Below are positions 1-44,463 of a DNA stretch of 44,463 nt, one piece after another. The notes under the pieces are model-generated. The model was not told where the DNA came from. It saw only the letters and a list, made by a program, of their open reading frames with translations, and did not search any database. Numbering within the stretch: position 1 is the first letter of the stretch; every line of letters starts with the position of its first letter. The stretch lies in the IMG/VR virus record IMGVR_UViG_3300045988_106441; one strand, written 5' to 3'. The DNA comes from a virus. The translations under genes and the position numbers were made by a program.

Positions 1-89
1 ATTTTTTTTGCGATACTATAAAGGTTTACTCTCTCGCTCGCCTTCGTCCCATGCAAGCTCATCCAAGCTGACGTGGTAATGATTCGCTA
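1..89. repeat. Terminal direct repeat, identical to 44375..44463 (circular-closure overlap)
   Basis: The first 89 nt (attttttttgcgatactataaagg...gattcgcta) recur exactly as the last 89 nt. Unit length is 44,374 bp. Confidence 0.95.
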
Positions 90-246
90 TCAGCTTCAAT
101 TGGCTGAGAGCCGGTTCGTTCTCTCCGGTTTCGTACTTCCGCAGCGTATCATGCCCGATCCCAATCAGCTCCGCTTTCACTCTCATGCTTTTAGCAGGCC
201 GCTCAGATTCCCTTAACTTGCGCAGCCGTTCCGGGAATGTACTCAC
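16..246 (-). CDS. XRE-family helix-turn-helix protein
   Basis: 76-aa ORF with an HTH_XRE-like pattern (AELIGIGHDTLRKYETGENEPALSQLKLIANHYHVSLDEL). Last gene of the minus-strand early operon. Confidence 0.8.
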   Translation of the reverse strand: MSTFPERLRKLRESERPAKSMRVKAELIGIGHDTLRKYETGENEPALSQLKLIANHYHVSLDELAWDEGERESKPL

Positions 247-449
247 ATAACCACCTCACATAGCCGGAAATTCTCTACCACGGGTCCGCCCGCCGTTTCC
301 GTGCGCGCACTGACAAACCGGCCCTTTGGGTAGATGTAAATTACCTCTCCGCGCCGGAACGGATACAACTGCTCATACGTCGGGTGCTGCCGTTCCATCT
401 GGGAAGGTATGGACTTGAATCTGGCCCGAACCACCTGTCCAAGTTTCAT
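243..449 (-). CDS. Hypothetical protein (68 aa)
   Basis: Start moved to the internal ATG (MKLGQVV...), which is preceded by GGAGGAAT. Overlaps its neighbours by 4 nt. No domain recognised. Confidence 0.6.
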   Translation of the reverse strand: MKLGQVVRARFKSIPSQMERQHPTYEQLYPFRRGEVIYIYPKGRFVSARTETAGGPVVENFRLCEVVM

Positions 450-637
450 GATTCCTCCATTTCCAGCAACTTTACCAAGTCCCAGAACTTCCGCACATCC
501 AGCCCGGTTTCCGTCTTGATCTTGCCCAGCCGATAGATCACACTGTTGTGGTGGATGTCCATCTCCTTTGCTGTTTTCACGCAATTCATGTCATTCTTCG
601 CATAGATGCGCAGGAGCGATATATCTTCCTTCTGCAT
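446..637 (-). CDS. Small HTH protein (PucR-C/Fis-like HTH)
   Basis: 63 aa from the internal ATG (MQKEDISLL...). TAKEMDIHHNSVIYRLGKI resembles a PucR C-terminal HTH. Confidence 0.55.
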   Translation of the reverse strand: MQKEDISLLRIYAKNDMNCVKTAKEMDIHHNSVIYRLGKIKTETGLDVRKFWDLVKLLEMEES

Positions 638-639
638 AG

Positions 640-978
640 TTACCTCCCATAACGGATCTTTTTCAGCCCGGGGTATCTGGCCGAGAAGGGGATCAGCTCC
701 ACCTTTCCGTTGATGATCTGTTTCAGCACCCGGTCCATGTGTTCCTGACGCACGTCCGCCGCCGGGTCCTTGCAGTTTAAGGCAGGTCTGTATTCTCGCT
801 GGGTCTCCATCCACTCATGCGTGACACGCATGATGCGATCATAGCCCCAGCCTTCCTGCTGGTGCATGGTCATCTGCAAAGTGTCCACGGCAAACTGCGC
901 TGCCATCGCAGCACCGGCCCAAAAGACCGCATCCAGCTCCGCGTCCCGCCGCTGTAAGTAAGCGGATTGTTTAGCCAT
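640..978 (-). CDS. Hypothetical protein
   Basis: ORF trimmed to MAKQSAYLQ..., preceded by AAGGATGG. Packed tightly in the operon. Confidence 0.6.
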   Translation of the reverse strand: MAKQSAYLQRRDAELDAVFWAGAAMAAQFAVDTLQMTMHQQEGWGYDRIMRVTHEWMETQREYRPALNCKDPAADVRQEHMDRVLKQIINGKVELIPFSARYPGLKKIRYGR

Positions 979-1252
979 CCCCGCCATCCTTTCTCTCGCC
1001 GTAGGAGCAGAAATCGTTGCTGCCAACATTGCGTCTATTGCTTGGTGCGTGCATATTGTGACAGGTCAGCGTACCCTGCTTCCCATACCGCTGGGTAAGC
1101 TCTGACGGCAATGTGCTGTGCGCGCAGTCCTTGCACCGCGTCACGACCACGGCATCCACGGTGGGGGCGTATCGGATTTCTTCTTTTGCTAAAATATCTG
1201 CGTCGGAAATTCCGAACTGTTCTTCCAATAACTCCGCATCAATCAGCCTCAT
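971..1252 (-). CDS. Hypothetical phage protein
   Basis: Start MRLIDAELLEEQ follows GGAGGTG. Ends with a Cys-containing C-terminus (RCKDCAH...CSYGERK). Confidence 0.6.
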   Translation of the reverse strand: MRLIDAELLEEQFGISDADILAKEEIRYAPTVDAVVVTRCKDCAHSTLPSELTQRYGKQGTLTCHNMHAPSNRRNVGSNDFCSYGERKDGGDG

Positions 1253-1553
1253 GGTCAGCACCTCCGTCCATCTTGGCCCCGCAGTTTGGGCAGAAATTGA
1301 AAGTGTTTGTATCGTTGTCGCAGTAGTTCCACTGTCTCTTGCACACAGAGCATTCCATTTCGTCAAGGTGTTCCACCCACAGCCCATGCACCACCGGCGC
1401 AACGTCAGCGGCTGGGAAGCGGGCGATCATCGCTACAAAATGTGCGTGCTCACAGTCATGTGCAATATGAGCCATACCACGTGGATGAGGGTTGTCGTGC
1501 TGGCTTTCCAGCACCGCTTGACGCAGCGCATCACGGTCGATGTATTCATTCAT
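1239..1553 (-). CDS. Hypothetical phage protein with C-terminal zinc ribbon
   Basis: Start MNEYIDRDAL. C-terminus reads CSVCKRQW...FCPNCGAKM. Confidence 0.65.
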   Translation of the reverse strand: MNEYIDRDALRQAVLESQHDNPHPRGMAHIAHDCEHAHFVAMIARFPAADVAPVVHGLWVEHLDEMECSVCKRQWNYCDNDTNTFNFCPNCGAKMDGGADHEAD

Positions 1554-1833
1554 CGTTCTTAATCCTTTCCGGCAGCCGCCGGACCTTGTGTGCCCGCTGC
1601 TCCGCCACCGCGTCCTCGACCTCAAACTCGATCGCCATCTGGTCGAGCATAATCCCAACGTCGGCGATCTCTTCGGCGATGTTGGCGAGCGTGTCGCCGT
1701 CCACGCGCCCGCGCGGGAATTTGCACAGCACGTCCTGCAGCTCGACCATCTCCTCAAAGACCATCGTGATCTGCGCCTGCGCGCCGTAGCGACTGAGCGC
1801 CGCGCAGAATGTTTTGCGTTCCATGTTAGTCAT
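1546..1833 (-). CDS. MazG-like nucleotide pyrophosphohydrolase
   Basis: MTNMERK... start follows AAAGGAGGCAGC. YGAQAQITMVFEEMVELQD...AEEIADVGIMLDQM is a typical MazG-like EExxE/D pattern. Confidence 0.7.
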   Translation of the reverse strand: MTNMERKTFCAALSRYGAQAQITMVFEEMVELQDVLCKFPRGRVDGDTLANIAEEIADVGIMLDQMAIEFEVEDAVAEQRAHKVRRLPERIKNDE

Positions 1834-1978
1834 TAGCTGCCTCCTTTGCATCCTCTTCAAGCTGCTTTTGATAAAGCCTTTGCAGCTCGTCGTCTGCAAA
1901 TCCCATCTTTTTCAGATCCAACGCCGCCTGAAAGTTTTCCACAAGGTGCGGGTCATCTAATCTGAGCTCAAGCATCAT
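1826..1978 (-). CDS. Small ORF (50 aa), below the ORF-track cutoff
   Basis: Hand translation gives MMLELRLDDPHLVENFQAALDLKKMGFADDELQRLYQKQLEEDAKEAAND. It fills the gap between the HNH and MazG-like genes and overlaps both ends. Confidence 0.35.
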   Translation of the reverse strand: MMLELRLDDPHLVENFQAALDLKKMGFADDELQRLYQKQLEEDAKEAAND

Positions 1979-2330
1979 TCATCGCCTCCTGTTGCTCAAA
2001 ATAGAACTTGACAGGGTGTGCTTGCTCTGCAATCTCACCGTACACAATTCCGACCTTGTAGATATAATTCTCGTGGAGTTTGCGAGGAATCTCCTCGATG
2101 TACCGCCTAAAAGTTTTAAGCGAATTTGCACGCTTGTAGTGGTTGCACATACGGCAGGCGGGCATAAGGTTGTCAAGGTCATCTGCTCCAGTGTCCTCAA
2201 TCCCCCACGCCCTCAATGGTTGAAAATGGTCTACCTGCATATCCTTGTAAGCGATTTCGCGCCCACAATACGCACAATGGCCGTCATACTTTCGATAGAC
2301 CGCTTCACGCTTTGATTTGCTAATTGCCAT
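1968..2330 (-). CDS. HNH endonuclease
   Basis: CAYCGREI...VDHFQPL...DNLMPACRMCNHYK is an HNH/zinc-finger signature. Confidence 0.85.
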   Translation of the reverse strand: MAISKSKREAVYRKYDGHCAYCGREIAYKDMQVDHFQPLRAWGIEDTGADDLDNLMPACRMCNHYKRANSLKTFRRYIEEIPRKLHENYIYKVGIVYGEIAEQAHPVKFYFEQQEAMNDA

Positions 2331-2832
2331 CCTTCATCGCCTCCACATAGCACCAGCTCTGGGGCGGGCGCTTGATTGTCACCGGCTCCGAGCCAAATTT
2401 CGTTTCACGCAGCCGAGTAAACTCGTCCAACCCCTTTGGCTGGTTATAGATCAGCAGGTCGGAGATATGCCAGCCGTAAATATAGCGTTTTCCCTCTTCG
2501 GAATATTTGAAATAGATATCTTCGCGGCGAACACAGGATTGCTGTTCGGCAATGTCTGCATTTGCCATCTCACATCGTTGTAGGATGTAGTCGCACACAA
2601 ACTCGCCGATAACCTTGCCGTTGCATCTGCCGGCCGTATTGGTCCGGACGGTATCCCTGTCCAGATTTCCACCCTTTACGGAGATATACGGATGACCACT
2701 TGTGCAGTAGATATAGCACTTAAACGGTACCTCCAGTTTCGGCACGGACTTGCGCAATTCCATAGTTTTTCTGCCAATGATGATTTTCGCGCACCACTTG
2801 GGGCGGATGCTGATAAGTACGGCTTTACTCAT
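2320..2832 (-). CDS. ASCH (PUA-like) domain protein
   Basis: The N-terminus AVLISIRPKWCAKIIIGRKTMELRK is typical of ASCH domains. Confidence 0.65.
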   Translation of the reverse strand: MSKAVLISIRPKWCAKIIIGRKTMELRKSVPKLEVPFKCYIYCTSGHPYISVKGGNLDRDTVRTNTAGRCNGKVIGEFVCDYILQRCEMANADIAEQQSCVRREDIYFKYSEEGKRYIYGWHISDLLIYNQPKGLDEFTRLRETKFGSEPVTIKRPPQSWCYVEAMKDGN

Positions 2833-3328
2833 CCTTCATCGCCTCCAATGCTTTCTCCGCCTCCTCGCGGGTGAGGAATACGGTCTTGCCAAAATCGGAA
2901 AACCGATAAAACCTTGGGGCCATTTGCGCGTATTGTACTGCAATGCACCATCCGTTAGTGTACGTTTCGATCCATTTTACCACCATCGGCAATATGGCCT
3001 TTTTCCCGTGGAATCCGTACACAACATCGCCCACCTTGCACGGCAGCACCACCAGCCGCCAGTCCTTGTCGGCCTCGGCCAGTTCCTCCAACCGGTCAAT
3101 ATCGCAGTCTCGGCACAGTTGGCGGAGCTGCTCTGCAGCTTCGTGATCCATGTCGATTTCTTCCGGCGTCCGCTCCGTATCTTCATAGTCGGCCAACTGT
3201 TCAACACACCTCTGCCTAAAAGCACTTTGGGCTATTCTGTCTGGGCCAGACCCATCCCCGAAGTAACAGCTTTTAGGGTAATTATAATCAGCCGCTCCAC
3301 TGGACAAACGCTTAGTTAATCGTTCCAT
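2825..3328 (-). CDS. Hypothetical protein (shares a repeated module with 3956..4438)
   Basis: Start MERLTKRL follows GGAGGAAATG. Contains YEDTERTPEEIDMDHEAAEQLRQLCRDCDIDRLEELAEADKDWRLVVLP. Confidence 0.65.
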   Translation of the reverse strand: MERLTKRLSSGAADYNYPKSCYFGDGSGPDRIAQSAFRQRCVEQLADYEDTERTPEEIDMDHEAAEQLRQLCRDCDIDRLEELAEADKDWRLVVLPCKVGDVVYGFHGKKAILPMVVKWIETYTNGWCIAVQYAQMAPRFYRFSDFGKTVFLTREEAEKALEAMKDE

Positions 3329-3354
3329 CACATTTCCTCCATTCTGGGCCTCGC

Positions 3355-3621
3355 TCACGGCTTGCCCTCCCACGGGGTCTCAAGCCATTTTTTAATTTCA
3401 TGCCAATCTGCTGGCATCGTCGAAACACCAGAGAGGCCTTTCGTAATGAAATCCATCCGGAAATTGAACAGCACCCCGGCCAGCTCGTTGTCCGTCATGC
3501 TCCGGATCCGGTCGGCAATGGTAACGGGCCACGTGCGATACGGGCACTTTTCGATTGCGGCGCAGTTTTCAACGTCATAACCGATTTGCATGGGGCAGTT
3601 TTCACCGGTGCATTTTTTCAT
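3355..3621 (-). CDS. Hypothetical protein
   Basis: Start MKKCTGENC follows GGAGGTAG. ATGA overlap with the upstream gene. Confidence 0.6.
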   Translation of the reverse strand: MKKCTGENCPMQIGYDVENCAAIEKCPYRTWPVTIADRIRSMTDNELAGVLFNFRMDFITKGLSGVSTMPADWHEIKKWLETPWEGKP

Positions 3622-3959
3622 AATTCTACCTCCGTAAGCCAGAACTCCTTTTTGCACTCATAGCAAGTTTGCTTGTTGCAGTTGATACCCATATCGCCGA
3701 ATATATCCATTGGGCAGGCATTAAGACAGCCAGAATCAATTTGTGCGTCAGGGTAATGCTTCAGAAACTCGCTCTGGCGGGTTTTGACGGGGTGCTCCTT
3801 TGCCCACTTTTCGACGATGGCAACGGCCTCGTCCGGGTGGGTTTTTCTCCAGGCTGTGCAGGTTTCAAACACGCTAAGCCTTTTCCTGAACTCGCAGTTG
3901 AAGCACTCACAGTTGCACATTCTGCATAATGTTTTCAAAAACTTCACAGCATCCATCAT
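3618..3959 (-). CDS. Cys-rich hypothetical protein (paralog of 10419..10742)
   Basis: Shares MMDAV.FL, EHPVKTRQS.FL and C.EC+K.FWLTEVE with the ORF at 10419..10742. Confidence 0.65.
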   Translation of the reverse strand: MMDAVKFLKTLCRMCNCECFNCEFRKRLSVFETCTAWRKTHPDEAVAIVEKWAKEHPVKTRQSEFLKHYPDAQIDSGCLNACPMDIFGDMGINCNKQTCYECKKEFWLTEVEL

Positions 3960-4438
3960 TCCGCCTCCGGCCCTTCGGGCAGCACCACCAGCCGCCCGTC
4001 TCTGTCGGCCTCGGCCAGTTTCTCCAGCCGGTCAAGATCGCAGTCTCGGCACAGATGGCGGAGCTGCTCTGCGGCTTCGTGATCCATGTCGATTTCCTCC
4101 GGCTCAAGCCTCGTGTCCTCGTATTGCATGAGCCTGCCACGCAGTTCTGCGTATGACCATGCTGCGGTATAAAGCAGGGCAAGCAGGCCTGTCGGCTCAT
4201 CAGGACCGTCCAGCAAAAGTTCACCCATCGCATAGTCTACGCCATCATCATCCATTGGAAAGTCCAAGTCCAGCAGTAAAATCTTTGCGGCTTTGCGGAT
4301 AAAATCGTAGAGCCGGATGTCCGGGTAATCCGGGCCATCACCTCCGCCCCGCACCCACGTCTCGAAGTCTTTGATGTAAAACAGATTCAGGGCGGCATCA
4401 AGGTTGTTATCCGGGCAATTAGTTGTCAGTCTTTTCAT
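3956..4438 (-). CDS. Hypothetical protein (shares a repeated module with 2825..3328)
   Basis: 160-aa ORF. C-terminus reads YEDTRLEPEEIDMDHEAAEQLRHLCRDCDLDRLEKLAEADRDGRLVVLP. Confidence 0.7.
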   Translation of the reverse strand: MKRLTTNCPDNNLDAALNLFYIKDFETWVRGGGDGPDYPDIRLYDFIRKAAKILLLDLDFPMDDDGVDYAMGELLLDGPDEPTGLLALLYTAAWSYAELRGRLMQYEDTRLEPEEIDMDHEAAEQLRHLCRDCDLDRLEKLAEADRDGRLVVLPEGPEAE

Positions 4439-4816
4439 TTACCTTTCCTCCTTCGGCGGCTCCGGCAGCGGCATCCACGCCAAAGCACGAGCATTTGTTC
4501 CATTGGCAACTTCACCGCCCCAGATCCCGTTGTTTTGATATCCGAGTGCGTAATTTACAAACATTCCATTAAAGTCTCCATAGCGGAAATACTCACCCCA
4601 ACACAGCACTTTCCGAAAATTCTCCGGTAGCCGCTCCTCCACCGGGATCCAGTGGGGCACCTGCCCCCGCAGTTTCTCAATTTCTTTCGCCTGCGCTTCG
4701 ATCCGGTCAGCGGCCTCCGCCAGATCATCGCCCAGCGTGATCGGCGTTTCCCACTCATTTGCCTGCGCCCATTCTGCGTGCTCACGCAGAGCATTTACGA
4801 GGTTTGTATCTCTCAT
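4439..4816 (-). CDS. DUF551-like phage protein
   Basis: WIPVEERLPENFRKVLCWG...AWMPLPEPP resembles the DUF551 pattern. ATGA overlap with the MTase stop codon. Confidence 0.6.
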   Translation of the reverse strand: MRDTNLVNALREHAEWAQANEWETPITLGDDLAEAADRIEAQAKEIEKLRGQVPHWIPVEERLPENFRKVLCWGEYFRYGDFNGMFVNYALGYQNNGIWGGEVANGTNARALAWMPLPEPPKEER

Positions 4817-6457
4817 AATTCATCCTTTCCGTATGGGAACAAAAAGCGCCCCATGTCTCCTGGTTTCTCTACCGTGCCGAACCGCCGTTTGGTCACTGCG
4901 ATGGGAAACTCTTCAATCTCGCTGGCCCATAGGCACGTTCCGCGTCCGTTCAACTGCTCCCAGATCAGCGGGAAACCACCTATTCCATCGAACAAACTTG
5001 CCATAGTCGCGTCCCGCTCGTAGTTGCCGCACAGCCGTTTCAACAGCCATTTCCACGGCGGCAGGGCGATGGAGTTGCCCAGTGCCTTATACCGGGGGCT
5101 GTCCGCATCCTTGTGGCGCTTGCCCTTGCTGTCCATCCACTCGCCGATATCCGTCCAGCCGTCCGGGTAGCCCTGCAGCCGTTCGCGCTCCATCGGGGTA
5201 AGGCGTCGCACGATCATGCCCGTTCTCACGGTGTTCTGCAAATTGTAGCTGATTCCGCCGTTTGATTTTGCCTGCAAAGTCCCGTTTGTTTCGCCGCCTT
5301 CACGGAAGTTCCGGCAGTCAACGGCACACACAAGGTCTGTGCTGTCCTTAAAGTCCCGTTGCTTGCAACTGCTTGCAACTTCCCCCTCGCGGTAATCGCC
5401 GAATCCCTGCATTTGATATGTCAGCGGTATCTGGTTTCCCCCCGTCCCCATGCGTGCTTGCAAGCTTGGTGCGACCTCGCCGCAGTCTCGGATGACATCG
5501 CAAGCATGGCTCATATCCAGAATGGAGGGCTGGTGCCCATGCTCCTGTGCTCTCAGCGTCCCGGAAACATCATGGCTCACGCCCATCACATTCCCGCCTT
5601 GATCGTTCAGGCACAGCACCGCTGGTTTTTTCCCGCCGCACTCCGCATTCAGCGTAGGGGATTGCTCTTCGGCGTATCCGATGCTTCGCGCTTGCTCGCT
5701 GTTGCCGAGTTTAAACCCGGCGCATACAACCGGCTGATTGTTTCCGCTCATTCCTGCAGCGGCGGTCAAGGTTGGTGCTCTATCATCGCTTCGGACCTCG
5801 GCCCCGCCTTGCTGTGTTCCCATGCAGAAAATCGCCGGATTATTTACTCCCCCGCCAACGCCACCTTGTAGCGTCGGGGATTCTCCCTCTGTTCCAAAAA
5901 TCCGTTTGCTTTGGCAGTCCCATGCTGTTAAGCATTGCTCTGTTTTACCAGCACGGCTTTCAGCGTTTCCGGCAAGTCTTTCCCCCGCCGTTCCGCTCTC
6001 CGCAGGATGCCCTGACACGCTTTTGCGCTCAAAGAGTATTTCTCCTGCGGTGTCGCCTCCAAAATCTGCGACAACCGAGATACGACGGCGGCGTTGGGGG
6101 ACTCCCCAGTATTGCGCATCATGCACTCGCCAAGCCACGCTCCATCGTCCTCCCACTTCATCGTGGTAGCCCCCCCAGGTTGGCCAGCCTTTTTCAGGCA
6201 CTTCAATATCGGGGGCTTCCGGCTCTGCGATGCGGATGGCTTCTTCGAGGACGGCTGCGAAGTCTTTTCCGCCGTTGCTTGAGAAGGCTCCGGGGACATT
6301 TTCCCAGACCATATACCGAGGTCGCACAAACTCACCTGTTCGCCCGCTTGCCATGTCACGTTCTCTCATCTCCTTGATAATCCGTATTTGCTCCATATAC
6401 AGGCCGGAACGCGCCCCGGCAAGCCCTGCCCGTTTTCCGGCAATGGAAAGGTCCTGG
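4813..6457 (-). pseudogene. DNA (cytosine-5)-methyltransferase, distal fragment, cut off from its start by the insertion
   Basis: Contains ENVPGAF (motif VI), QYWGVPQRRRR (VIII), RRLTPMERERLQGYPDGW (IX), YKALGNSIALP (X), then MASLFDGIGGF (I) and WASEIEEF (II). The frame stays open upstream of ATG 6396 to 6457 (QDLSIAGKRAGLAGARSGLY). Confidence 0.85.
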
Positions 6458-6477
6458 TTATCCCGAATTCGGAATAA

Positions 6478-6565
6478 CCAGGATTATGCCGAGGAAATAG
6501 TTATTCCGAAGTCATTGCATAGAGTCTTGTAAAACAAGGATTCTCCGCAAAAACTTCGGAATAAC
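6478..6565. repeat. Left terminal inverted repeat of the RIT-like element
   Basis: ccaggattatgccgaggaaatagttattccgaagt (35 bp perfect), a divergent spacer, then aaaaacttcggaataac (17 bp perfect), compared with the reverse complement of 10254..10342. Confidence 0.85.
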
Positions 6566-6589
6566 AAAGCGGGCCTCATTTTATATAAT
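6561..6589 (+). promoter_or_regulatory. Candidate promoter for the recombinase trio
   Basis: ATAACA, 17 nt, TATAAT. The -35 overlaps the 13-bp motif copy at 6553-6565. RBS AAGGAGG precedes ATG 6638. Confidence 0.3.
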
Positions 6590-6637
6590 GTGGATATGCA
6601 GACAACCGTCTGACACCACAAAATATAAGGAGGGCCT

Positions 6638-8239
6638 ATGGAACTGATTGAATTAGACGCAACTGCACAGCGTGCCCTGGAGTTGTTAATCAATGCGGGG
6701 ATGAGTGATGGAAGCATATACGACTATACTCATACAGGTTTTGGCAGCATACTTCGACATTTTCACACAAAAGGCATACTATATGCGACAGGAGAAATGC
6801 TTGACACGTTTTTGCTGGAACAACGCACACTTTTAAACCAGGGAGAGATTTCACTGTGGAAATGGAGACTTGTTCGCAGGAGTTGTGAGCTTCTGAAACA
6901 ATGTTCAGCGACGGATTCTATTGATTTACCTGATCTTCGCCCATGGGACCCTGTATGGGATCGTCCCAAGCAGGTCATTCACCGTGACACTCCAACGGAA
7001 AAACAGTTTGCAGACTCTGAAAATATCTATGTGCTTGTCTGGATGGTCAATAAACGAATGGAACAGATGGGCCTTTCGGAAAGTACGATCCGACATTACA
7101 CGGAAGAGGGCTTGGCCGTCATCTTAAAAAAGCATTATGATTCTGGCACAGAAAATTACTCAGACAAACTTATGTCCCAGCTTATAGAGGAACGAAGACT
7201 GCAATACGAGCAAGGGGAGGTTGGCAGAACTACTTATCAGAATTTGCGTAAAGCGGCGGCGATGCTCCAGGAGTTCCGCCTGACAGGGAAAATCACGCCG
7301 GAAAGGATTCCTAATTGGGGACGGCGCGAAGTTATTCCTCAGCACAAAGCGATTCTGGATAAATTCAGTGCGCATGTCACAACGCAGAGCAACTGGGCTG
7401 AAAGTTCCGTCAGCACAGTTACAAGTGTAGCCCATGTATTTTTGCTTGAATTAGAGGATCATGGAGTAGCCTCTGTTGAAACTGTTGCAAGGATGGATAT
7501 TGTCGCATGCGTTACAAGAATGCTTGGACGATACACTGGTGGAATGAGATCTGCTCTTTTTGGCATTCGGACCTTTCTGCGATTTTTATATGAGGCCGAG
7601 ATCACTGCGGATAATTTTTGCAAAACACTCCCGGAATTTGTTTGCCCTCGGAAGAACTTTCGTGAAGGTTTTTCCGATGATGAATTGGAACGTCTACTTT
7701 CTCAGCCAGATACCACATCTGCGGTCGGGAAAAGAGACTACGCTATGATGGTTTTGGCTGCGCAAAGCGGCTTGCGGTCTTGCGACATCATACGGCTCAC
7801 ATTTGACAGTATCAATTGGAGAACGAGGGAAATTCGTGTTGTTCAGCACAAAACAGGACAACCAATCGTAATTCCTCTTGAACCGGAAGCAGGTAACGCT
7901 ATAGCAGATTACTTGCTAAATGGGCGCCCCAAAAGTTCACTACCGCAAATTTTCCTCTGTCACGTCGGTGCTGTCCGTGCTTTGAAAAGTCGAACCGGAA
8001 GTGCAATTGTCTCCAAATACATGAAGGGCGCAGGAATTCATTCCGGGTATCGCGGATTCCACAGTTTCCGGCGCACCTTTGCTACAAGTTTGCTTCAGAG
8101 CAAAGTGTCAATCGAGTTGATTCAACAGATGTTAGGACAGACTCATATTGATTCTGCAAAGCCATACCTGTCCATTGATGAACAGGGGTTAAAGCAGTGT
8201 GCGTTGCCCTTGATCTCCCATGGAAAGGCAGGGAACTGA
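6638..8239 (+). CDS. Tyrosine recombinase 1 of the trio (RitA-like, long N-terminal extension)
   Basis: 533 aa. GLRSCD...HSFRRTFATSLL...LGQTHIDSAKPYL gives an R..HxxR..Y pattern. RBS AAGGAGG. Confidence 0.9.
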   Translation: MELIELDATAQRALELLINAGMSDGSIYDYTHTGFGSILRHFHTKGILYATGEMLDTFLLEQRTLLNQGEISLWKWRLVRRSCELLKQCSATDSIDLPDLRPWDPVWDRPKQVIHRDTPTEKQFADSENIYVLVWMVNKRMEQMGLSESTIRHYTEEGLAVILKKHYDSGTENYSDKLMSQLIEERRLQYEQGEVGRTTYQNLRKAAAMLQEFRLTGKITPERIPNWGRREVIPQHKAILDKFSAHVTTQSNWAESSVSTVTSVAHVFLLELEDHGVASVETVARMDIVACVTRMLGRYTGGMRSALFGIRTFLRFLYEAEITADNFCKTLPEFVCPRKNFREGFSDDELERLLSQPDTTSAVGKRDYAMMVLAAQSGLRSCDIIRLTFDSINWRTREIRVVQHKTGQPIVIPLEPEAGNAIADYLLNGRPKSSLPQIFLCHVGAVRALKSRTGSAIVSKYMKGAGIHSGYRGFHSFRRTFATSLLQSKVSIELIQQMLGQTHIDSAKPYLSIDEQGLKQCALPLISHGKAGN

Positions 8240-9208
8240 ATGGTGTACACCTTCGAGAGCCACTTTGCAGCCCAGATTGAGAATTTCATTGCTCAGAAAA
8301 ACGCGCTGGGGTTTGGTTATCTGGAGTCCTCCCGTCTCCTGCGAGACTTTGACCGCTTTTGCCTGACGCATTTCCCGGAAGAAAATACACTGACCAAGGA
8401 GCTTTGCTTAGCTTGGGCCACGAAAAAGGATACCGAAGGCAACAATACCTTCCGCAACCGTATGATGCCGGTGCGCGAGTTTGCCAGATACTTAAACCGC
8501 AACGGCGAAGCTGCTTACATTCTGCCGCCAGACATTGCCAGGAAAGATGCGCCGTATGCCCCGTACATCTACACCGAGGCCGAAATCCTGGCCATTTGGG
8601 ATGTTTTCGACCACTTGAAACCGAGAGGTGGTTTCCCGGTGCGGCAATTTGTGATCCCAGCTATGATAAAGCTGATGTACTGCTGCGGTCTGCGTCCATC
8701 TGAGGCCAGAAGGCTTCATGTAGACGATGTGGATTTGGACATTGGGCGGCTGAACATTATGGAGAGCAAACAGCACAGGAGCCGTATTGTTATGATGGCG
8801 GATGATGTGACGAAGATGCTCTCAGATTGCAATGCCGTTGTGACTTCCGCTATGCCGGAACGCGAGCCGTTCTTTCCCAACTCTGAGGGCGGTTTTTACG
8901 GGAAGAGAGGGCTGGAGAAGACTTTCCGCCTGGTTTTGAAGAAAGCAGGTGTTACGGGAACCGGCCGACGTTCCCCGCGTCTTTATGACTTTCGTCATAC
9001 TTTTGCCACCCACAGGCTGTACCACTGGATGAACGAGGGCAAAGATCTGAACGTTATGATTCCCTATCTGAGCGCGTACATGGGCCATGCGCAACTCTCG
9101 GACACCTATTACTACATTCATTTAGTTCCTGGCTTGTTGGAGGAAATGTCCGGGTTCACGTTTTCTTCTGCCGAGGCATTCTTGCCGGAGGTAGGAAACG
9201 ATGAGTGA
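8240..9208 (+). CDS. Tyrosine recombinase 2 of the trio (RitB-like)
   Basis: 322 aa. GLRPSEARRL...HDFRHTFATHRL...MGHAQLSDTYYYIH. Starts directly after the stop codon of gene 1. Confidence 0.9.
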   Translation: MVYTFESHFAAQIENFIAQKNALGFGYLESSRLLRDFDRFCLTHFPEENTLTKELCLAWATKKDTEGNNTFRNRMMPVREFARYLNRNGEAAYILPPDIARKDAPYAPYIYTEAEILAIWDVFDHLKPRGGFPVRQFVIPAMIKLMYCCGLRPSEARRLHVDDVDLDIGRLNIMESKQHRSRIVMMADDVTKMLSDCNAVVTSAMPEREPFFPNSEGGFYGKRGLEKTFRLVLKKAGVTGTGRRSPRLYDFRHTFATHRLYHWMNEGKDLNVMIPYLSAYMGHAQLSDTYYYIHLVPGLLEEMSGFTFSSAEAFLPEVGNDE

Positions 9209-10226
9209 TTTCTTTGATGCAATCCGGCGTTTTCTGCTGGACTATCTGCCCAAGCAGCGCTGCCTTAGTAAAAATACGATTCTCTCCTACAGACAGACAC
9301 TCAATATTTTCGTGGCTTATATGAGGGATGAGATAGGGATTGGAGCTGCTGAGCTGACCTTCTCCCGTGTTGACCGGGACGTCATTCTTAACTTCCTAAC
9401 CTGGCTGGAAAAGGCGCGGGGATGTAGTGTCTCTACCCGCAACCAGCGTTTAATGGCATTGCGGTCTTTCCTGGACTTCGCTGGACAAATCGATTGTACG
9501 CAGACGTCATTGTATCTTTCTGCCTGCAATATTCCCTCCAAGGAGGCTCACGGGCGAATCGTTGAATTCCTGACCGAACCGGCGTTGACCGCGCTGCTTC
9601 AACAGCCCAATCCTTCCAGGCAGAAAGACCAGCGGAATCTTGTATTCATGATCCTCATGTATGATACCGCTGCCCGATGCAGTGAACTTCTCGATATGAA
9701 GGTCTGTGACCTGCGTCTTGACGCAAAACATCCAATTGCGTACTTGCATGGTAAGGGACGAAAAACCCGTACAGTGCCGTTGCTGAACAGAACAGTCCAA
9801 CACTGCAAACAGTATCTGAACAAATTCCATCCCAACAAGGATGACTACAGTGAGGCACCGTTGTTCTATACCATGATCCATGGGAGGCAGCAAAAGATGT
9901 CTCCCGATACGGTAGCAGCATTCTTTGCAAAGTATGGGAGCATGGCAAAGGCGGTTTGTCAGGAAGTTCCCGAACATATCCATCCGCACATGATGCGGCA
10001 CACACGGGCGATGCACTTATACCAATCCGGGATGCCCATGGTACTTCTTTCCCAATATCTTGGCCATGCACAGGTTGAGACAACAATGATCTATGCTTAT
10101 GCGGATACCGAGATGAAACGTGCCGCAATTCAGAAAGCTGATGCTGTCCGTGGAACCAAGCCCGTGCCGGATGAGATTTGGGCTGATAACGAGGAAATGA
10201 TTTTGAAGTTATCTGGTCTGCTCTAA
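9201..10226 (+). CDS. Tyrosine recombinase 3 of the trio (RitC-like)
   Basis: 341 aa. TAARCSELLDM...HMMRHTRAMHLY...LGHAQVETTMIYAYAD. Overlaps gene 2 by 8 nt. Confidence 0.9.
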   Translation: MSDFFDAIRRFLLDYLPKQRCLSKNTILSYRQTLNIFVAYMRDEIGIGAAELTFSRVDRDVILNFLTWLEKARGCSVSTRNQRLMALRSFLDFAGQIDCTQTSLYLSACNIPSKEAHGRIVEFLTEPALTALLQQPNPSRQKDQRNLVFMILMYDTAARCSELLDMKVCDLRLDAKHPIAYLHGKGRKTRTVPLLNRTVQHCKQYLNKFHPNKDDYSEAPLFYTMIHGRQQKMSPDTVAAFFAKYGSMAKAVCQEVPEHIHPHMMRHTRAMHLYQSGMPMVLLSQYLGHAQVETTMIYAYADTEMKRAAIQKADAVRGTKPVPDEIWADNEEMILKLSGLL

Positions 10227-10253
10227 TCCTATTGTTCTATATATGCCGATTAT

Positions 10254-10342
10254 GTTATTCCGAAGTTTTTGCTGGTAACGCCTTGTACTACAGGGTTTGC
10301 AGCGATTACTTCGGAATAACTATTTCCTCGGCATAATCCTGG
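10254..10342. repeat. Right terminal inverted repeat of the RIT-like element
   Basis: Its reverse complement matches 6478..6565 (35 bp and 17 bp perfect blocks). Contains GTTATTCCGAAGT at 10254-10266 and its inverse at 10308-10320. Confidence 0.85.
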
Positions 10343-10422
10343 CATGGGCTGCCGCCGATCACCACGTCCACAACGGGTGCTTCCCCGCCGTGGATCTTTG
10401 TTATGTCGCCTAAGTGGATCAT
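10337..10422 (-). pseudogene. DNA (cytosine-5)-methyltransferase, proximal fragment (start codon to the PCQ motif)
   Basis: MIHLGDITKIHGGEAPVVDVVIGGSPCQ(D), preceded by GGAGGTGGAGGA. In the current state it reads into the element and stops after ...QDYAEEIVIPK at 10306. Confidence 0.85.
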
Positions 10423-10742
10423 TCCTCCACCTCCGTAAGCCAGAATTTCTTCCGGCACTCCAGGCAACATCCCACGCCGGGGCAATTTCCACGCAATACT
10501 GCATCCACTTCGCAAGGAGACATTTTGACGATCCCGGTATCTGGAAATATTGGTGCATTGGGAAACATCTCCAAAAACACGCTCTGCCTGGTTTTGACGG
10601 GGTGCTCTGCGGCCCACTGTTCGACTTGACTAACGAGTGATATAGGTTCAATATGTGCAATATTAAGTTCTTCACCGTAATAATCCGGGTTGCTTTTACT
10701 GCGTTTTTTCAGTTGTTCCAAAAACTCCACAGCATCCATCAT
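10419..10742 (-). CDS. Cys-rich hypothetical protein (paralog of 3618..3959)
   Basis: 107 aa sharing the N-terminal, central and C-terminal motifs of 3618..3959. ATGA overlap with the MTase start. Confidence 0.65.
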   Translation of the reverse strand: MMDAVEFLEQLKKRSKSNPDYYGEELNIAHIEPISLVSQVEQWAAEHPVKTRQSVFLEMFPNAPIFPDTGIVKMSPCEVDAVLRGNCPGVGCCLECRKKFWLTEVEE

Positions 10743-11146
10743 TCTGCCTCCTCAATGATGACCTCCACGCGGGAGGCTCCAGTTGTCTGATACTTTCGCA
10801 CCATCAGCAGTGCGATTGCGCTGTCATCGTTGTAGGCGTGGCCGTTCAACGCGTCCAGAATGGCCTTCGCCACGTTGTCGGCGTCAGGTCGCTTAATGTG
10901 GGGTGTTCCGTCCATCGCAGCGGCCTTTTTCTTTGACGTGCTCTTGGGCACCGTGAAGAACGCCGTGACGGCGGCCGTCAGCGGGATACCCGCCGCAAAA
11001 CCTTTCCCACTTTGGCACTTCCAGCACTGGATCACCTTGTCCTCGTAGTCCCGCGTTTTCTGCGGGGTGTAGGTGTGGCCGTTTTTCATAAAACGTGGGC
11101 GGCCCTTGCCCACCGGAATACCGGGGACCGTAAATTCAATTTTCAT
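10739..11146 (-). CDS. rusA: RusA-family Holliday junction resolvase
   Basis: MKIEFTVPGIPVGKGRPRF...RPDADNVAKAILDALNGHAYNDDS is the classic RusA pattern. Start trimmed to the ATG after AAGAGG. Confidence 0.85.
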   Translation of the reverse strand: MKIEFTVPGIPVGKGRPRFMKNGHTYTPQKTRDYEDKVIQCWKCQSGKGFAAGIPLTAAVTAFFTVPKSTSKKKAAAMDGTPHIKRPDADNVAKAILDALNGHAYNDDSAIALLMVRKYQTTGASRVEVIIEEAE

Positions 11147-11300
11147 TGTTCGCCTCTTTCTTCGGCTCAAATCCGCTCTTTCCCTCGCACTTGCACAGGT
11201 AGCATTTGTCTGAATGTCTGTTTGCACAATGTACGCATGCAAAGGCAAACGTATAAACCCCCATCGGGTAAAGAACGGGTTCGGTAGATTCAACCTTCAT
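11136..11300 (-). CDS. Small Cys-rich ORF (54 aa)
   Basis: Hand translation gives MKVESTEPVLYPMGVYTFAFACVHCANRHSDKCYLCKCEGKSGFEPKKEANNEN. ATGA overlap with the upstream MTase stop, and it overlaps the rusA start. Confidence 0.4.
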   Translation of the reverse strand: MKVESTEPVLYPMGVYTFAFACVHCANRHSDKCYLCKCEGKSGFEPKKEANNEN

Positions 11301-11992
11301 CGTTTTCCCTCCTCACAGGTAAACAAACTGATCTGCGCCGTGTGTTCCGCAAAGCGCTTTTCCTGCGCCTGAAAATAGTGAGGGTCGATCTCGCATCCAG
11401 CAAAATCAAAACCAAGATCATAGGCGGCTATGCGGCTGCTACCGCTGCCTAAGTGGGTGTCCAGTATCTTGTCTCCGGGCTTGGCGTACTTCTGAAGCAA
11501 CCACACGTAAAGCGCCACAGGCTTCTGCGTCGGATGAATGCGCTGCTCGTTCAGCGCCTTATTCCCTTGCTGGATAAACCCCTCTGCGATGCTTTTGCCC
11601 TGCATCATTCCATTCCACATGTAGTGGAAAAGCCGTACGCTGTCATGGCAGTTTGTGGCTGCGATCTCGCAATCGCTAAAAGAGCTGCCCTCGTTGCACT
11701 TGTTCCAAACAATGCGCCCCGGCGCAAAGTGATAGTCGAAATAGTTGCAACCCCAAACGATATAGCGCTTTGCGACACGTTCCAACTCATCGAAATATTC
11801 ACGTGTCGGAATATCCCACTTCGGCGATATGGGGTAGTCTCTGTGCACACCGATTTTGCTGACCTTGCAGCCATAATATCCGCGCCGCTCCGGCCCGCTG
11901 AAATATGGAGGGTCTACCACAGCCAGATCAAACGCCTTATCGGACAGCGTCCGCATATACTCCATGCAGTCCATGTTATAGGCTACGTTCAC
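11297..11992 (-). CDS. DNA methyltransferase, N6-adenine/N4-cytosine type (DPPY)
   Basis: DLAVVDPPY (motif IV) precedes ILDTHLGSGSS (motif I), the beta-class order. GTG start 6 nt after AAGGAGGAAAAG. Confidence 0.85.
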   Translation of the reverse strand: MNVAYNMDCMEYMRTLSDKAFDLAVVDPPYFSGPERRGYYGCKVSKIGVHRDYPISPKWDIPTREYFDELERVAKRYIVWGCNYFDYHFAPGRIVWNKCNEGSSFSDCEIAATNCHDSVRLFHYMWNGMMQGKSIAEGFIQQGNKALNEQRIHPTQKPVALYVWLLQKYAKPGDKILDTHLGSGSSRIAAYDLGFDFAGCEIDPHYFQAQEKRFAEHTAQISLFTCEEGKR

Positions 11993-12126
11993 CGCTTTTC
12001 CTCCTTGCCGTTGATAATGACGCTGACTACGCGGACGCGGCCCAGAGGCTCCAGCAGCATGGCCACTGCCTCCTTCGTACCTTGCGGGTCCTCGCCATCG
12101 TAAATGTCAACTACGATCCGCATCAT
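11989..12126 (-). CDS. Small hypothetical protein (start uncertain)
   Basis: MMRIVVDIYDGEDPQGTKEAVAMLLEPLGRVRVVSVIINGKEEKR. Its stop overlaps the GTG start of the MTase. Confidence 0.35.
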   Translation of the reverse strand: MMRIVVDIYDGEDPQGTKEAVAMLLEPLGRVRVVSVIINGKEEKR

Positions 12127-12358
12127 TTCCCAGATCACCATCCAATTCCAGGTACGGCTGAAAGGAGCGCATTTTTTTACCGCACCTTGCGCACTTGTAG
12201 TTATACATGGCATCGCAGCAGCCTACTCCATCGTAGCTGTAATCAACGCCGGTGCGTTTCCAGTCATGCTGCTCGCATGGGCAAATCCGCTCTTCCAGCT
12301 CTGTCACTCGATAACTTAGCCGGACTATTTCTGCTTTCAAGCGCTTATTTCCAAACAT
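12107..12358 (-). CDS. Hypothetical protein with coiled-coil N-terminus and CxxC pair
   Basis: 83-aa ORF after GGAGGGGATG. Contains CPCEQH...CARCGKKM. Confidence 0.6.
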   Translation of the reverse strand: MFGNKRLKAEIVRLSYRVTELEERICPCEQHDWKRTGVDYSYDGVGCCDAMYNYKCARCGKKMRSFQPYLELDGDLGNDADRS

Positions 12359-12365
12359 TTTTCAA

Positions 12366-12626
12366 TCATCCCCTCCTGAATTTTGGGCAGGCGCGGACGC
12401 TGAAAGATTTCTCTACAAACTTCCCGCTGACCGTCCGTGTTGTGGGTATCGCATCCCAGCCGGGAACCGGCTCAAGCCGCGCCGACCACTCGCAGCCGCC
12501 GTATACGTTGGAGCAATCCCAGCAGAGCTGCTTGGACTGGTACTCAACCCTGGGAGCTTTCTTCTGCTTCTTCTCCCGCGGGGGATAGTGGCGGATCAAC
12601 TCGTCCAGCCGAAAATTACTTGCCAT
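12366..12626 (-). CDS. Hypothetical protein
   Basis: 86-aa ORF after GAGGTG. Cys-containing (CWDCSNVYGGCEW). Confidence 0.6.
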   Translation of the reverse strand: MASNFRLDELIRHYPPREKKQKKAPRVEYQSKQLCWDCSNVYGGCEWSARLEPVPGWDAIPTTRTVSGKFVEKSFSVRACPKFRRG

Positions 12627-13028
12627 TCAAACACCTCGCATATCTGCCAGAGCGCACCATTCGGCGCAGGTCATCCCCTGTTTCTTCGCCTCTGATGGGG
12701 TGGAAATACCGGCCTCATGCCAGCGCTCCCGCTGTTTACTCGCCCTGGCGTAGAATTTTTCCAGACAGGCGTCGGGCAGCTCCGGCATAGGTGTCTCCTT
12801 CGCCCTGGGGGGTTCCGGCTTGGGCAGGTATGGGACCAGTTCGGATGGGTTCGGGTAAAAAGGGTTTTCCCGCGCCCGTAAAATGACAGCTTGCTTTGCG
12901 TCCTTGTAGTCCCACGGCTCCAAGATCATCTGCCAAGCCGACACCGTGGCGGAACCTGTCTGATTTTTTGCGTTTGGGTAAATCGTTCCAAGCAACGCAA
13001 ACAGTTTTGCGATATCTTGCTTGTTCAT
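12627..13028 (-). CDS. Hypothetical replication-module protein (possibly G39P-like helicase-loader N-domain)
   Basis: IAKLFALLGTIYPNAK...SAWQMILEPWDY...FYPNPSELV resembles the G39P loader family (recalled from memory). Sits next to SSB and the ori-like region. Confidence 0.5.
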   Translation of the reverse strand: MNKQDIAKLFALLGTIYPNAKNQTGSATVSAWQMILEPWDYKDAKQAVILRARENPFYPNPSELVPYLPKPEPPRAKETPMPELPDACLEKFYARASKQRERWHEAGISTPSEAKKQGMTCAEWCALADMRGV

Positions 13029-13055
13029 GTACTTCTCCTGATAGTCTTACGTAGT

Positions 13056-13149
13056 AATACTCTCTCTCGCTAAGATAATATATATATTTATTATTTCTCT
13101 GAGAGAGAGAGAGAGTATTTCTTCTTAGAGGGGGGGTGTGGGGGGGGGG
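13056..13149. promoter_or_regulatory. Ori-like intergenic element: 13-bp inverted repeat around an AT-rich loop, a (GA)n run, and G7/G10 tracts
   Basis: aatactctctctc (13056-13068) pairs with gagagagagtatt (13107-13119) across a 38-nt AT-rich spacer. G7 lies at 13130-13136 and G10 at 13140-13149. Confidence 0.4.
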
Positions 13150-13238
13150 ACTTTCTTCTTTGTGCGCCTACTATCGTGCTGCGGCTTGCCTTGCATCCGC
13201 CCGTCATAGCCATATGGTACACGCGGCACCGTTGTTGT

Positions 13239-13643
13239 TTAAAACGGAAGATTTCCGTCATCCTCGATCTCGGCAAACCCGCCGGAGGATGCCGGTGCAT
13301 AATCGGGGTTGTCGCCGCCGTCCCGCTTTGAATCGCCAAAGTACACGCTATCCGCCACGATCTCGGCGGTGCGGCGTTTGTTGCCGTCCTTGTCCGTCCA
13401 GTCACGCAGCTGTAAGCGGCCCTCCACAACGGCCATGCGGCCCTTAGAGAAATACTTACTCACAAATTCGGCGGTGTTGCGCCATGCCACCACGTCGATA
13501 AAGTCCGTTTCCTTTTCGCCGGACTGGGACTTGAAGTCCCGGTCAACAGCCAGAGAGAAGGATACAACCGCCGTACCGCTGCCAGTGCGCCGGAGCTCGG
13601 GGTCCCGGGTCATCCGGCCCATCACAATAATTCTGTTCAGCAT
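13239..13643 (-). CDS. ssb: Single-stranded DNA-binding protein
   Basis: MLNRIIVMGRMTRDPELRRT... has an OB-fold pattern and the acidic tail DDGNLPF. RBS AAGGGAG. Confidence 0.9.
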   Translation of the reverse strand: MLNRIIVMGRMTRDPELRRTGSGTAVVSFSLAVDRDFKSQSGEKETDFIDVVAWRNTAEFVSKYFSKGRMAVVEGRLQLRDWTDKDGNKRRTAEIVADSVYFGDSKRDGGDNPDYAPASSGGFAEIEDDGNLPF

Positions 13644-13945
13644 GAAATAGCTCCCTTTCTGTAAATCATGTCCTCCCGGTTCCAATCCGGGTAAAATGCT
13701 TTCATGTACGCCACCAGCCGCACGTAGATGCGCTCGCGGTCTCGTAATGGCCCCTCGTCAAATAGGCGGTGGCAGCGGGGGCAGAGGGTTATAATGTTCT
13801 GCTCGATCCCTCTGCCGCCCTGCGAACGCCGTACCACATGGGCCACCGGCGCGCCTGCGGGAGACCCGCAGATCACGCACTGGTGATTGTCCCGCGCCCA
13901 TACAACAACCTTCACGGATTGCGGGATAGACGTTGCCTTTGTCAT
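13637..13945 (-). CDS. HNH endonuclease
   Basis: HQCVICGSP...HVVRRSQGG...NIITLCPRCH. Start taken at the ATGA overlap with the upstream gene. Confidence 0.75.
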   Translation of the reverse strand: MTKATSIPQSVKVVVWARDNHQCVICGSPAGAPVAHVVRRSQGGRGIEQNIITLCPRCHRLFDEGPLRDRERIYVRLVAYMKAFYPDWNREDMIYRKGAISC

Positions 13946-14475
13946 TTTGTGCATCCCCATTCCTCCATCATCCCCGCCAGCTTCTCCTGAGGCAGGGTCT
14001 CAATGCCTTGCTCCTGGCAGTCCTGCACCGCCATATCGATCAAATGTGACATTTGCCGGGTGTTGTAGGTGCTGGAGCCGTAATACAAAATCACGTTGGT
14101 GCAGCCGGGGATCCTGCTTGCCATGGTATCCGTCTGCCAGCCAAGCCCATTGTGTTCCCACCCGTTCCGCAGCTTTTCCACGGCTGAATCGATCACGCAG
14201 ACCATTTCATGATTGCCGCCGATCTCTCGGATATACCGTCGGTAGATTTCCGTTTTGGGAATCCGCAGCTTTTCAGCCAGCCGGTCAACCAGAACCCAGA
14301 AGTACGCATTCGCGTCGAGGCTCCGCTTCTCCCGGTGTTCCTTGATCTCCACGTCATAGACTTGACCCTCTTTCAGACTGTCAAGCACCTGTCGCGCCTT
14401 GTTGGTCTGGATGCACAGCCAGTCTCCGGCGGCATCCATCGTCCAGCGGAACGATGTGGAATTAACCCGCTGCAT
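13942..14475 (-). CDS. Recombination-module protein (possibly NinB/Orf-like)
   Basis: KRSLDANAYFWVLVDRLAEKL resembles the NinB-type motif (from memory). Located between ERF and HNH/SSB. Confidence 0.5.
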   Translation of the reverse strand: MQRVNSTSFRWTMDAAGDWLCIQTNKARQVLDSLKEGQVYDVEIKEHREKRSLDANAYFWVLVDRLAEKLRIPKTEIYRRYIREIGGNHEMVCVIDSAVEKLRNGWEHNGLGWQTDTMASRIPGCTNVILYYGSSTYNTRQMSHLIDMAVQDCQEQGIETLPQEKLAGMMEEWGCTK

Positions 14476-15115
14476 CGTTGGCCTCCTTGGCCTCGGCTAC
14501 GCACTTCTCGCACAGCGCATGGCCGTACAGCTGTTTCGCTCTCGCCGCCAGACGTGCCGCCTTCACCGTGGCTCTGCCGTCAAAGTAATCCATCACCTGA
14601 CCGCCGCAGCGCTCACAGATAACAGTAGCGTCGCCCTGCGGGGGAAGTCTGTACCCCGGCTTCTGCCGTGTTGGGATCGCCGGTTCCTTCGGTCTGCTCG
14701 GCTCCGGCGTTTCCGCGTCTGGGTCCTTCATTTCCTCGGTGGGGATGCAGAATACCTGGAAGAACGCATACTTCATGGCAATCGCCATCGCCTTGTTGCT
14801 GGCCTTGTCCCCGCTGTCCATGCCCTCGCCGATCACCACCGCCGAAACACTGGTGCCATCCTCTGCGTAGAACGTGTATTTGATTTTCAGCATGGAATAC
14901 AGAATCGTACCGCCTTTGTTGGTCACACGCTCCTCCCGTGACTGATCGATCACCTCCGGCACAACGAACACCTTGTACTTGGAGAGGATCGGCTGCAGGG
15001 CGTTCATCACATCGTCGATGCCGCGATACTTGAAGCCCTGCTGCTGGTTCTTCTTTTCCTTCCCAATCGCCGGGATCTCCTGCATGATCGCGGTAATGCT
15101 TTCAAAGATATTCAT
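14462..15115 (-). CDS. ERF-family single-strand annealing protein
   Basis: FKYRGIDDVMNALQPILSKYKV...GEGMDSGDKASNKAMAIAMKYAFFQVFCIPTEE is the ERF signature. Confidence 0.85.
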   Translation of the reverse strand: MNIFESITAIMQEIPAIGKEKKNQQQGFKYRGIDDVMNALQPILSKYKVFVVPEVIDQSREERVTNKGGTILYSMLKIKYTFYAEDGTSVSAVVIGEGMDSGDKASNKAMAIAMKYAFFQVFCIPTEEMKDPDAETPEPSRPKEPAIPTRQKPGYRLPPQGDATVICERCGGQVMDYFDGRATVKAARLAARAKQLYGHALCEKCVAEAKEANDAAG

Positions 15116-15597
15116 TACTTCACCCCCACGCTATAACCATCCACCAGCTCCGCGCCGGGGACGGCTTCTGTTTTCAGGATCTTGGCAAGCTCCGCCTTGC
15201 TGATGGTCGGCTCTGCATGCTGGATGCAGTCCTCATGTGCGTGGTTCTGCAGCCATGCCAAAACAGTGTCAGGATCAGCCACGTTCACGCTGGTAGTCTT
15301 GCGGAAGTTCACCGCGCAGCGGGGGGATTCAAATTTCTGCCCTTGCAAGGCATACGCCAGATAGTCCTTGAGGCGCTGGGCCTTGTTCTCCGCCGCCTTC
15401 TGCCGTTCGGCAAAGGCGAGCTTCTCAGCCTTGTAGGCAGCGGCATCCGCCACCAGATTCTTGTAATATAGCGCGATGTTCTCGATCTTCTGATCTCGCG
15501 CCATGCTTAGCCGGTCAAATGCGTCAAAGTCGCTGACCTCGCCGGTCTCCGGGTCTACCAGGGCCGTAATGGCCGTGTCAATTTCATAAAGGTTCAT
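15115..15597 (-). CDS. Siphovirus Gp157-like protein
   Basis: MNLYEIDTAITALVDPETGE...KIENIALYYKNL...AEKLAFAERQKAAENKAQRLKDYL matches the Gp157 family layout. Confidence 0.6.
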   Translation of the reverse strand: MNLYEIDTAITALVDPETGEVSDFDAFDRLSMARDQKIENIALYYKNLVADAAAYKAEKLAFAERQKAAENKAQRLKDYLAYALQGQKFESPRCAVNFRKTTSVNVADPDTVLAWLQNHAHEDCIQHAEPTISKAELAKILKTEAVPGAELVDGYSVGVK

Positions 15598-15803
15598 TCT
15601 TTCCTCCTATATCTTGCAAACCGCACGGTCTCGCCGTAGCGGTTCTTCTGTGTGACCGTCTCCACGTCCAGCGCCACGTCGTCCCGCCGCAAGTCAGAGA
15701 CCCGCGCCGTGAAATTAGCGATCCCGCACTCGCTCATGGCCTCGGCCCGTGTGATACTGCCGTGTTCATCCAGATACTTCAAGATCCGCTCACACTGGTT
15801 CAT
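15594..15803 (-). CDS. Winged-helix/HTH DNA-binding protein
   Basis: MNQCERILKYLDEHGSITRAEAMSECGIANFTARVSDLRRDDV...RYGETVRFARY. RBS GGAGGG. Confidence 0.6.
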   Translation of the reverse strand: MNQCERILKYLDEHGSITRAEAMSECGIANFTARVSDLRRDDVALDVETVTQKNRYGETVRFARYRRKE

Positions 15804-15804
15804 A

Positions 15805-16008
15805 TCAGCCCTCCGGGATTTCGATGATCGCAATCCCCATGGCCCGTGCCACAGCTTCCGGATCGCTGTCAACCTCATCCTTGAGCCAATCCTTCGCGCA
15901 TTCCGGGCAGTAGCACTCGCCGTTGATCAAAAACCCCGGAGCCACATCGTCAAACGCGTTGGGGTTCATGACGATGGAACATCTTGCGCACACCGGATAG
16001 ATCTTCAT
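15805..16008 (-). CDS. Hypothetical zinc-ribbon protein
   Basis: MKIYPVCARCS...CYCPECAKDW. ATGA-coupled to the upstream gene. Confidence 0.55.
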   Translation of the reverse strand: MKIYPVCARCSIVMNPNAFDDVAPGFLINGECYCPECAKDWLKDEVDSDPEAVARAMGIAIIEIPEG

Positions 16009-16205
16009 TTCCACGCATCCCCTCTCTTCCACGCTTTCGTGGCGTTGGATTGCTGGGCGTAACCCGCTGTGATAGCACCGCAGGTGGAACACCGTACATA
16101 GTGCTTAAACGGTGCGTCCGTAGACTGCACCCGCTCACCGCTGTCCATGCCGCACACCGGGCAGAGATCCAGCGGATGGCGCTCATGCCGGTTCTTTCTG
16201 TTCAT
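16005..16205 (-). CDS. Lar-like (restriction alleviation) zinc-ribbon protein
   Basis: LCPVCG...VRCSTCGAITAGYAQQSNATKAWKRG resembles the Lar family pattern (CPFCG...C..CG...A...WN.R). Confidence 0.45.
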   Translation of the reverse strand: MNRKNRHERHPLDLCPVCGMDSGERVQSTDAPFKHYVRCSTCGAITAGYAQQSNATKAWKRGDAWK

Positions 16206-16327
16206 CGCGCGCTCACCACCATGTACGCAATGGTGATCAGCAGTAGGGCCAGAAAACTCATAAAGCCAATCCATGCGGAGGCGTCCGCCTTCCGCTGCTC
16301 TCTGGTGCGCCGTTCATGCTTTCTCAT
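16202..16327 (-). CDS. Micro-ORF, 41 aa, one TM helix
   Basis: Hand translation gives MRKHERRTREQRKADASAWIGFMSFLALLLITIAYMVVSAR. Preceded by GAAGGAGGGAAT, with an ATGA overlap downstream. Confidence 0.4.
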   Translation of the reverse strand: MRKHERRTREQRKADASAWIGFMSFLALLLITIAYMVVSAR

Positions 16328-16421
16328 GCGGATTCCCTCCTTCAATCAGGTCAACGATTTTGAATACCCAAGTGGCCGCATACGCCACGCCAACGATCAT
16401 AAAGAACAGATTCCAGTTCAT
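16314..16421 (-). CDS. Micro-ORF, 35 aa, one TM helix
   Basis: MNWNLFFMIVGVAYAATWVFKIVDLIEGGNPHEKA. Preceded by AGAGGGGGA, with an ATGA overlap with the upstream micro-ORF. Confidence 0.35.
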   Translation of the reverse strand: MNWNLFFMIVGVAYAATWVFKIVDLIEGGNPHEKA

Positions 16422-16570
16422 TGCTTCACGTCCCCCTCTTTGGTGTAAACACCGTCAAATTCAAGGCCGTTTTCCCGCGACCAGATCTTGCCGAACTCCG
16501 TCATGATCTTCACCGGGTCAGGCGGGGATACCCAAATGATCCGGTATTCAATCTTCCGTTTTTTTGCCAT
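16418..16570 (-). CDS. Micro-ORF, 50 aa
   Basis: MAKKRKIEYRIIWVSPPDPVKIMTEFGKIWSRENGLEFDGVYTKEGDVKQ. First ORF after the hairpin at 16639-16676. Confidence 0.4.
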   Translation of the reverse strand: MAKKRKIEYRIIWVSPPDPVKIMTEFGKIWSRENGLEFDGVYTKEGDVKQ

Positions 16571-16638
16571 TGCCTTTTCCTTTCCCCTGTGCTAAAATAG
16601 CCACAGGACACATATCTGAGCCTAAGATTTGTTCCGCC

Positions 16639-16676
16639 GCCCTGCCCGGTCTGCAACACCGGGCGGGGCATTTTTT
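16639..16676 (+). terminator. Intrinsic-terminator-like hairpin with a T-run on the plus strand only
   Basis: 11-bp GC-rich stem (16639-16649 pairs with 16659-16669), followed by aTTTTTTatt. The minus-strand side has no U-run. Confidence 0.5.
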
Positions 16677-16878
16677 ATTCCCCATCGCTGGATTTGAACA
16701 GTTCGTCCACCGTCACGCCGTACATCCTTGCCAGCTTCTTGTGGTACTTACGTGCCGGTCGCCAGTCGCCCAGCTCCCAATGCGTCACACAGGACAAGTC
16801 CACATTCAGTTTCTTTGCTACCTGTGCACGGGTCAGGCTGGAACGTTCTCGCAGTTCTCTCAATGCCAAATCATGCAT
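16675..16878 (-). CDS. Cro-like XRE HTH regulator (start uncertain)
   Basis: LRELRERSSLTRAQVAKKLNVDLSCVTHWELGDWRPARKYHKKLARMYGVTVDELF. Divergent from the CI-like gene. AAAGGAGG abuts ATG 16878; the ORF track gives a GTG alternative at 16932. Confidence 0.7.
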   Translation of the reverse strand: MHDLALRELRERSSLTRAQVAKKLNVDLSCVTHWELGDWRPARKYHKKLARMYGVTVDELFKSSDGE

Positions 16879-16925
16879 CCTCCTTTCAATACCCGCCGAA
16901 ACCTCATGAATGTGAGAAATCACGC

Positions 16926-16954
16926 TTGACACGACCCGGAAAGCGTATTACAAT
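16926..16954 (+). promoter_or_regulatory. Candidate sigma70-type promoter facing the repressor gene
   Basis: TTGACA (16926-16931), 17 nt, TACAAT (16949-16954). Confidence 0.45.
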
Positions 16955-17032
16955 GAAATCGCCAAAAGACATTGCAAGAGCCGCTTTTATGGGGGCTGGT
17001 TTTCGTGTACCCTTTTCCGGTGGGCTTAGGTA

Positions 17033-17061
17033 TATGATACCTCACAAAATTTAACTTTGCA
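17033..17061 (-). promoter_or_regulatory. Candidate early promoter facing the cro-like gene
   Basis: On the minus strand: TTGCAA, 17 nt, TATCAT. TTAACTTTG direct repeats at 17050-17058 and 17081-17089 are possible operators. Confidence 0.4.
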
Positions 17062-17118
17062 ATAGCGATTCCTAAATTTTTTTAACTTTGGCGAATGTGA
17101 CAAATCTGAGGTTTATTT

Positions 17119-17496
17119 ATGGACATTGTGTTGGAGCGCATATTAAGCCTTATCCCCAAGGGTCCAGATGGGAAATATGTGCATGGCGCAAAAACGAAAT
17201 TTGCAAAGAAGATTGGATACAACGATGGCGCAATCGTTGCTATGTGGGAGAACGGAAGCAGCATTTCATACAATAAAAAGCTGTACCAAATAGCCGAAGA
17301 ATACAATGTGTCCGTTGAATGGCTCCAGGGCAAAACGGAAGATAAGAGCATAAAAGAAACCCCCGATCCAAAGATCGAGGGTGTGAGCGCGGAAGCGCAG
17401 GAAATATTAGATTATATCCGGGGTGCGACACCCGCCGAACTGGCGGAAGTCTGCCGGTATATCGGGTATCTGAAAAGCAAGAGGAGCACGGAATGA
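17119..17496 (+). CDS. CI-like repressor (XRE HTH)
   Basis: TKFAKKIGYNDGAIVAMWENGSSISYNKKLYQIAEEYNVSVEWLQGKT. Divergent from the early operon. AT-richer than the structural genes by eye. Confidence 0.75.
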   Translation: MDIVLERILSLIPKGPDGKYVHGAKTKFAKKIGYNDGAIVAMWENGSSISYNKKLYQIAEEYNVSVEWLQGKTEDKSIKETPDPKIEGVSAEAQEILDYIRGATPAELAEVCRYIGYLKSKRSTE

Positions 17497-17936
17497 AACT
17501 GAACCCAGATTGCTTGCGGGATATTATGCTTTTGGTCGAAGATCGTATTTCCGTTGAAACTGCGATTGAAAATCCAAATGGGCTAAGAAAATTTAGCTAT
17601 GTCAGCATTCCCTGTTTGGTGCGCTTGCTTCCTGACAGCTATTCAAAAGAGGAGATCATATATCATGTTGTACAGCTTTCAGAAAGCGGATACTTAAAAA
17701 CAGATTTTTCCTTTGCAACAAGCGAAATGTTTGGATACTTTTACTTGAATACAATTTATCACATCACGCCAAAAGGCCATGACTTTATCGCAAACATCGG
17801 GGGAAAAGAAAGCTGGGCAAAAACAAACGCTGTTTTAAAATCCTTGAAGTCAATATCTCTATCGGTAATTGAAACGGTGGCAAAGGGTATCACTTCGGCC
17901 ATAGTAGATCAATACATTGCAGGCTTTCAGGCATAA
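17493..17936 (+). CDS. DUF2513-like winged-helix protein
   Basis: IIYHVVQLSESGYLK...ITPKGHDFIANIGGKESWAKT resembles DUF2513. ATGA-coupled to the repressor gene. Confidence 0.6.
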   Translation: MKLNPDCLRDIMLLVEDRISVETAIENPNGLRKFSYVSIPCLVRLLPDSYSKEEIIYHVVQLSESGYLKTDFSFATSEMFGYFYLNTIYHITPKGHDFIANIGGKESWAKTNAVLKSLKSISLSVIETVAKGITSAIVDQYIAGFQA

Positions 17937-18159
17937 TACTGTACCCGCCGTCATTATTGGCGGTTACAGAAATGGGAGCGCTCTTGAATGCTCCTTGCTT
18001 TAGCGTTTCATAATTGCTGCATTTAATAGCCTCCGCCAAACAGCCCGGAACAAGCGTAGCGCATTCCGCCGAAATGCCAGACGCTTCCAATACGTTGAGA
18101 CACGCGTTTACGGCTTTAAGGACGTTGGGATTTTCATACCACAATTGATTATACACCAT
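17890..18159 (-). CDS. Hypothetical protein (89 aa)
   Basis: ORF after AAAGGAGGAAACG. Its 3' end overlaps the convergent DUF2513-like gene by 47 nt. Confidence 0.45.
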   Translation of the reverse strand: MVYNQLWYENPNVLKAVNACLNVLEASGISAECATLVPGCLAEAIKCSNYETLKQGAFKSAPISVTANNDGGYSIMPESLQCIDLLWPK

Positions 18160-18268
18160 CGTTTCCTCCTTTAATCATTCGCAGCAATTCTACCTGTTCC
18201 TCTTGCGGCAAAAGCAGTACGGCATGCATCAGTTTGTTGCGAATTTCTTCAAGCTGTTCTGTTGCCAT
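18149..18268 (-). CDS. Micro-ORF (39 aa) coupled to 17890..18159
   Basis: MATEQLEEIRNKLMHAVLLLPQEEQVELLRMIKGGNDGV. Overlaps the downstream start. Confidence 0.35.
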   Translation of the reverse strand: MATEQLEEIRNKLMHAVLLLPQEEQVELLRMIKGGNDGV

Positions 18269-18457
18269 TATATCACAGTTTGCCGGTAAATCCAACATCT
18301 ATGTATCCTCCGTTCATCATTTGCGAATAGAACGTCTGTTCGATTATTATAGCACACCACCATGATTTTGCAACCGCAAGATATGGGGGCATGACGGTTG
18401 CCCGCGCATATTGAATATTTACATATACGCATATAAAAGAATGAAAGGAGCTTTACT

Positions 18458-18706
18458 ATGATTTGCCCTAATTGCGGAAGCGAAAATGTAACAATCTCTA
18501 TGGAGCAAGTGTCAAGTAAAACCAAAAAGCACGGGAACGGCATCGGAGGCCATATTAACAATGCTGCTCGCGGCTTGATGGCGGTATCAACCCTTGGCAT
18601 GTCTAATCTCGTGTGGAAGAAAAGCAAAGGTGGCGAAAAGACCGTTGTAAAAAATCAAAAGATTTGCCTTTGCCAGAATTGCGGAAACTCTTGGGAAATA
18701 AAGTAA
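18458..18706 (+). CDS. Zinc-ribbon protein
   Basis: MICPNCGSENV...CLCQNCGNSWEIK. RBS AAAGGAG. AT-rich upstream region. Confidence 0.6.
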   Translation: MICPNCGSENVTISMEQVSSKTKKHGNGIGGHINNAARGLMAVSTLGMSNLVWKKSKGGEKTVVKNQKICLCQNCGNSWEIK

Positions 18707-18910
18707 GTGAAAAACCCGGCCCCGCCGCCTCTGCAACAAACGGCGGAGCCGGAAGCAAGCCGGGGGACGTCGGCTTGCCGTAATCAAAGCGTAGCAAAAA
18801 CAGGGTTGGGTGGGCAAGTCCCAAAGCTTGGTTTTTGGCATTTTCAGCCGTTTAAAAGTTTGTGCCGCCTTTACCCATATTTTGATTTTGGGGGTAAGGA
18901 GGCACTTTTT

Positions 18911-19345
18911 ATGACCATTCAGGAAGTTTGTAAGGCGAAACGTAACGCTTTGGGTATGACCATTCAGGACATAGCTGAAGCATCGGGGATTCCGCCGTCT
19001 ACCGTCAACAATTTCTTTACCCATGCTTCCAAGGCCCCCTATATCTCCACGGTTGGGCCAATATGCGCCGTCCTTGGCGTGTCGCTGGATGAATTTTACG
19101 GCATCGGAGATCATCTGACGGCCAGTGAGGAAACGTTGCAAGCGGAAAAGGACGGACTAGAACACCGCCTTGAGAACAAACGGCAGACCATCGGCCTGAT
19201 GGACACAGAACTGTGCAATCTTTGGCACTCCGTGAAGCTATACAGGTGGATCATACTCGGTTTGTCACTATTGATCATCGGGCTTTTTGCCTGGTGCGTT
19301 TGGGTTGACATCCATTGTGCCAACTATGGATTTTGGAGGGGATAA
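18911..19345 (+). CDS. Membrane-anchored XRE HTH protein
   Basis: Start MTIQEVCKAKRNALGMTIQDIAEASGIPPSTVNNF follows TAAGGAGG. Coiled coil, then a C-terminal TM helix (WIILGLSLLIIGLFAWCVWV). Confidence 0.7.
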   Translation: MTIQEVCKAKRNALGMTIQDIAEASGIPPSTVNNFFTHASKAPYISTVGPICAVLGVSLDEFYGIGDHLTASEETLQAEKDGLEHRLENKRQTIGLMDTELCNLWHSVKLYRWIILGLSLLIIGLFAWCVWVDIHCANYGFWRG

Positions 19346-19346
19346 C

Positions 19347-20687
19347 ATGTGCCAAAAAATAGTGGTCACTCTACCAAATAATCTACGCATCCGTGTAGCA
19401 CTGTACATCAGGGTATCGACCGAAGAACAGGCGAAGCACGGCCTGTCCCTGGCAGACCAGCGTGATGCCCTGATTGCATATGCCGCCGCACACGGCATGG
19501 AGGTGGTGGGTATTTACGAGGACGCCGGAATCAGCGCCAGAAAGCCGTATAAAAAGCGTCCGGCCTTGATGCGCCTGCTTGATGATTGCCGCGCCGGGAA
19601 AATCGACACCATCCTTTTTGTCAAGCTGGATAGGTGGTTTCGGAATGTGGCGGGGTACTACGCCGTGCAAGAGGTTCTCGACAAAAATCATGTGGATTGG
19701 CAGGCCATTAGAGAGGACTACGAAACGCGGACTGCATCAGGGCGATTGAAGGTCAATATTATGTTGTCGGTAGCGCAGGACGAAGCTGACCGCACATCGG
19801 AGCGCATTAAGGCCATCAACGAGGGCAAGAGGGCAAAGGGCCAGCCCACCAACGGGAAAACTCCTATCGGAATCTGCGTGAAGAACCGGCGCTACGACAT
19901 TGATGAAAAAACCGCAGATGCGGCGCGAGATATGTTCCCAGCCTTTATACGGCTGCAAAGCATCCTTGCGCTAAGGCGGTATATGGCAACGGAGTGGGGG
20001 ATCAAACGCTCGTACAACAAATACAAGGATGCGTTGAGAAGCCGCCTGTACTTAGGTGAGGCGTTCGGCGTGGAAAACGCATTGCCCGCGCTTGTCGATC
20101 GAGAAACTTTCGACCTTGCTGGGAAAATCTTGGAACGGCGAAGCCAGCGGAACGCCAGTGCGGATCGAATATATTTGTTTACCGGAATTCTCCGTTGCCG
20201 GGAGTGCGGTAGAAATATGCAGCCGGAGACTGTAAAGCAGGTGTACAAGTACTACCGATGCAGAACGCACACACTTGACCCAGCCGACTGCCCGCACATC
20301 CTCAGAATCCGAGAAGATGTGCTTGAGGATTACCTTCTGAGGGAATTTGAGGGGATCGCAAAAAAGTATTACTCCAAATCAAAAACCGCAGAAAAAAAGC
20401 CGCCCAAAACGGCGGAGCAAATCAAGCGGAAAATGCAAAAACTGAAAGACCTGTATCTGTCGGATTTGATTGAAATCGAAGAATACAAAAAAGACTATAC
20501 GGAATTGAAACAGCAGCTCGCGGCAATAAACCCGGAGCCTATAAAAGAATTTGACCTTGAAACATTACGGCGGGAATTGAAGGAATATCCTGATTTAGAC
20601 CGACAGGCAAAAAAGGAATTCTGGGTACGCACAATCCAGCGCATCGACGCAGACAATGACGGTGCGTTTTTTGTAACGCCAAGTTAG
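19347..20687 (+). CDS. Large serine recombinase (phage integrase)
   Basis: ALYIRVSTEEQ...GLSLADQR resolvase domain, then a recombinase domain, a zinc ribbon (CRECGRNMQ...YYRC) and a coiled coil. Start after GGAGGGGATAAC. Confidence 0.9.
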   Translation: MCQKIVVTLPNNLRIRVALYIRVSTEEQAKHGLSLADQRDALIAYAAAHGMEVVGIYEDAGISARKPYKKRPALMRLLDDCRAGKIDTILFVKLDRWFRNVAGYYAVQEVLDKNHVDWQAIREDYETRTASGRLKVNIMLSVAQDEADRTSERIKAINEGKRAKGQPTNGKTPIGICVKNRRYDIDEKTADAARDMFPAFIRLQSILALRRYMATEWGIKRSYNKYKDALRSRLYLGEAFGVENALPALVDRETFDLAGKILERRSQRNASADRIYLFTGILRCRECGRNMQPETVKQVYKYYRCRTHTLDPADCPHILRIREDVLEDYLLREFEGIAKKYYSKSKTAEKKPPKTAEQIKRKMQKLKDLYLSDLIEIEEYKKDYTELKQQLAAINPEPIKEFDLETLRRELKEYPDLDRQAKKEFWVRTIQRIDADNDGAFFVTPS

Positions 20688-20730
20688 TTTTATTTTCACG
20701 TCGCAACACTAACATTAAAATATAACTAAC
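20683..20730. other. Candidate attP core (imperfect inverted repeat next to the integrase)
   Basis: gttagttttatttt (20683-20696) against the reverse complement of aaaatataactaac (20717-20730) matches 13/14, with a 20-nt spacer. Confidence 0.3.
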
Positions 20731-20753
20731 CCCCCGGCATTTGCCGAGGGGTT
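20728..20753. terminator. Hairpin between convergent genes
   Basis: aaccccCcggc-attt-gccgAggggtt. Lies between the integrase stop (20687) and the stop of 20758..21060. Confidence 0.4.
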
Positions 20754-20757
20754 AAAT

Positions 20758-21060
20758 TTAGCTTTCCAATTTCCGCATGACGCTATTGTAAACCCGCTCG
20801 TTGACCACTTTCAAGCTGTCCATCAGCTCGTCCATAACCTCCCACGCACGGGCTGGGTCAACGTTAGACACCGCCCGGAGGAATTCGCTGTCAGGTGCGG
20901 GAGCCGCAGAATACGCCTCAACCATACGGCTTTCCCTCACTGGCTCCCGGTTCTGGTTTTGGATGGTATACAGCGCCGCCAGCTTTTCGTAGTTTGACCA
21001 GCTGGACTCTTCCGTTTCTAACCGCTTGATCCATAGCGCCACTTCTCGCTCGTCAATCAT
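20758..21060 (-). CDS. Hypothetical protein
   Basis: 100-aa ORF, last gene of the minus-strand accessory cassette. Confidence 0.6.
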   Translation of the reverse strand: MIDEREVALWIKRLETEESSWSNYEKLAALYTIQNQNREPVRESRMVEAYSAAPAPDSEFLRAVSNVDPARAWEVMDELMDSLKVVNERVYNSVMRKLES

Positions 21061-21074
21061 TGGGGCCTACCCCC

Positions 21075-21440
21075 TCAATCCTCCATCATGTCCATTGCAC
21101 GGCGCAGGGCGTCCTTGATGCGGTCATCGTCGGTCTCGCGCATCATATCGTTGATCTGGCTGCGCAGATGCTCGGTAGCGTCCGTGCGGCTGTAATGGCC
21201 ACGGACATAATGTCTCCGGGCATAGGAGCTGCCACGGCTGTAACCGCGCAGATCATCGTCCAGATACCGCCCGGAATAGCCGCGCTCGTCCATTGCCTCA
21301 ATCTTGTCGATGTTTTTGATGGTATCGGTCAGCTTGTGGGCAATGTCCAGATCCCCGGCACCCAGCTCGCCCTTGCGGATCAGCTCGTCAAGTTCCTTGC
21401 AGAGCATATCCCGCAGTTCATACATAGATTTCATTCCCAT
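21075..21440 (-). CDS. Hypothetical phage protein
   Basis: MGMKSMYELRDMLCKELDELIRKGELGAGDLDIAHKLTDTIKNIDKI follows AAAGGAGAAC. This family recurs in Firmicutes phages (from memory). Confidence 0.65.
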   Translation of the reverse strand: MGMKSMYELRDMLCKELDELIRKGELGAGDLDIAHKLTDTIKNIDKIEAMDERGYSGRYLDDDLRGYSRGSSYARRHYVRGHYSRTDATEHLRSQINDMMRETDDDRIKDALRRAMDMMED

Positions 21441-21454
21441 TGTGTTCTCCTTTC

Positions 21455-21880
21455 TCAGCAAACTCTGGTAATGATAAGGTTCGCGTTGCTCACGTCAATG
21501 GCCTCGCCACTAACGTTGCGGATGGACAGCGACGCGCAGCAGCCCTTTGTAACGTCAACGTACTCGGATGCAGCCACGTTAAAAAATGCCCCCGCAACCG
21601 TGGGCGTCACCGTCGCAACGGAGGACGGGAGCGGCTCACCGTCAACCGCAATGGCAACGGAGATGGGGCCGGGGGTCCCGCCGGTGCTTACGGCAATATT
21701 GCCGATAAAGTCCACCTTATAGCGGACGCGGCACTGGGAGCAGTTACCACGGAGGTTAAACAGGCCAGAGCCTGCGCGGTGCGTCACAAGGCCCTTAGTG
21801 CAGGGGATCGGTGCCTCGGTAAAAAGCACGTTCTGATTTGCCGCCACAGTCTGCGTGGCAATTGCAGTGTATTCAGGCAT
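21455..21880 (-). CDS. Hypothetical protein, possibly a BclA-C/C1q-like jelly-roll
   Basis: TVAANQNVLFTE...GSGLFNLRG...YKVDFIGNIAV resembles BclA C-terminal-like domains (weak, from memory). Confidence 0.5.
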   Translation of the reverse strand: MPEYTAIATQTVAANQNVLFTEAPIPCTKGLVTHRAGSGLFNLRGNCSQCRVRYKVDFIGNIAVSTGGTPGPISVAIAVDGEPLPSSVATVTPTVAGAFFNVAASEYVDVTKGCCASLSIRNVSGEAIDVSNANLIITRVC

Positions 21881-21995
21881 AGAAAACTCCTTTCATAAAA
21901 TCAGCGGCAGGGCTACTGCCCCGCCGCTTTGGTTTAGCATCGACACGGGGCCGATCATTTTGCCATTATCGGCAAAAAGCTACGCTATGCAGTTG

Positions 21996-22772
21996 TCAGC
22001 AGCCGCACCCGTTGCAGTTGTACTGATTGCCGCATCCAGTATACTGGTACGGAGCAGGAACGCTGAACGAGGGAACGGGGCGCGGATTGTAATACGCGAA
22101 CTGTGCGCTAACATAGTTGCGCATATCAAGCGTCTGAGCAGACTGAGAGGCGGCGAGGTCAGCAGCAAAAAGACGCTGGTTCTGTTCAGCAATCTTTGCA
22201 TCCTTCGCAGCGATCTCCTGTGCGGTCAGGCGCTGATCAACTCCGCGGAATCCGTTGTTCATTGCGTCGATGATGTCGCGCGTCGCGTTCTGCACCGTGT
22301 TCCGAGTATCGCAAGCCTGCGCCGCCATGTCATAGCGCACGCCCTCGATGCTGCGCTGGGTGTTGCAGCAGCACTCAGCGGCCTGCATCTGCATGGCAGT
22401 CAACTGCTGCATAAGAGCCGCCTGCTGGTTGGCGCGGGAAAGCTCGGCCTGCCCAAAGCCGTTTGCCATTGCCATGTTGGTGTTGTTGATGAGCTGAGCC
22501 TGCTGGTAAAAACCGTTGCACAGGCCATCGTTCACGCCATCAATTTTGCGTTCCACGTTGGCAAAATCGGACGTCAGCACGTAGCCATCCACCACGCCGC
22601 CGTTGCCGTTGTTGCCGAAGCCATTGCCCCAGCCACCCGCAAAGATAAACAGGAACAGAACAATGAGCCACAGAGCGCCGTTGTCGCCCCAGCCGAAACC
22701 GCCATTACCGCCAGCATTGGTGGGGGCCACAGGCATTGTCAGCATGGGAGCGCCGTCAGAGGAAAGAGACAT
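21996..22772 (-). CDS. Gly/Asn-rich membrane protein with Q-rich coiled coil and a Cys-rich tail
   Basis: GGNGGFGWGDNGALWLIVLFLFIFAGGWGNGFGNNGNGG (TM), AECCCNTQ, and a C-terminus reading YTGCGNQYNCNGCGC. Confidence 0.7.
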   Translation of the reverse strand: MSLSSDGAPMLTMPVAPTNAGGNGGFGWGDNGALWLIVLFLFIFAGGWGNGFGNNGNGGVVDGYVLTSDFANVERKIDGVNDGLCNGFYQQAQLINNTNMAMANGFGQAELSRANQQAALMQQLTAMQMQAAECCCNTQRSIEGVRYDMAAQACDTRNTVQNATRDIIDAMNNGFRGVDQRLTAQEIAAKDAKIAEQNQRLFAADLAASQSAQTLDMRNYVSAQFAYYNPRPVPSFSVPAPYQYTGCGNQYNCNGCGC

Positions 22773-22822
22773 AGAATAACTCCTTTCAGTTTTTTATTAT
22801 CAAATCGTGGCCACGATGTTGA

Positions 22823-23035
22823 TTACTTTATAAGTCCTTGAAACTGCTTCGCCATTTCTTGTAACTGGTTCAACTGCCGCTGGCTCATTCTGCCGGACTG
22901 CAGCAGCTTTTCTACCTCCGCCTTCGGGTCGCCATGAAACGAGGCCCGGAACTGGTTGAACTGCTGCATCATCTGCTGGAACCGGCCTACCGGCGTGTTC
23001 CCGCCGCCTAAAGCGTTAAAAAAGGGGTTAGCCAT
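22823..23035 (-). CDS. Hypothetical protein (Q-rich, 70 aa)
   Basis: MANPFFNALGGGN...QQMMQQFNQFR... Confidence 0.6.
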   Translation of the reverse strand: MANPFFNALGGGNTPVGRFQQMMQQFNQFRASFHGDPKAEVEKLLQSGRMSQRQLNQLQEMAKQFQGLIK

Positions 23036-23471
23036 CAGCGTCAGCCTCCTTTACCTTCTTTTTGCCCTTCATTCCGTCCACGACCGCCGCCAGCGCGTCA
23101 AATTCTTCCCGCGTGACAAACTTCACCGGGTCTGCCGTGGACGCTGTACGGGGCGTTTCTGTGCGTTCTACGAGGTCGTAGATCGTGAGAGAGGGCTTGC
23201 CGCTGGCATCCGCCTGTTTGAGATACACCGTCGGTGCGGAGCTGTCCCACAAAGCCACGGCAGCATTGGGCGCGATCATCCAGTTTCGGGCCTCCTGTTC
23301 CCCACTAACCCACTGGACGCCGCTCTGCGCCACCGGGTTTTGCGGGGCCTGCGGCATCTGGGGTGTCATAGGCTGCATCTGCTGTTGGCGCATCTGCATG
23401 AGGTTATCCGGCATAGGCGGTGCGTAATAGGGATTTTGCCATCCGTAAGGTGTGTAAGCCATTTTAGTCAT
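23028..23471 (-). CDS. Hypothetical protein (P/Q-rich N-terminus)
   Basis: 147-aa ORF: YYAPPMPDNLMQMRQQQMQPMTPQMPQAPQNP, then a globular part. Confidence 0.65.
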   Translation of the reverse strand: MTKMAYTPYGWQNPYYAPPMPDNLMQMRQQQMQPMTPQMPQAPQNPVAQSGVQWVSGEQEARNWMIAPNAAVALWDSSAPTVYLKQADASGKPSLTIYDLVERTETPRTASTADPVKFVTREEFDALAAVVDGMKGKKKVKEADADG

Positions 23472-23844
23472 CCTCCTTGACCCAGTAATACAAGATGTTC
23501 TCGTTGCTGCTGTCCCAGCTGTCCCAGATCATGCCGTCCAGCACGCAGACCACATGGCCGGATAGAGCCAGAATATAGGTGCCTTTGGGGTGATCCTCCG
23601 CAAATTGACCCACCGTGTAGCAGTCCGGGCAGGTGTCCGGCACGATGTACCGCCGGTATCCGATGCTCCGCAGATACCGCCCCCAACAGGCGTTGGCTGA
23701 CGGCATATCGCCGTCCAGATACCCTTGGATGCAGAGCCGTAAATACACCTCGCCCCACTCCATCCCGGTTGCCTTAGAGATCGCCCGCACGGTACAGTCC
23801 CCCACATTTTTTCCACAGGGATTGGGGTTGAAGTGGCTATACAT
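23464..23844 (-). CDS. Conserved phage protein with a Cys/His pair (papain-like fold candidate)
   Basis: NVGDCTVRAISKATG...ALSGHVVCVLDGMIWDSWDSS. Start at MYSHF after GGAGGGAG. Confidence 0.6.
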   Translation of the reverse strand: MYSHFNPNPCGKNVGDCTVRAISKATGMEWGEVYLRLCIQGYLDGDMPSANACWGRYLRSIGYRRYIVPDTCPDCYTVGQFAEDHPKGTYILALSGHVVCVLDGMIWDSWDSSNENILYYWVKEDD

Positions 23845-23974
23845 ACTCCCTCCGATCATCGTAGAGCAGCTCGATCATGCGCACACACCGTTCCAGCTCC
23901 GCCGGGTCCGTCTGCGCGATTATATCTCGCGCCACCTCTGCCGGATACCCGCAGGCCAAAAGCCGTTCATACAT
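23837..23974 (-). CDS. Micro-ORF (45 aa), first gene of the cassette
   Basis: MYERLLACGYPAEVARDIIAQTDPAELERCVRMIELLYDDRREYV follows AAAGGAGGCGCAC. Confidence 0.45.
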   Translation of the reverse strand: MYERLLACGYPAEVARDIIAQTDPAELERCVRMIELLYDDRREYV

Positions 23975-24085
23975 TGTGTGCGCCTCCTTTATGCCTCCAT
24001 GATACAAAAAATCCGGACAGCCAAACTGCCCGGAAACTGCCTGTATTCTGCCCTTAAACTGCCCTGAAAATATTTTGAAAAATTC

Positions 24086-24114
24086 GGTTTAACCTATTGG
24101 CAATAGGTTAAACC
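24086..24114. promoter_or_regulatory. Perfect 29-bp palindrome (candidate operator)
   Basis: ggtttaacctattg-g-caataggttaaacc, with 14-bp arms. Overlaps the -35 of the promoter listed next. Confidence 0.7.
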
Positions 24115-24125
24115 TATGCTATACT
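24097..24125 (+). promoter_or_regulatory. Candidate promoter of the plus-strand accessory operon
   Basis: TTGGCA, 17 nt, TATACT, about 32 nt upstream of ATG 24158. Confidence 0.5.
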
Positions 24126-24157
24126 TTAGGTACAGTAAAGGAAAGGGGATCACAAAT

Positions 24158-24361
24158 ATGAAACGAATTTTGATGGATACCTACGAAATCTTCGGAGAGA
24201 ACGCAGAGGCCGCTGCCGATTACATCAACGAACAGGAATCCCGGATGATCTCCGCTGGTGCGGCAAATGAGTATTTCAGCGAGGACTACCACGAAAATAT
24301 GAAGCGCTTCAAAGCCGAAGCCGCCGAGAAGTTCGGGGTAACCTTCAAGAGCCTGTTTTAA
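24158..24361 (+). CDS. Small acidic protein (67 aa)
   Basis: MKRILMDTYEIFGENAEAAADYINEQESRMISAGAANEYFSEDYHENMKRFKAEAAEKFGVTFKSLF. Net negative charge. RBS AAAGGAAAGGGGA. Confidence 0.55.
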   Translation: MKRILMDTYEIFGENAEAAADYINEQESRMISAGAANEYFSEDYHENMKRFKAEAAEKFGVTFKSLF

Positions 24362-24364
24362 GCC

Positions 24365-24541
24365 ATGCCGGACAGCGAAGCGAAGCGGGCGTGGGCCGCA
24401 CAAAACACCACCTTCATCGGGCTGAAGCTGAACAACAACACCGATACCGATATCCTCGCCGCGCTGGAAGGCAAAGCCCGGCAGACGGAGATTAAACGGC
24501 TAATACGCTTGGGATTGGAAAAGGAAGGACGAAGATCATGA
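24365..24541 (+). CDS. Small ORF (58 aa), possibly RHH-like
   Basis: Hand translation gives MPDSEAKRAWAAQNTTFIGLKLNNNTDTDILAALEGKARQTEIKRLIRLGLEKEGRRS. Starts 3 nt after the upstream stop, with an ATGA overlap downstream. Confidence 0.45.
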   Translation: MPDSEAKRAWAAQNTTFIGLKLNNNTDTDILAALEGKARQTEIKRLIRLGLEKEGRRS

Positions 24542-25089
24542 GCAGAGTGAAAATGGTTTTGAAGTGCGAGCACTGCGGGAAAACTTTTGAACATATCCAC
24601 ATGTGCCGCAATTCCACCGAGGCTGGAACTTATGAAGCATGGGCGCGAGAGAATATCACCACTTGCCCGGACTGCTACGCGGCGCAGAAGCGTGCGCACC
24701 AGCTGGACGCCGTTTCCGGTTACATTTCCAGCTTCAGCGAACAGCACCCCCTTCCCCAGATCACCGGCGTTTCTGAAAAGCAGATCGCTTACGCTTCCAG
24801 CCTGCGGGAAAAATTCATCCGCGATGATCTATTGAAAATCCAGCTTGATGTAAACCGTTTCTTTGAAATCGCGGACAAGATCAAGCCGGAAAACTGCGAC
24901 GAAGCCGGGCGGGATCTCATGCGCAAGGCCGCAGCCGATGCCGGGAAGCCCTTTGAAATCTGGTTTGAAGCGTTCCGGGCGGACCGTCTCCGGCGTTATT
25001 TCAGCCTGATTTATGCGGCCGACGCTGCCAAAATTGAAACCATTTTCGCGGAATCCAACGCTTCCAAGATCATCGACGCGTTGAAATAA
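24538..25089 (+). CDS. Hypothetical protein with N-terminal zinc ribbon
   Basis: 183 aa. LKCEHCGKTF...TCPDCYAAQ, then an ITGVSEKQIAYASSLREKF motif. Confidence 0.65.
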   Translation: MSRVKMVLKCEHCGKTFEHIHMCRNSTEAGTYEAWARENITTCPDCYAAQKRAHQLDAVSGYISSFSEQHPLPQITGVSEKQIAYASSLREKFIRDDLLKIQLDVNRFFEIADKIKPENCDEAGRDLMRKAAADAGKPFEIWFEAFRADRLRRYFSLIYAADAAKIETIFAESNASKIIDALK

Positions 25090-25108
25090 AAAACAGGAGG
25101 AAAAGCAC

Positions 25109-25414
25109 ATGATCGCACATCTTTACAAGATCCCTTCCACCTTCCGGAATGTTCCAGACGCGGCGAAGGTTCGCGCGGTTCCCTTTGAAAATTTCCCCGG
25201 CACCTGGCTGCACGCAACGCTTAATTTGCCCGACGGTCTCCGCGTGGCCGACTCAAAATACGGAGAAGGGGCCTTTATCACGGACTCCGGCGAGGTCGTT
25301 AGCGAGGCATACGCGGACCCCGAACAGATCAGCGGAAACGATCTGAAAGGCCGCGTTACCGTGCGGGACTCTTCCGGGAAATTCCTTGTTGATACCGTTG
25401 TCACCTGGCATTAA
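25109..25414 (+). CDS. Hypothetical protein
   Basis: 101-aa ORF after AGGAGGAAAAGCAC. Confidence 0.6.
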   Translation: MIAHLYKIPSTFRNVPDAAKVRAVPFENFPGTWLHATLNLPDGLRVADSKYGEGAFITDSGEVVSEAYADPEQISGNDLKGRVTVRDSSGKFLVDTVVTWH

Positions 25415-25425
25415 GTCTTCAAACC

Positions 25426-25470
25426 CAAAGAAAAAGCCGTGTCTGATTCGGACACGGCTCTTCTTTTTAT
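25426..25470. terminator. Bidirectional intrinsic terminator
   Basis: 9-bp stem agccgtgtc/gacacggct (25435-25459), flanked by an A-run upstream and cTTcTTTTTa downstream. Lies between convergent operons. Confidence 0.65.
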
Positions 25471-25703
25471 CCCTGCATATCATCCGCGATCTTGGCGTAG
25501 GCACGCCGCCGGATCTTGGCCAATCCGTCCACGCTGACGTGGAGCAGCGCCGCCGCTTGTAGGCAGCTCTGGCCGTGGACGTCCACCGCCAGCACCGCCG
25601 CTTCCTCGTCAGGCGGCAATCCTACCAGCCGGACGGCCTGCGCCGCCCGAGCCGGGGCCATGGATGACAACAGCGCCCGGATTTCTCGGTTTGTTTTCTC
25701 CAT
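25467..25703 (-). CDS. Sigma-70 region-4-like HTH protein
   Basis: LPPDEEAAVLAVDVHGQSCLQAAALLHVSVDGLAKIRRRAYAKI. Weak RBS, start uncertain. Confidence 0.55.
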   Translation of the reverse strand: MEKTNREIRALLSSMAPARAAQAVRLVGLPPDEEAAVLAVDVHGQSCLQAAALLHVSVDGLAKIRRRAYAKIADDMQG

Positions 25704-25772
25704 GGGTTTTCCAGACTTGCAGAGCGCGTTCCCGCGTGGATGTTGCCATCTTCTGGCCCTCCTTTCAGATGT

Positions 25773-26174
25773 TTAGTCTGTCCAGTCGGATTTCTTCTCC
25801 CGCACGTCGATGTGGGTAAAGCCCTGCTGACTGTAAATGCCCACGCCGCCCCAATCGGGCATGATCGACCTGGCGAAAGCCGCCACCGTCTCCGGCTTCT
25901 GGCCGCTGACGGAAATATCCGCCGCCATGCCGTAGCAGTGCTGGCTGTGCGCCACCCCATCCACCTTAGCGTTGTACTGCGGTGTGCGGTACCCGCTGTG
26001 GATGACCACCGGAGCGCAAAAATGGGAGCGGATGGTTTCCAGCACCATCACCAGCCGGGGAGCCACCAAAACAGCGTCGCTGCCGTCTCCACACGCAAAC
26101 TCCCGCACCTTGAAATGGGCGGAGAGCTGCTTGCCCCCGGAGGCGGCTTTGCTGTAAGCGTGGATCTCAACCAT
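25773..26174 (-). CDS. Peptidase M15-family endolysin (zinc D-Ala-D-Ala carboxypeptidase-like fold)
   Basis: FKVREFACGDG...IHSGYRTPQYNAKVDGVAHSQHCYGMAADI...GVGIY..GFTHIDVR. Confidence 0.8.
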   Translation of the reverse strand: MVEIHAYSKAASGGKQLSAHFKVREFACGDGSDAVLVAPRLVMVLETIRSHFCAPVVIHSGYRTPQYNAKVDGVAHSQHCYGMAADISVSGQKPETVAAFARSIMPDWGGVGIYSQQGFTHIDVREKKSDWTD

Positions 26175-26901
26175 GGTTATCCCCCCAGATCTGATACAGC
26201 GCCCGGACCATGTCGGCTCGGGTCACAGTCTCCCCGGCGTTGGCGTCCGTTAGCAGGCCGTGAGCCTTGCCCCATGCCAGCGCCGGTTTCTCCGGATTGA
26301 CTGGGGCCGGGGTAGGAGCCGGGGTAGGAGCCGGGGTAGGGTCCGGGGTAGCCGCCTTCCACTCCCAAAACAGCAGCAGCGTGGGCACCTTCCGGGTGCT
26401 GTCCACCGTCCCGCCGGGGAAAATGCCCTGGGTAGAGCCGCCGCCGTCCAGCATGAGGGCGTCCACCACGCCCAGCCCCAGCAGCTTGTTCTGGAGCTGC
26501 TCACGGGTCAGGCTGGTCTTGTCGCACCACAGGCATACCTTGCCGTTGGCCAGCCAGCCCACCGCAGTCCGGGCGGCAGACCGGGCCACGTCCGGCGTCA
26601 GCTCCCGGTACAGCTTGGAGCCACCCTTGAGGATCGGGATGCCTGAGAGAAAGGATCCCCACCGGTCCGTCAGCATCTTCGGCAGTCCGTCGGAGCCGAT
26701 AGACACGCCCCAGTCCTGGTATTTGTCCCGGCTAATGACCTTGCCGTCAATCACTGTCCAGCCCACCGGCCGAAATTTCCCGTTGAACAGATAGCCGTTG
26801 ATGATGTGGGTACAGCCGGTCTTGGCCTTGATCTGCGCCGGGGTCAGCTTGCCGGTGTTGTGGTAGATCTGCGCTTTTGCGCAATCAAACGTATCAACCA
26901 T
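26167..26901 (-). CDS. Phosphodiester glycosidase (NAGPA/DUF2233)-like cell-wall enzyme with a TP-rich linker
   Basis: INGYLFNG...RTAVGW...LMLDGGGSTQG, then the TPDPTPAPTPAPTPAPV linker and a C-terminal module (VTRADMVRALYQIW). Confidence 0.65.
   Translation of the reverse strand: MVDTFDCAKAQIYHNTGKLTPAQIKAKTGCTHIINGYLFNGKFRPVGWTVIDGKVISRDKYQDWGVSIGSDGLPKMLTDRWGSFLSGIPILKGGSKLYRELTPDVARSAARTAVGWLANGKVCLWCDKTSLTREQLQNKLLGLGVVDALMLDGGGSTQGIFPGGTVDSTRKVPTLLLFWEWKAATPDPTPAPTPAPTPAPVNPEKPALAWGKAHGLLTDANAGETVTRADMVRALYQIWGDNHG
26307..26350. repeat. 12-bp tandem repeat (~3.7 copies) encoding the TPAP linker
   Basis: ccggggtaggag repeated in tandem within CDS 26167..26901. Confidence 0.8.
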
Positions 26902-27220
26902 GGCGCACACGGGAAGCCTTGATGAAGTAGCCGTCCTCGTCATAAGTCACCTCATAGGTGGCTCCGACGATCCGCTGGATCTGGACGGTGCCCGCCAGAT
27001 CCTCCCGGCGACGGGTATCCAGCGTCTGAGGGAGCGCCTCCGGATCCTTCTCGGCGGGGATAAAGCCATCCCGCATTTCGTCCTCCGTCCAACCGGCCAC
27101 GCCGCCGTCAGGATTCAGGTGGAAGTTGGCCCCCGCCTCCTTCAGCTCGGCATTGATAGCCTCCACGGGCGCGCCCTGCTTTTTTCCCTCGTTGATGATG
27201 TTCTCATAGATCTTGTTCAT
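26894..27220 (-). CDS. Hypothetical protein
   Basis: 108-aa ORF between the holin and lysin genes. Confidence 0.6.
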   Translation of the reverse strand: MNKIYENIINEGKKQGAPVEAINAELKEAGANFHLNPDGGVAGWTEDEMRDGFIPAEKDPEALPQTLDTRRREDLAGTVQIQRIVGATYEVTYDEDGYFIKASRVRHG

Positions 27221-27263
27221 AATATGTCCCCTTTCAAATTTACGGTTGAGTATTCAACCGGTT

Positions 27264-27455
27264 TCAACTGTTCTTGTCCTCGTTGACCCGCTGGGTGCCG
27301 AAGTAGAATGCGATGACCGTTGTAAAGATGGTCAAAAACTCCGTCCCGGAAATGTCACCCCGCAGAGCCAGCACCGCGAAGATCACCGTCAGCGTGATGG
27401 TCACCAGCGACTTCACCGCCAGCAGATTTGCCAGCCGCTTTTTTAGATTTTCCAT
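27264..27455 (-). CDS. Putative holin (two TM helices)
   Basis: 63 aa. LLAVKSLVTITLTVIFAVLAL and FLTIFTTVIAFYFG, with a charged C-terminus. Confidence 0.65.
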   Translation of the reverse strand: MENLKKRLANLLAVKSLVTITLTVIFAVLALRGDISGTEFLTIFTTVIAFYFGTQRVNEDKNS

Positions 27456-27457
27456 GG

Positions 27458-27763
27458 TTACTCCTTTCTCAGCGGTAGGTCCTCCACCTCCGCCATGATC
27501 GTGTTGAGATGCCCGTTGCCCCCCAGCGCCTTGTACGCACGGTGCATCTCTCCCAAGGCTTCTTTGTCCGACAGGCTGATGGAGCCAGCTGCGATGTACG
27601 ACTGCCCCAAATGCCGGACGCGATCCACCATGAGAACCTTTAAAGCCTCCACGATGGCATCGCTTTTGTCATCCTTGGCCCATTTCCGCTGTAAAATGGC
27701 GAGGATGATGGCGGTCACGCCGGAGCCGGTGGCGGCAGTTAATACGATCTGTAGAATTTCCAT
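27458..27763 (-). CDS. N-terminal-TM protein (holin/antiholin-associated candidate)
   Basis: MEILQIVLTAATGSGVTAIILAILQRKW, then a soluble domain. Sits directly upstream of the holin. Confidence 0.5.
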   Translation of the reverse strand: MEILQIVLTAATGSGVTAIILAILQRKWAKDDKSDAIVEALKVLMVDRVRHLGQSYIAAGSISLSDKEALGEMHRAYKALGGNGHLNTIMAEVEDLPLRKE

Positions 27764-27801
27764 TCTACACCCCCTTAAAAAGTTGCAGTTTTTAGGGCAG
27801 T

Positions 27802-27848
27802 TCCGACTTGCTTTCGTGCAAGTCAGACGTCCGACTTGGTTTCGTGCA
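27802..27848. repeat. Two 19-bp direct repeats (1 mismatch)
   Basis: tccgacttgCtttcgtgca (27802-27820) and tccgacttgGtttcgtgca (27830-27848). The first lies within the hairpin gacttgc-tttcgt-gcaagtc. Confidence 0.6.
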
Positions 27849-27850
27849 TG

Positions 27851-27937
27851 TTAAAATTCAGGCCAGCGGTGCTCACAAATTGGGCAAACCCACCGCCCCT
27901 CCGGCACAACTGCTCCGCAAATCACGCAGTAGTCCAT
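27851..27937 (-). CDS. Micro-ORF (28 aa), zinc ribbon
   Basis: MDYCVICGAVVPEGRWVCPICEHRWPEF. Starts 2 nt after the tail-fibre stop codon. Confidence 0.3.
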   Translation of the reverse strand: MDYCVICGAVVPEGRWVCPICEHRWPEF

Positions 27938-27939
27938 AG

Positions 27940-29067
27940 TCAGTCTGTTGTTTTGGTGTATTTTAGCAAGGCAAAGCCGTAGTAACTTGACTTGTCGCTA
28001 TTCACATATATATCAATACGCCTACCACTAAAACCCATGCTTACATCAAGCGAACCATTCGAAAACTTCGGTATAGTTATTGTCCACCCGCCATCATTAG
28101 AGTTATTGGCAATATGGTATTCAGAAGAGAAAACAGTGTATTCTCCAGCATTGTAATCCGTGCCAAATGGGAAATATTCCACCACCCCCGTAGCAGAGGG
28201 AAGTGCGCCTGTTGTAACCAGCTTTTTGTATACTGGTTTTCCCATATATCGCTCGGTGGTGCGGTACTCAGTGCCCAACTCCATGGGCGGGTTTACCCAC
28301 TCGACTGCGGAGCCATTAAGGACATAGTAGCAGCCCGGATGGTCTGCACTCTCAATGCCCTGCATTGCCCCAATATTCCCCCGGGCCTGCGCCTTCTGCG
28401 CATCCGATAGGCTCTGCGCCGCGTCGTAGCGGACAAAGTTGCCGGAGCCGCCTACGGGGCCTTCCGGGCCTTGCTTGCCCTCCGGCCCCTGTTTTCCTTC
28501 GGGGCCTTGGATGCCCTGCTTGCCCTCCGGGCCTTGCAGGTTGCCGTTGCCCACCCACTTGCTGTGGACGGAATCCCAGATGTAGATGTTGTAAGGGGGC
28601 GCGGTGCCCACGCCGTACACGTCACCGGCTTTGGGATTGGGGACGGCTGCCTTGAGGGCGTCCAGCGTGTCGAAGTAGCCCAGAATGACGAAGCTGGAAC
28701 CGGCCTCGCCGGGATCGCCCTTGTCGCCCTTTTTGCCGGGCGGGCCAATGGGGCCTTTGATGGACGTCAGCGTGGTCAGCGTGAAGGCGTATACCCAGTT
28801 GGCCGTGCCCTTGAGGTACACCTTGCCGTAGTCCGTGGCGGACGTACTGTCCGGCAAGATCAGGACGAACTGCCCCCGCTGGACGTCTGTACCGGTGAAG
28901 TCCTGGTTCATTTCGGTCACGCTCTTGTACTCCTTGGTGATGCCGATAGGCACACCGGCGGAGGCCAGCCGCGCGTCGATCTCCTCGCCGGAGTAGGCGG
29001 ATGTGTAGTAGTCTTGCAGCTTGGCGAAGATCTCCTCCAAAACTGCGACTCTCTGTTCAAGCGTCAT
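27940..29067 (-). CDS. Tail fibre with collagen-like (G-X-Y) repeats
   Basis: GPIGPPGKKGDKGDPGEAG and GPEGKQGIQGPEGKQGPEGKQGPEGPVGGSG. The C-terminal third is AT-richer by eye. Confidence 0.8.
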   Translation of the reverse strand: MTLEQRVAVLEEIFAKLQDYYTSAYSGEEIDARLASAGVPIGITKEYKSVTEMNQDFTGTDVQRGQFVLILPDSTSATDYGKVYLKGTANWVYAFTLTTLTSIKGPIGPPGKKGDKGDPGEAGSSFVILGYFDTLDALKAAVPNPKAGDVYGVGTAPPYNIYIWDSVHSKWVGNGNLQGPEGKQGIQGPEGKQGPEGKQGPEGPVGGSGNFVRYDAAQSLSDAQKAQARGNIGAMQGIESADHPGCYYVLNGSAVEWVNPPMELGTEYRTTERYMGKPVYKKLVTTGALPSATGVVEYFPFGTDYNAGEYTVFSSEYHIANNSNDGGWTITIPKFSNGSLDVSMGFSGRRIDIYVNSDKSSYYGFALLKYTKTTD

Positions 29068-29077
29068 GTTTCACACC

Positions 29078-31297
29078 TCACACAATGAAAAGTTTGTTCA
29101 AGCGATCGAAAAACAGCCCGCCGCCCTTCTGTACCAGCGGGCCGCCACGCGTTTGTCCAAATTTGCGGTAGTAGAGAATGATACAGCCGTTTGCGCTTGG
29201 GCCGCCCGGGCCGCCTAAACCGCCGGACCCGGGAGTGCCGGGGGTAATGGTGCCGTTTCCGTTTTTTACGGCAATTCCGCCGGAGCCGGCACCGCCGCCT
29301 CCGTAGCCGCCACGTCCGCCCCTGCCGTACCGCTTCGGCTTGGAGGGGGTGAGCGTGGCCGTCATGCCGTTCGCACCGGAGCCGCCGGTCACACTAACGG
29401 TTGTCTCGCCCGGCAGGCCGCGCCCGGAGGATCCGGCTTTGCCGTTGGCTCCCGCCGCCGGGCCGCCGCCCAGACCGGAGCTGTACCAGCCGTAACTGCG
29501 CGGAGTGCCTGTTGATGTGATTCTGGTCATACTGACTTTCCCCTCGCTGCCAGCCACAGGGCCGGGGGTAAAAGCGTTCCCGTCCTCGTCATAAGCAATT
29601 GTGCCATTGACATATTGCTGGACGCTATCATCTGTGAACTCACTCACAGCCGGATTGCGGCCAGCGCCGTTTCCGCCAGGGAGGCCGTCCTCGCCGACGC
29701 CGCCGAACTGCTCGCCGGTGATGGGATCCGTGAAGCCAAAATCGGGAGCAGACGCGCCCGCCGTAGTCATGCCGTGGAACACCGTATCCGTGCCGTTTGT
29801 CCCGGGAAGATCGTCCGTGCTGAATTCAGCGCCCTTTCCGCTTTTCCCGCAATCATAGGCAAGGCTTTTCAACTGGGACACGTCGAGATCGCCCTCTACG
29901 ATTCTGCCGCCCATGCCGCCCTTGCCGCCGGGACCGCCCTTGCCACCCAGCGCCAATGCGTAGCCGTCTACCCGATCCTCAAAAACCGGGTCCGTCCACG
30001 AGAACTTAGGCCCCGATTGGGTATTTTCGCCCTTTTCGCCGCAGCGCCCGCCCTGCCCGGCGGAGATCATCACATAATGGATCGTTGTGGTGCCTTCCGG
30101 GATCTGGAACTCGCCGGAGCCGGTGAGGACAACTCGCTCGTCAAAATACTCCGCAGATTCCGGCTGTGCCGGGGTGAATCCAACCAGCGCCTCCATGCTG
30201 CTTTTTAGCGTCGCACTCATAGTGGTGTCGAGGGACTGGATGCACGCGGATACCATCTTTTTATCGTACGGATGATATACGCTCACAACATGGCCCGGTT
30301 TCTCATGTCCGCTTACAATGTCATTAGTGATAGTTTCGCGGCATCGGTAATAGTCCGCAAGACGCTTCGCCACGGCGTAAGAATTCACCAGAGATACCAG
30401 TGTGGCATCCGTAACCGACTTTACGTTTTCCGCCGCGCCTGCCGTCACAGGCTGCGTGATTAGGCGGGTGTTGTGGATATACGCCTTGCCGGTCAGCGCG
30501 CCGGTGCCAGCGGAAATCTTGGCGTAGTTCGCGCCGCTTTCCAAAATGGTAAAGCCCGTTGTGGAGAGGGAGTGCATCGGCTCAGAGAATGTGATGATAT
30601 CGCCATTCTGCGCCGTGCCGGAAAACAACTCCTTCGTTTCCGTCCCCGCTACATACTGGTGCTCTGTTACCGTCACGGCGGAGATGGGGTCGCTATACCC
30701 AACCTTTCCGCCGTTCAAATACATTCTGTTGCCTTGAATCACAGACGCCGTTCCATCCCACAGGGAATCAATGTGCAAAACGCCGTTTAGGTCGGTTGTT
30801 AAATATGCGCCAATTGCAAAAAGCACTTGCGCCAGGTTGTCCCTTGCACTTTTGCCTTGCCCGTTTGTTTTCGGCTGGCAATACGGGAGCCAGCCGTATA
30901 GTTTAACCTTCGCAAAAACGCTCTTGACCACAACTGGAACCGCGCCGCAAATATCAGACACAACTTCGAAAACAGTTTGCCCGGTATAAATACCGCCTTT
31001 GTGTGGGGTTGTTGCCAATAAGCCGACCGCAGACCACGCTACGATTTTGTATGCGGTTGCGCCTGTCCGCTCAATCGACCGCAAATAGTACGTCTGCATT
31101 GAAGCGTCAGAATCGTTTTTCCAAAAGCGGATAGCGTCATTTTTCTGAAACGCCATAATCGAAGGATCGTCGCATCGCACAATAGCTGTAAGTGTATCGG
31201 CAGAAATACTCTCGCAGCTTAATGACTGCTCTTGTGTGGGCGCAGCTCTTTCCGTTCGGGAAGAATCAAACATCCAATTTTTGTAGATGATCTTCAT
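29078..31297 (-). CDS. Tail tip/baseplate protein (Tal-like) with glycine-rich C-terminal regions
   Basis: 739 aa, downstream of TMP and the Dit-like gene. GGKGGPGGKGGMGG and GRGGRGGYGGGGAGSGG tracts. Start MKIIYKNW after GGAGAAATG. Confidence 0.7.
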   Translation of the reverse strand: MKIIYKNWMFDSSRTERAAPTQEQSLSCESISADTLTAIVRCDDPSIMAFQKNDAIRFWKNDSDASMQTYYLRSIERTGATAYKIVAWSAVGLLATTPHKGGIYTGQTVFEVVSDICGAVPVVVKSVFAKVKLYGWLPYCQPKTNGQGKSARDNLAQVLFAIGAYLTTDLNGVLHIDSLWDGTASVIQGNRMYLNGGKVGYSDPISAVTVTEHQYVAGTETKELFSGTAQNGDIITFSEPMHSLSTTGFTILESGANYAKISAGTGALTGKAYIHNTRLITQPVTAGAAENVKSVTDATLVSLVNSYAVAKRLADYYRCRETITNDIVSGHEKPGHVVSVYHPYDKKMVSACIQSLDTTMSATLKSSMEALVGFTPAQPESAEYFDERVVLTGSGEFQIPEGTTTIHYVMISAGQGGRCGEKGENTQSGPKFSWTDPVFEDRVDGYALALGGKGGPGGKGGMGGRIVEGDLDVSQLKSLAYDCGKSGKGAEFSTDDLPGTNGTDTVFHGMTTAGASAPDFGFTDPITGEQFGGVGEDGLPGGNGAGRNPAVSEFTDDSVQQYVNGTIAYDEDGNAFTPGPVAGSEGKVSMTRITSTGTPRSYGWYSSGLGGGPAAGANGKAGSSGRGLPGETTVSVTGGSGANGMTATLTPSKPKRYGRGGRGGYGGGGAGSGGIAVKNGNGTITPGTPGSGGLGGPGGPSANGCIILYYRKFGQTRGGPLVQKGGGLFFDRLNKLFIV

Positions 31298-31298
31298 A

Positions 31299-31670
31299 TC
31301 ATTTCTCCGTAAACGCAAGCACCATGCCCGTCCAATATTCCGTGGCGTTCGTTCCCGCTCCTCTGTCGACGCCCTCCGGAGGGTCGCACGTCATGTTTGC
31401 CGTGCGATATCCTCCGCTTTGGGTGTCGAAAAAATATACGCTCAGATTTCCACTGTACAGTTGCTCGAGTAACGTGTTCAGCTGTGTTTCCGTTAGAGGC
31501 ATACACGTGCAGGTGATAATTGCCTTGATTGCAAGCACATCTTCCGTAAAACTGCCGTCCAGCATATACCCCTCGTTTGGCCCTTTGATTTTTTTGTGTC
31601 CCACCTTGTAGCCGACCGGCGTAAAGTAGGATGTAAAATCAATGCCATTGATTTTGATCGTTTTACTCAT
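31299..31670 (-). CDS. Small distal-tail-like protein
   Basis: 123 aa, directly after the TMP. Assigned by position only. Confidence 0.5.
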   Translation of the reverse strand: MSKTIKINGIDFTSYFTPVGYKVGHKKIKGPNEGYMLDGSFTEDVLAIKAIITCTCMPLTETQLNTLLEQLYSGNLSVYFFDTQSGGYRTANMTCDPPEGVDRGAGTNATEYWTGMVLAFTEK

Positions 31671-33460
31671 GCGCCGCTCCTTAATGCCTCCGCTGCGTTG
31701 TACGGCACCATTTTTCGCGCCAATACCGCGCCGTCAAGTTCGGTTGTCAAATTGATTACAATACTTCCCACACCGCCGGTCGCCAATGCACCAACACCGG
31801 ACGCAATAGAGTTGCCGATCGCCGCGACGCCGGAGGCTCCAAAATCGACTGATGCCGTTCCAAAGTCCATGCTAGATGCAATGCTACGCTTGATATTGCC
31901 GTATTCATTATCCCAGCCCTCACCCAAGCCAAGTGCCATGTTCTCGCCGATCCCAGCGAAGACGCGGGACGGTGAGTGAATACCGAGAACGCCTTTTACG
32001 CCATCCACAAGGCCGTCGAAAAAGCCCTTTACCATGCCTGTTAGCCAATCACCCATTCTCTTGATGCCTTCCCAGATTCCTTTGACAAGGGCTATTCCGA
32101 TTTCGATTGCGGCTTCGCCGATATAGCCTATGGACTGGATAAACGCGGATGCAAGGTTTTTGATAATCTCAGGAGCTGCATCCAAAAGCTTTGGTAGATT
32201 ATCAATTAGGCCTTCTGCAAGCGCAACAATAAACATTGTGCTTGCTTCAATAAGGGCAACAAGTGTATCTGGCTGAGTCAATATTTCCGCAATCTGTACC
32301 ACGCAATCAACCAACTGCGGTGCAATTTCCGGCATGGCCGAAGCAATCCCTTGCACCAAAGCAATCAGCATTTGCACGCCTGCGTCTAATAATTGTGGAA
32401 TAACAGATAAAATTGCTCCCGTAATTTCAGGGGCCATATCCGCAAGTGCCGCAACAATTCCGGGAGCTGCGTCTACAACCCCCTGCACCAAAGCAGTGGC
32501 AGCACTCACAAGCGATGGCAAAACAGAGCTAACAAGCGACGGTAACTGCTCGGAAATAACCGGGGAAAGCCGTGTAATTAAATCCCCAAACCCGGTAAAA
32601 ATTTTTTCAATACGCGGAAGAATATTTTCGGCCGCTTTACCAACCGAATAGGTAAAGTTTTCAATCAGCTGGTCAAGGTCTGCGTTATCATCTGCAATTC
32701 CGGTTACAAGGTTTGACCAAGCGGATTTCATCATGTTAACACTGCCTTCGATAGTGCTTGCCGCTTCCTCCGCCGTTGTCCCGGTGATCCCCATTTGATC
32801 TTGGATCACATGGATTGCTTCAATCATCTTGTCGAAAGAAACGCTATTGACTGTGTCCGCTGTGACCTCGACGGTATCGCCCAACACCCCTGAATCGTTG
32901 ATGAGCCGCGCCATTTCTGTCGCCGTGCCACCATAACCGAGTTTGAGGTTATCCAGCATGGTATAGTTTTGCTTTGCGAAACCTTGATAGGCATTCTGGA
33001 TCATCTCCATACTTGTGCCCATCTTGTTCGCGTTATCCGCCATGTCAATGACAGCCTGATTTGCTACCTCCGCCGCCTTTTCCGTGTCGCCTCCAAGGCC
33101 CTGCAACAGCGATGCCGAAAATGACGTAACCGTGTCCATGTACTCATTGGCGGAAAGTCCTGCGGTTTCATACGCGTGGTTTGCGTATTCTATGACTTGA
33201 TCGGCAGAGTTCTTGAACAGCGTCTCTACGCCTCCGACAAGCTGCTCGTATTCCGCGTATCCGTCAATGGATTTTTTTGTCAATACAGAAATACCAGTTG
33301 CCGCTGCCGTTAGAGCGGCTGCGCCAACTTTTGCCGCCGTTGCAAGCCCGCCTTTCAGCTTGCTTGCCAGTGCATCTGCCTTTTTGCCTGCTTCCGAAAA
33401 GCCGCTGTCAACGCCGCTGTCATCTACGCTGATTTTTACAAATAGGTCTAATAAATTCAC
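31667..33460 (-). CDS. Tape measure protein
   Basis: 597 aa, Ala/Gly-rich and helical. ...AYQGFAKQNYTMLDNLKLGYGGTATEMARLIN is a typical TMP core. Confidence 0.85.
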   Translation of the reverse strand: MNLLDLFVKISVDDSGVDSGFSEAGKKADALASKLKGGLATAAKVGAAALTAAATGISVLTKKSIDGYAEYEQLVGGVETLFKNSADQVIEYANHAYETAGLSANEYMDTVTSFSASLLQGLGGDTEKAAEVANQAVIDMADNANKMGTSMEMIQNAYQGFAKQNYTMLDNLKLGYGGTATEMARLINDSGVLGDTVEVTADTVNSVSFDKMIEAIHVIQDQMGITGTTAEEAASTIEGSVNMMKSAWSNLVTGIADDNADLDQLIENFTYSVGKAAENILPRIEKIFTGFGDLITRLSPVISEQLPSLVSSVLPSLVSAATALVQGVVDAAPGIVAALADMAPEITGAILSVIPQLLDAGVQMLIALVQGIASAMPEIAPQLVDCVVQIAEILTQPDTLVALIEASTMFIVALAEGLIDNLPKLLDAAPEIIKNLASAFIQSIGYIGEAAIEIGIALVKGIWEGIKRMGDWLTGMVKGFFDGLVDGVKGVLGIHSPSRVFAGIGENMALGLGEGWDNEYGNIKRSIASSMDFGTASVDFGASGVAAIGNSIASGVGALATGGVGSIVINLTTELDGAVLARKMVPYNAAEALRSGA

Positions 33461-33501
33461 GCTTTCACCACACTTTCTTGGTGATTTTCAGGAAAACGCC
33501 C

Positions 33502-33530
33502 GTGACATTTCGATAAATAAGGCGTATACT
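33502..33530 (+). promoter_or_regulatory. Candidate promoter of the PH-domain moron
   Basis: GTGACA, 17 nt, TATACT. RBS AAAGGAGGG precedes ATG 33553. Confidence 0.4.
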
Positions 33531-33552
33531 TTCATTAAAGGAGGGTTTTGCC

Positions 33553-33936
33553 ATGATTAACTTTAACAACAATTCCGCATGGGACTTAAAGCCCATCAAT
33601 GTTTCCGAGGTTCGCGATGAGGTCAACGGTCTTCTGATTGAGGGTGAGGCCGTCGCCTGCGCCTTCAAAACGGTTCGCGACCAGCTGATTTTTACCAACA
33701 AGCGCATCATTTCCGTTGACGTGCAGGGCATTACCGGAAAACGGAAATCGTTCAGCTCCATGCCCTATTCCAAAATTCAGTTTTTCAGCATCCAGACCCC
33801 CGGCTTTGCCGAGCTGATCCCGGACAGTGAATTGGTCCTGACCTTCTCCAATGGCTTTGTGGCTAAATTTGAATTTAAGGGTCAGACAGACATTGGCGAG
33901 ATCGGCAGAATGATTTCTGAATACGTCCTCAAATAA
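33553..33936 (+). CDS. Bacterial PH-domain (YokE-like) protein
   Basis: LLIEGEAVACAFKTVRDQLIFTNKRIISVDVQGITGKRKSFSSMPYSKI resembles the bPH/YokE pattern. Opposite strand to the tail operon. Confidence 0.65.
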   Translation: MINFNNNSAWDLKPINVSEVRDEVNGLLIEGEAVACAFKTVRDQLIFTNKRIISVDVQGITGKRKSFSSMPYSKIQFFSIQTPGFAELIPDSELVLTFSNGFVAKFEFKGQTDIGEIGRMISEYVLK

Positions 33937-33943
33937 CCGCCTC

Positions 33944-34213
33944 TCACGCCTCCCCACCCGGGGAGGCGTGTTTTACCGTCAACCCGCACTGGGAAACCAC
34001 ATCCGCCGTAATCTCCGCACAGGACCGTTTATCCCGCTTCTCCGGTCTGACGGCATCTGCATACCTGCCCTTCATGTAGCTGCCTCCGACATACCGCGCC
34101 GTATTTTCCGCTGCAATCTTTAGCGCATCCGTCACATATACCCGGAACGCCTTGTCCTTTGTTCGCTCAGCCAGACGCGCCCAGCAATATCTTGTAAACG
34201 CTCTTACTTTTTG
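33944..34213 (-). CDS. Tail assembly chaperone -1 frameshift extension (gpT-like part)
   Basis: The -1 frame is open from 34288 down to 33944 with no ATG/RBS of its own. It overlaps the end of the chaperone ORF at ..CGC AAA AAG TAA. Confidence 0.55.
   Translation of the reverse strand, partial: QKVRAFTRYCWARLAERTKDKAFRVYVTDALKIAAENTARYVGGSYMKGRYADAVRPEKRDKRSCAEITADVVSQCGLTVKHASPGGEA
33945..33974 (+). terminator. Intrinsic terminator of the PH-domain gene
   Basis: 11-bp stem cacgcctcccc/ggggaggcgtg, 4-nt loop, then TTTT. Confidence 0.75.
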
Positions 34214-34599
34214 CGGTCCCCGGTATTCCCCTGCGCAGAGCCAGAGGTTTTCTCGCTCTGCGCCGAGATAAAAAGCTCTCCAAACGCCTCATCTGTCAAA
34301 AGCTCTGTTGCGTCCCGCATTAGTTTTGCGAGATTCAACGTTCCTTTGTAGGCATCTGCGCTCACGCCCTCAATAGAGGCAAGGATAGCGATGATGTCGC
34401 CCTTGTGTCCCTTGAGCAGCGCAGGGAGCGCTTTACGCGCCCGCTGCATTGCAAACTCCTTCGCCGTCATTCCCTCGGGGATCTTTTCACGCCGAAACAT
34501 GGCGGATGCCTTTTCGTCCTCTGCGATGTTGGCAATGGGGTCAATGATATCTGCGATAACATCAAACACCCGCTCGCCGTGAATATCGGAAAGTTTCAT
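34204..34599 (-). CDS. Tail assembly chaperone (gpG-like)
   Basis: 131 aa between the major tail protein and the TMP. Start MKLSDIHGERV after GGAGGG. Confidence 0.7.
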   Translation of the reverse strand: MKLSDIHGERVFDVIADIIDPIANIAEDEKASAMFRREKIPEGMTAKEFAMQRARKALPALLKGHKGDIIAILASIEGVSADAYKGTLNLAKLMRDATELLTDEAFGELFISAQSEKTSGSAQGNTGDRKK

Positions 34600-34600
34600 A

Positions 34601-35185
34601 TCAGCCCTCCGCCGTACCGGCCTTAATGTAGATCTCAAAGGGGACCGTGTCCTGTGCCGCCATGGAGTAGTGGGCGGTATACTCAAACGCAAACTGGCCC
34701 TTTGCCTTGTCGCTGGTCTGCAGCTGGAAGCCGCCGGTGGACAGTGCATTCATCAGGTGGATGGCAATGAAGCCGCCATTTTTATCGCCGTTCTTGTCGG
34801 AGTAGTCGCCCACCAGCCAGATGTCGGCAAAGTCGGCGTCCGACAGATCGTTCCGAGGCGTGACCTTTCCATCGCTGGTACCCACATCGGCAGCACCGCA
34901 AAGGCTCTTTGCGATCTTGGTGTCTGCGTTGATGAACGTACCCGTCATCTTCGCCTCCCAGGAATCCAGCCGTTTCAGCTCCTTCATGTTCTTCGGGCAG
35001 TTGTCAATGTCCTCGCCAAAGTCCGAATAGGTCGGCGTTGCGGTAAAATTCACGCCGCCGGTAGTCGCGCCGATCTGTCCCGCCTCTCCGATGGTTCCGG
35101 TGGCCGGGGTAAAATCGGTAGTCAGAATACCGGCGTTGATCTGCAATTTCTGAAATGCGTCGGTAGGAATTTTTGTAAATTTCAT
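34601..35185 (-). CDS. Major tail protein
   Basis: 194 aa, supported by position and composition (MKFTKIPTDAFQKLQINAGILTTDFTP...). Confidence 0.8.
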   Translation of the reverse strand: MKFTKIPTDAFQKLQINAGILTTDFTPATGTIGEAGQIGATTGGVNFTATPTYSDFGEDIDNCPKNMKELKRLDSWEAKMTGTFINADTKIAKSLCGAADVGTSDGKVTPRNDLSDADFADIWLVGDYSDKNGDKNGGFIAIHLMNALSTGGFQLQTSDKAKGQFAFEYTAHYSMAAQDTVPFEIYIKAGTAEG

Positions 35186-35200
35186 AGTTTCGTCCTTTCA

Positions 35201-35569
35201 TCAGTTTTGCGACAGATATTCCACCGTGATGTTGAGATACCGCCGCTTGATGTTTTTATCGCTCTCGTCCACGATGTTCTGGCACCACGGGGAGCCGCGC
35301 TTGATCCACATCGCGCCTCCGTCATAGGGCACGAACGCGCCGCCCATGCCGATGGCGTCAGAGATTTCCTGTGCCTTGGAGTTGGGGATTGCCTCGCTCT
35401 CGGTGTAATACCAGAGATTCACCGTCAGAGCGATTTCTCCACTTTCCCATGACCCTGTGATAAGCTCATAGGTCAGCCACGGGAACGTCGCGTCCTCCGG
35501 CACATTGGATGTTGGGTATGCCGGGAGGAATTGAGAAAACCACGCATGGAGCGCCTTATCCTTCGTCAT
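35201..35569 (-). CDS. Tail terminator/tail completion protein
   Basis: 122 aa. Assigned by position upstream of the major tail gene. Confidence 0.55.
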   Translation of the reverse strand: MTKDKALHAWFSQFLPAYPTSNVPEDATFPWLTYELITGSWESGEIALTVNLWYYTESEAIPNSKAQEISDAIGMGGAFVPYDGGAMWIKRGSPWCQNIVDESDKNIKRRYLNITVEYLSQN

Positions 35570-35922
35570 TTCGGCAGCTCCTTTCGCTCCGCAGTGAAGA
35601 ATTTAAGCGCCCGGATTGCCGGTCCGGCAGATTTCGGAGCTGCCTTTTCCTCTGGGTTTGACGTCACCCGATAAGTCAGCCCCGTTTCCCCATCCCGGAA
35701 ATAATCGTTGTACTCAATGGGCACGTCCCGGTTGACCAGTGCGGAATACACCGAAGTCACGCCCTCCTGTTCCGCCCTCCGGGCCTCCATCGAGGTGTCA
35801 AGCGCCTGATAGTTGAGAAACTCAGCGCCGTCACCCCATTCCGTGATATAGCCGCCAGCATTGTCGCCCGTGCGTTTCTTTTCAATCAGCACGCACTTTT
35901 TACCAAACGCGTCCAACAGCAT
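35566..35922 (-). CDS. Head closure/head-tail adaptor protein
   Basis: 118 aa. Position plus an SPP1 gp16-like pattern (YRVTSNPEE). Confidence 0.6.
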   Translation of the reverse strand: MLLDAFGKKCVLIEKKRTGDNAGGYITEWGDGAEFLNYQALDTSMEARRAEQEGVTSVYSALVNRDVPIEYNDYFRDGETGLTYRVTSNPEEKAAPKSAGPAIRALKFFTAERKELPK

Positions 35923-36356
35923 TACGGCTCCACCCCCTTGAGCTTCCGCCAGTCATTTAAACGGCCCTTAAAAGCATCCTGCCAGCCCGTCACAGCGCTC
36001 GTGTCGGCCTTCCCACCGCTCGCCTTGGTGTAACTGTACCCCCCGAAACTCTCGCTCGTGTAAGGGCTTAAAACGGCTTCACCGTTCTTTTCTTCCCACG
36101 CGGCAATGTCGATGGAAAGCGTCACAACCGCCTTCGGAATCGCCAACGCCCACACCGTCCCGGTAAATATTTCATCCGTCAGGTCAACCGCCGGATACAG
36201 GTGCAGGCCATCGTTGAACACGGAACCGCAGATGCGGAAATATTGATTGGTTTGGAGAAAAGGCAGCGCAATGCTGCCATTCTCCACGGTGAACGTGCCC
36301 TCGTGAGTGTCCACAAGGAACCAGTTGTTCAAGTGCCGTAAGACCTGTTCAAGCAT
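35922..36356 (-). CDS. Head-tail connector protein
   Basis: 144 aa, directly after the major capsid gene. Confidence 0.6.
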   Translation of the reverse strand: MLEQVLRHLNNWFLVDTHEGTFTVENGSIALPFLQTNQYFRICGSVFNDGLHLYPAVDLTDEIFTGTVWALAIPKAVVTLSIDIAAWEEKNGEAVLSPYTSESFGGYSYTKASGGKADTSAVTGWQDAFKGRLNDWRKLKGVEP

Positions 36357-36372
36357 TACGCTGCCCCCCTAT

Positions 36373-37275
36373 TTAGCCCGCACCGGCCACCGAAACGGTA
36401 GCCACGGCAATGCCGTCCAGATACTCAGCCCACAGCTTCATGCCCATGATGGCGTACATATCGCCGGTGGCGCGGCTGTAATCGCCGTCGACGTGAACGC
36501 CGATCAGATTGGTTTCGCCCTTCACGGTGTAGTTCAGGCCCAGCTTGGCAAAGTCGCTGTCGCTGGGGTCCACATAGTACAGGTCGATGTTCTCCACGGG
36601 CAGAGCAATCACCTTCTTCGAGGCGATGTACTTCTCGGGCAGCAGGAACAGAGTGCGGTAGCCCATGAAGTTCTCCACGTAGTTGATGCCGAACATGGTC
36701 TGCACGGTGATCTCTTTGTCACCAAGGTAATCGTAAGCGTCGATGATGTTGGCAAAACCCACCACCTCGGTCACGTCCTTATCCAGACCGGCAAACTTGT
36801 CCAGCACCTTGCCCTTAGCCATAGCCAGAGCACGCTGCCACGTCTTCTCGGTCACCTTCAAAGTGCCGGTACCGAGGAAGGTATAGAAGTCGGTCAGGAC
36901 CTTGTTCTGCAGGGCCACGAGGAAAGCCTCGTCGGTCTTCTCCACGGCAACGTCAGCACCGTACTTCGCCACGCTCTCGATGGTCACGCTCTTGGCATAC
37001 TTGGAAATGTCGATGTCGCCGTAAGCAACCGGCTCCACCTTCATCTTGGTGAAGGGGATCTCGTCACCCTCAGCCACGGTGCCGCCCTTGAGATCGCCGT
37101 CCACGCTGGCCTTGTAGGAAACCAGCTTCGTGCCGGGGGCCTTGCGGATAGGACGCATGATGCCCATGATGTTCCGCAGTGCGTCCCAGTTATCAGCGAA
37201 GCGGGACACGAAATCCACCTCACGGGCGGAAGTGGTAAACTGCGCGGAAGTTGTTACGTTAGTTTTCGCAGCCAT
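36373..37275 (-). CDS. Major capsid protein
   Basis: 300 aa, following the scaffold gene. Typical SPP1 gp13-like layout. Confidence 0.85.
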   Translation of the reverse strand: MAAKTNVTTSAQFTTSAREVDFVSRFADNWDALRNIMGIMRPIRKAPGTKLVSYKASVDGDLKGGTVAEGDEIPFTKMKVEPVAYGDIDISKYAKSVTIESVAKYGADVAVEKTDEAFLVALQNKVLTDFYTFLGTGTLKVTEKTWQRALAMAKGKVLDKFAGLDKDVTEVVGFANIIDAYDYLGDKEITVQTMFGINYVENFMGYRTLFLLPEKYIASKKVIALPVENIDLYYVDPSDSDFAKLGLNYTVKGETNLIGVHVDGDYSRATGDMYAIMGMKLWAEYLDGIAVATVSVAGAG

Positions 37276-37294
37276 AAATAGCTCCTTTCAAAAA

Positions 37295-37906
37295 TCAGTT
37301 GTTTTCGCTTGCCATCAGATCGGCAAGTGCTTTCTGGCGCTCCGCCGTAGACATCACATAGCGGCCCTTATCGTCCTTCTTGTAGATGTCCTCGCGGGTC
37401 TTTGCGCCGCCGGTGTTTGCCGGGGGATTGGCGGGATTCGCGCCCTTTGTCTGCGTGGTGGAGACCAGCCCCTTGTAGGTGCCATCTACGAGCGCATCAA
37501 GGGCCTTGGTGTCCTTGATCTTCTCGCCGTCCAGCTCCAATGCGGCCATTTCTTCGCCGCAGCCGCGCATAGCAAGGTCCAAATTCGCGCCGGTGATGTT
37601 TTTGCTCTCAAAGTAAGCCCGGACGGCCTTTTCCTTCGCCGCCTTGTTCTCCTTTGCCGTGATGTCGGTCTTAAAGGCTTCAAAGGCCGAGTGTTCCTTC
37701 TCGTACTTCTCCTTGTAACCGCCATCGCCTGCTGCCTTGAGGTCGTCCAATTCCTTCTGGACGTTGTGCAGTTTCTCCGCGTCCACCTTGTACTTGCTGA
37801 CATCAGCTTTCAAGCCGTCCACGGTGTCGGTATGTGCCTCGATGATGGTGTCCACCTGTTCGTCGGTGAGACCCATGCCCTTCAAAAGTTTGCGTGTAAG
37901 TGCCAT
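37295..37906 (-). CDS. Scaffolding protein
   Basis: 203 aa, highly charged and helical (KADVSKYKVDAEKLHNVQKELDDLKAAG...). Confidence 0.8.
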   Translation of the reverse strand: MALTRKLLKGMGLTDEQVDTIIEAHTDTVDGLKADVSKYKVDAEKLHNVQKELDDLKAAGDGGYKEKYEKEHSAFEAFKTDITAKENKAAKEKAVRAYFESKNITGANLDLAMRGCGEEMAALELDGEKIKDTKALDALVDGTYKGLVSTTQTKGANPANPPANTGGAKTREDIYKKDDKGRYVMSTAERQKALADLMASENN

Positions 37907-37956
37907 TGTTCTATCTTCCCTTCCCTTGTCCGCAGTCCGTCGCGGCGATAGATTGT

Positions 37957-37984
37957 ATAAAACCGCTGTACCTAGCGGGTTTTA
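37957..37984. terminator. Hairpin with a flanking A-run and T-run
   Basis: aaaaccgc-tgtaccta-gcgGgtttt, between 37991..38356 and the scaffold gene. Confidence 0.35.
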
Positions 37985-37990
37985 CCTGTT

Positions 37991-38356
37991 CTAAATTGCG
38001 TTTGCCATTTCCCACGCCTTGTGGATTTTCGGCCCTTGCCATGCGATCCAGTCAACAAGCTCCTCGTTTTTGCACCATGCCCCTTCAAACGAAAGCCCGC
38101 TATCCGAAAGACCGCTTTCGCTGAAAAATGCGTGTACAATTTCATGCCGTAGCGTTTGCTTTTGAGCTTCTTTTGCCGTTTCTACTGGCTCGTTTTCCCA
38201 CCCCTTATAAGTTTTCATGTCGCAAATTACGATTTGCTTCAAAAGGTGGTCGCAATATCCGTCAATGCTCCTGCGCTCAAACGCCTCATCGTCGCCGTAC
38301 TTTTTAACGACAATTTCGTAATCCGTTCCTAAAATGTTGACTTTGCTGTTAGCCAT
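37991..38356 (-). CDS. HExxH-motif protein (putative zinc metallopeptidase)
   Basis: 121 aa with KQTLRHEIVHAFFSESGL. AT-richer than the neighbouring head genes by eye. Confidence 0.6.
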   Translation of the reverse strand: MANSKVNILGTDYEIVVKKYGDDEAFERRSIDGYCDHLLKQIVICDMKTYKGWENEPVETAKEAQKQTLRHEIVHAFFSESGLSDSGLSFEGAWCKNEELVDWIAWQGPKIHKAWEMANAI

Positions 38357-38370
38357 GCGTTCCCTCCTGA

Positions 38371-38413
38371 AAGAAAAAGAGCCAACCTGTAAGAAATCCT
38401 TACAAGTTGGCTC
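38371..38413 (-). terminator. Strong intrinsic terminator inside the head module
   Basis: 14-bp stem (38379-38393 pairs with 38399-38413, one mismatch), 5-nt loop, then TTTTTCTT on the minus strand. Confidence 0.65.
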
Positions 38414-38433
38414 CTATTGCCCTTTCCCGCGCC

Positions 38434-38568
38434 CTATTCCGCGGAAGTTGAATATTTGATTGTTTTCTTAACCTCTAAAACGATGTACCCATCGCCTTTT
38501 CGGCGTATCTCTGCGTCGTTGCCGCGCTTTATAATGGCTTCAATGGCCTTGATGGTCTCGTTATCCAT
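38434..38568 (-). CDS. Micro-ORF (44 aa)
   Basis: MDNETIKAIEAIIKRGNDAEIRRKGDGYIVLEVKKTIKYSTSAE. Overlaps the upstream stop by 8 nt and is followed by the terminator. Confidence 0.4.
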   Translation of the reverse strand: MDNETIKAIEAIIKRGNDAEIRRKGDGYIVLEVKKTIKYSTSAE

Positions 38569-38974
38569 TTTTCAGCTCGCTTTCCAAAATGTCCCGATAC
38601 TGTCCCGCATGGTCGGCGGCAGCAGGTTTCAAAAACGGCTGTGCTTTGTTGCCGCGCGTGTAATGCCAGTTGCCTTTTTCATCCTGATACACCCACGGCG
38701 TAGGCCGTCCTCCGCCTCCCTCGGCATAAATGCCGGTACCTAATTCAACGTACTCGCCGTGCTCGGAATCCGTGCCGATGTACGCCGCGGGCTCGCCGTC
38801 GTCTACCACATGGGTAATGCTGTTGCGCAGGATGCCTGTCGGATTTTTAAATCCGTCACACAGCTTTTTCGCATATCCCTCTGCCACCAGCCCGCATTTT
38901 TCAAGCCCGCGAAGAATCGCCGCTTTGATCTCAGCGGAAACCTCCGCACTGTGGTCTTCGATTGTAACGCTCAT
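38561..38974 (-). CDS. HK97 gp10-family protein
   Basis: 137 aa. ...AKKLCDGFKNPTGILRNSITHVV...AQPFLKPAA resembles the gp10 family. Confidence 0.6.
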   Translation of the reverse strand: MSVTIEDHSAEVSAEIKAAILRGLEKCGLVAEGYAKKLCDGFKNPTGILRNSITHVVDDGEPAAYIGTDSEHGEYVELGTGIYAEGGGGRPTPWVYQDEKGNWHYTRGNKAQPFLKPAAADHAGQYRDILESELKNG

Positions 38975-39129
38975 TTTTTCTCCTCAGAAAACACGGTATA
39001 TCCCCCGCCCGTATAGTGCTTGCATAGTTGTTCTCTCAATTTAATTTCGGGTGGGATTGGGGTGTAATATGGGCATTCATCATTCGCTCCCCAGTTTTTG
39101 CAATCAAGGCAGAGCGGAATACATTGCAT
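38971..39129 (-). CDS. Small Cys-rich ORF (52 aa)
   Basis: MQCIPLCLDCKNWGANDECPYYTPIPPEIKLREQLCKHYTGGGYTVFSEEKK. Overlaps the stop codon of the upstream gene and the start codon of the downstream gene. Confidence 0.5.
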   Translation of the reverse strand: MQCIPLCLDCKNWGANDECPYYTPIPPEIKLREQLCKHYTGGGYTVFSEEKK

Positions 39130-40766
39130 CAATATACCCCCTTTATAAATTCAGCTATATAATCTGGTAGTCTACTATCCCCAAGGTGATATGCCGCCCA
39201 CGCTTCCGCCCATGCTTCGCTATCCTTTTGCAAAATATCGCATTGGCTTTCTTTGTACCACTTTTGCACCGCCTCATGGAATCCCGTTGGCAATTCACGC
39301 TTTAGTTCCGCATATGCGTGTCCTATTTCGTGGTAATATGTAGCTTCTCCGCTCAAATTAAAGTGCCACATATGCCCTGTTTTTTCCATATACCGCTTAT
39401 TTGTATCTTCTTTTGATTTCGCAATAGCGGTAGCATTTTTGTAATTTCGGAAGTTAAACCCAACCATAACGCCGCCGTCATAATCCCTCATGCCATCTCC
39501 GAAATTTATCCCCCAGAGGTTATCAAGCGTAACACCGTAAATTTGAGCGTCTTTCCGTTGCAATTTTCCCCCAAATCCTTTTTTGAAACTTGTCAAATCC
39601 GTAATGGCTTTAGGGGTTATCCCCGGCGGGAGCGTGTTTACCGCATTAGCGATTGTACTTGCTGTTTTGGCATCGGCCCCATTAAGTATGACAAAATCAA
39701 TACCTTGGTCATGTATCCACGCCTCAGCCTCTTTGACTGTATTAAAGGTTTTATTTCCCTTTTTCGCTTCCGCTTTCTTCCACCCCGCCCATTCTGCATA
39801 GGTCATATTCGAAATAACCTCTGTTTGCCCTGTATCGGCGTTTCTGGCGCGTCTCTGCGCAGTAGAGGTATCTACACCCTCCACGGCGGCAATCAGCGTA
39901 CAGCGGCAGTTATATATCTCCCACGGTGGCCCTTGTGGGTCGCCGGGAAAACGACAACCGTTAGAAAACTTCTTGTCCTGCGCCACTTGTTCGCCGTCAA
40001 GCATGGCATGAGAGTGGCGTGTACGCGAGTCCAGCGTAGCCAACCATTCTTTTTTTAGCTTGATGCCCATCTTCTCCGCCGCCGCGTAGCTGTCCATGCG
40101 TCCGGCGTTCTGCGCACCGGTAACGGCGGTTCTGGCGGTGCGGATGGCGGAATCGCGGCTCATGGTGGTAATGCGCTTTTGCAAGTCATCCGCCATGTGC
40201 TTGATGCTCTTTCCCTGCAAGATAGAGCTTGTGACGCTTGCCGTGATCTGCTTCTTGCCATACGCGAGGTCGATACCACGCTTTAAGGCTCGCTTCGGCG
40301 GGTAATATGGCATCAGCTCCGGCTGCTCTACCATAAGCCGTTTGACCGTCTGCTCGTCCCACAGGTCAAAGCCGATGTTGCCCGCGACCTGCTCGATAGT
40401 ATAGGCCGAATAGTTGCGGTTAAGGGAGTAAATACCGGGCGTTGCGTCGTTGGTGTAGGACACCGCCACGGCGTTTGCGTCGGTCACGCGGTGCGCCACC
40501 TTGTCACGCATGGCCTGATAGCGGTCCCCGCGCCCGATCTGGTTGAGCCGCCATTGCTTATAGTCGGCCTCCGTCCATTCCTTACCGTTCTGCACGGTGC
40601 CGATCAGAGCTTTCATTTCCTCGTCGCGCTTTTTGAATTGCTCAAAATATGCGTCGATGATCGCTTGCAGCTCTTCCCCCGCCTCACGGTACAATTTCGC
40701 AATGCGCCGCTCCAGCTTTGCAAGCTCTTTGTCGGTCAGTTTGTGGCCGAGGTCACTGGTCGCCAT
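39129..40766 (-). CDS. MuF/SPP1 gp7-family minor head protein fused to a C-terminal HExxH domain
   Basis: The N-terminal ~300 aa carry ..LDSRTRHSHAMLDGE..PPWEIYNCRCTL (MuF). The C-terminal ~215 aa carry YYHEIGHAY...EAWAEAWAAYHLG. Confidence 0.85.
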   Translation of the reverse strand: MATSDLGHKLTDKELAKLERRIAKLYREAGEELQAIIDAYFEQFKKRDEEMKALIGTVQNGKEWTEADYKQWRLNQIGRGDRYQAMRDKVAHRVTDANAVAVSYTNDATPGIYSLNRNYSAYTIEQVAGNIGFDLWDEQTVKRLMVEQPELMPYYPPKRALKRGIDLAYGKKQITASVTSSILQGKSIKHMADDLQKRITTMSRDSAIRTARTAVTGAQNAGRMDSYAAAEKMGIKLKKEWLATLDSRTRHSHAMLDGEQVAQDKKFSNGCRFPGDPQGPPWEIYNCRCTLIAAVEGVDTSTAQRRARNADTGQTEVISNMTYAEWAGWKKAEAKKGNKTFNTVKEAEAWIHDQGIDFVILNGADAKTASTIANAVNTLPPGITPKAITDLTSFKKGFGGKLQRKDAQIYGVTLDNLWGINFGDGMRDYDGGVMVGFNFRNYKNATAIAKSKEDTNKRYMEKTGHMWHFNLSGEATYYHEIGHAYAELKRELPTGFHEAVQKWYKESQCDILQKDSEAWAEAWAAYHLGDSRLPDYIAEFIKGVY

Positions 40767-42108
40767 CGCCGTTCACCTCCGGCGCATCCGGTTCCGCAAA
40801 GCTTCGGTCAATCTCTTCTGCCGCCTTCCGCTTTGCCATGTCCTCGTACTGGTCAATATCGCCGTTGATGGTCAGCAGCTTCTTTGTGATGTATTCGTCA
40901 TCGTAATACGCCGCGCCCAGCAGAATATTTTGTGTTTCCTCGCTCTTGTTGATGATCTGATTGCGCGTGTAACTCGGCTGATCCTCAATGCCTGCCAAAC
41001 GAAGAATCTCAACGATAAACCGCGTGACCTCGGATTCAAACTTATCCGTTTTCAAATCCAGCGGCGCATAGCTGGCCTTGATAGCCGTTGCCGTTTGGTT
41101 CCCGGCGGATACCGCCGCCGCGTCAAAGCACTGGAAATCCTCGTACAGCTTTTTCTTGAGCATATCAATGGTGCTGCTGGTGCCCTCATAGGGAGCCTCG
41201 ATGGTCTTACTCTCCACCTTCGCGCCATCATCGCCGTTTGCGTGGGCAACATGGGTGGTTTTCAAGCGCTCCACAAATTTCGCATCGTCGAGATCATCCA
41301 TGCCGTTGCAGTTGGACAGCACCCAATAGATCAAATTGCCCTCGTCCACGTTGTTGACCATATTCGAGGACGCAAGATCGAGCGCGTCAATGGTGTTGCG
41401 CTTGCCGACGATCTCGGAGAGACACCGCTTGTTGTTTTTCAGCGGCACGATGGGAAAACTCGGATAATTCCCGCCGTCATAGATTTCGGTTTCGCCGACT
41501 TCTGCCTTGCGCTCAATCAGCTTATAGCTACGCTTCGGCTGCATGACGGCCATATCCTCGCCGCCAGGCTGGAAATACTCTGTAAAGCCGTCCAGCTCGT
41601 ACAGCGTCGCTCTCAACGGCTTATCCTGTGCCACCTGCCAGAACCGAATACCGGCCTTCATCGCGCCGTCCTCTTCATCATAGAGAGGAACAAACTCAAG
41701 CAAAGAAAACACCCGCAAATGCGTCAAATCCCAGAAACCGAAGGAAACGCCTGCGATTTTCGCTTCACGCGCCGCGTCCATGACTTCTTGGTCGAAGTCC
41801 GGGCACAGCTTGTTTGGTGTTTCCTTCTCCGCAAAGGTTACGCCGTTACCCAGAAGATAGGAAACTTCCTGATCCACCGCCAGACCGAAAAAGCGGCTGG
41901 CCAGCTTATGGTTTGCCGTCCACATATCCGTGTGGGAACGGCCCTGCATATCGTAGATGATCTTTTCATAGCGATTAATGGTCGGATTCAGGCCGTTGTA
42001 ATATTCCTCAGCATCCGCCGCCGTCTTATATGCGTGGGATTCGCGGTGCTCGTTGATTGCGCTACGGATAAACTCCATCCGCGCCTTTTCGTCCTCGCCC
42101 ACCGCCAC
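40753..42108 (-). CDS. Portal protein (SPP1 gp6-like)
   Basis: 451 aa between TerL and MuF. The GTG start is uncertain (ATG alternative at 42078). Confidence 0.85.
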   Translation of the reverse strand: MAVGEDEKARMEFIRSAINEHRESHAYKTAADAEEYYNGLNPTINRYEKIIYDMQGRSHTDMWTANHKLASRFFGLAVDQEVSYLLGNGVTFAEKETPNKLCPDFDQEVMDAAREAKIAGVSFGFWDLTHLRVFSLLEFVPLYDEEDGAMKAGIRFWQVAQDKPLRATLYELDGFTEYFQPGGEDMAVMQPKRSYKLIERKAEVGETEIYDGGNYPSFPIVPLKNNKRCLSEIVGKRNTIDALDLASSNMVNNVDEGNLIYWVLSNCNGMDDLDDAKFVERLKTTHVAHANGDDGAKVESKTIEAPYEGTSSTIDMLKKKLYEDFQCFDAAAVSAGNQTATAIKASYAPLDLKTDKFESEVTRFIVEILRLAGIEDQPSYTRNQIINKSEETQNILLGAAYYDDEYITKKLLTINGDIDQYEDMAKRKAAEEIDRSFAEPDAPEVNGDGDQ

Positions 42109-42143
42109 AAGGTCGTTATATGTTTTGATAGTCGCTCACCGTC

Positions 42144-43421
42144 CTATCTGTTCCAAATGGGGGTATAATCGCTCTTGCCCTTTTGACCGGGCGCTTTCCA
42201 TATCGATTCTGTCGCATATCGGCACGCATCAATATGGTGGTTGTTTGCATCAGGATAACCGCTGAGGATCTCTCCCTCACGGTTCCGCTCGTACTCATAG
42301 GAAATAAATTCTTCTGCCGTTTTAGGGCATTTTACCTTGTCAATTACGATGCTCGACAAGCCTTGCAACCACTGCATAGAGCGATCAATACTTCCCGGCC
42401 CTTTTCTTGCGCTAATGCAGCGCAAGCCGAACTTTTGATAGTCCGCGACGCTCTTCGGCTCTGCACCGTCTGCGATGATGAGGTCATCGCGGGTCAGCCC
42501 ATAATCAATCAGCATATCAGCCGTTTCTTTGTTCCTCTTTTTGTTTGCGGTCATTTCCACAAAAATGTATAGTGTTCGTCTCGCGGCGTCGTAATGGCAA
42601 CGGTTGAACGCCCACGGATCGGGGAAATATCCCCAGTCAACGCCGTTATAAATGCGGTCGAAATGCGAAATTTCCTCGTCAGTGATTTCCCGCAACTCCA
42701 AATTTTCAAACACATTTCCGCCAGTTCCTACCGGAATACCGAGATATTCGTGCTGATATGCTCGCTCGTCCGTCTCTTTTAGGTGTTCCGCTTCTGCAAG
42801 AAACTGTTCTCCCAACCACTCAGGCGGTGCTTGCAGATATGTTGATTTGTGGCACAGCCGGTCAGCGCGTTCTTCTAAGCTGTCCTTGTTCGCCCAGTTA
42901 TCGCGCGAGATCGGCGGGTTATAGCTCTCAAAATTCCAAAACACCGAGCCACCGCGCATGGTGGACTGTAAAATAGTTCGGATTTCCGCACGTCCGGCAA
43001 ACTGGTCTTTTTCCTCGAAGTGCGTCACGGCGATATAGCCAAACGGCACTTTGATGGATTTGATCTTCATCGGGTCGTCAGCACCCCGAAACATGATCTT
43101 CTGTCCTGTCGGCTTATAGATCAGCTCCATCGGGGAGACTTTGGCTTCCCAATACTCCGCCATGCCCAGTTCACCGATTGCCCAGATATACTGCGCATAC
43201 ACGCTATCGCGGATCGTGTTTGCCACCTTGCGTAGCACAAGCGCGTGCGTGCCCGGATTGTTTATCAGCAACAGGGGGACGAATACAGACACCGTGGACG
43301 ACTTTAACGAGCCGCGCCCGCCGCTAAAATCGTAGTGCGTGTGACCATGATGGAACACATCGTGAGCCACATCGTAAAAAGCCGAGCCGATTTTTTCTGA
43401 CAAGAGAATATCAGACATCAA
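42144..43421 (-). CDS. Terminase large subunit (PBSX/Terminase_3-like)
   Basis: FSGGRGSLKSS Walker-A-like motif, IAVTHFEE, and a C-terminal nuclease region with ...VDWGYFPDP.... Confidence 0.9.
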   Translation of the reverse strand: MMSDILLSEKIGSAFYDVAHDVFHHGHTHYDFSGGRGSLKSSTVSVFVPLLLINNPGTHALVLRKVANTIRDSVYAQYIWAIGELGMAEYWEAKVSPMELIYKPTGQKIMFRGADDPMKIKSIKVPFGYIAVTHFEEKDQFAGRAEIRTILQSTMRGGSVFWNFESYNPPISRDNWANKDSLEERADRLCHKSTYLQAPPEWLGEQFLAEAEHLKETDERAYQHEYLGIPVGTGGNVFENLELREITDEEISHFDRIYNGVDWGYFPDPWAFNRCHYDAARRTLYIFVEMTANKKRNKETADMLIDYGLTRDDLIIADGAEPKSVADYQKFGLRCISARKGPGSIDRSMQWLQGLSSIVIDKVKCPKTAEEFISYEYERNREGEILSGYPDANNHHIDACRYATESIWKAPGQKGKSDYTPIWNR

Positions 43422-43824
43422 TAACCACCTTGACGGAATCCGTGCTTATTTTTGTCTCGTTCACTTCACGCCAGCCGAAATTGCAGCCAAGCGAGAATTT
43501 CGCGCCGTTCGCACCGTCTTTGTCGTAAAGCCGAGATTCGGCGTATTCCTCGCAGCGGGACTTCGCGCGCGTAACCGTGTCCGCGAACTCCGGCCTTGCT
43601 TGATAATCCAGCAGCGCTTGTCTCCCTGTGAATCCAAGCGCCAATGCAAGCCCTGTGATTGTCGGGGGCTTTGCATTGATGATAATCGGCACCCCGTACT
43701 TATCTCGCACAGCGCAGCCGTCATCTCCGATAAACGGTTCGCCTTCGCACTTTTTGAAGTAAACGTCAATGGCTTCCTGCATTGCCTTTACGCTTTTCCA
43801 TTTTCTTGGCGCTCCGCCAGCCAT
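43411..43824 (-). CDS. Terminase small subunit
   Basis: MAGGAPRKWKSVKAMQEAIDVYFKKCE...PPTITGLALALGF has a typical HTH N-terminus. RBS AAGGAAGTGA. Overlaps terL. Confidence 0.75.
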   Translation of the reverse strand: MAGGAPRKWKSVKAMQEAIDVYFKKCEGEPFIGDDGCAVRDKYGVPIIINAKPPTITGLALALGFTGRQALLDYQARPEFADTVTRAKSRCEEYAESRLYDKDGANGAKFSLGCNFGWREVNETKISTDSVKVVIDV

Positions 43825-44169
43825 ACGCTCACTTCCTTTCGTTTTGCTACCAGCCCCCACCCCTTGGCCTTACATAGCAGACTTTACCCGCCCTAACGGG
43901 CACATCTGGTACGGCATTGCAGTCCTGCCCTGCTTTAGCGCTTCGGGGAAAGTCCCCGTCACTCGCTGTGGTCTCCCCTTACGGGGCACCTATGCCGTGA
44001 ATGCCCCTCCTGGGCCACATCGTTGAGAGGTGCGAGGGGTCCTGTGCCCAACCGGAATTGCACCGAAGCGTCAAGGGCAAGTACCAGTTGCCGGAGACGA
44101 GCTGCTTTTACAGGCCGCAGCTTATATTTTTTTGGAGCGAGAACGCATCACCCGAAACGCTCCCCGCCA

Positions 44170-44241
44170 TGGTGCAGACGGCTGGACTTGAACCAGCGCA
44201 TACCTCCCGGCGCGGTGCTCTGCCAACTGAGCTACGTCTGC
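44170..44241 (-). tRNA. tRNA-like element with encoded CCA and a non-canonical anticodon arm (possible pseudogene)
   Basis: GCAGACG/CGTCTGC acceptor stem, GCTC-AGTTGGCA-GAGC D-arm, GCTGG-TTCAAGT-CCAGC T-arm, ACCA 3' end. Only 18 nt lie between the D-arm and T-arm, and they do not form a 5-bp stem with a 7-nt loop. Confidence 0.5.
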
Positions 44242-44374
44242 ATGTCCCCGGCATTCCACCGGGGTCAGGAGGAAAGAAAGAATGGATGGAAAGAATGAGG
44301 ATACGGATATAACCCCGCACCCTCATTCTGACACATATTTTTCTACGCTTGCCCCGAATTGGGGGCAAAGACCA

Positions 44375-44463
44375 ATTTTTTTTGCGATACTATAAAGGTT
44401 TACTCTCTCGCTCGCCTTCGTCCCATGCAAGCTCATCCAAGCTGACGTGGTAATGATTCGCTA
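44375..44463. repeat. Second copy of the terminal direct repeat
   Basis: Exact copy of 1..89. Confidence 0.95.

Follow-up and report, generated by a model that had tools for sequence, protein, structure and literature searches.

A natural family of putative gut-phage C5-methyltransferases circularly permuted between motifs II and III

The window, by which we mean the whole 44,463-nucleotide stretch of DNA analyzed here, is the 44.5-kb genome of a temperate gut phage; it encodes a large terminase, an SPP1-type portal, a Mu-F-like protein, ERF, RusA, and a serine recombinase and carries a C5-methyltransferase (C5-MTase) gene on its minus strand. This gene is part of the early/recombination region, in the conserved order RusA, small ORF, MTase, DUF551, and an N6/N4 MTase gene is located two genes away from it. 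Its start ATG at 10422 is directly preceded by GGAGGTGGAGGA and forms an ATGA overlap with the stop of the upstream ORF (10419..10742), the same strong ribosome-binding site and overlap that an earlier note on this DNA had read from the letters. The N-terminal piece, 10422..10337, encodes MIHLGDITKIHGGEAPVVDVVIGGSPCQD and is then interrupted; from 6456, the coding sequence goes on with QDLSIAGKRAGL as far as the stop at 4813. Once the insert is removed, 10422..10337 joined to 6456..4813 encodes a protein of 574 amino acids (aa), exactly the length that the note had calculated. The gene is composed of the following parts.

10337..10422, minus strand: 5' piece of the MTase gene, from the start ATG at 10422 to CCAGGA, one copy of the 6-bp target duplication
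10416..10393, minus strand: motif III, HLGDITKI, within the 5' piece
10356..10342, minus strand: motif IV, GGSPC with the catalytic Cys, within the 5' piece
6025..6456, minus strand: core after the insert, up to EILFER (6042..6025), with the remainder of motif IV and motifs VI and VIII
6456..6436, minus strand: continuation of motif IV, QDLSIAG
6303..6283, minus strand: motif VI, ENVPGAF
6114..6082, minus strand: motif VIII, QYWGVPQRRRR
5209..6024, minus strand: variable target-recognition region, approximately residues 172-443, with six spaced [ST]L[QTNR]A modules and low AF2 confidence
5059..5208, minus strand: stretch with motifs IX and X
5208..5155, minus strand: motif IX, RRLTPMERERLQGYPDGW
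5091..5059, minus strand: motif X, YKALGNSIALP
5005..5058, minus strand: X-to-I connector of 18 aa, PWKWLLKRLCGNYERDAT, the equivalent of the C-terminal tail helix of canonical relatives
4816..5004, minus strand: relocated N-terminal module with motifs I and II and the tail, including the ancestral start Met
5004..4972, minus strand: motif I, MASLFDGIGGF
4929..4906, minus strand: motif II, WASEIEEF
4881..4816, minus strand: C-terminal tail of 22 aa, FGTVEKPGDMGRFLFPYGKDEL
4815..4813, minus strand: stop codon of the MTase gene

The gene is interrupted immediately after the catalytic Cys codon by an insert with the following features.

6458..10336, no strand assigned: insert of 3,879 bp (3.88 kb) whose ends are inverted repeats (GGATTATGCCGAGGAAATAGTTATTCCGAAG and its complement) and which has the 6-bp duplication CCAGGA on either side
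6638..8239, plus strand: tyrosine recombinase 1, 533 aa (PF00589, E 4e-25)
8240..9208, plus strand: tyrosine recombinase 2, 322 aa (PF00589, E 2e-21)
9201..10226, plus strand: tyrosine recombinase 3, 341 aa, with an N-terminal SAM-like domain (PF00589, E 5e-31; PF02899)

The inverted repeats at the ends of the insert are about 31 bp long, and the three recombinase genes lie in tandem and in one orientation on the strand opposite to the MTase gene. Judged by this layout, three adjacent PF00589 genes between inverted repeats, the insert looks like a recombinase-in-trio (RIT) element. Its conceptual removal is justified by an exact empty site in two relatives. The nearest virus record (G001; 41,005 bp, 61% shared words) contains the MTase as one continuous ORF of 666 aa; it matches window positions 11300-10337 at 100%, so that the entire 5' piece (10337..10422) is identical to the intact gene, and then directly matches positions 6457-5949, with a 6-nt overlap, CCAGGA. 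The same empty-site junction is found in a second locus (L001), whose gene is 87% identical. The window's own MTase copy is a knock-out by RIT insertion. While blastn yielded no matches to this insert in other loci, a diverged RIT occupies the same site in one locus (L015), where it was found only by tblastn and where the first recombinase is 25.6% identical to that of the window.

In the restored protein, the motifs follow the order III-IV-(V)-VI-VIII-TRD-IX-X-I-II and not the canonical linear order from I to X. The catalytic motifs GGSPCQ (IV), ENVPGAF (VI), and QRRRR (VIII) are present, and the AdoMet-binding motifs FDGIGGF (I), SEIEE (II), GD (III), and GNS (X) are both present and conserved. 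The restored 574 aa score 110.9 bits against PF00145 (cut-off 22) in a match that is split in two: residues 3-99 correspond to profile positions 46-129, and the C-terminal 63 aa, searched by themselves, to positions 4-44 (E 2.2e-4). An intact homolog with 87% identity (P0015) reaches 123.3 bits against TIGR00675, for which the cut-off is 100.65. When this homolog was compared with PDB sequences by phmmer, its residues 508-550 aligned with M.HhaI 15-55, containing FxGxG of motif I as well as motif II, and its residues 5-61 aligned with M.HhaI 59-115, containing GD of motif III and PC of motif IV. In M.HhaI numbering, the chain is broken near residues 56-58, after motif II and before motif III. 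A tblastn search revealed no second or upstream I-II module within the window, and motif I was upstream of motif IV in none of the 68 IMG/VR loci in which motif IV was located.

These results uphold the central proposal of the earlier note, a permuted C5-MTase carrying motifs I and II at its C terminus: the profile match splits as the note had predicted, the last 63 aa do constitute a motif I/II module, and no I-II segment precedes the gene. Two details require revision. The linker between motifs X and I, estimated at about 14 aa, comprises 18 aa between ...IALP and MASLF. Furthermore, the N-terminal segment HLGDITKI, described in the note as the one that normally follows motif II, is motif III itself.

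With its new N terminus between motifs II and III and its native termini joined, the protein has the topology known as Type B from the engineering work of Albert et al. (2018), who constructed 21 permutants of M.MpeI and M.SssI and found this class to be by far the most active, with cp62M.MpeI being near wild type (PMC5944983). The position of the break, the direct joining of the native C terminus to the native N terminus, and the order III-VIII, TRD, IX, X, I, II are common to those constructs and the phage protein; however, the constructs were made in the laboratory from CG-specific Mollicute enzymes, while the phage family is natural and large and has long modular variable regions. Among 20,677 C5 entries of REBASE scanned in 2018, 27 natural permutants were identified, all broken in the variable region and none of them Type B, and the authors asked why nature avoids this topology, proposing weaker AdoMet binding as a reason (PMC5944983). 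We found no natural II/III permutant in the literature covered, including the papers citing Albert et al. 2018, with REBASE covered up to 2018.

The known natural permutants are of a different kind. M.BssHII, M.Alw26I, M2.Eco31I, M.Esp3I, and M2.BsaI resemble the phage family in that they are circularly permuted C5-MTases whose motif X runs covalently into motif I, but their termini lie in the variable region (Type H; IX-X-I...VIII), leaving both structural domains intact, whereas in the phage protein the variable region is internal and the break falls inside the AdoMet-binding subdomain. The distinction from the M.BssHII type drawn in the earlier note thus stands, although a few members of the present phage clade (P0128 and others) do break in the variable region. 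Plant DRM methyltransferases, which are among the weak PDB matches, are likewise natural C5-MTases with a rearranged order. They are eukaryotic enzymes with motifs VI-X followed by I-V, a breakpoint unlike that of Type B. The class-beta N6A/N4C amino-MTases (M.PvuII, M.RsrI, CcrM) also begin with the motif IV region, followed by the TRD and a motif I on the C-terminal side (PMC7544214), but they belong to a different superfamily branch, use DPPY chemistry, are broken between III and IV, and are thought to be obligate dimers. The clade of the permuted phage proteins also contains eight phage C5-MTases in canonical order (P0198, P0205, P0209, P0220, P0226, P0247, P0255, and P0256), which share the I-II module (SLFDGIGGFP...WASEIE.FPI.VT) and the III-VIII core at 52-57% identity over the matched stretches but carry the I-II module at the N terminus and end about 25 aa past motif X.

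The permuted order is not peculiar to the window. In a cluster search of 5.8 billion proteins that was capped at 8,000 candidates, all 120 of the closest 90%-clusters listed have the same order (64-100% identity, 526-775 aa). Their sequences open with M[KILT]HLGD unless truncated at the 5' end, PCQ follows near residue 26, and FDGIGG...WASEIEEFPIAVTK closes the chain. An exhaustive phmmer search of 1.84 billion 50%-identity representatives returned 32,628 matches, and among the best 150, which were classified, at least 109 are permuted (Type B) and 8 are canonical. At least 49 of 80 IMG/VR loci contain a single uninterrupted ORF in which motif I is downstream of motif IV in the same frame, and family members are also present in two cultured phages, the Faecalibacterium phages FP_Toutatis and Lelie. 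In 107 diverse members, P26, C27, Q28, E79, V81, G482, N483, F511, G513, G515, and E535 are invariant, and at least 90% of the members retain D6, N80, R149, R150, and R152, a pattern that would be expected of an active enzyme. These proteins constitute a natural and widespread Type B C5-MTase family that is apparently undescribed in the literature covered. A sizeable minority of its members is interrupted by poly-G frameshifts, by a 4-nt TAGN after the Cys codon, or by RIT insertions, and therefore the enzyme may in many cases be dispensable or turned off.

The two termini of a canonical C5-MTase are neighbors in the fold and the loop between motifs II and III is surface-exposed, and for this reason the same Rossmann-like AdoMet-binding/catalytic domain can form from the permuted chain. 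Using an alignment of 107 sequences, AF2 predicts residues 1-175 and 435-553 at a pLDDT of about 90-98, compared with a pLDDT of 28.6 from a shallow alignment of 40 close homologs. The predicted elements succeed one another as b3, b4, helix, b5, helix, b6, b7 ... IX helix, X helix, and connector helix, followed by the I-II module with b1 (507-510), aA (516-525), b2 (530-534), and aB (538-548); no model was obtained for the variable region (186-430) or for the final 16 residues. The best Foldseek matches in the PDB are M.HhaI (E 7e-9), M.MpeI, and M.HaeIII, over about 160 columns that cover the sequential III-VIII part only, which is as far as a permutant can align. In such a fold, the chain would open at strand beta3 with the GD of motif III, pass through the catalytic motifs IV (Pro-Cys), VI (ENV), and VIII (QxRxR) out to the long variable target-recognition region, and come back via motifs IX and X; the ancestral C-terminal helix would then lead straight into the ancestral N terminus, with motif I (FxGxG) and the acidic motif II, where the chain ends.

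The confidence of the AF2 model suggests that the I-II module packs within the same chain. In another scenario, the module swaps into a second chain, forming a domain-swapped dimer, or needs a partner subunit, so that the AdoMet domain is not completed by the protein itself. There are precedents for this arrangement in natural split C5-MTases, in the functional fragment complementation of M.MpeI at the II/III position (PMC5944983), and in the class-beta amino-MTases, obligate dimers in which the catalytic motifs come first (PMC7544214). We nevertheless regard it as very improbable, considering that a connector of 18-24 aa, homologous to the ancestral C-terminal helix, joins X to I as an intramolecular fold requires, that AF2 places both ends at a pLDDT above 90 in a monomer, that no partner MTase fragment is encoded within the window, and that the engineered cp62M.MpeI is active as a single chain (PMC5944983). 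Considering these data together, it is very probable that the gene encodes a natural orphan phage C5-MTase, circularly permuted between motifs II and III, whose fold is formed by one chain.

The likely role of this enzyme would be the self-methylation of phage DNA as protection against host restriction. The six [ST]L[QTNR]A modules and the range of 339-1201 aa spanned by the family suggest multiple specificities, in which case several sites might be methylated. The same great length and modularity of the variable region could also be taken to mean that the fold has been kept for chemistry other than plain DNA C5 methylation, with another group being transferred or RNA being the target, and a C5-carboxymethyltransferase does appear among the Foldseek matches, at rank 40. 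This is very unlikely given that the full set of C5-MTase catalytic motifs, including PCQ, ENV, QxRxR, and GNS, has been retained, that M.HhaI, M.HaeIII, and M.MpeI are the best matches in both sequence and fold, and that anti-restriction methylases typically occur in such a phage context, next to another DNA MTase.

The canonical relatives also indicate how a permuted DNA C5-MTase could have originated. Over the matched stretches (52-57% identity), they begin with M..(L/M)GSLFDGIGGFP...WASEIE.FPI.VT..RFP.M.H.GDITK, and the permuted proteins begin exactly at the internal Met conserved in the canonical (R/H)FP.M.H.GD. The internal T(M/L)(A/G)SLFDG of the permuted proteins corresponds to the ancestral N terminus, and the 18-24 residues from GNS to this Met match the ancestral C-terminal tail. 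The earlier note had seen in this Met a fossil start codon and had proposed duplication followed by trimming of both ends, which fits the canonical starts as well as the conserved internal Met. In the window subclade, the protein ends in RF-GTVEKP-GD, having the RF-6-GD spacing seen at motif III of the canonical relatives, a spacing that a remnant of the duplicated copy could explain. That the I-II segment is instead what is left of the 5' end of another MTase gene that decayed and was fused in frame by chance, making the protein an inactive relic, is hardly credible, since the Met at the start of the module and a GD at motif III spacing, as a truncated second copy would leave, are outweighed by the same intact architecture in at least 109 50%-identity clusters and hundreds of viral contigs, by invariant motif I/II residues, by the lack of a canonical I-II segment upstream, and by the high AF2 confidence for the module, so that the decayed-gene outcome against which the earlier note had weighed its own proposal does not apply.

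When 123 de-permuted sequences were placed in a tree, the eight close canonical proteins grouped together as a single clade (SH-aLRT 98), which, with weak rooting, allows a single origin of the permutation. Five representatives have a third order, TRD-IX-X-I-II-III...VIII, with the same X-to-I junction, and such proteins sit inside Type B clades at no fewer than four places; one of them (P0128) is encoded by a complete gene located mid-contig on 7-kb contigs from three samples. We propose that Type B most likely had a single origin, within a Firmicute/gut-phage clade of MTases. First, a canonical MTase gene would have undergone in-frame tandem duplication. The first copy would then have lost everything before the internal Met of RFP.M.H.GD and the second copy everything after motif II. 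The junction and the third-order proteins fit this duplication-and-truncation model, which is credited to Jeltsch 1999 in PMC7544214 and is discussed in PMC5944983.

The DNA of the MTase gene is also open in a second frame, which we list as a separate feature.

5928..6359, minus strand: embedded ORF of 143 codons in the +1 frame, across MTase motifs VI-VIII, sharing its DNA with the MTase gene

The C-terminal approximately 70 residues of its predicted product read ...LSQILE...KY.LSAKACQGILRRA.RRGK.LP..L, and this part is 55-60% identical to the same +1 frame in the canonical C5-MTase genes of Mycobacterium phage Omega and Vibrio phage 1.171.O. The +1 frame is open in all 70 loci that have motifs VI and VIII in one open frame, while the +2 frame always contains stops, and an ATG or GTG follows AAGGAG at a conserved position. 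For the C-terminal approximately 72 codons, synonymous-codon shuffles preserving the MTase rejected the reading that the similarity is a by-product of main-frame conservation (observed 122-171 versus a null maximum of at most 96; z 7.6-12); upstream of motif VIII, the shuffles rejected this reading only weakly. Searches for a Pfam or NCBIfam family of the +1-frame peptide and for a literature report of such an embedded ORF returned none.

Two further sequence features recur at these loci. In 42 of the 70 loci, the stretch from motif VI to motif VIII includes 6-8 consecutive G; at this poly-G, the reading frame is shifted in FP_Toutatis, Lelie, and several contigs, in some cases so that the N-terminal half is joined to the +1-frame peptide. 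A 4-nt TAGA or TAGC follows the Cys codon in 11 of approximately 87 loci, with TAGN and plain alleles being intermixed among near-identical sequences. An ancient programmed +1 frameshift at TAGN is disfavored, as the alleles are intermixed and tRNA-Cys cannot re-pair in the +1 frame, and for these reasons the low dN/dS of TAGN genes is uninformative. The right end of the RIT, TAAC/CAGGA, resembles TAGA/CAGGA, making an RIT excision scar one possible source of TAGN.

A broader reading of the clade is tentative, and we consider it doubtful. In this scenario, the clade would be a natural permutation laboratory, in which canonical, Type B, and variable-region permutants with one X-to-I junction form a living record of duplication and truncation, and the gene would moreover be switched in several ways, with an embedded +1-frame gene that is under selection and ranges from Mycobacterium and Vibrio phages to gut phages, a Cys codon serving as the dedicated target of diverged RIT elements, and recurrent TAGN and poly-G changes toggling expression at the DNA level.

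In conclusion, C5-MTases are a textbook case of rigid motif order, and the natural exceptions reported until now kept both structural domains intact. A large conserved natural Type B family answers the question raised by Albert et al.: nature does use this topology. Native Type B enzymes make the idea that it affects AdoMet affinity directly testable, and their close canonical and variable-region-permuted relatives provide a concrete system for studying how topology evolves by duplication and truncation. Finally, annotation pipelines and REBASE-style filters based on motif order will mis-split or under-describe the abundant Type B methylases of gut phages.

Among methyltransferases (MTases) of the same clade as the window's C5-MTase, we found a third topology, with the motif order TRD-IX-X-I-II-III...VIII, in the cluster representatives P0128, P0175, P0204, P0272, and P0273. 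These members share the X-to-I junction of the circularly permuted Type B MTases and are placed inside Type B clades in at least four places. The gene for P0128 (viral locus L007, 1637-3259; also L008 and L009) is complete and internal to its contigs in three samples. As in M.BssHII, the break in third-topology members lies in the variable region, through which the length of the MTase family varies, from 339 to 1201 aa. In the window's MTase, this region carries six "[ST]L[QTNR]A" modules at a spacing of about 31 to 62 aa, an arrangement that recalls the target-recognition domains found in tandem in multispecific MTases of Bacillus phages.

Features within the MTase gene
Window 5209-6024, minus strand: variable region
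Window 5928-6359, minus strand: +1-frame ORF of 143 codons, nested over motifs VI-VIII
L005 1231-1707; L006 1273-1701; L003 2501-3106: counterparts of the +1-frame ORF
Window about 6170-6180: G7 run in the motif VI-VIII interval
L003 and L004, about 2820-2880: poly-G tract

The embedded +1-frame ORF has its own start (ATG/GTG) with AAGGAG upstream, and the frame is free of stops in all 70 loci that hold motifs VI and VIII in one open frame. Its similarity far exceeds that of synonymous-codon shuffles (z, 7.6 to 12), and Mycobacterium phage Omega and Vibrio phage 1.171.O conserve the same frame inside their C5-MTase genes, which are of canonical order. It matched no family in Pfam or NCBIfam, and a literature search found no report of it. 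A run of 6 to 8 G residues between motifs VI and VIII is present in 42/70 relatives; frameshifts at this tract occur in the genome sequences deposited for Faecalibacterium phages FP_Toutatis and Lelie, as well as in several contigs, with a different frame in each, some joining the N-terminal half of the MTase to the +1-frame peptide. This run of G may be phase variable or slippery, or it may attract sequencing errors.

Elsewhere in the window, the phage carries two pairs of paralogous small ORFs, all on the minus strand, and a second DNA methyltransferase, located two genes upstream of the C5-MTase, past RusA.

Other genes of the phage
Window 3618-3959 and 10419-10742, minus strand: Cys-rich paralogues, ~110 aa each, beginning MMDAV.FL and finishing FWLTEVE
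Window 2825-3373 and 3956-4438, minus strand: second paralogue pair, both with the near-identical segment "EPEEIDMDHEAAEQLR.LCRDCD.DRLE.LAEAD.D.RLVVLP"
Window 11297-11992, minus strand: PF01555 methyltransferase, N6/N4 type, DPPY motif

Insertions at the catalytic Cys codon
Window 6458-10336: recombinase-in-trio (RIT)-like insert, flanked by the 6-bp duplication CCAGGA, directly 3' of the codon
L010, L014, L022, L023, L032, L040, L050, L051, and L068, about nt 1490-1500 of each: 4-nt TAGA insert
L066 and L086, about nt 1490-1500 of each: 4-nt TAGC insert

The TAGN inserts lie immediately 3' of the catalytic Cys codon (..CCT TGT [TAGA] CAG GAT..), at the RIT insertion site; the right end of the RIT element reads TAAC|CAGGA. 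They introduce a stop and a shift of +1, and the downstream ORFs are nonetheless mostly full length. Groups of nearly identical sequences contain a mixture of plain and TAGN alleles. The TAGN insert could be a scar left by excision, or it could reflect a switch or recoding. The identical site in the MTase gene of another phage is occupied by a highly diverged RIT relative (L015, 1-1500), whose first recombinase is 25.6% identical to that of the window's element (E, 2e-56). Because of this shared site, the motif IV coding sequence seems to be the target of this RIT element family.

Follow-up and report, generated by a model that had tools for sequence, protein, structure and literature searches.

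A probably active RIT element inserted in the catalytic motif IV codons of a gut phage C5-methyltransferase

RIT (recombinase-in-trio) elements consist of ritA, ritB and ritC in this order, three adjacent tyrosine-recombinase genes that each belong to a distinct subfamily, and their archetype is reportedly Rmet_1271-1273 of Cupriavidus metallidurans CH34 (a description attributed to Van Houdt, 2009/2012, and Ricker, 2013). Short gene overlaps, a total length of ~3.5-3.9 kb without cargo, terminal inverted repeats (IRs) of ~34-35 bp, a palindromic sub-terminal sequence and several copies per genome are further traits that the element described here shares with them. Terminal IRs of 34 bp have been given for RITs, whose target specificity, empty site and movement mode were 'not tested' and whose ends were called unclear (PMC10214605, PMC3414803). 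For the present element, in contrast, it was possible to define the target, the ends and the sites at the junctions, so that this poorly understood family gains a definite target and definite sites of recombination. It also differs in its RitA, which is ~120 aa longer through a duplicated N-terminal helical domain and has three helical bundles where two CB domains have been described, and in its hosts: it occurs in gut Clostridia and in the phages and ICEs of these bacteria, whereas other RITs are found mainly in alpha- and beta-proteobacteria.

Tn554, SEs and GInts likewise combine several tyrosine recombinases with a strong target-site specificity and a 6-bp junction sequence that is not merely a duplicated target and may be brought along from the previous site. 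However, Tn554 encodes two recombinases plus the small TnpC and lacks inverted repeats, and SEs and GInts comprise four genes, some of them non-recombinase, whereas the present element matches RitA/B/C and combines long inverted repeats with a palindromic junction. The Tn916/Tn1549 integrases, Xer/dif and Cre/loxP resemble it in core sites where two inverted binding arms enclose a spacer of 6-8 bp; the Tn916/Tn1549 and Xer/Cre systems also use a circular intermediate, as proposed below, and Tn916/Tn1549 tolerate non-identical spacers or heteroduplex. XerA, XerD and the Tn1549 integrase are the closest solved folds to the Rit proteins, but those systems rely on one recombinase or the XerC/D pair instead of three, and a core site that is double and palindromic at the joined ends is absent from all of them. 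Homing elements (group I introns, inteins with homing endonucleases) also insert in conserved catalytic-motif DNA, and their precise removal restores the gene; since DNA for highly conserved catalytic motifs is entered, the target is conserved in many genomes. They act through double-strand break and repair and not, as here, through site-specific recombination, and because the RIT element is not spliced, the host gene is inactive while occupied.

The window, that is, the whole stretch of 44,463 nucleotides analysed here (IMG/VR record IMGVR_UViG_3300045988_106441), most likely carries an intact and, in the absence of any experiment, probably active RIT that was recently inserted in the Pro-Cys-Gln codons of motif IV of a C5-methyltransferase of a temperate siphophage of gut Clostridia. 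The element spans positions 6458-10342 (~3.9 kb) and the three tyrosine-recombinase genes are its only genes. The features of the locus are the following.

4813-6457, minus strand: C5-methyltransferase 3' part (..DLSIAGKRAG to stop; PF00145 and TIGR00675 matches; ORF list)
6452-6457: outer hexamer TCCTGG (H3), CCAGGA on the methylase strand, at the methylase-3' junction
6458-6477: 20-bp palindrome TTATCCCGAA/TTCGGAATAA, two inverted copies of the binding motif
6478-6483: inner hexamer CCAGGA (H2), proposed spacer of an internal core-type site, X
6484-6565, plus strand: left inverted repeat (repeat comparison, motif search)
6484-6493: terminal motif TTATGCCGAG of the left IR
6500-6512: direct motif GTTATTCCGAAGT within the left IR
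6553-6565: inverted motif within the left IR
6561-6589, plus strand: promoter-like site ATAACA-17-TATAAT upstream of ritA, 10/12 consensus positions, function inferred
6638-8239, plus strand: ritA, 533 aa; PF00589 (E 4e-25); best match RitA of the reference trios
8240-9208, plus strand: ritB, 322 aa; PF00589 (E 2e-21); best match RitB
9201-10226, plus strand: ritC, 341 aa; PF00589 (E 5e-31) and PF02899; best match RitC
10254-10336, minus strand: right inverted repeat, with motifs at 10254-10266 and 10308-10320 and the terminal motif at 10327-10336
10337-10342: hexamer TCCTGG (H1), CCAGGA on the methylase strand, spacer of the methylase-5' junction, completing the codons TGC CAG GA
10343-10422, minus strand: methylase 5' part (MIHLGDITKIHGGEAPVVDVVIGGSPC..; ORF list)

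The three plus-strand ORFs reported in the first-pass annotation were found where it had placed them, the first two abutting and the last two sharing 8 bp, and so were its long terminal inverted repeats (6478-6565/10254-10342), in which we find 35 outer and 20 inner bp perfect, and the direct repeat TCCTGG at 6452-6457 and 10337-10342. By our own estimate, an inverted repeat matching perfectly over 35 bp would arise by chance ~1e-14 times in a stretch of 4 kb. The 44-kb window holds 9 copies of the motif TTATNCCGAR where 0.67 would be expected, and 8 of these copies lie at the element ends (6458, 6468, 6484, 6501, 6555, 10255, 10310 and 10327). The annotation had further taken CCAGGA at 6478-6483 as the start of the repeat and the palindrome at 6458-6477 as a degenerate copy confined to the left end. 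Both sequences exist, but across copies the hexamer is a variable 6-bp spacer and the palindrome a conserved part, always on the methylase-3' side. All three hexamers are identical in the window copy, and the -35 hexamer of the promoter-like site overlaps the inner binding motif of the left IR.

In the methylase 3' part the motif order is VI, VIII, X and then, C-terminally, I-II. Removing 6458-10342 in silico produced, as had been claimed, a single 574-aa minus-strand ORF reading ..VVIGGSPCQDLSIAGKRAGLAGARSGLYMEQIRIIKEMR.., and the PF00145 match improved from 1.8e-15 to 1.2e-31; the interrupted product ends after the predicted 38 aa (MIHLGD..SPCQDYAEEIVIPK, then stop). The search for empty sites that had been suggested yielded 11 viral contigs with the exact 27-nt empty site. 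One of them (L174), from a nearly identical phage, aligned with the window at 98.9% identity over 3009 bp, crossing the in-silico excision point unbroken; judging from this empty allele, the insertion is recent. Intact methylase homologues were present on L007 and L008. The phage itself would remain without this cytosine methylase until the element excises.

The Rit proteins were compared with reference trios from Rhodococcus, Mesorhizobium and R. leguminosarum pRL10 plasmids (pRL10 is among the RIT carriers in the supplement of PMC3414803). E-values ran from 1e-93 to 1e-21 for cognate pairs and were no better than 4e-12 for non-cognate ones, so that on sequence grounds RitA, RitB and RitC each have their positional orthologue in the window; the expectation that they would group with trio families and not with phage integrases or Xer was thus borne out. 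RitB matched the reference RitB proteins at 5e-58, 1e-29 and 1.5e-32, and RitC its counterparts at 1e-93, 2e-50 and 2e-37, in alignments that reached the last residues. In an AlphaFold model, RitA comprises two homologous N-terminal four-helix domains (1-100 and 122-222; hhalign probability 97%), a core-binding domain (229-325) and the catalytic domain, which on this prediction gives it one extra, duplicated N-terminal domain; its fold matches XerA and XerD over ~290 columns. RitC has a SAM-like N-terminal domain, catalytic boxes that align with XerA 4a8e and a conserved C-terminal extension past the catalytic Tyr. The window RitB reads Y-D-F-R-H in place of the usual H-x-x-R-H and in the window RitA Gln takes the place of the second conserved His, both being sequence readings with activity untested.

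Copies elsewhere were retrieved with a pattern comprising the element end (IR) only, so the 184 junctions obtained, the majority from human-gut metagenomes, carry no bias toward flanks. They share ends and target as anticipated: 93 of the 96 evaluable 5' junctions and 74 of the 77 evaluable 3' junctions (~96%) fall in PCQ (motif IV). Non-redundant flanks numbered 41 (5') and 34 (3'), with at least 40 distinct methylase genes, and the secondary sites outside methylases were few (L004, L139/L029 and L135). The target consensus is GGnnnnCCnTGy-CAGGA-yCTGTCCGTnGC, with a 3-nt periodicity of conservation, and the gut clade is demonstrably site-specific for DNA encoding ..GG(S/F/P)PC|Q(D)LS(V/I)AG... 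Between copies, the element is 92-98% identical as against 65-88% for the flanking genes, and a cultured isolate, Vescimonas sanitatis MH37-1, harbours at least 8 junctions. PF00145 fragments likewise flank RitA relatives that share 65%, 56% or 48% identity; targeting extends across the family to members with as little as 48% RitA identity.

The junction layout proved fixed and asymmetric, whichever direction the ritABC genes run. On the methylase-5' side the order is methylase, hexamer, IR (TTATGCCGAG..) and ritABC either way round, and on the methylase-3' side IR', inverted hexamer, palindrome TTATyCCGA-NN-TCGGrATAA, hexamer and methylase. The 20-bp palindrome was present in 79 out of 79 junctions of the latter type; the two bases at its centre vary between copies, and at, ta, ca, aa, tt, ag, gg and cc have all been observed. 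H3, which we infer to be the crossover spacer at this junction (the cleavage position being itself inferred), tracks the target codon usage in other copies (e.g. TCAGGA, CCAAGA, TCAAGA). H2 also varies (TCAGGA, TCAAGA, TCAGGG, CGGGGA and others) and sometimes copies rare target variants (CCAAGA, CCAAGG, TCAAGA), the association between the first bases of H2 and H3 being weak (Fisher p = 0.13). Both orientations are about equally frequent (50:40 at 5' junctions, 30:32 at 3' junctions) and coexist in 6 of 10 groups with identical flanks on the 5' side and in 4 of 7 on the 3' side (60 nt, 100% identical, at least 2 members); the palindrome's asymmetry does not follow element orientation.

At some 5' junctions, odd hexamers depart from the expected target (CACCGA, CACGGA, CGGGGA); a simple conservative exchange between identical spacers would not yield them. 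By analogy with Tn554 and SEs, the spacer may have been carried over from an earlier site, which could account for them, or they may reflect decay. It should be considered that two junctions of like type are paired on 13 contigs, so short-read assembly across the 3.9-kb repeat may be chimeric, unless real inter-copy recombination is involved, and for this reason the comparison of two junctions within a contig is unreliable. The same layout recurs within other conserved genes in two actinobacterial RITs, of Rhodococcus (L136) and Mycobacterium (L180), with hexamer, 20-mer and hexamer at one end only; in-silico excision restored the interrupted gene in the former, and the joined flanks read as a single gene in the latter.

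We propose three core-type recombination sites, each consisting of arm, 6-bp spacer and arm: attL (target arm, hexamer, terminal motif), X (terminal motif, hexamer, one palindrome half) and Y (second palindrome half, hexamer, target 3' arm), the last arm being itself a putative degenerate copy of the binding motif (yCTGTCCGTG vs TTATTCCGAG). Recombination of attL with Y, as direct repeats, would excise the element precisely as a circle and restore the methylase, and that of attL with X, as inverted repeats, would flip it in place. The joined ends of the circle would form a ~90-bp palindrome with two equivalent core sites, either of them usable for re-integration; such a joined-end site, already suggested in the first-pass annotation, is inferred and consistent with the data. 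Excision, inversion and cleavage positions are all inferred, without reads or experiment, and none of the contigs searched contained a circle junction. The further motif copies within each IR are probably accessory (arm-type) sites for the multi-domain RitA, and the overlap of the ritA -35 hexamer with a motif suggests autoregulation.

A domesticated, reversible on/off switch for mobile-element methylases would also account for the exact restoration of the reading frame, for the coexistence in public data of alleles with and without the element in what is nearly one and the same phage and for the apparently frequent flipping; regulated precise excision would turn the methylase on and re-insertion off, resulting in a phase-variable phage or ICE methylome, and the identity of the three window hexamers means that recombination should be possible. 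We regard this as improbable, given that the occupation of at least 40 methylase genes in phage-like and ICE-like backgrounds, in multiple copies in one isolate, fits a selfish spreader, that a few secondary sites are not methylases, that actinobacterial RITs of like architecture disrupt unrelated genes and that no signal is tied to excision. There is also little to recommend a free form that is a linear molecule with hairpin ends instead of a circle, one Rit protein acting as a telomere-resolvase-like enzyme that cuts around the 20-mer centre. A freely variable central dinucleotide is indeed expected from replicating a small hairpin loop, and Sphingobium mobilome sequencing recovered exonuclease-protected RIT DNA without circle-junction reads, for which its authors proposed hairpin forms (PMC5737581). 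Nevertheless, ordinary arm-spacer-arm core sites with a hexamer crossover explain the layout fully, the target sequence is tracked by the hexamers and not by the palindrome centre, and missing junction reads are weak evidence because a 90-bp palindromic circle junction would be difficult to assemble or map.

Two other readings are already contradicted and retain hardly any credibility. Were the trio immobile after a single ancient insertion, inherited vertically with the methylase, in-frame restoration would be a relic, and the constant context, one-end losses and mismatched hexamers of the L157-L160 clade point that way; for the window copy, however, this conflicts with an element far more conserved than its flanks within the clade, the empty allele at 98.9% identity, dozens of distinct occupied target genes, and intact ORFs and 35-bp IRs. 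That the three genes serve the phage itself for integration or dimer resolution, as a conventional integrase or a system of Xer type, and are no separate mobile element could be argued from the PF00589 matches of all three proteins and their weak similarity to XerC and XerD models, but it is contradicted by Xer scores of 98-149 bits where 280-335 are required, by the large serine integrase that the phage already has (19287-20687) and by the absence of the whole block from the near-identical phage; moreover, the block is bounded by IRs within a gene.

Within the RIT family analysed, the L157-L160 clade (56% RitA identity) is always found in one context, no longer has the terminal motif or site X at one of its ends and, with mismatched hexamers (CACCGA vs CCAGGA), has an immobilised look.

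Three open reading frames, all of which match the tyrosine recombinase family PF00589 (E 4e-25 to 5e-31), interrupt a C5-methyltransferase gene of the window phage. The features on which the analysis relies are the following:

6638-10226, plus strand: three ORFs encoding proteins of 533, 322 and 341 aa (RitA, RitB and RitC)
6478-6565 and 10254-10342: inverted repeats, perfect over the outer 35 bp and the inner 20 bp
6452-6457 and 10337-10342: TCCTGG, flanking the trio block on both sides
19287-20687: large serine integrase, the phage's own

The stop of ritA (8239) and the start of ritB (8240) leave no gap, ritB and ritC share 8 bp (9201-9208), and between the repeats there are only these three ORFs, each a recombinase, and no cargo. 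The full inverted repeats, of 88/89 bp, are imperfect; the perfect outer repeat of 35 bp comes to 29 bp without its variable hexamer, and an internal imperfect palindrome of 26-27 nt lies inside each repeat. The motif TTATNCCGAR was found in 9 copies in the 44-kb window, where 0.67 were expected, 8 of them at the element ends, and a promoter-like site of ritA overlaps the inner motif. The lone additional TTATGCCGAG copy, at window 38720-38729 and distant from the element, is most likely due to chance given that expectation. In-silico removal of 6458-10342 fused two minus-strand fragments into a 574-aa ORF (..GGSPCQDLSIAGKRAG..), with which the C5-methylase family match improved to E 1.2e-31; the predicted product of the interrupted gene has only 38 aa. 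The genes, the inverted repeats, the TCCTGG repeats, the in-frame restoration and the truncation had all been described in the first-pass annotation, and each of them was recovered at these window positions.

The target methylase (window 4813-6457 + 10343-10422, minus strand) is circularly permuted. It opens with motif III/IV (M-x-HLGDITK..GGSPCQ) and closes with motifs I-II (..MASLFDGIGGFPL..ASEIEEFPIAVTK), motifs VI, VIII and X lying between them; its residues 464-507 fall on Pfam profile positions 2-43. The same motif order is seen in an uninterrupted homologue from MT835513, indicating that the permutation is natural and not the result of a rearrangement. Immediately upstream in the same operon (window 10739-11992, minus strand) lie a RusA-like resolvase (10739-11293) and an intact N6/N4-type DNA methyltransferase (11297-11992); the phage retains one methylase while its C5 enzyme is disrupted.

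With genes for a large terminase, portal, major head protein, tape measure and tail fibre, the window phage is a temperate siphophage, and the presence of its own serine integrase implies that the trio is not its integration module. The exact 27-nt empty site (AGCCCATGCCAGGACCTTTCCATTGCC) was present in eleven viral contigs. Two empty-site contigs were highly similar to the window: L174 (IMGVR_UViG_3300029115_000012) was 98.9% identical over 3009 bp spanning the in-silico excision point, and L179 showed 97.3% identity across it. An uninterrupted methylase gene was also found in the more distant phages MT835513 and MT837724, and a search for a second target-like site in the window phage gave none. 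By these alignments, the trio block is an insertion, and a recent one.

Known since 2009, recombinase-in-trio (RIT) elements are found in many phyla. They are defined by three neighbouring tyrosine recombinase genes of different subfamilies in a fixed RitA-RitB-RitC order, by genes that abut or overlap, by terminal inverted repeats of ~34 bp with a palindromic sub-terminal sequence, and by movement as a unit. The window element satisfied all of these, the last one through near-identical copies at dozens of sites and an empty-site allele. Its gene order, overlaps, total length and ~34-bp terminal repeat match the published descriptions (PMC3414803, PMC10214605), according to which RIT genes abut or overlap by 4-8 bp (PMC3414803). 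The proteins were compared by blastp/tblastn with reference trios from the plasmids pR1CP1 of R. opacus, pMSNZP2077NSa of Mesorhizobium and pRL10 of R. leguminosarum, for the last of which the supplement of Van Houdt et al. 2012 (PMC3414803) lists Famint1 (RitA) proteins. Cognate pairs matched at 9e-61, 1e-21 and 4e-21 (A-A), 5e-58, 1e-29 and 1.5e-32 (B-B), and 1e-93, 2e-50 and 2e-37 (C-C), and non-cognate pairs at 4e-12 or worse.

Other recombinase systems were considered. Members of the Tn554 family carry the recombinases TnpA and TnpB together with a small non-recombinase TnpC and lack terminal inverted repeats, whereas in the window the third gene encodes a full tyrosine recombinase and the element has long terminal inverted repeats. 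GInt/SE elements have four conserved genes, including the non-recombinase GinC/Tfp and GinD/Srap, and usually cargo, which is incompatible with a block of three ORFs that are all recombinases and enclose no cargo. Chromosomal Xer recombinases would be expected to pass the curated XerC/XerD/XerS cut-offs, and a phage integrase module to serve as the attP-linked integrase of the phage, but the best scores with NCBIfam Xer models were 98-149 bits against cut-offs of 267-335, the phage has a serine integrase, and a near-identical phage lacks the trio. The 'three tyrosine recombinases' of Tyrovirus are dispersed phage genes and not a trio. The element is thus a RIT, with an extra domain in RitA.

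RitA has been described as carrying an additional core-binding-type domain before the usual core-binding and catalytic domains, giving two core-binding domains in all (PMC8138268). The window RitA exceeds the reference proteins by ~120 aa, and its AlphaFold model (24 homologues; mean pLDDT 74.7) predicted three successive four-helix bundles followed by the catalytic domain. The first bundle had a pLDDT above 90, bundles 1 and 2 were homologous (hhalign E 1.7e-11, probability 97%), and the last ~290 residues superposed on XerA and XerD. According to this model, the RitA of the window clade is a variant with one domain beyond the described protein. A MerR match in RitA (E 0.009, below the cut-off) was dismissed. 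RitC proteins have a conserved C-terminal extension, a helix, after the catalytic Tyr (PMC8138268); the window RitC has ~38 residues beyond the Tyr box, conserved by sequence alignment. Its alignments with the Rhodococcus and Mesorhizobium RitC reach the final residues of those proteins (query 4-340 and 8-340 of 341), its alignment with XerA ended at residue 317, and every catalytic box was present (alignment with XerA 4a8e). A catalytic R..H-x-x-R..Y signature would be expected in all three proteins. By sequence reading, R380, K405, H475, R478 and Y510 of RitA are invariant or nearly so in 24 homologues, with Gln at the position of the second His of the family consensus, and in RitB Y-D-F-R-H replaces H-x-x-R-H.

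To find where other copies reside, viral, metagenome and genome collections were searched with the terminal repeat only, without any flank, and at least 184 junctions were recovered. Among the matches listed, 93 of the 96 evaluable 5' junctions (named in the methylase reading direction) adjoined the ..G-x-P-C codons of C5-methylases, and 74 out of 77 evaluable 3' junctions adjoined the Q-D-L-S-x-A codons. After removal of near-duplicates there remained at least 41 (5') and at least 34 (3') distinct flanks, and the target enzymes were clearly different (VDIICGGSPC, VDIITFGSPC, VWCITGGSPC, PDIIIGGPPC, ADLWAGGFPC). Again among the matches listed, element copies were 92-98% identical to that of the window, and alignable methylase flanks 65-88%. 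Every third base is less conserved in the target consensus, GGnnnnCCnTGy-CAGGA-yCTGTCCGTnGC, so the element exploits amino-acid constraint. Recognition operates at the DNA level, since the few non-methylase sites among the matches listed keep CCGTGC or CAGGATyTGTTC. Among the matches listed, the element is carried by gut Clostridia (Vescimonas sanitatis, Hominicoprocola, Subdoligranulum, and metagenome-assembled genomes of Lachnospiraceae and Oscillospiraceae); the V. sanitatis isolate has at least 8 junctions, as well as a 3939-bp scaffold consisting of the element itself. Methylase fragments also bordered RitA relatives at 65%, 56% and 48% identity, whose neighbourhoods were phage-like and conjugative-element-like. 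Judged from the flanking sequences, targeting of methylase catalytic codons is specific and family-wide. The interpretation in the first-pass annotation, a RIT inserted in the PCQ codons of a methylase, is therefore supported: the matches to RitA, RitB and RitC are cognate-best and Xer models fall far below their cut-offs, the empty site exists in related phages, and other copies share the ends and the PCQ target.

The rare non-methylase sites are L139/L029 (V. sanitatis scaffold13 and a metagenome contig), L004 (MT836596) and L135. In L139/L029, CAGGAT(T/C)TGTTCATAGAGG and a terminator hairpin come after the 20-bp palindrome; the 5'-type junction of L004 follows ..GTTCTCCGTGCCAGTG, just beyond a terminator hairpin. 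All look like secondary sites resembling the target DNA.

The junctions share one layout. In the methylase direction, the 5' methylase (..TGy) is followed by a hexamer (mostly yCAGGA), the repeat beginning with TTATGCCGAG, the three genes in either orientation, the other repeat, an inverted hexamer, a 20-bp palindrome (TTATyCCGA-NN-TCGGrATAA), a further hexamer and the 3' methylase. Among the matches listed, the palindrome was on the 3' side in 79/79 such junctions, whichever repeat adjoined it. The outer hexamers track target codon usage (CAA or CAG, TGT or TGC), and the inner one is variable, at times a copy of rare target variants; the association between the first bases of inner and outer hexamers was weak (p = 0.13), and some copies had unexpected hexamers (CACCGA, CACGGA, CGGGGA). 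In its CCAGGA form (6478-6483, 10337-10342, target TGCCAGGA) the hexamer contains CCAGG, the classic cytosine-methylation site of Dcm/EcoRII type, which is absent from the TCAGGA form. Thirteen contigs carried two junctions of one type, among them L010, L043, L049, L050, L071, L092, L131, L146 and L151 (5') and L029, L127 and L142 (3'), which reflects either short-read mis-joins through the 3.9-kb repeat or recombination between copies in one genome. As assemblies through the repeat can be chimeric, the within-contig comparison of 5' and 3' hexamers was abandoned, and our conclusions draw on junctions taken singly and on the window, where both flanks are collinear with L174.

The same architecture was recognized in two actinobacterial RITs. 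One end of the Rhodococcus element reads TACCAG / TTATTCCGAggTCGGAATAA / CTGGTA / repeat, the other only CTGGTA and repeat. In this locus (L136, R. opacus pR1CP1, NZ_CP009112.1 834159-843160) one RIT is nested in another: the inner one, with perfect 116-bp inverted repeats, splits the outer ritB at its catalytic-Tyr codons (..TYTYWY|LSAAP), its in-silico excision restores the C-terminus of the outer ritB, and the 3' arm of its target, TATCTGTCCGCGGC, is nearly identical in DNA sequence to the methylase target. The Mycobacterium element has GGTGCG / TTATGCCGAccTCGGCATAA / CGCACC (hexamer/20-bp palindrome/hexamer) at one end only, and lies in the helix-turn-helix codons of an IS21 istA transposase gene (..GMDRKTV|RRYVDRA; L180, M. 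intracellulare plasmid NZ_CP012886.2 147541-156434). No clear long terminal repeats were seen in the Sinorhizobium (L181) and pRL10 (L168) trios, nor an obvious 20-mer in the Mesorhizobium RIT, so that the generality of the layout rests on three elements. Published RIT sites include a Tn6049-type transposase gene and radC of an ICE. Although the cases are few, these insertion sites suggest that RITs home on conserved coding motifs in genes that other mobile elements carry.

In the mechanism that we infer, this layout would provide three arm/6-bp spacer/arm sites of the type used by tyrosine recombinases. Recombination between two sites in direct repeat would excise the element as a circle and restore the gene; the joined ends of the circle, CTCGGCATAA-N6-TTATYCCGANNTCGGRATAA-N6-TTATGCCGAG, would form a ~90-bp palindrome with two equivalent sites, allowing integration in either orientation, and recombination between two inverted sites would flip the element in place. 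Of the two target arms, only the 3' one, yCTGTCCGTG, is a degenerate version of the binding motif of the element, TTATTCCGAG. Among the matches listed, both orientations occurred at 60-nt, 100%-identical flanks in 6/10 (5') and 4/7 (3') multi-member groups. If integration were simply two-way, the C/T asymmetry of the 20-mer should change with the orientation of the element, but the two showed no association (16/13 vs 9/11). Flipping in place is supported by these two observations. The circle junction (inverted repeat/hexamer/20-mer/hexamer/inverted repeat) was found in none of the 180 loci, and terminal overlaps on the 3.6-4.7 kb contigs among them revealed no circular contig; the missing junction is uninformative, because a 90-bp palindrome is expected to break short-read assemblies. 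It is also conceivable, though we consider it improbable, that one recombinase acts like a telomere resolvase on the long perfect palindrome of the joined ends to give a linear hairpin-capped intermediate, which is not known from any other bacterial transposon, with the other two integrating it at the hexamer. If true, this would explain the need for three recombinases, as well as mobilome data in which RIT DNA was exonuclease-protected and no circle junctions were detected (PMC5737581).

The locus and its relatives supply a precise target, exact element ends and a three-site model that predicts the products of excision and inversion, along with a cultured multi-copy host (Vescimonas sanitatis MH37-1) and natural occupied and empty phage alleles; the junction structure thereby yields a testable mechanism for the whole RIT family. 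The element has a defined target, the catalytic codons of C5-methylases that phages and conjugative elements carry; our literature search, incomplete and without Ricker 2013, gave no account of a recombinase trio, or of any other transposon, aimed at methylase motif IV. The element homes on catalytic-motif DNA, which cannot drift. Homing on such conserved DNA is familiar from introns and inteins and, to our knowledge, undocumented for recombinase-driven transposons. Cytosine methylases on phages and conjugative elements are thought to shield incoming DNA from restriction; by disabling them the element behaves as a parasite of other mobile elements, and it could shift phage-host outcomes in the gut. 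It also breaks metagenome assemblies or can mis-join them.

Some copies depart from the common junction structure. At the 3' junctions of L026 and L108, which involve two different methylase alleles, one base is gone right after the hexamer (CAGGA|CTCAGC vs CAGGAT|CTCAGC), so that precise excision would leave a frameshift. In L157-L160, from the clade with 56% RitA identity, the terminal motif and the internal site are absent at one end, with ~30 bp missing, and the hexamers are mismatched (CACCGA vs CCAGGA). These four loci, all in one context with an N6/N4 methylase and a C5 methylase, keep the three ORFs intact and may represent an immobilised derivative.
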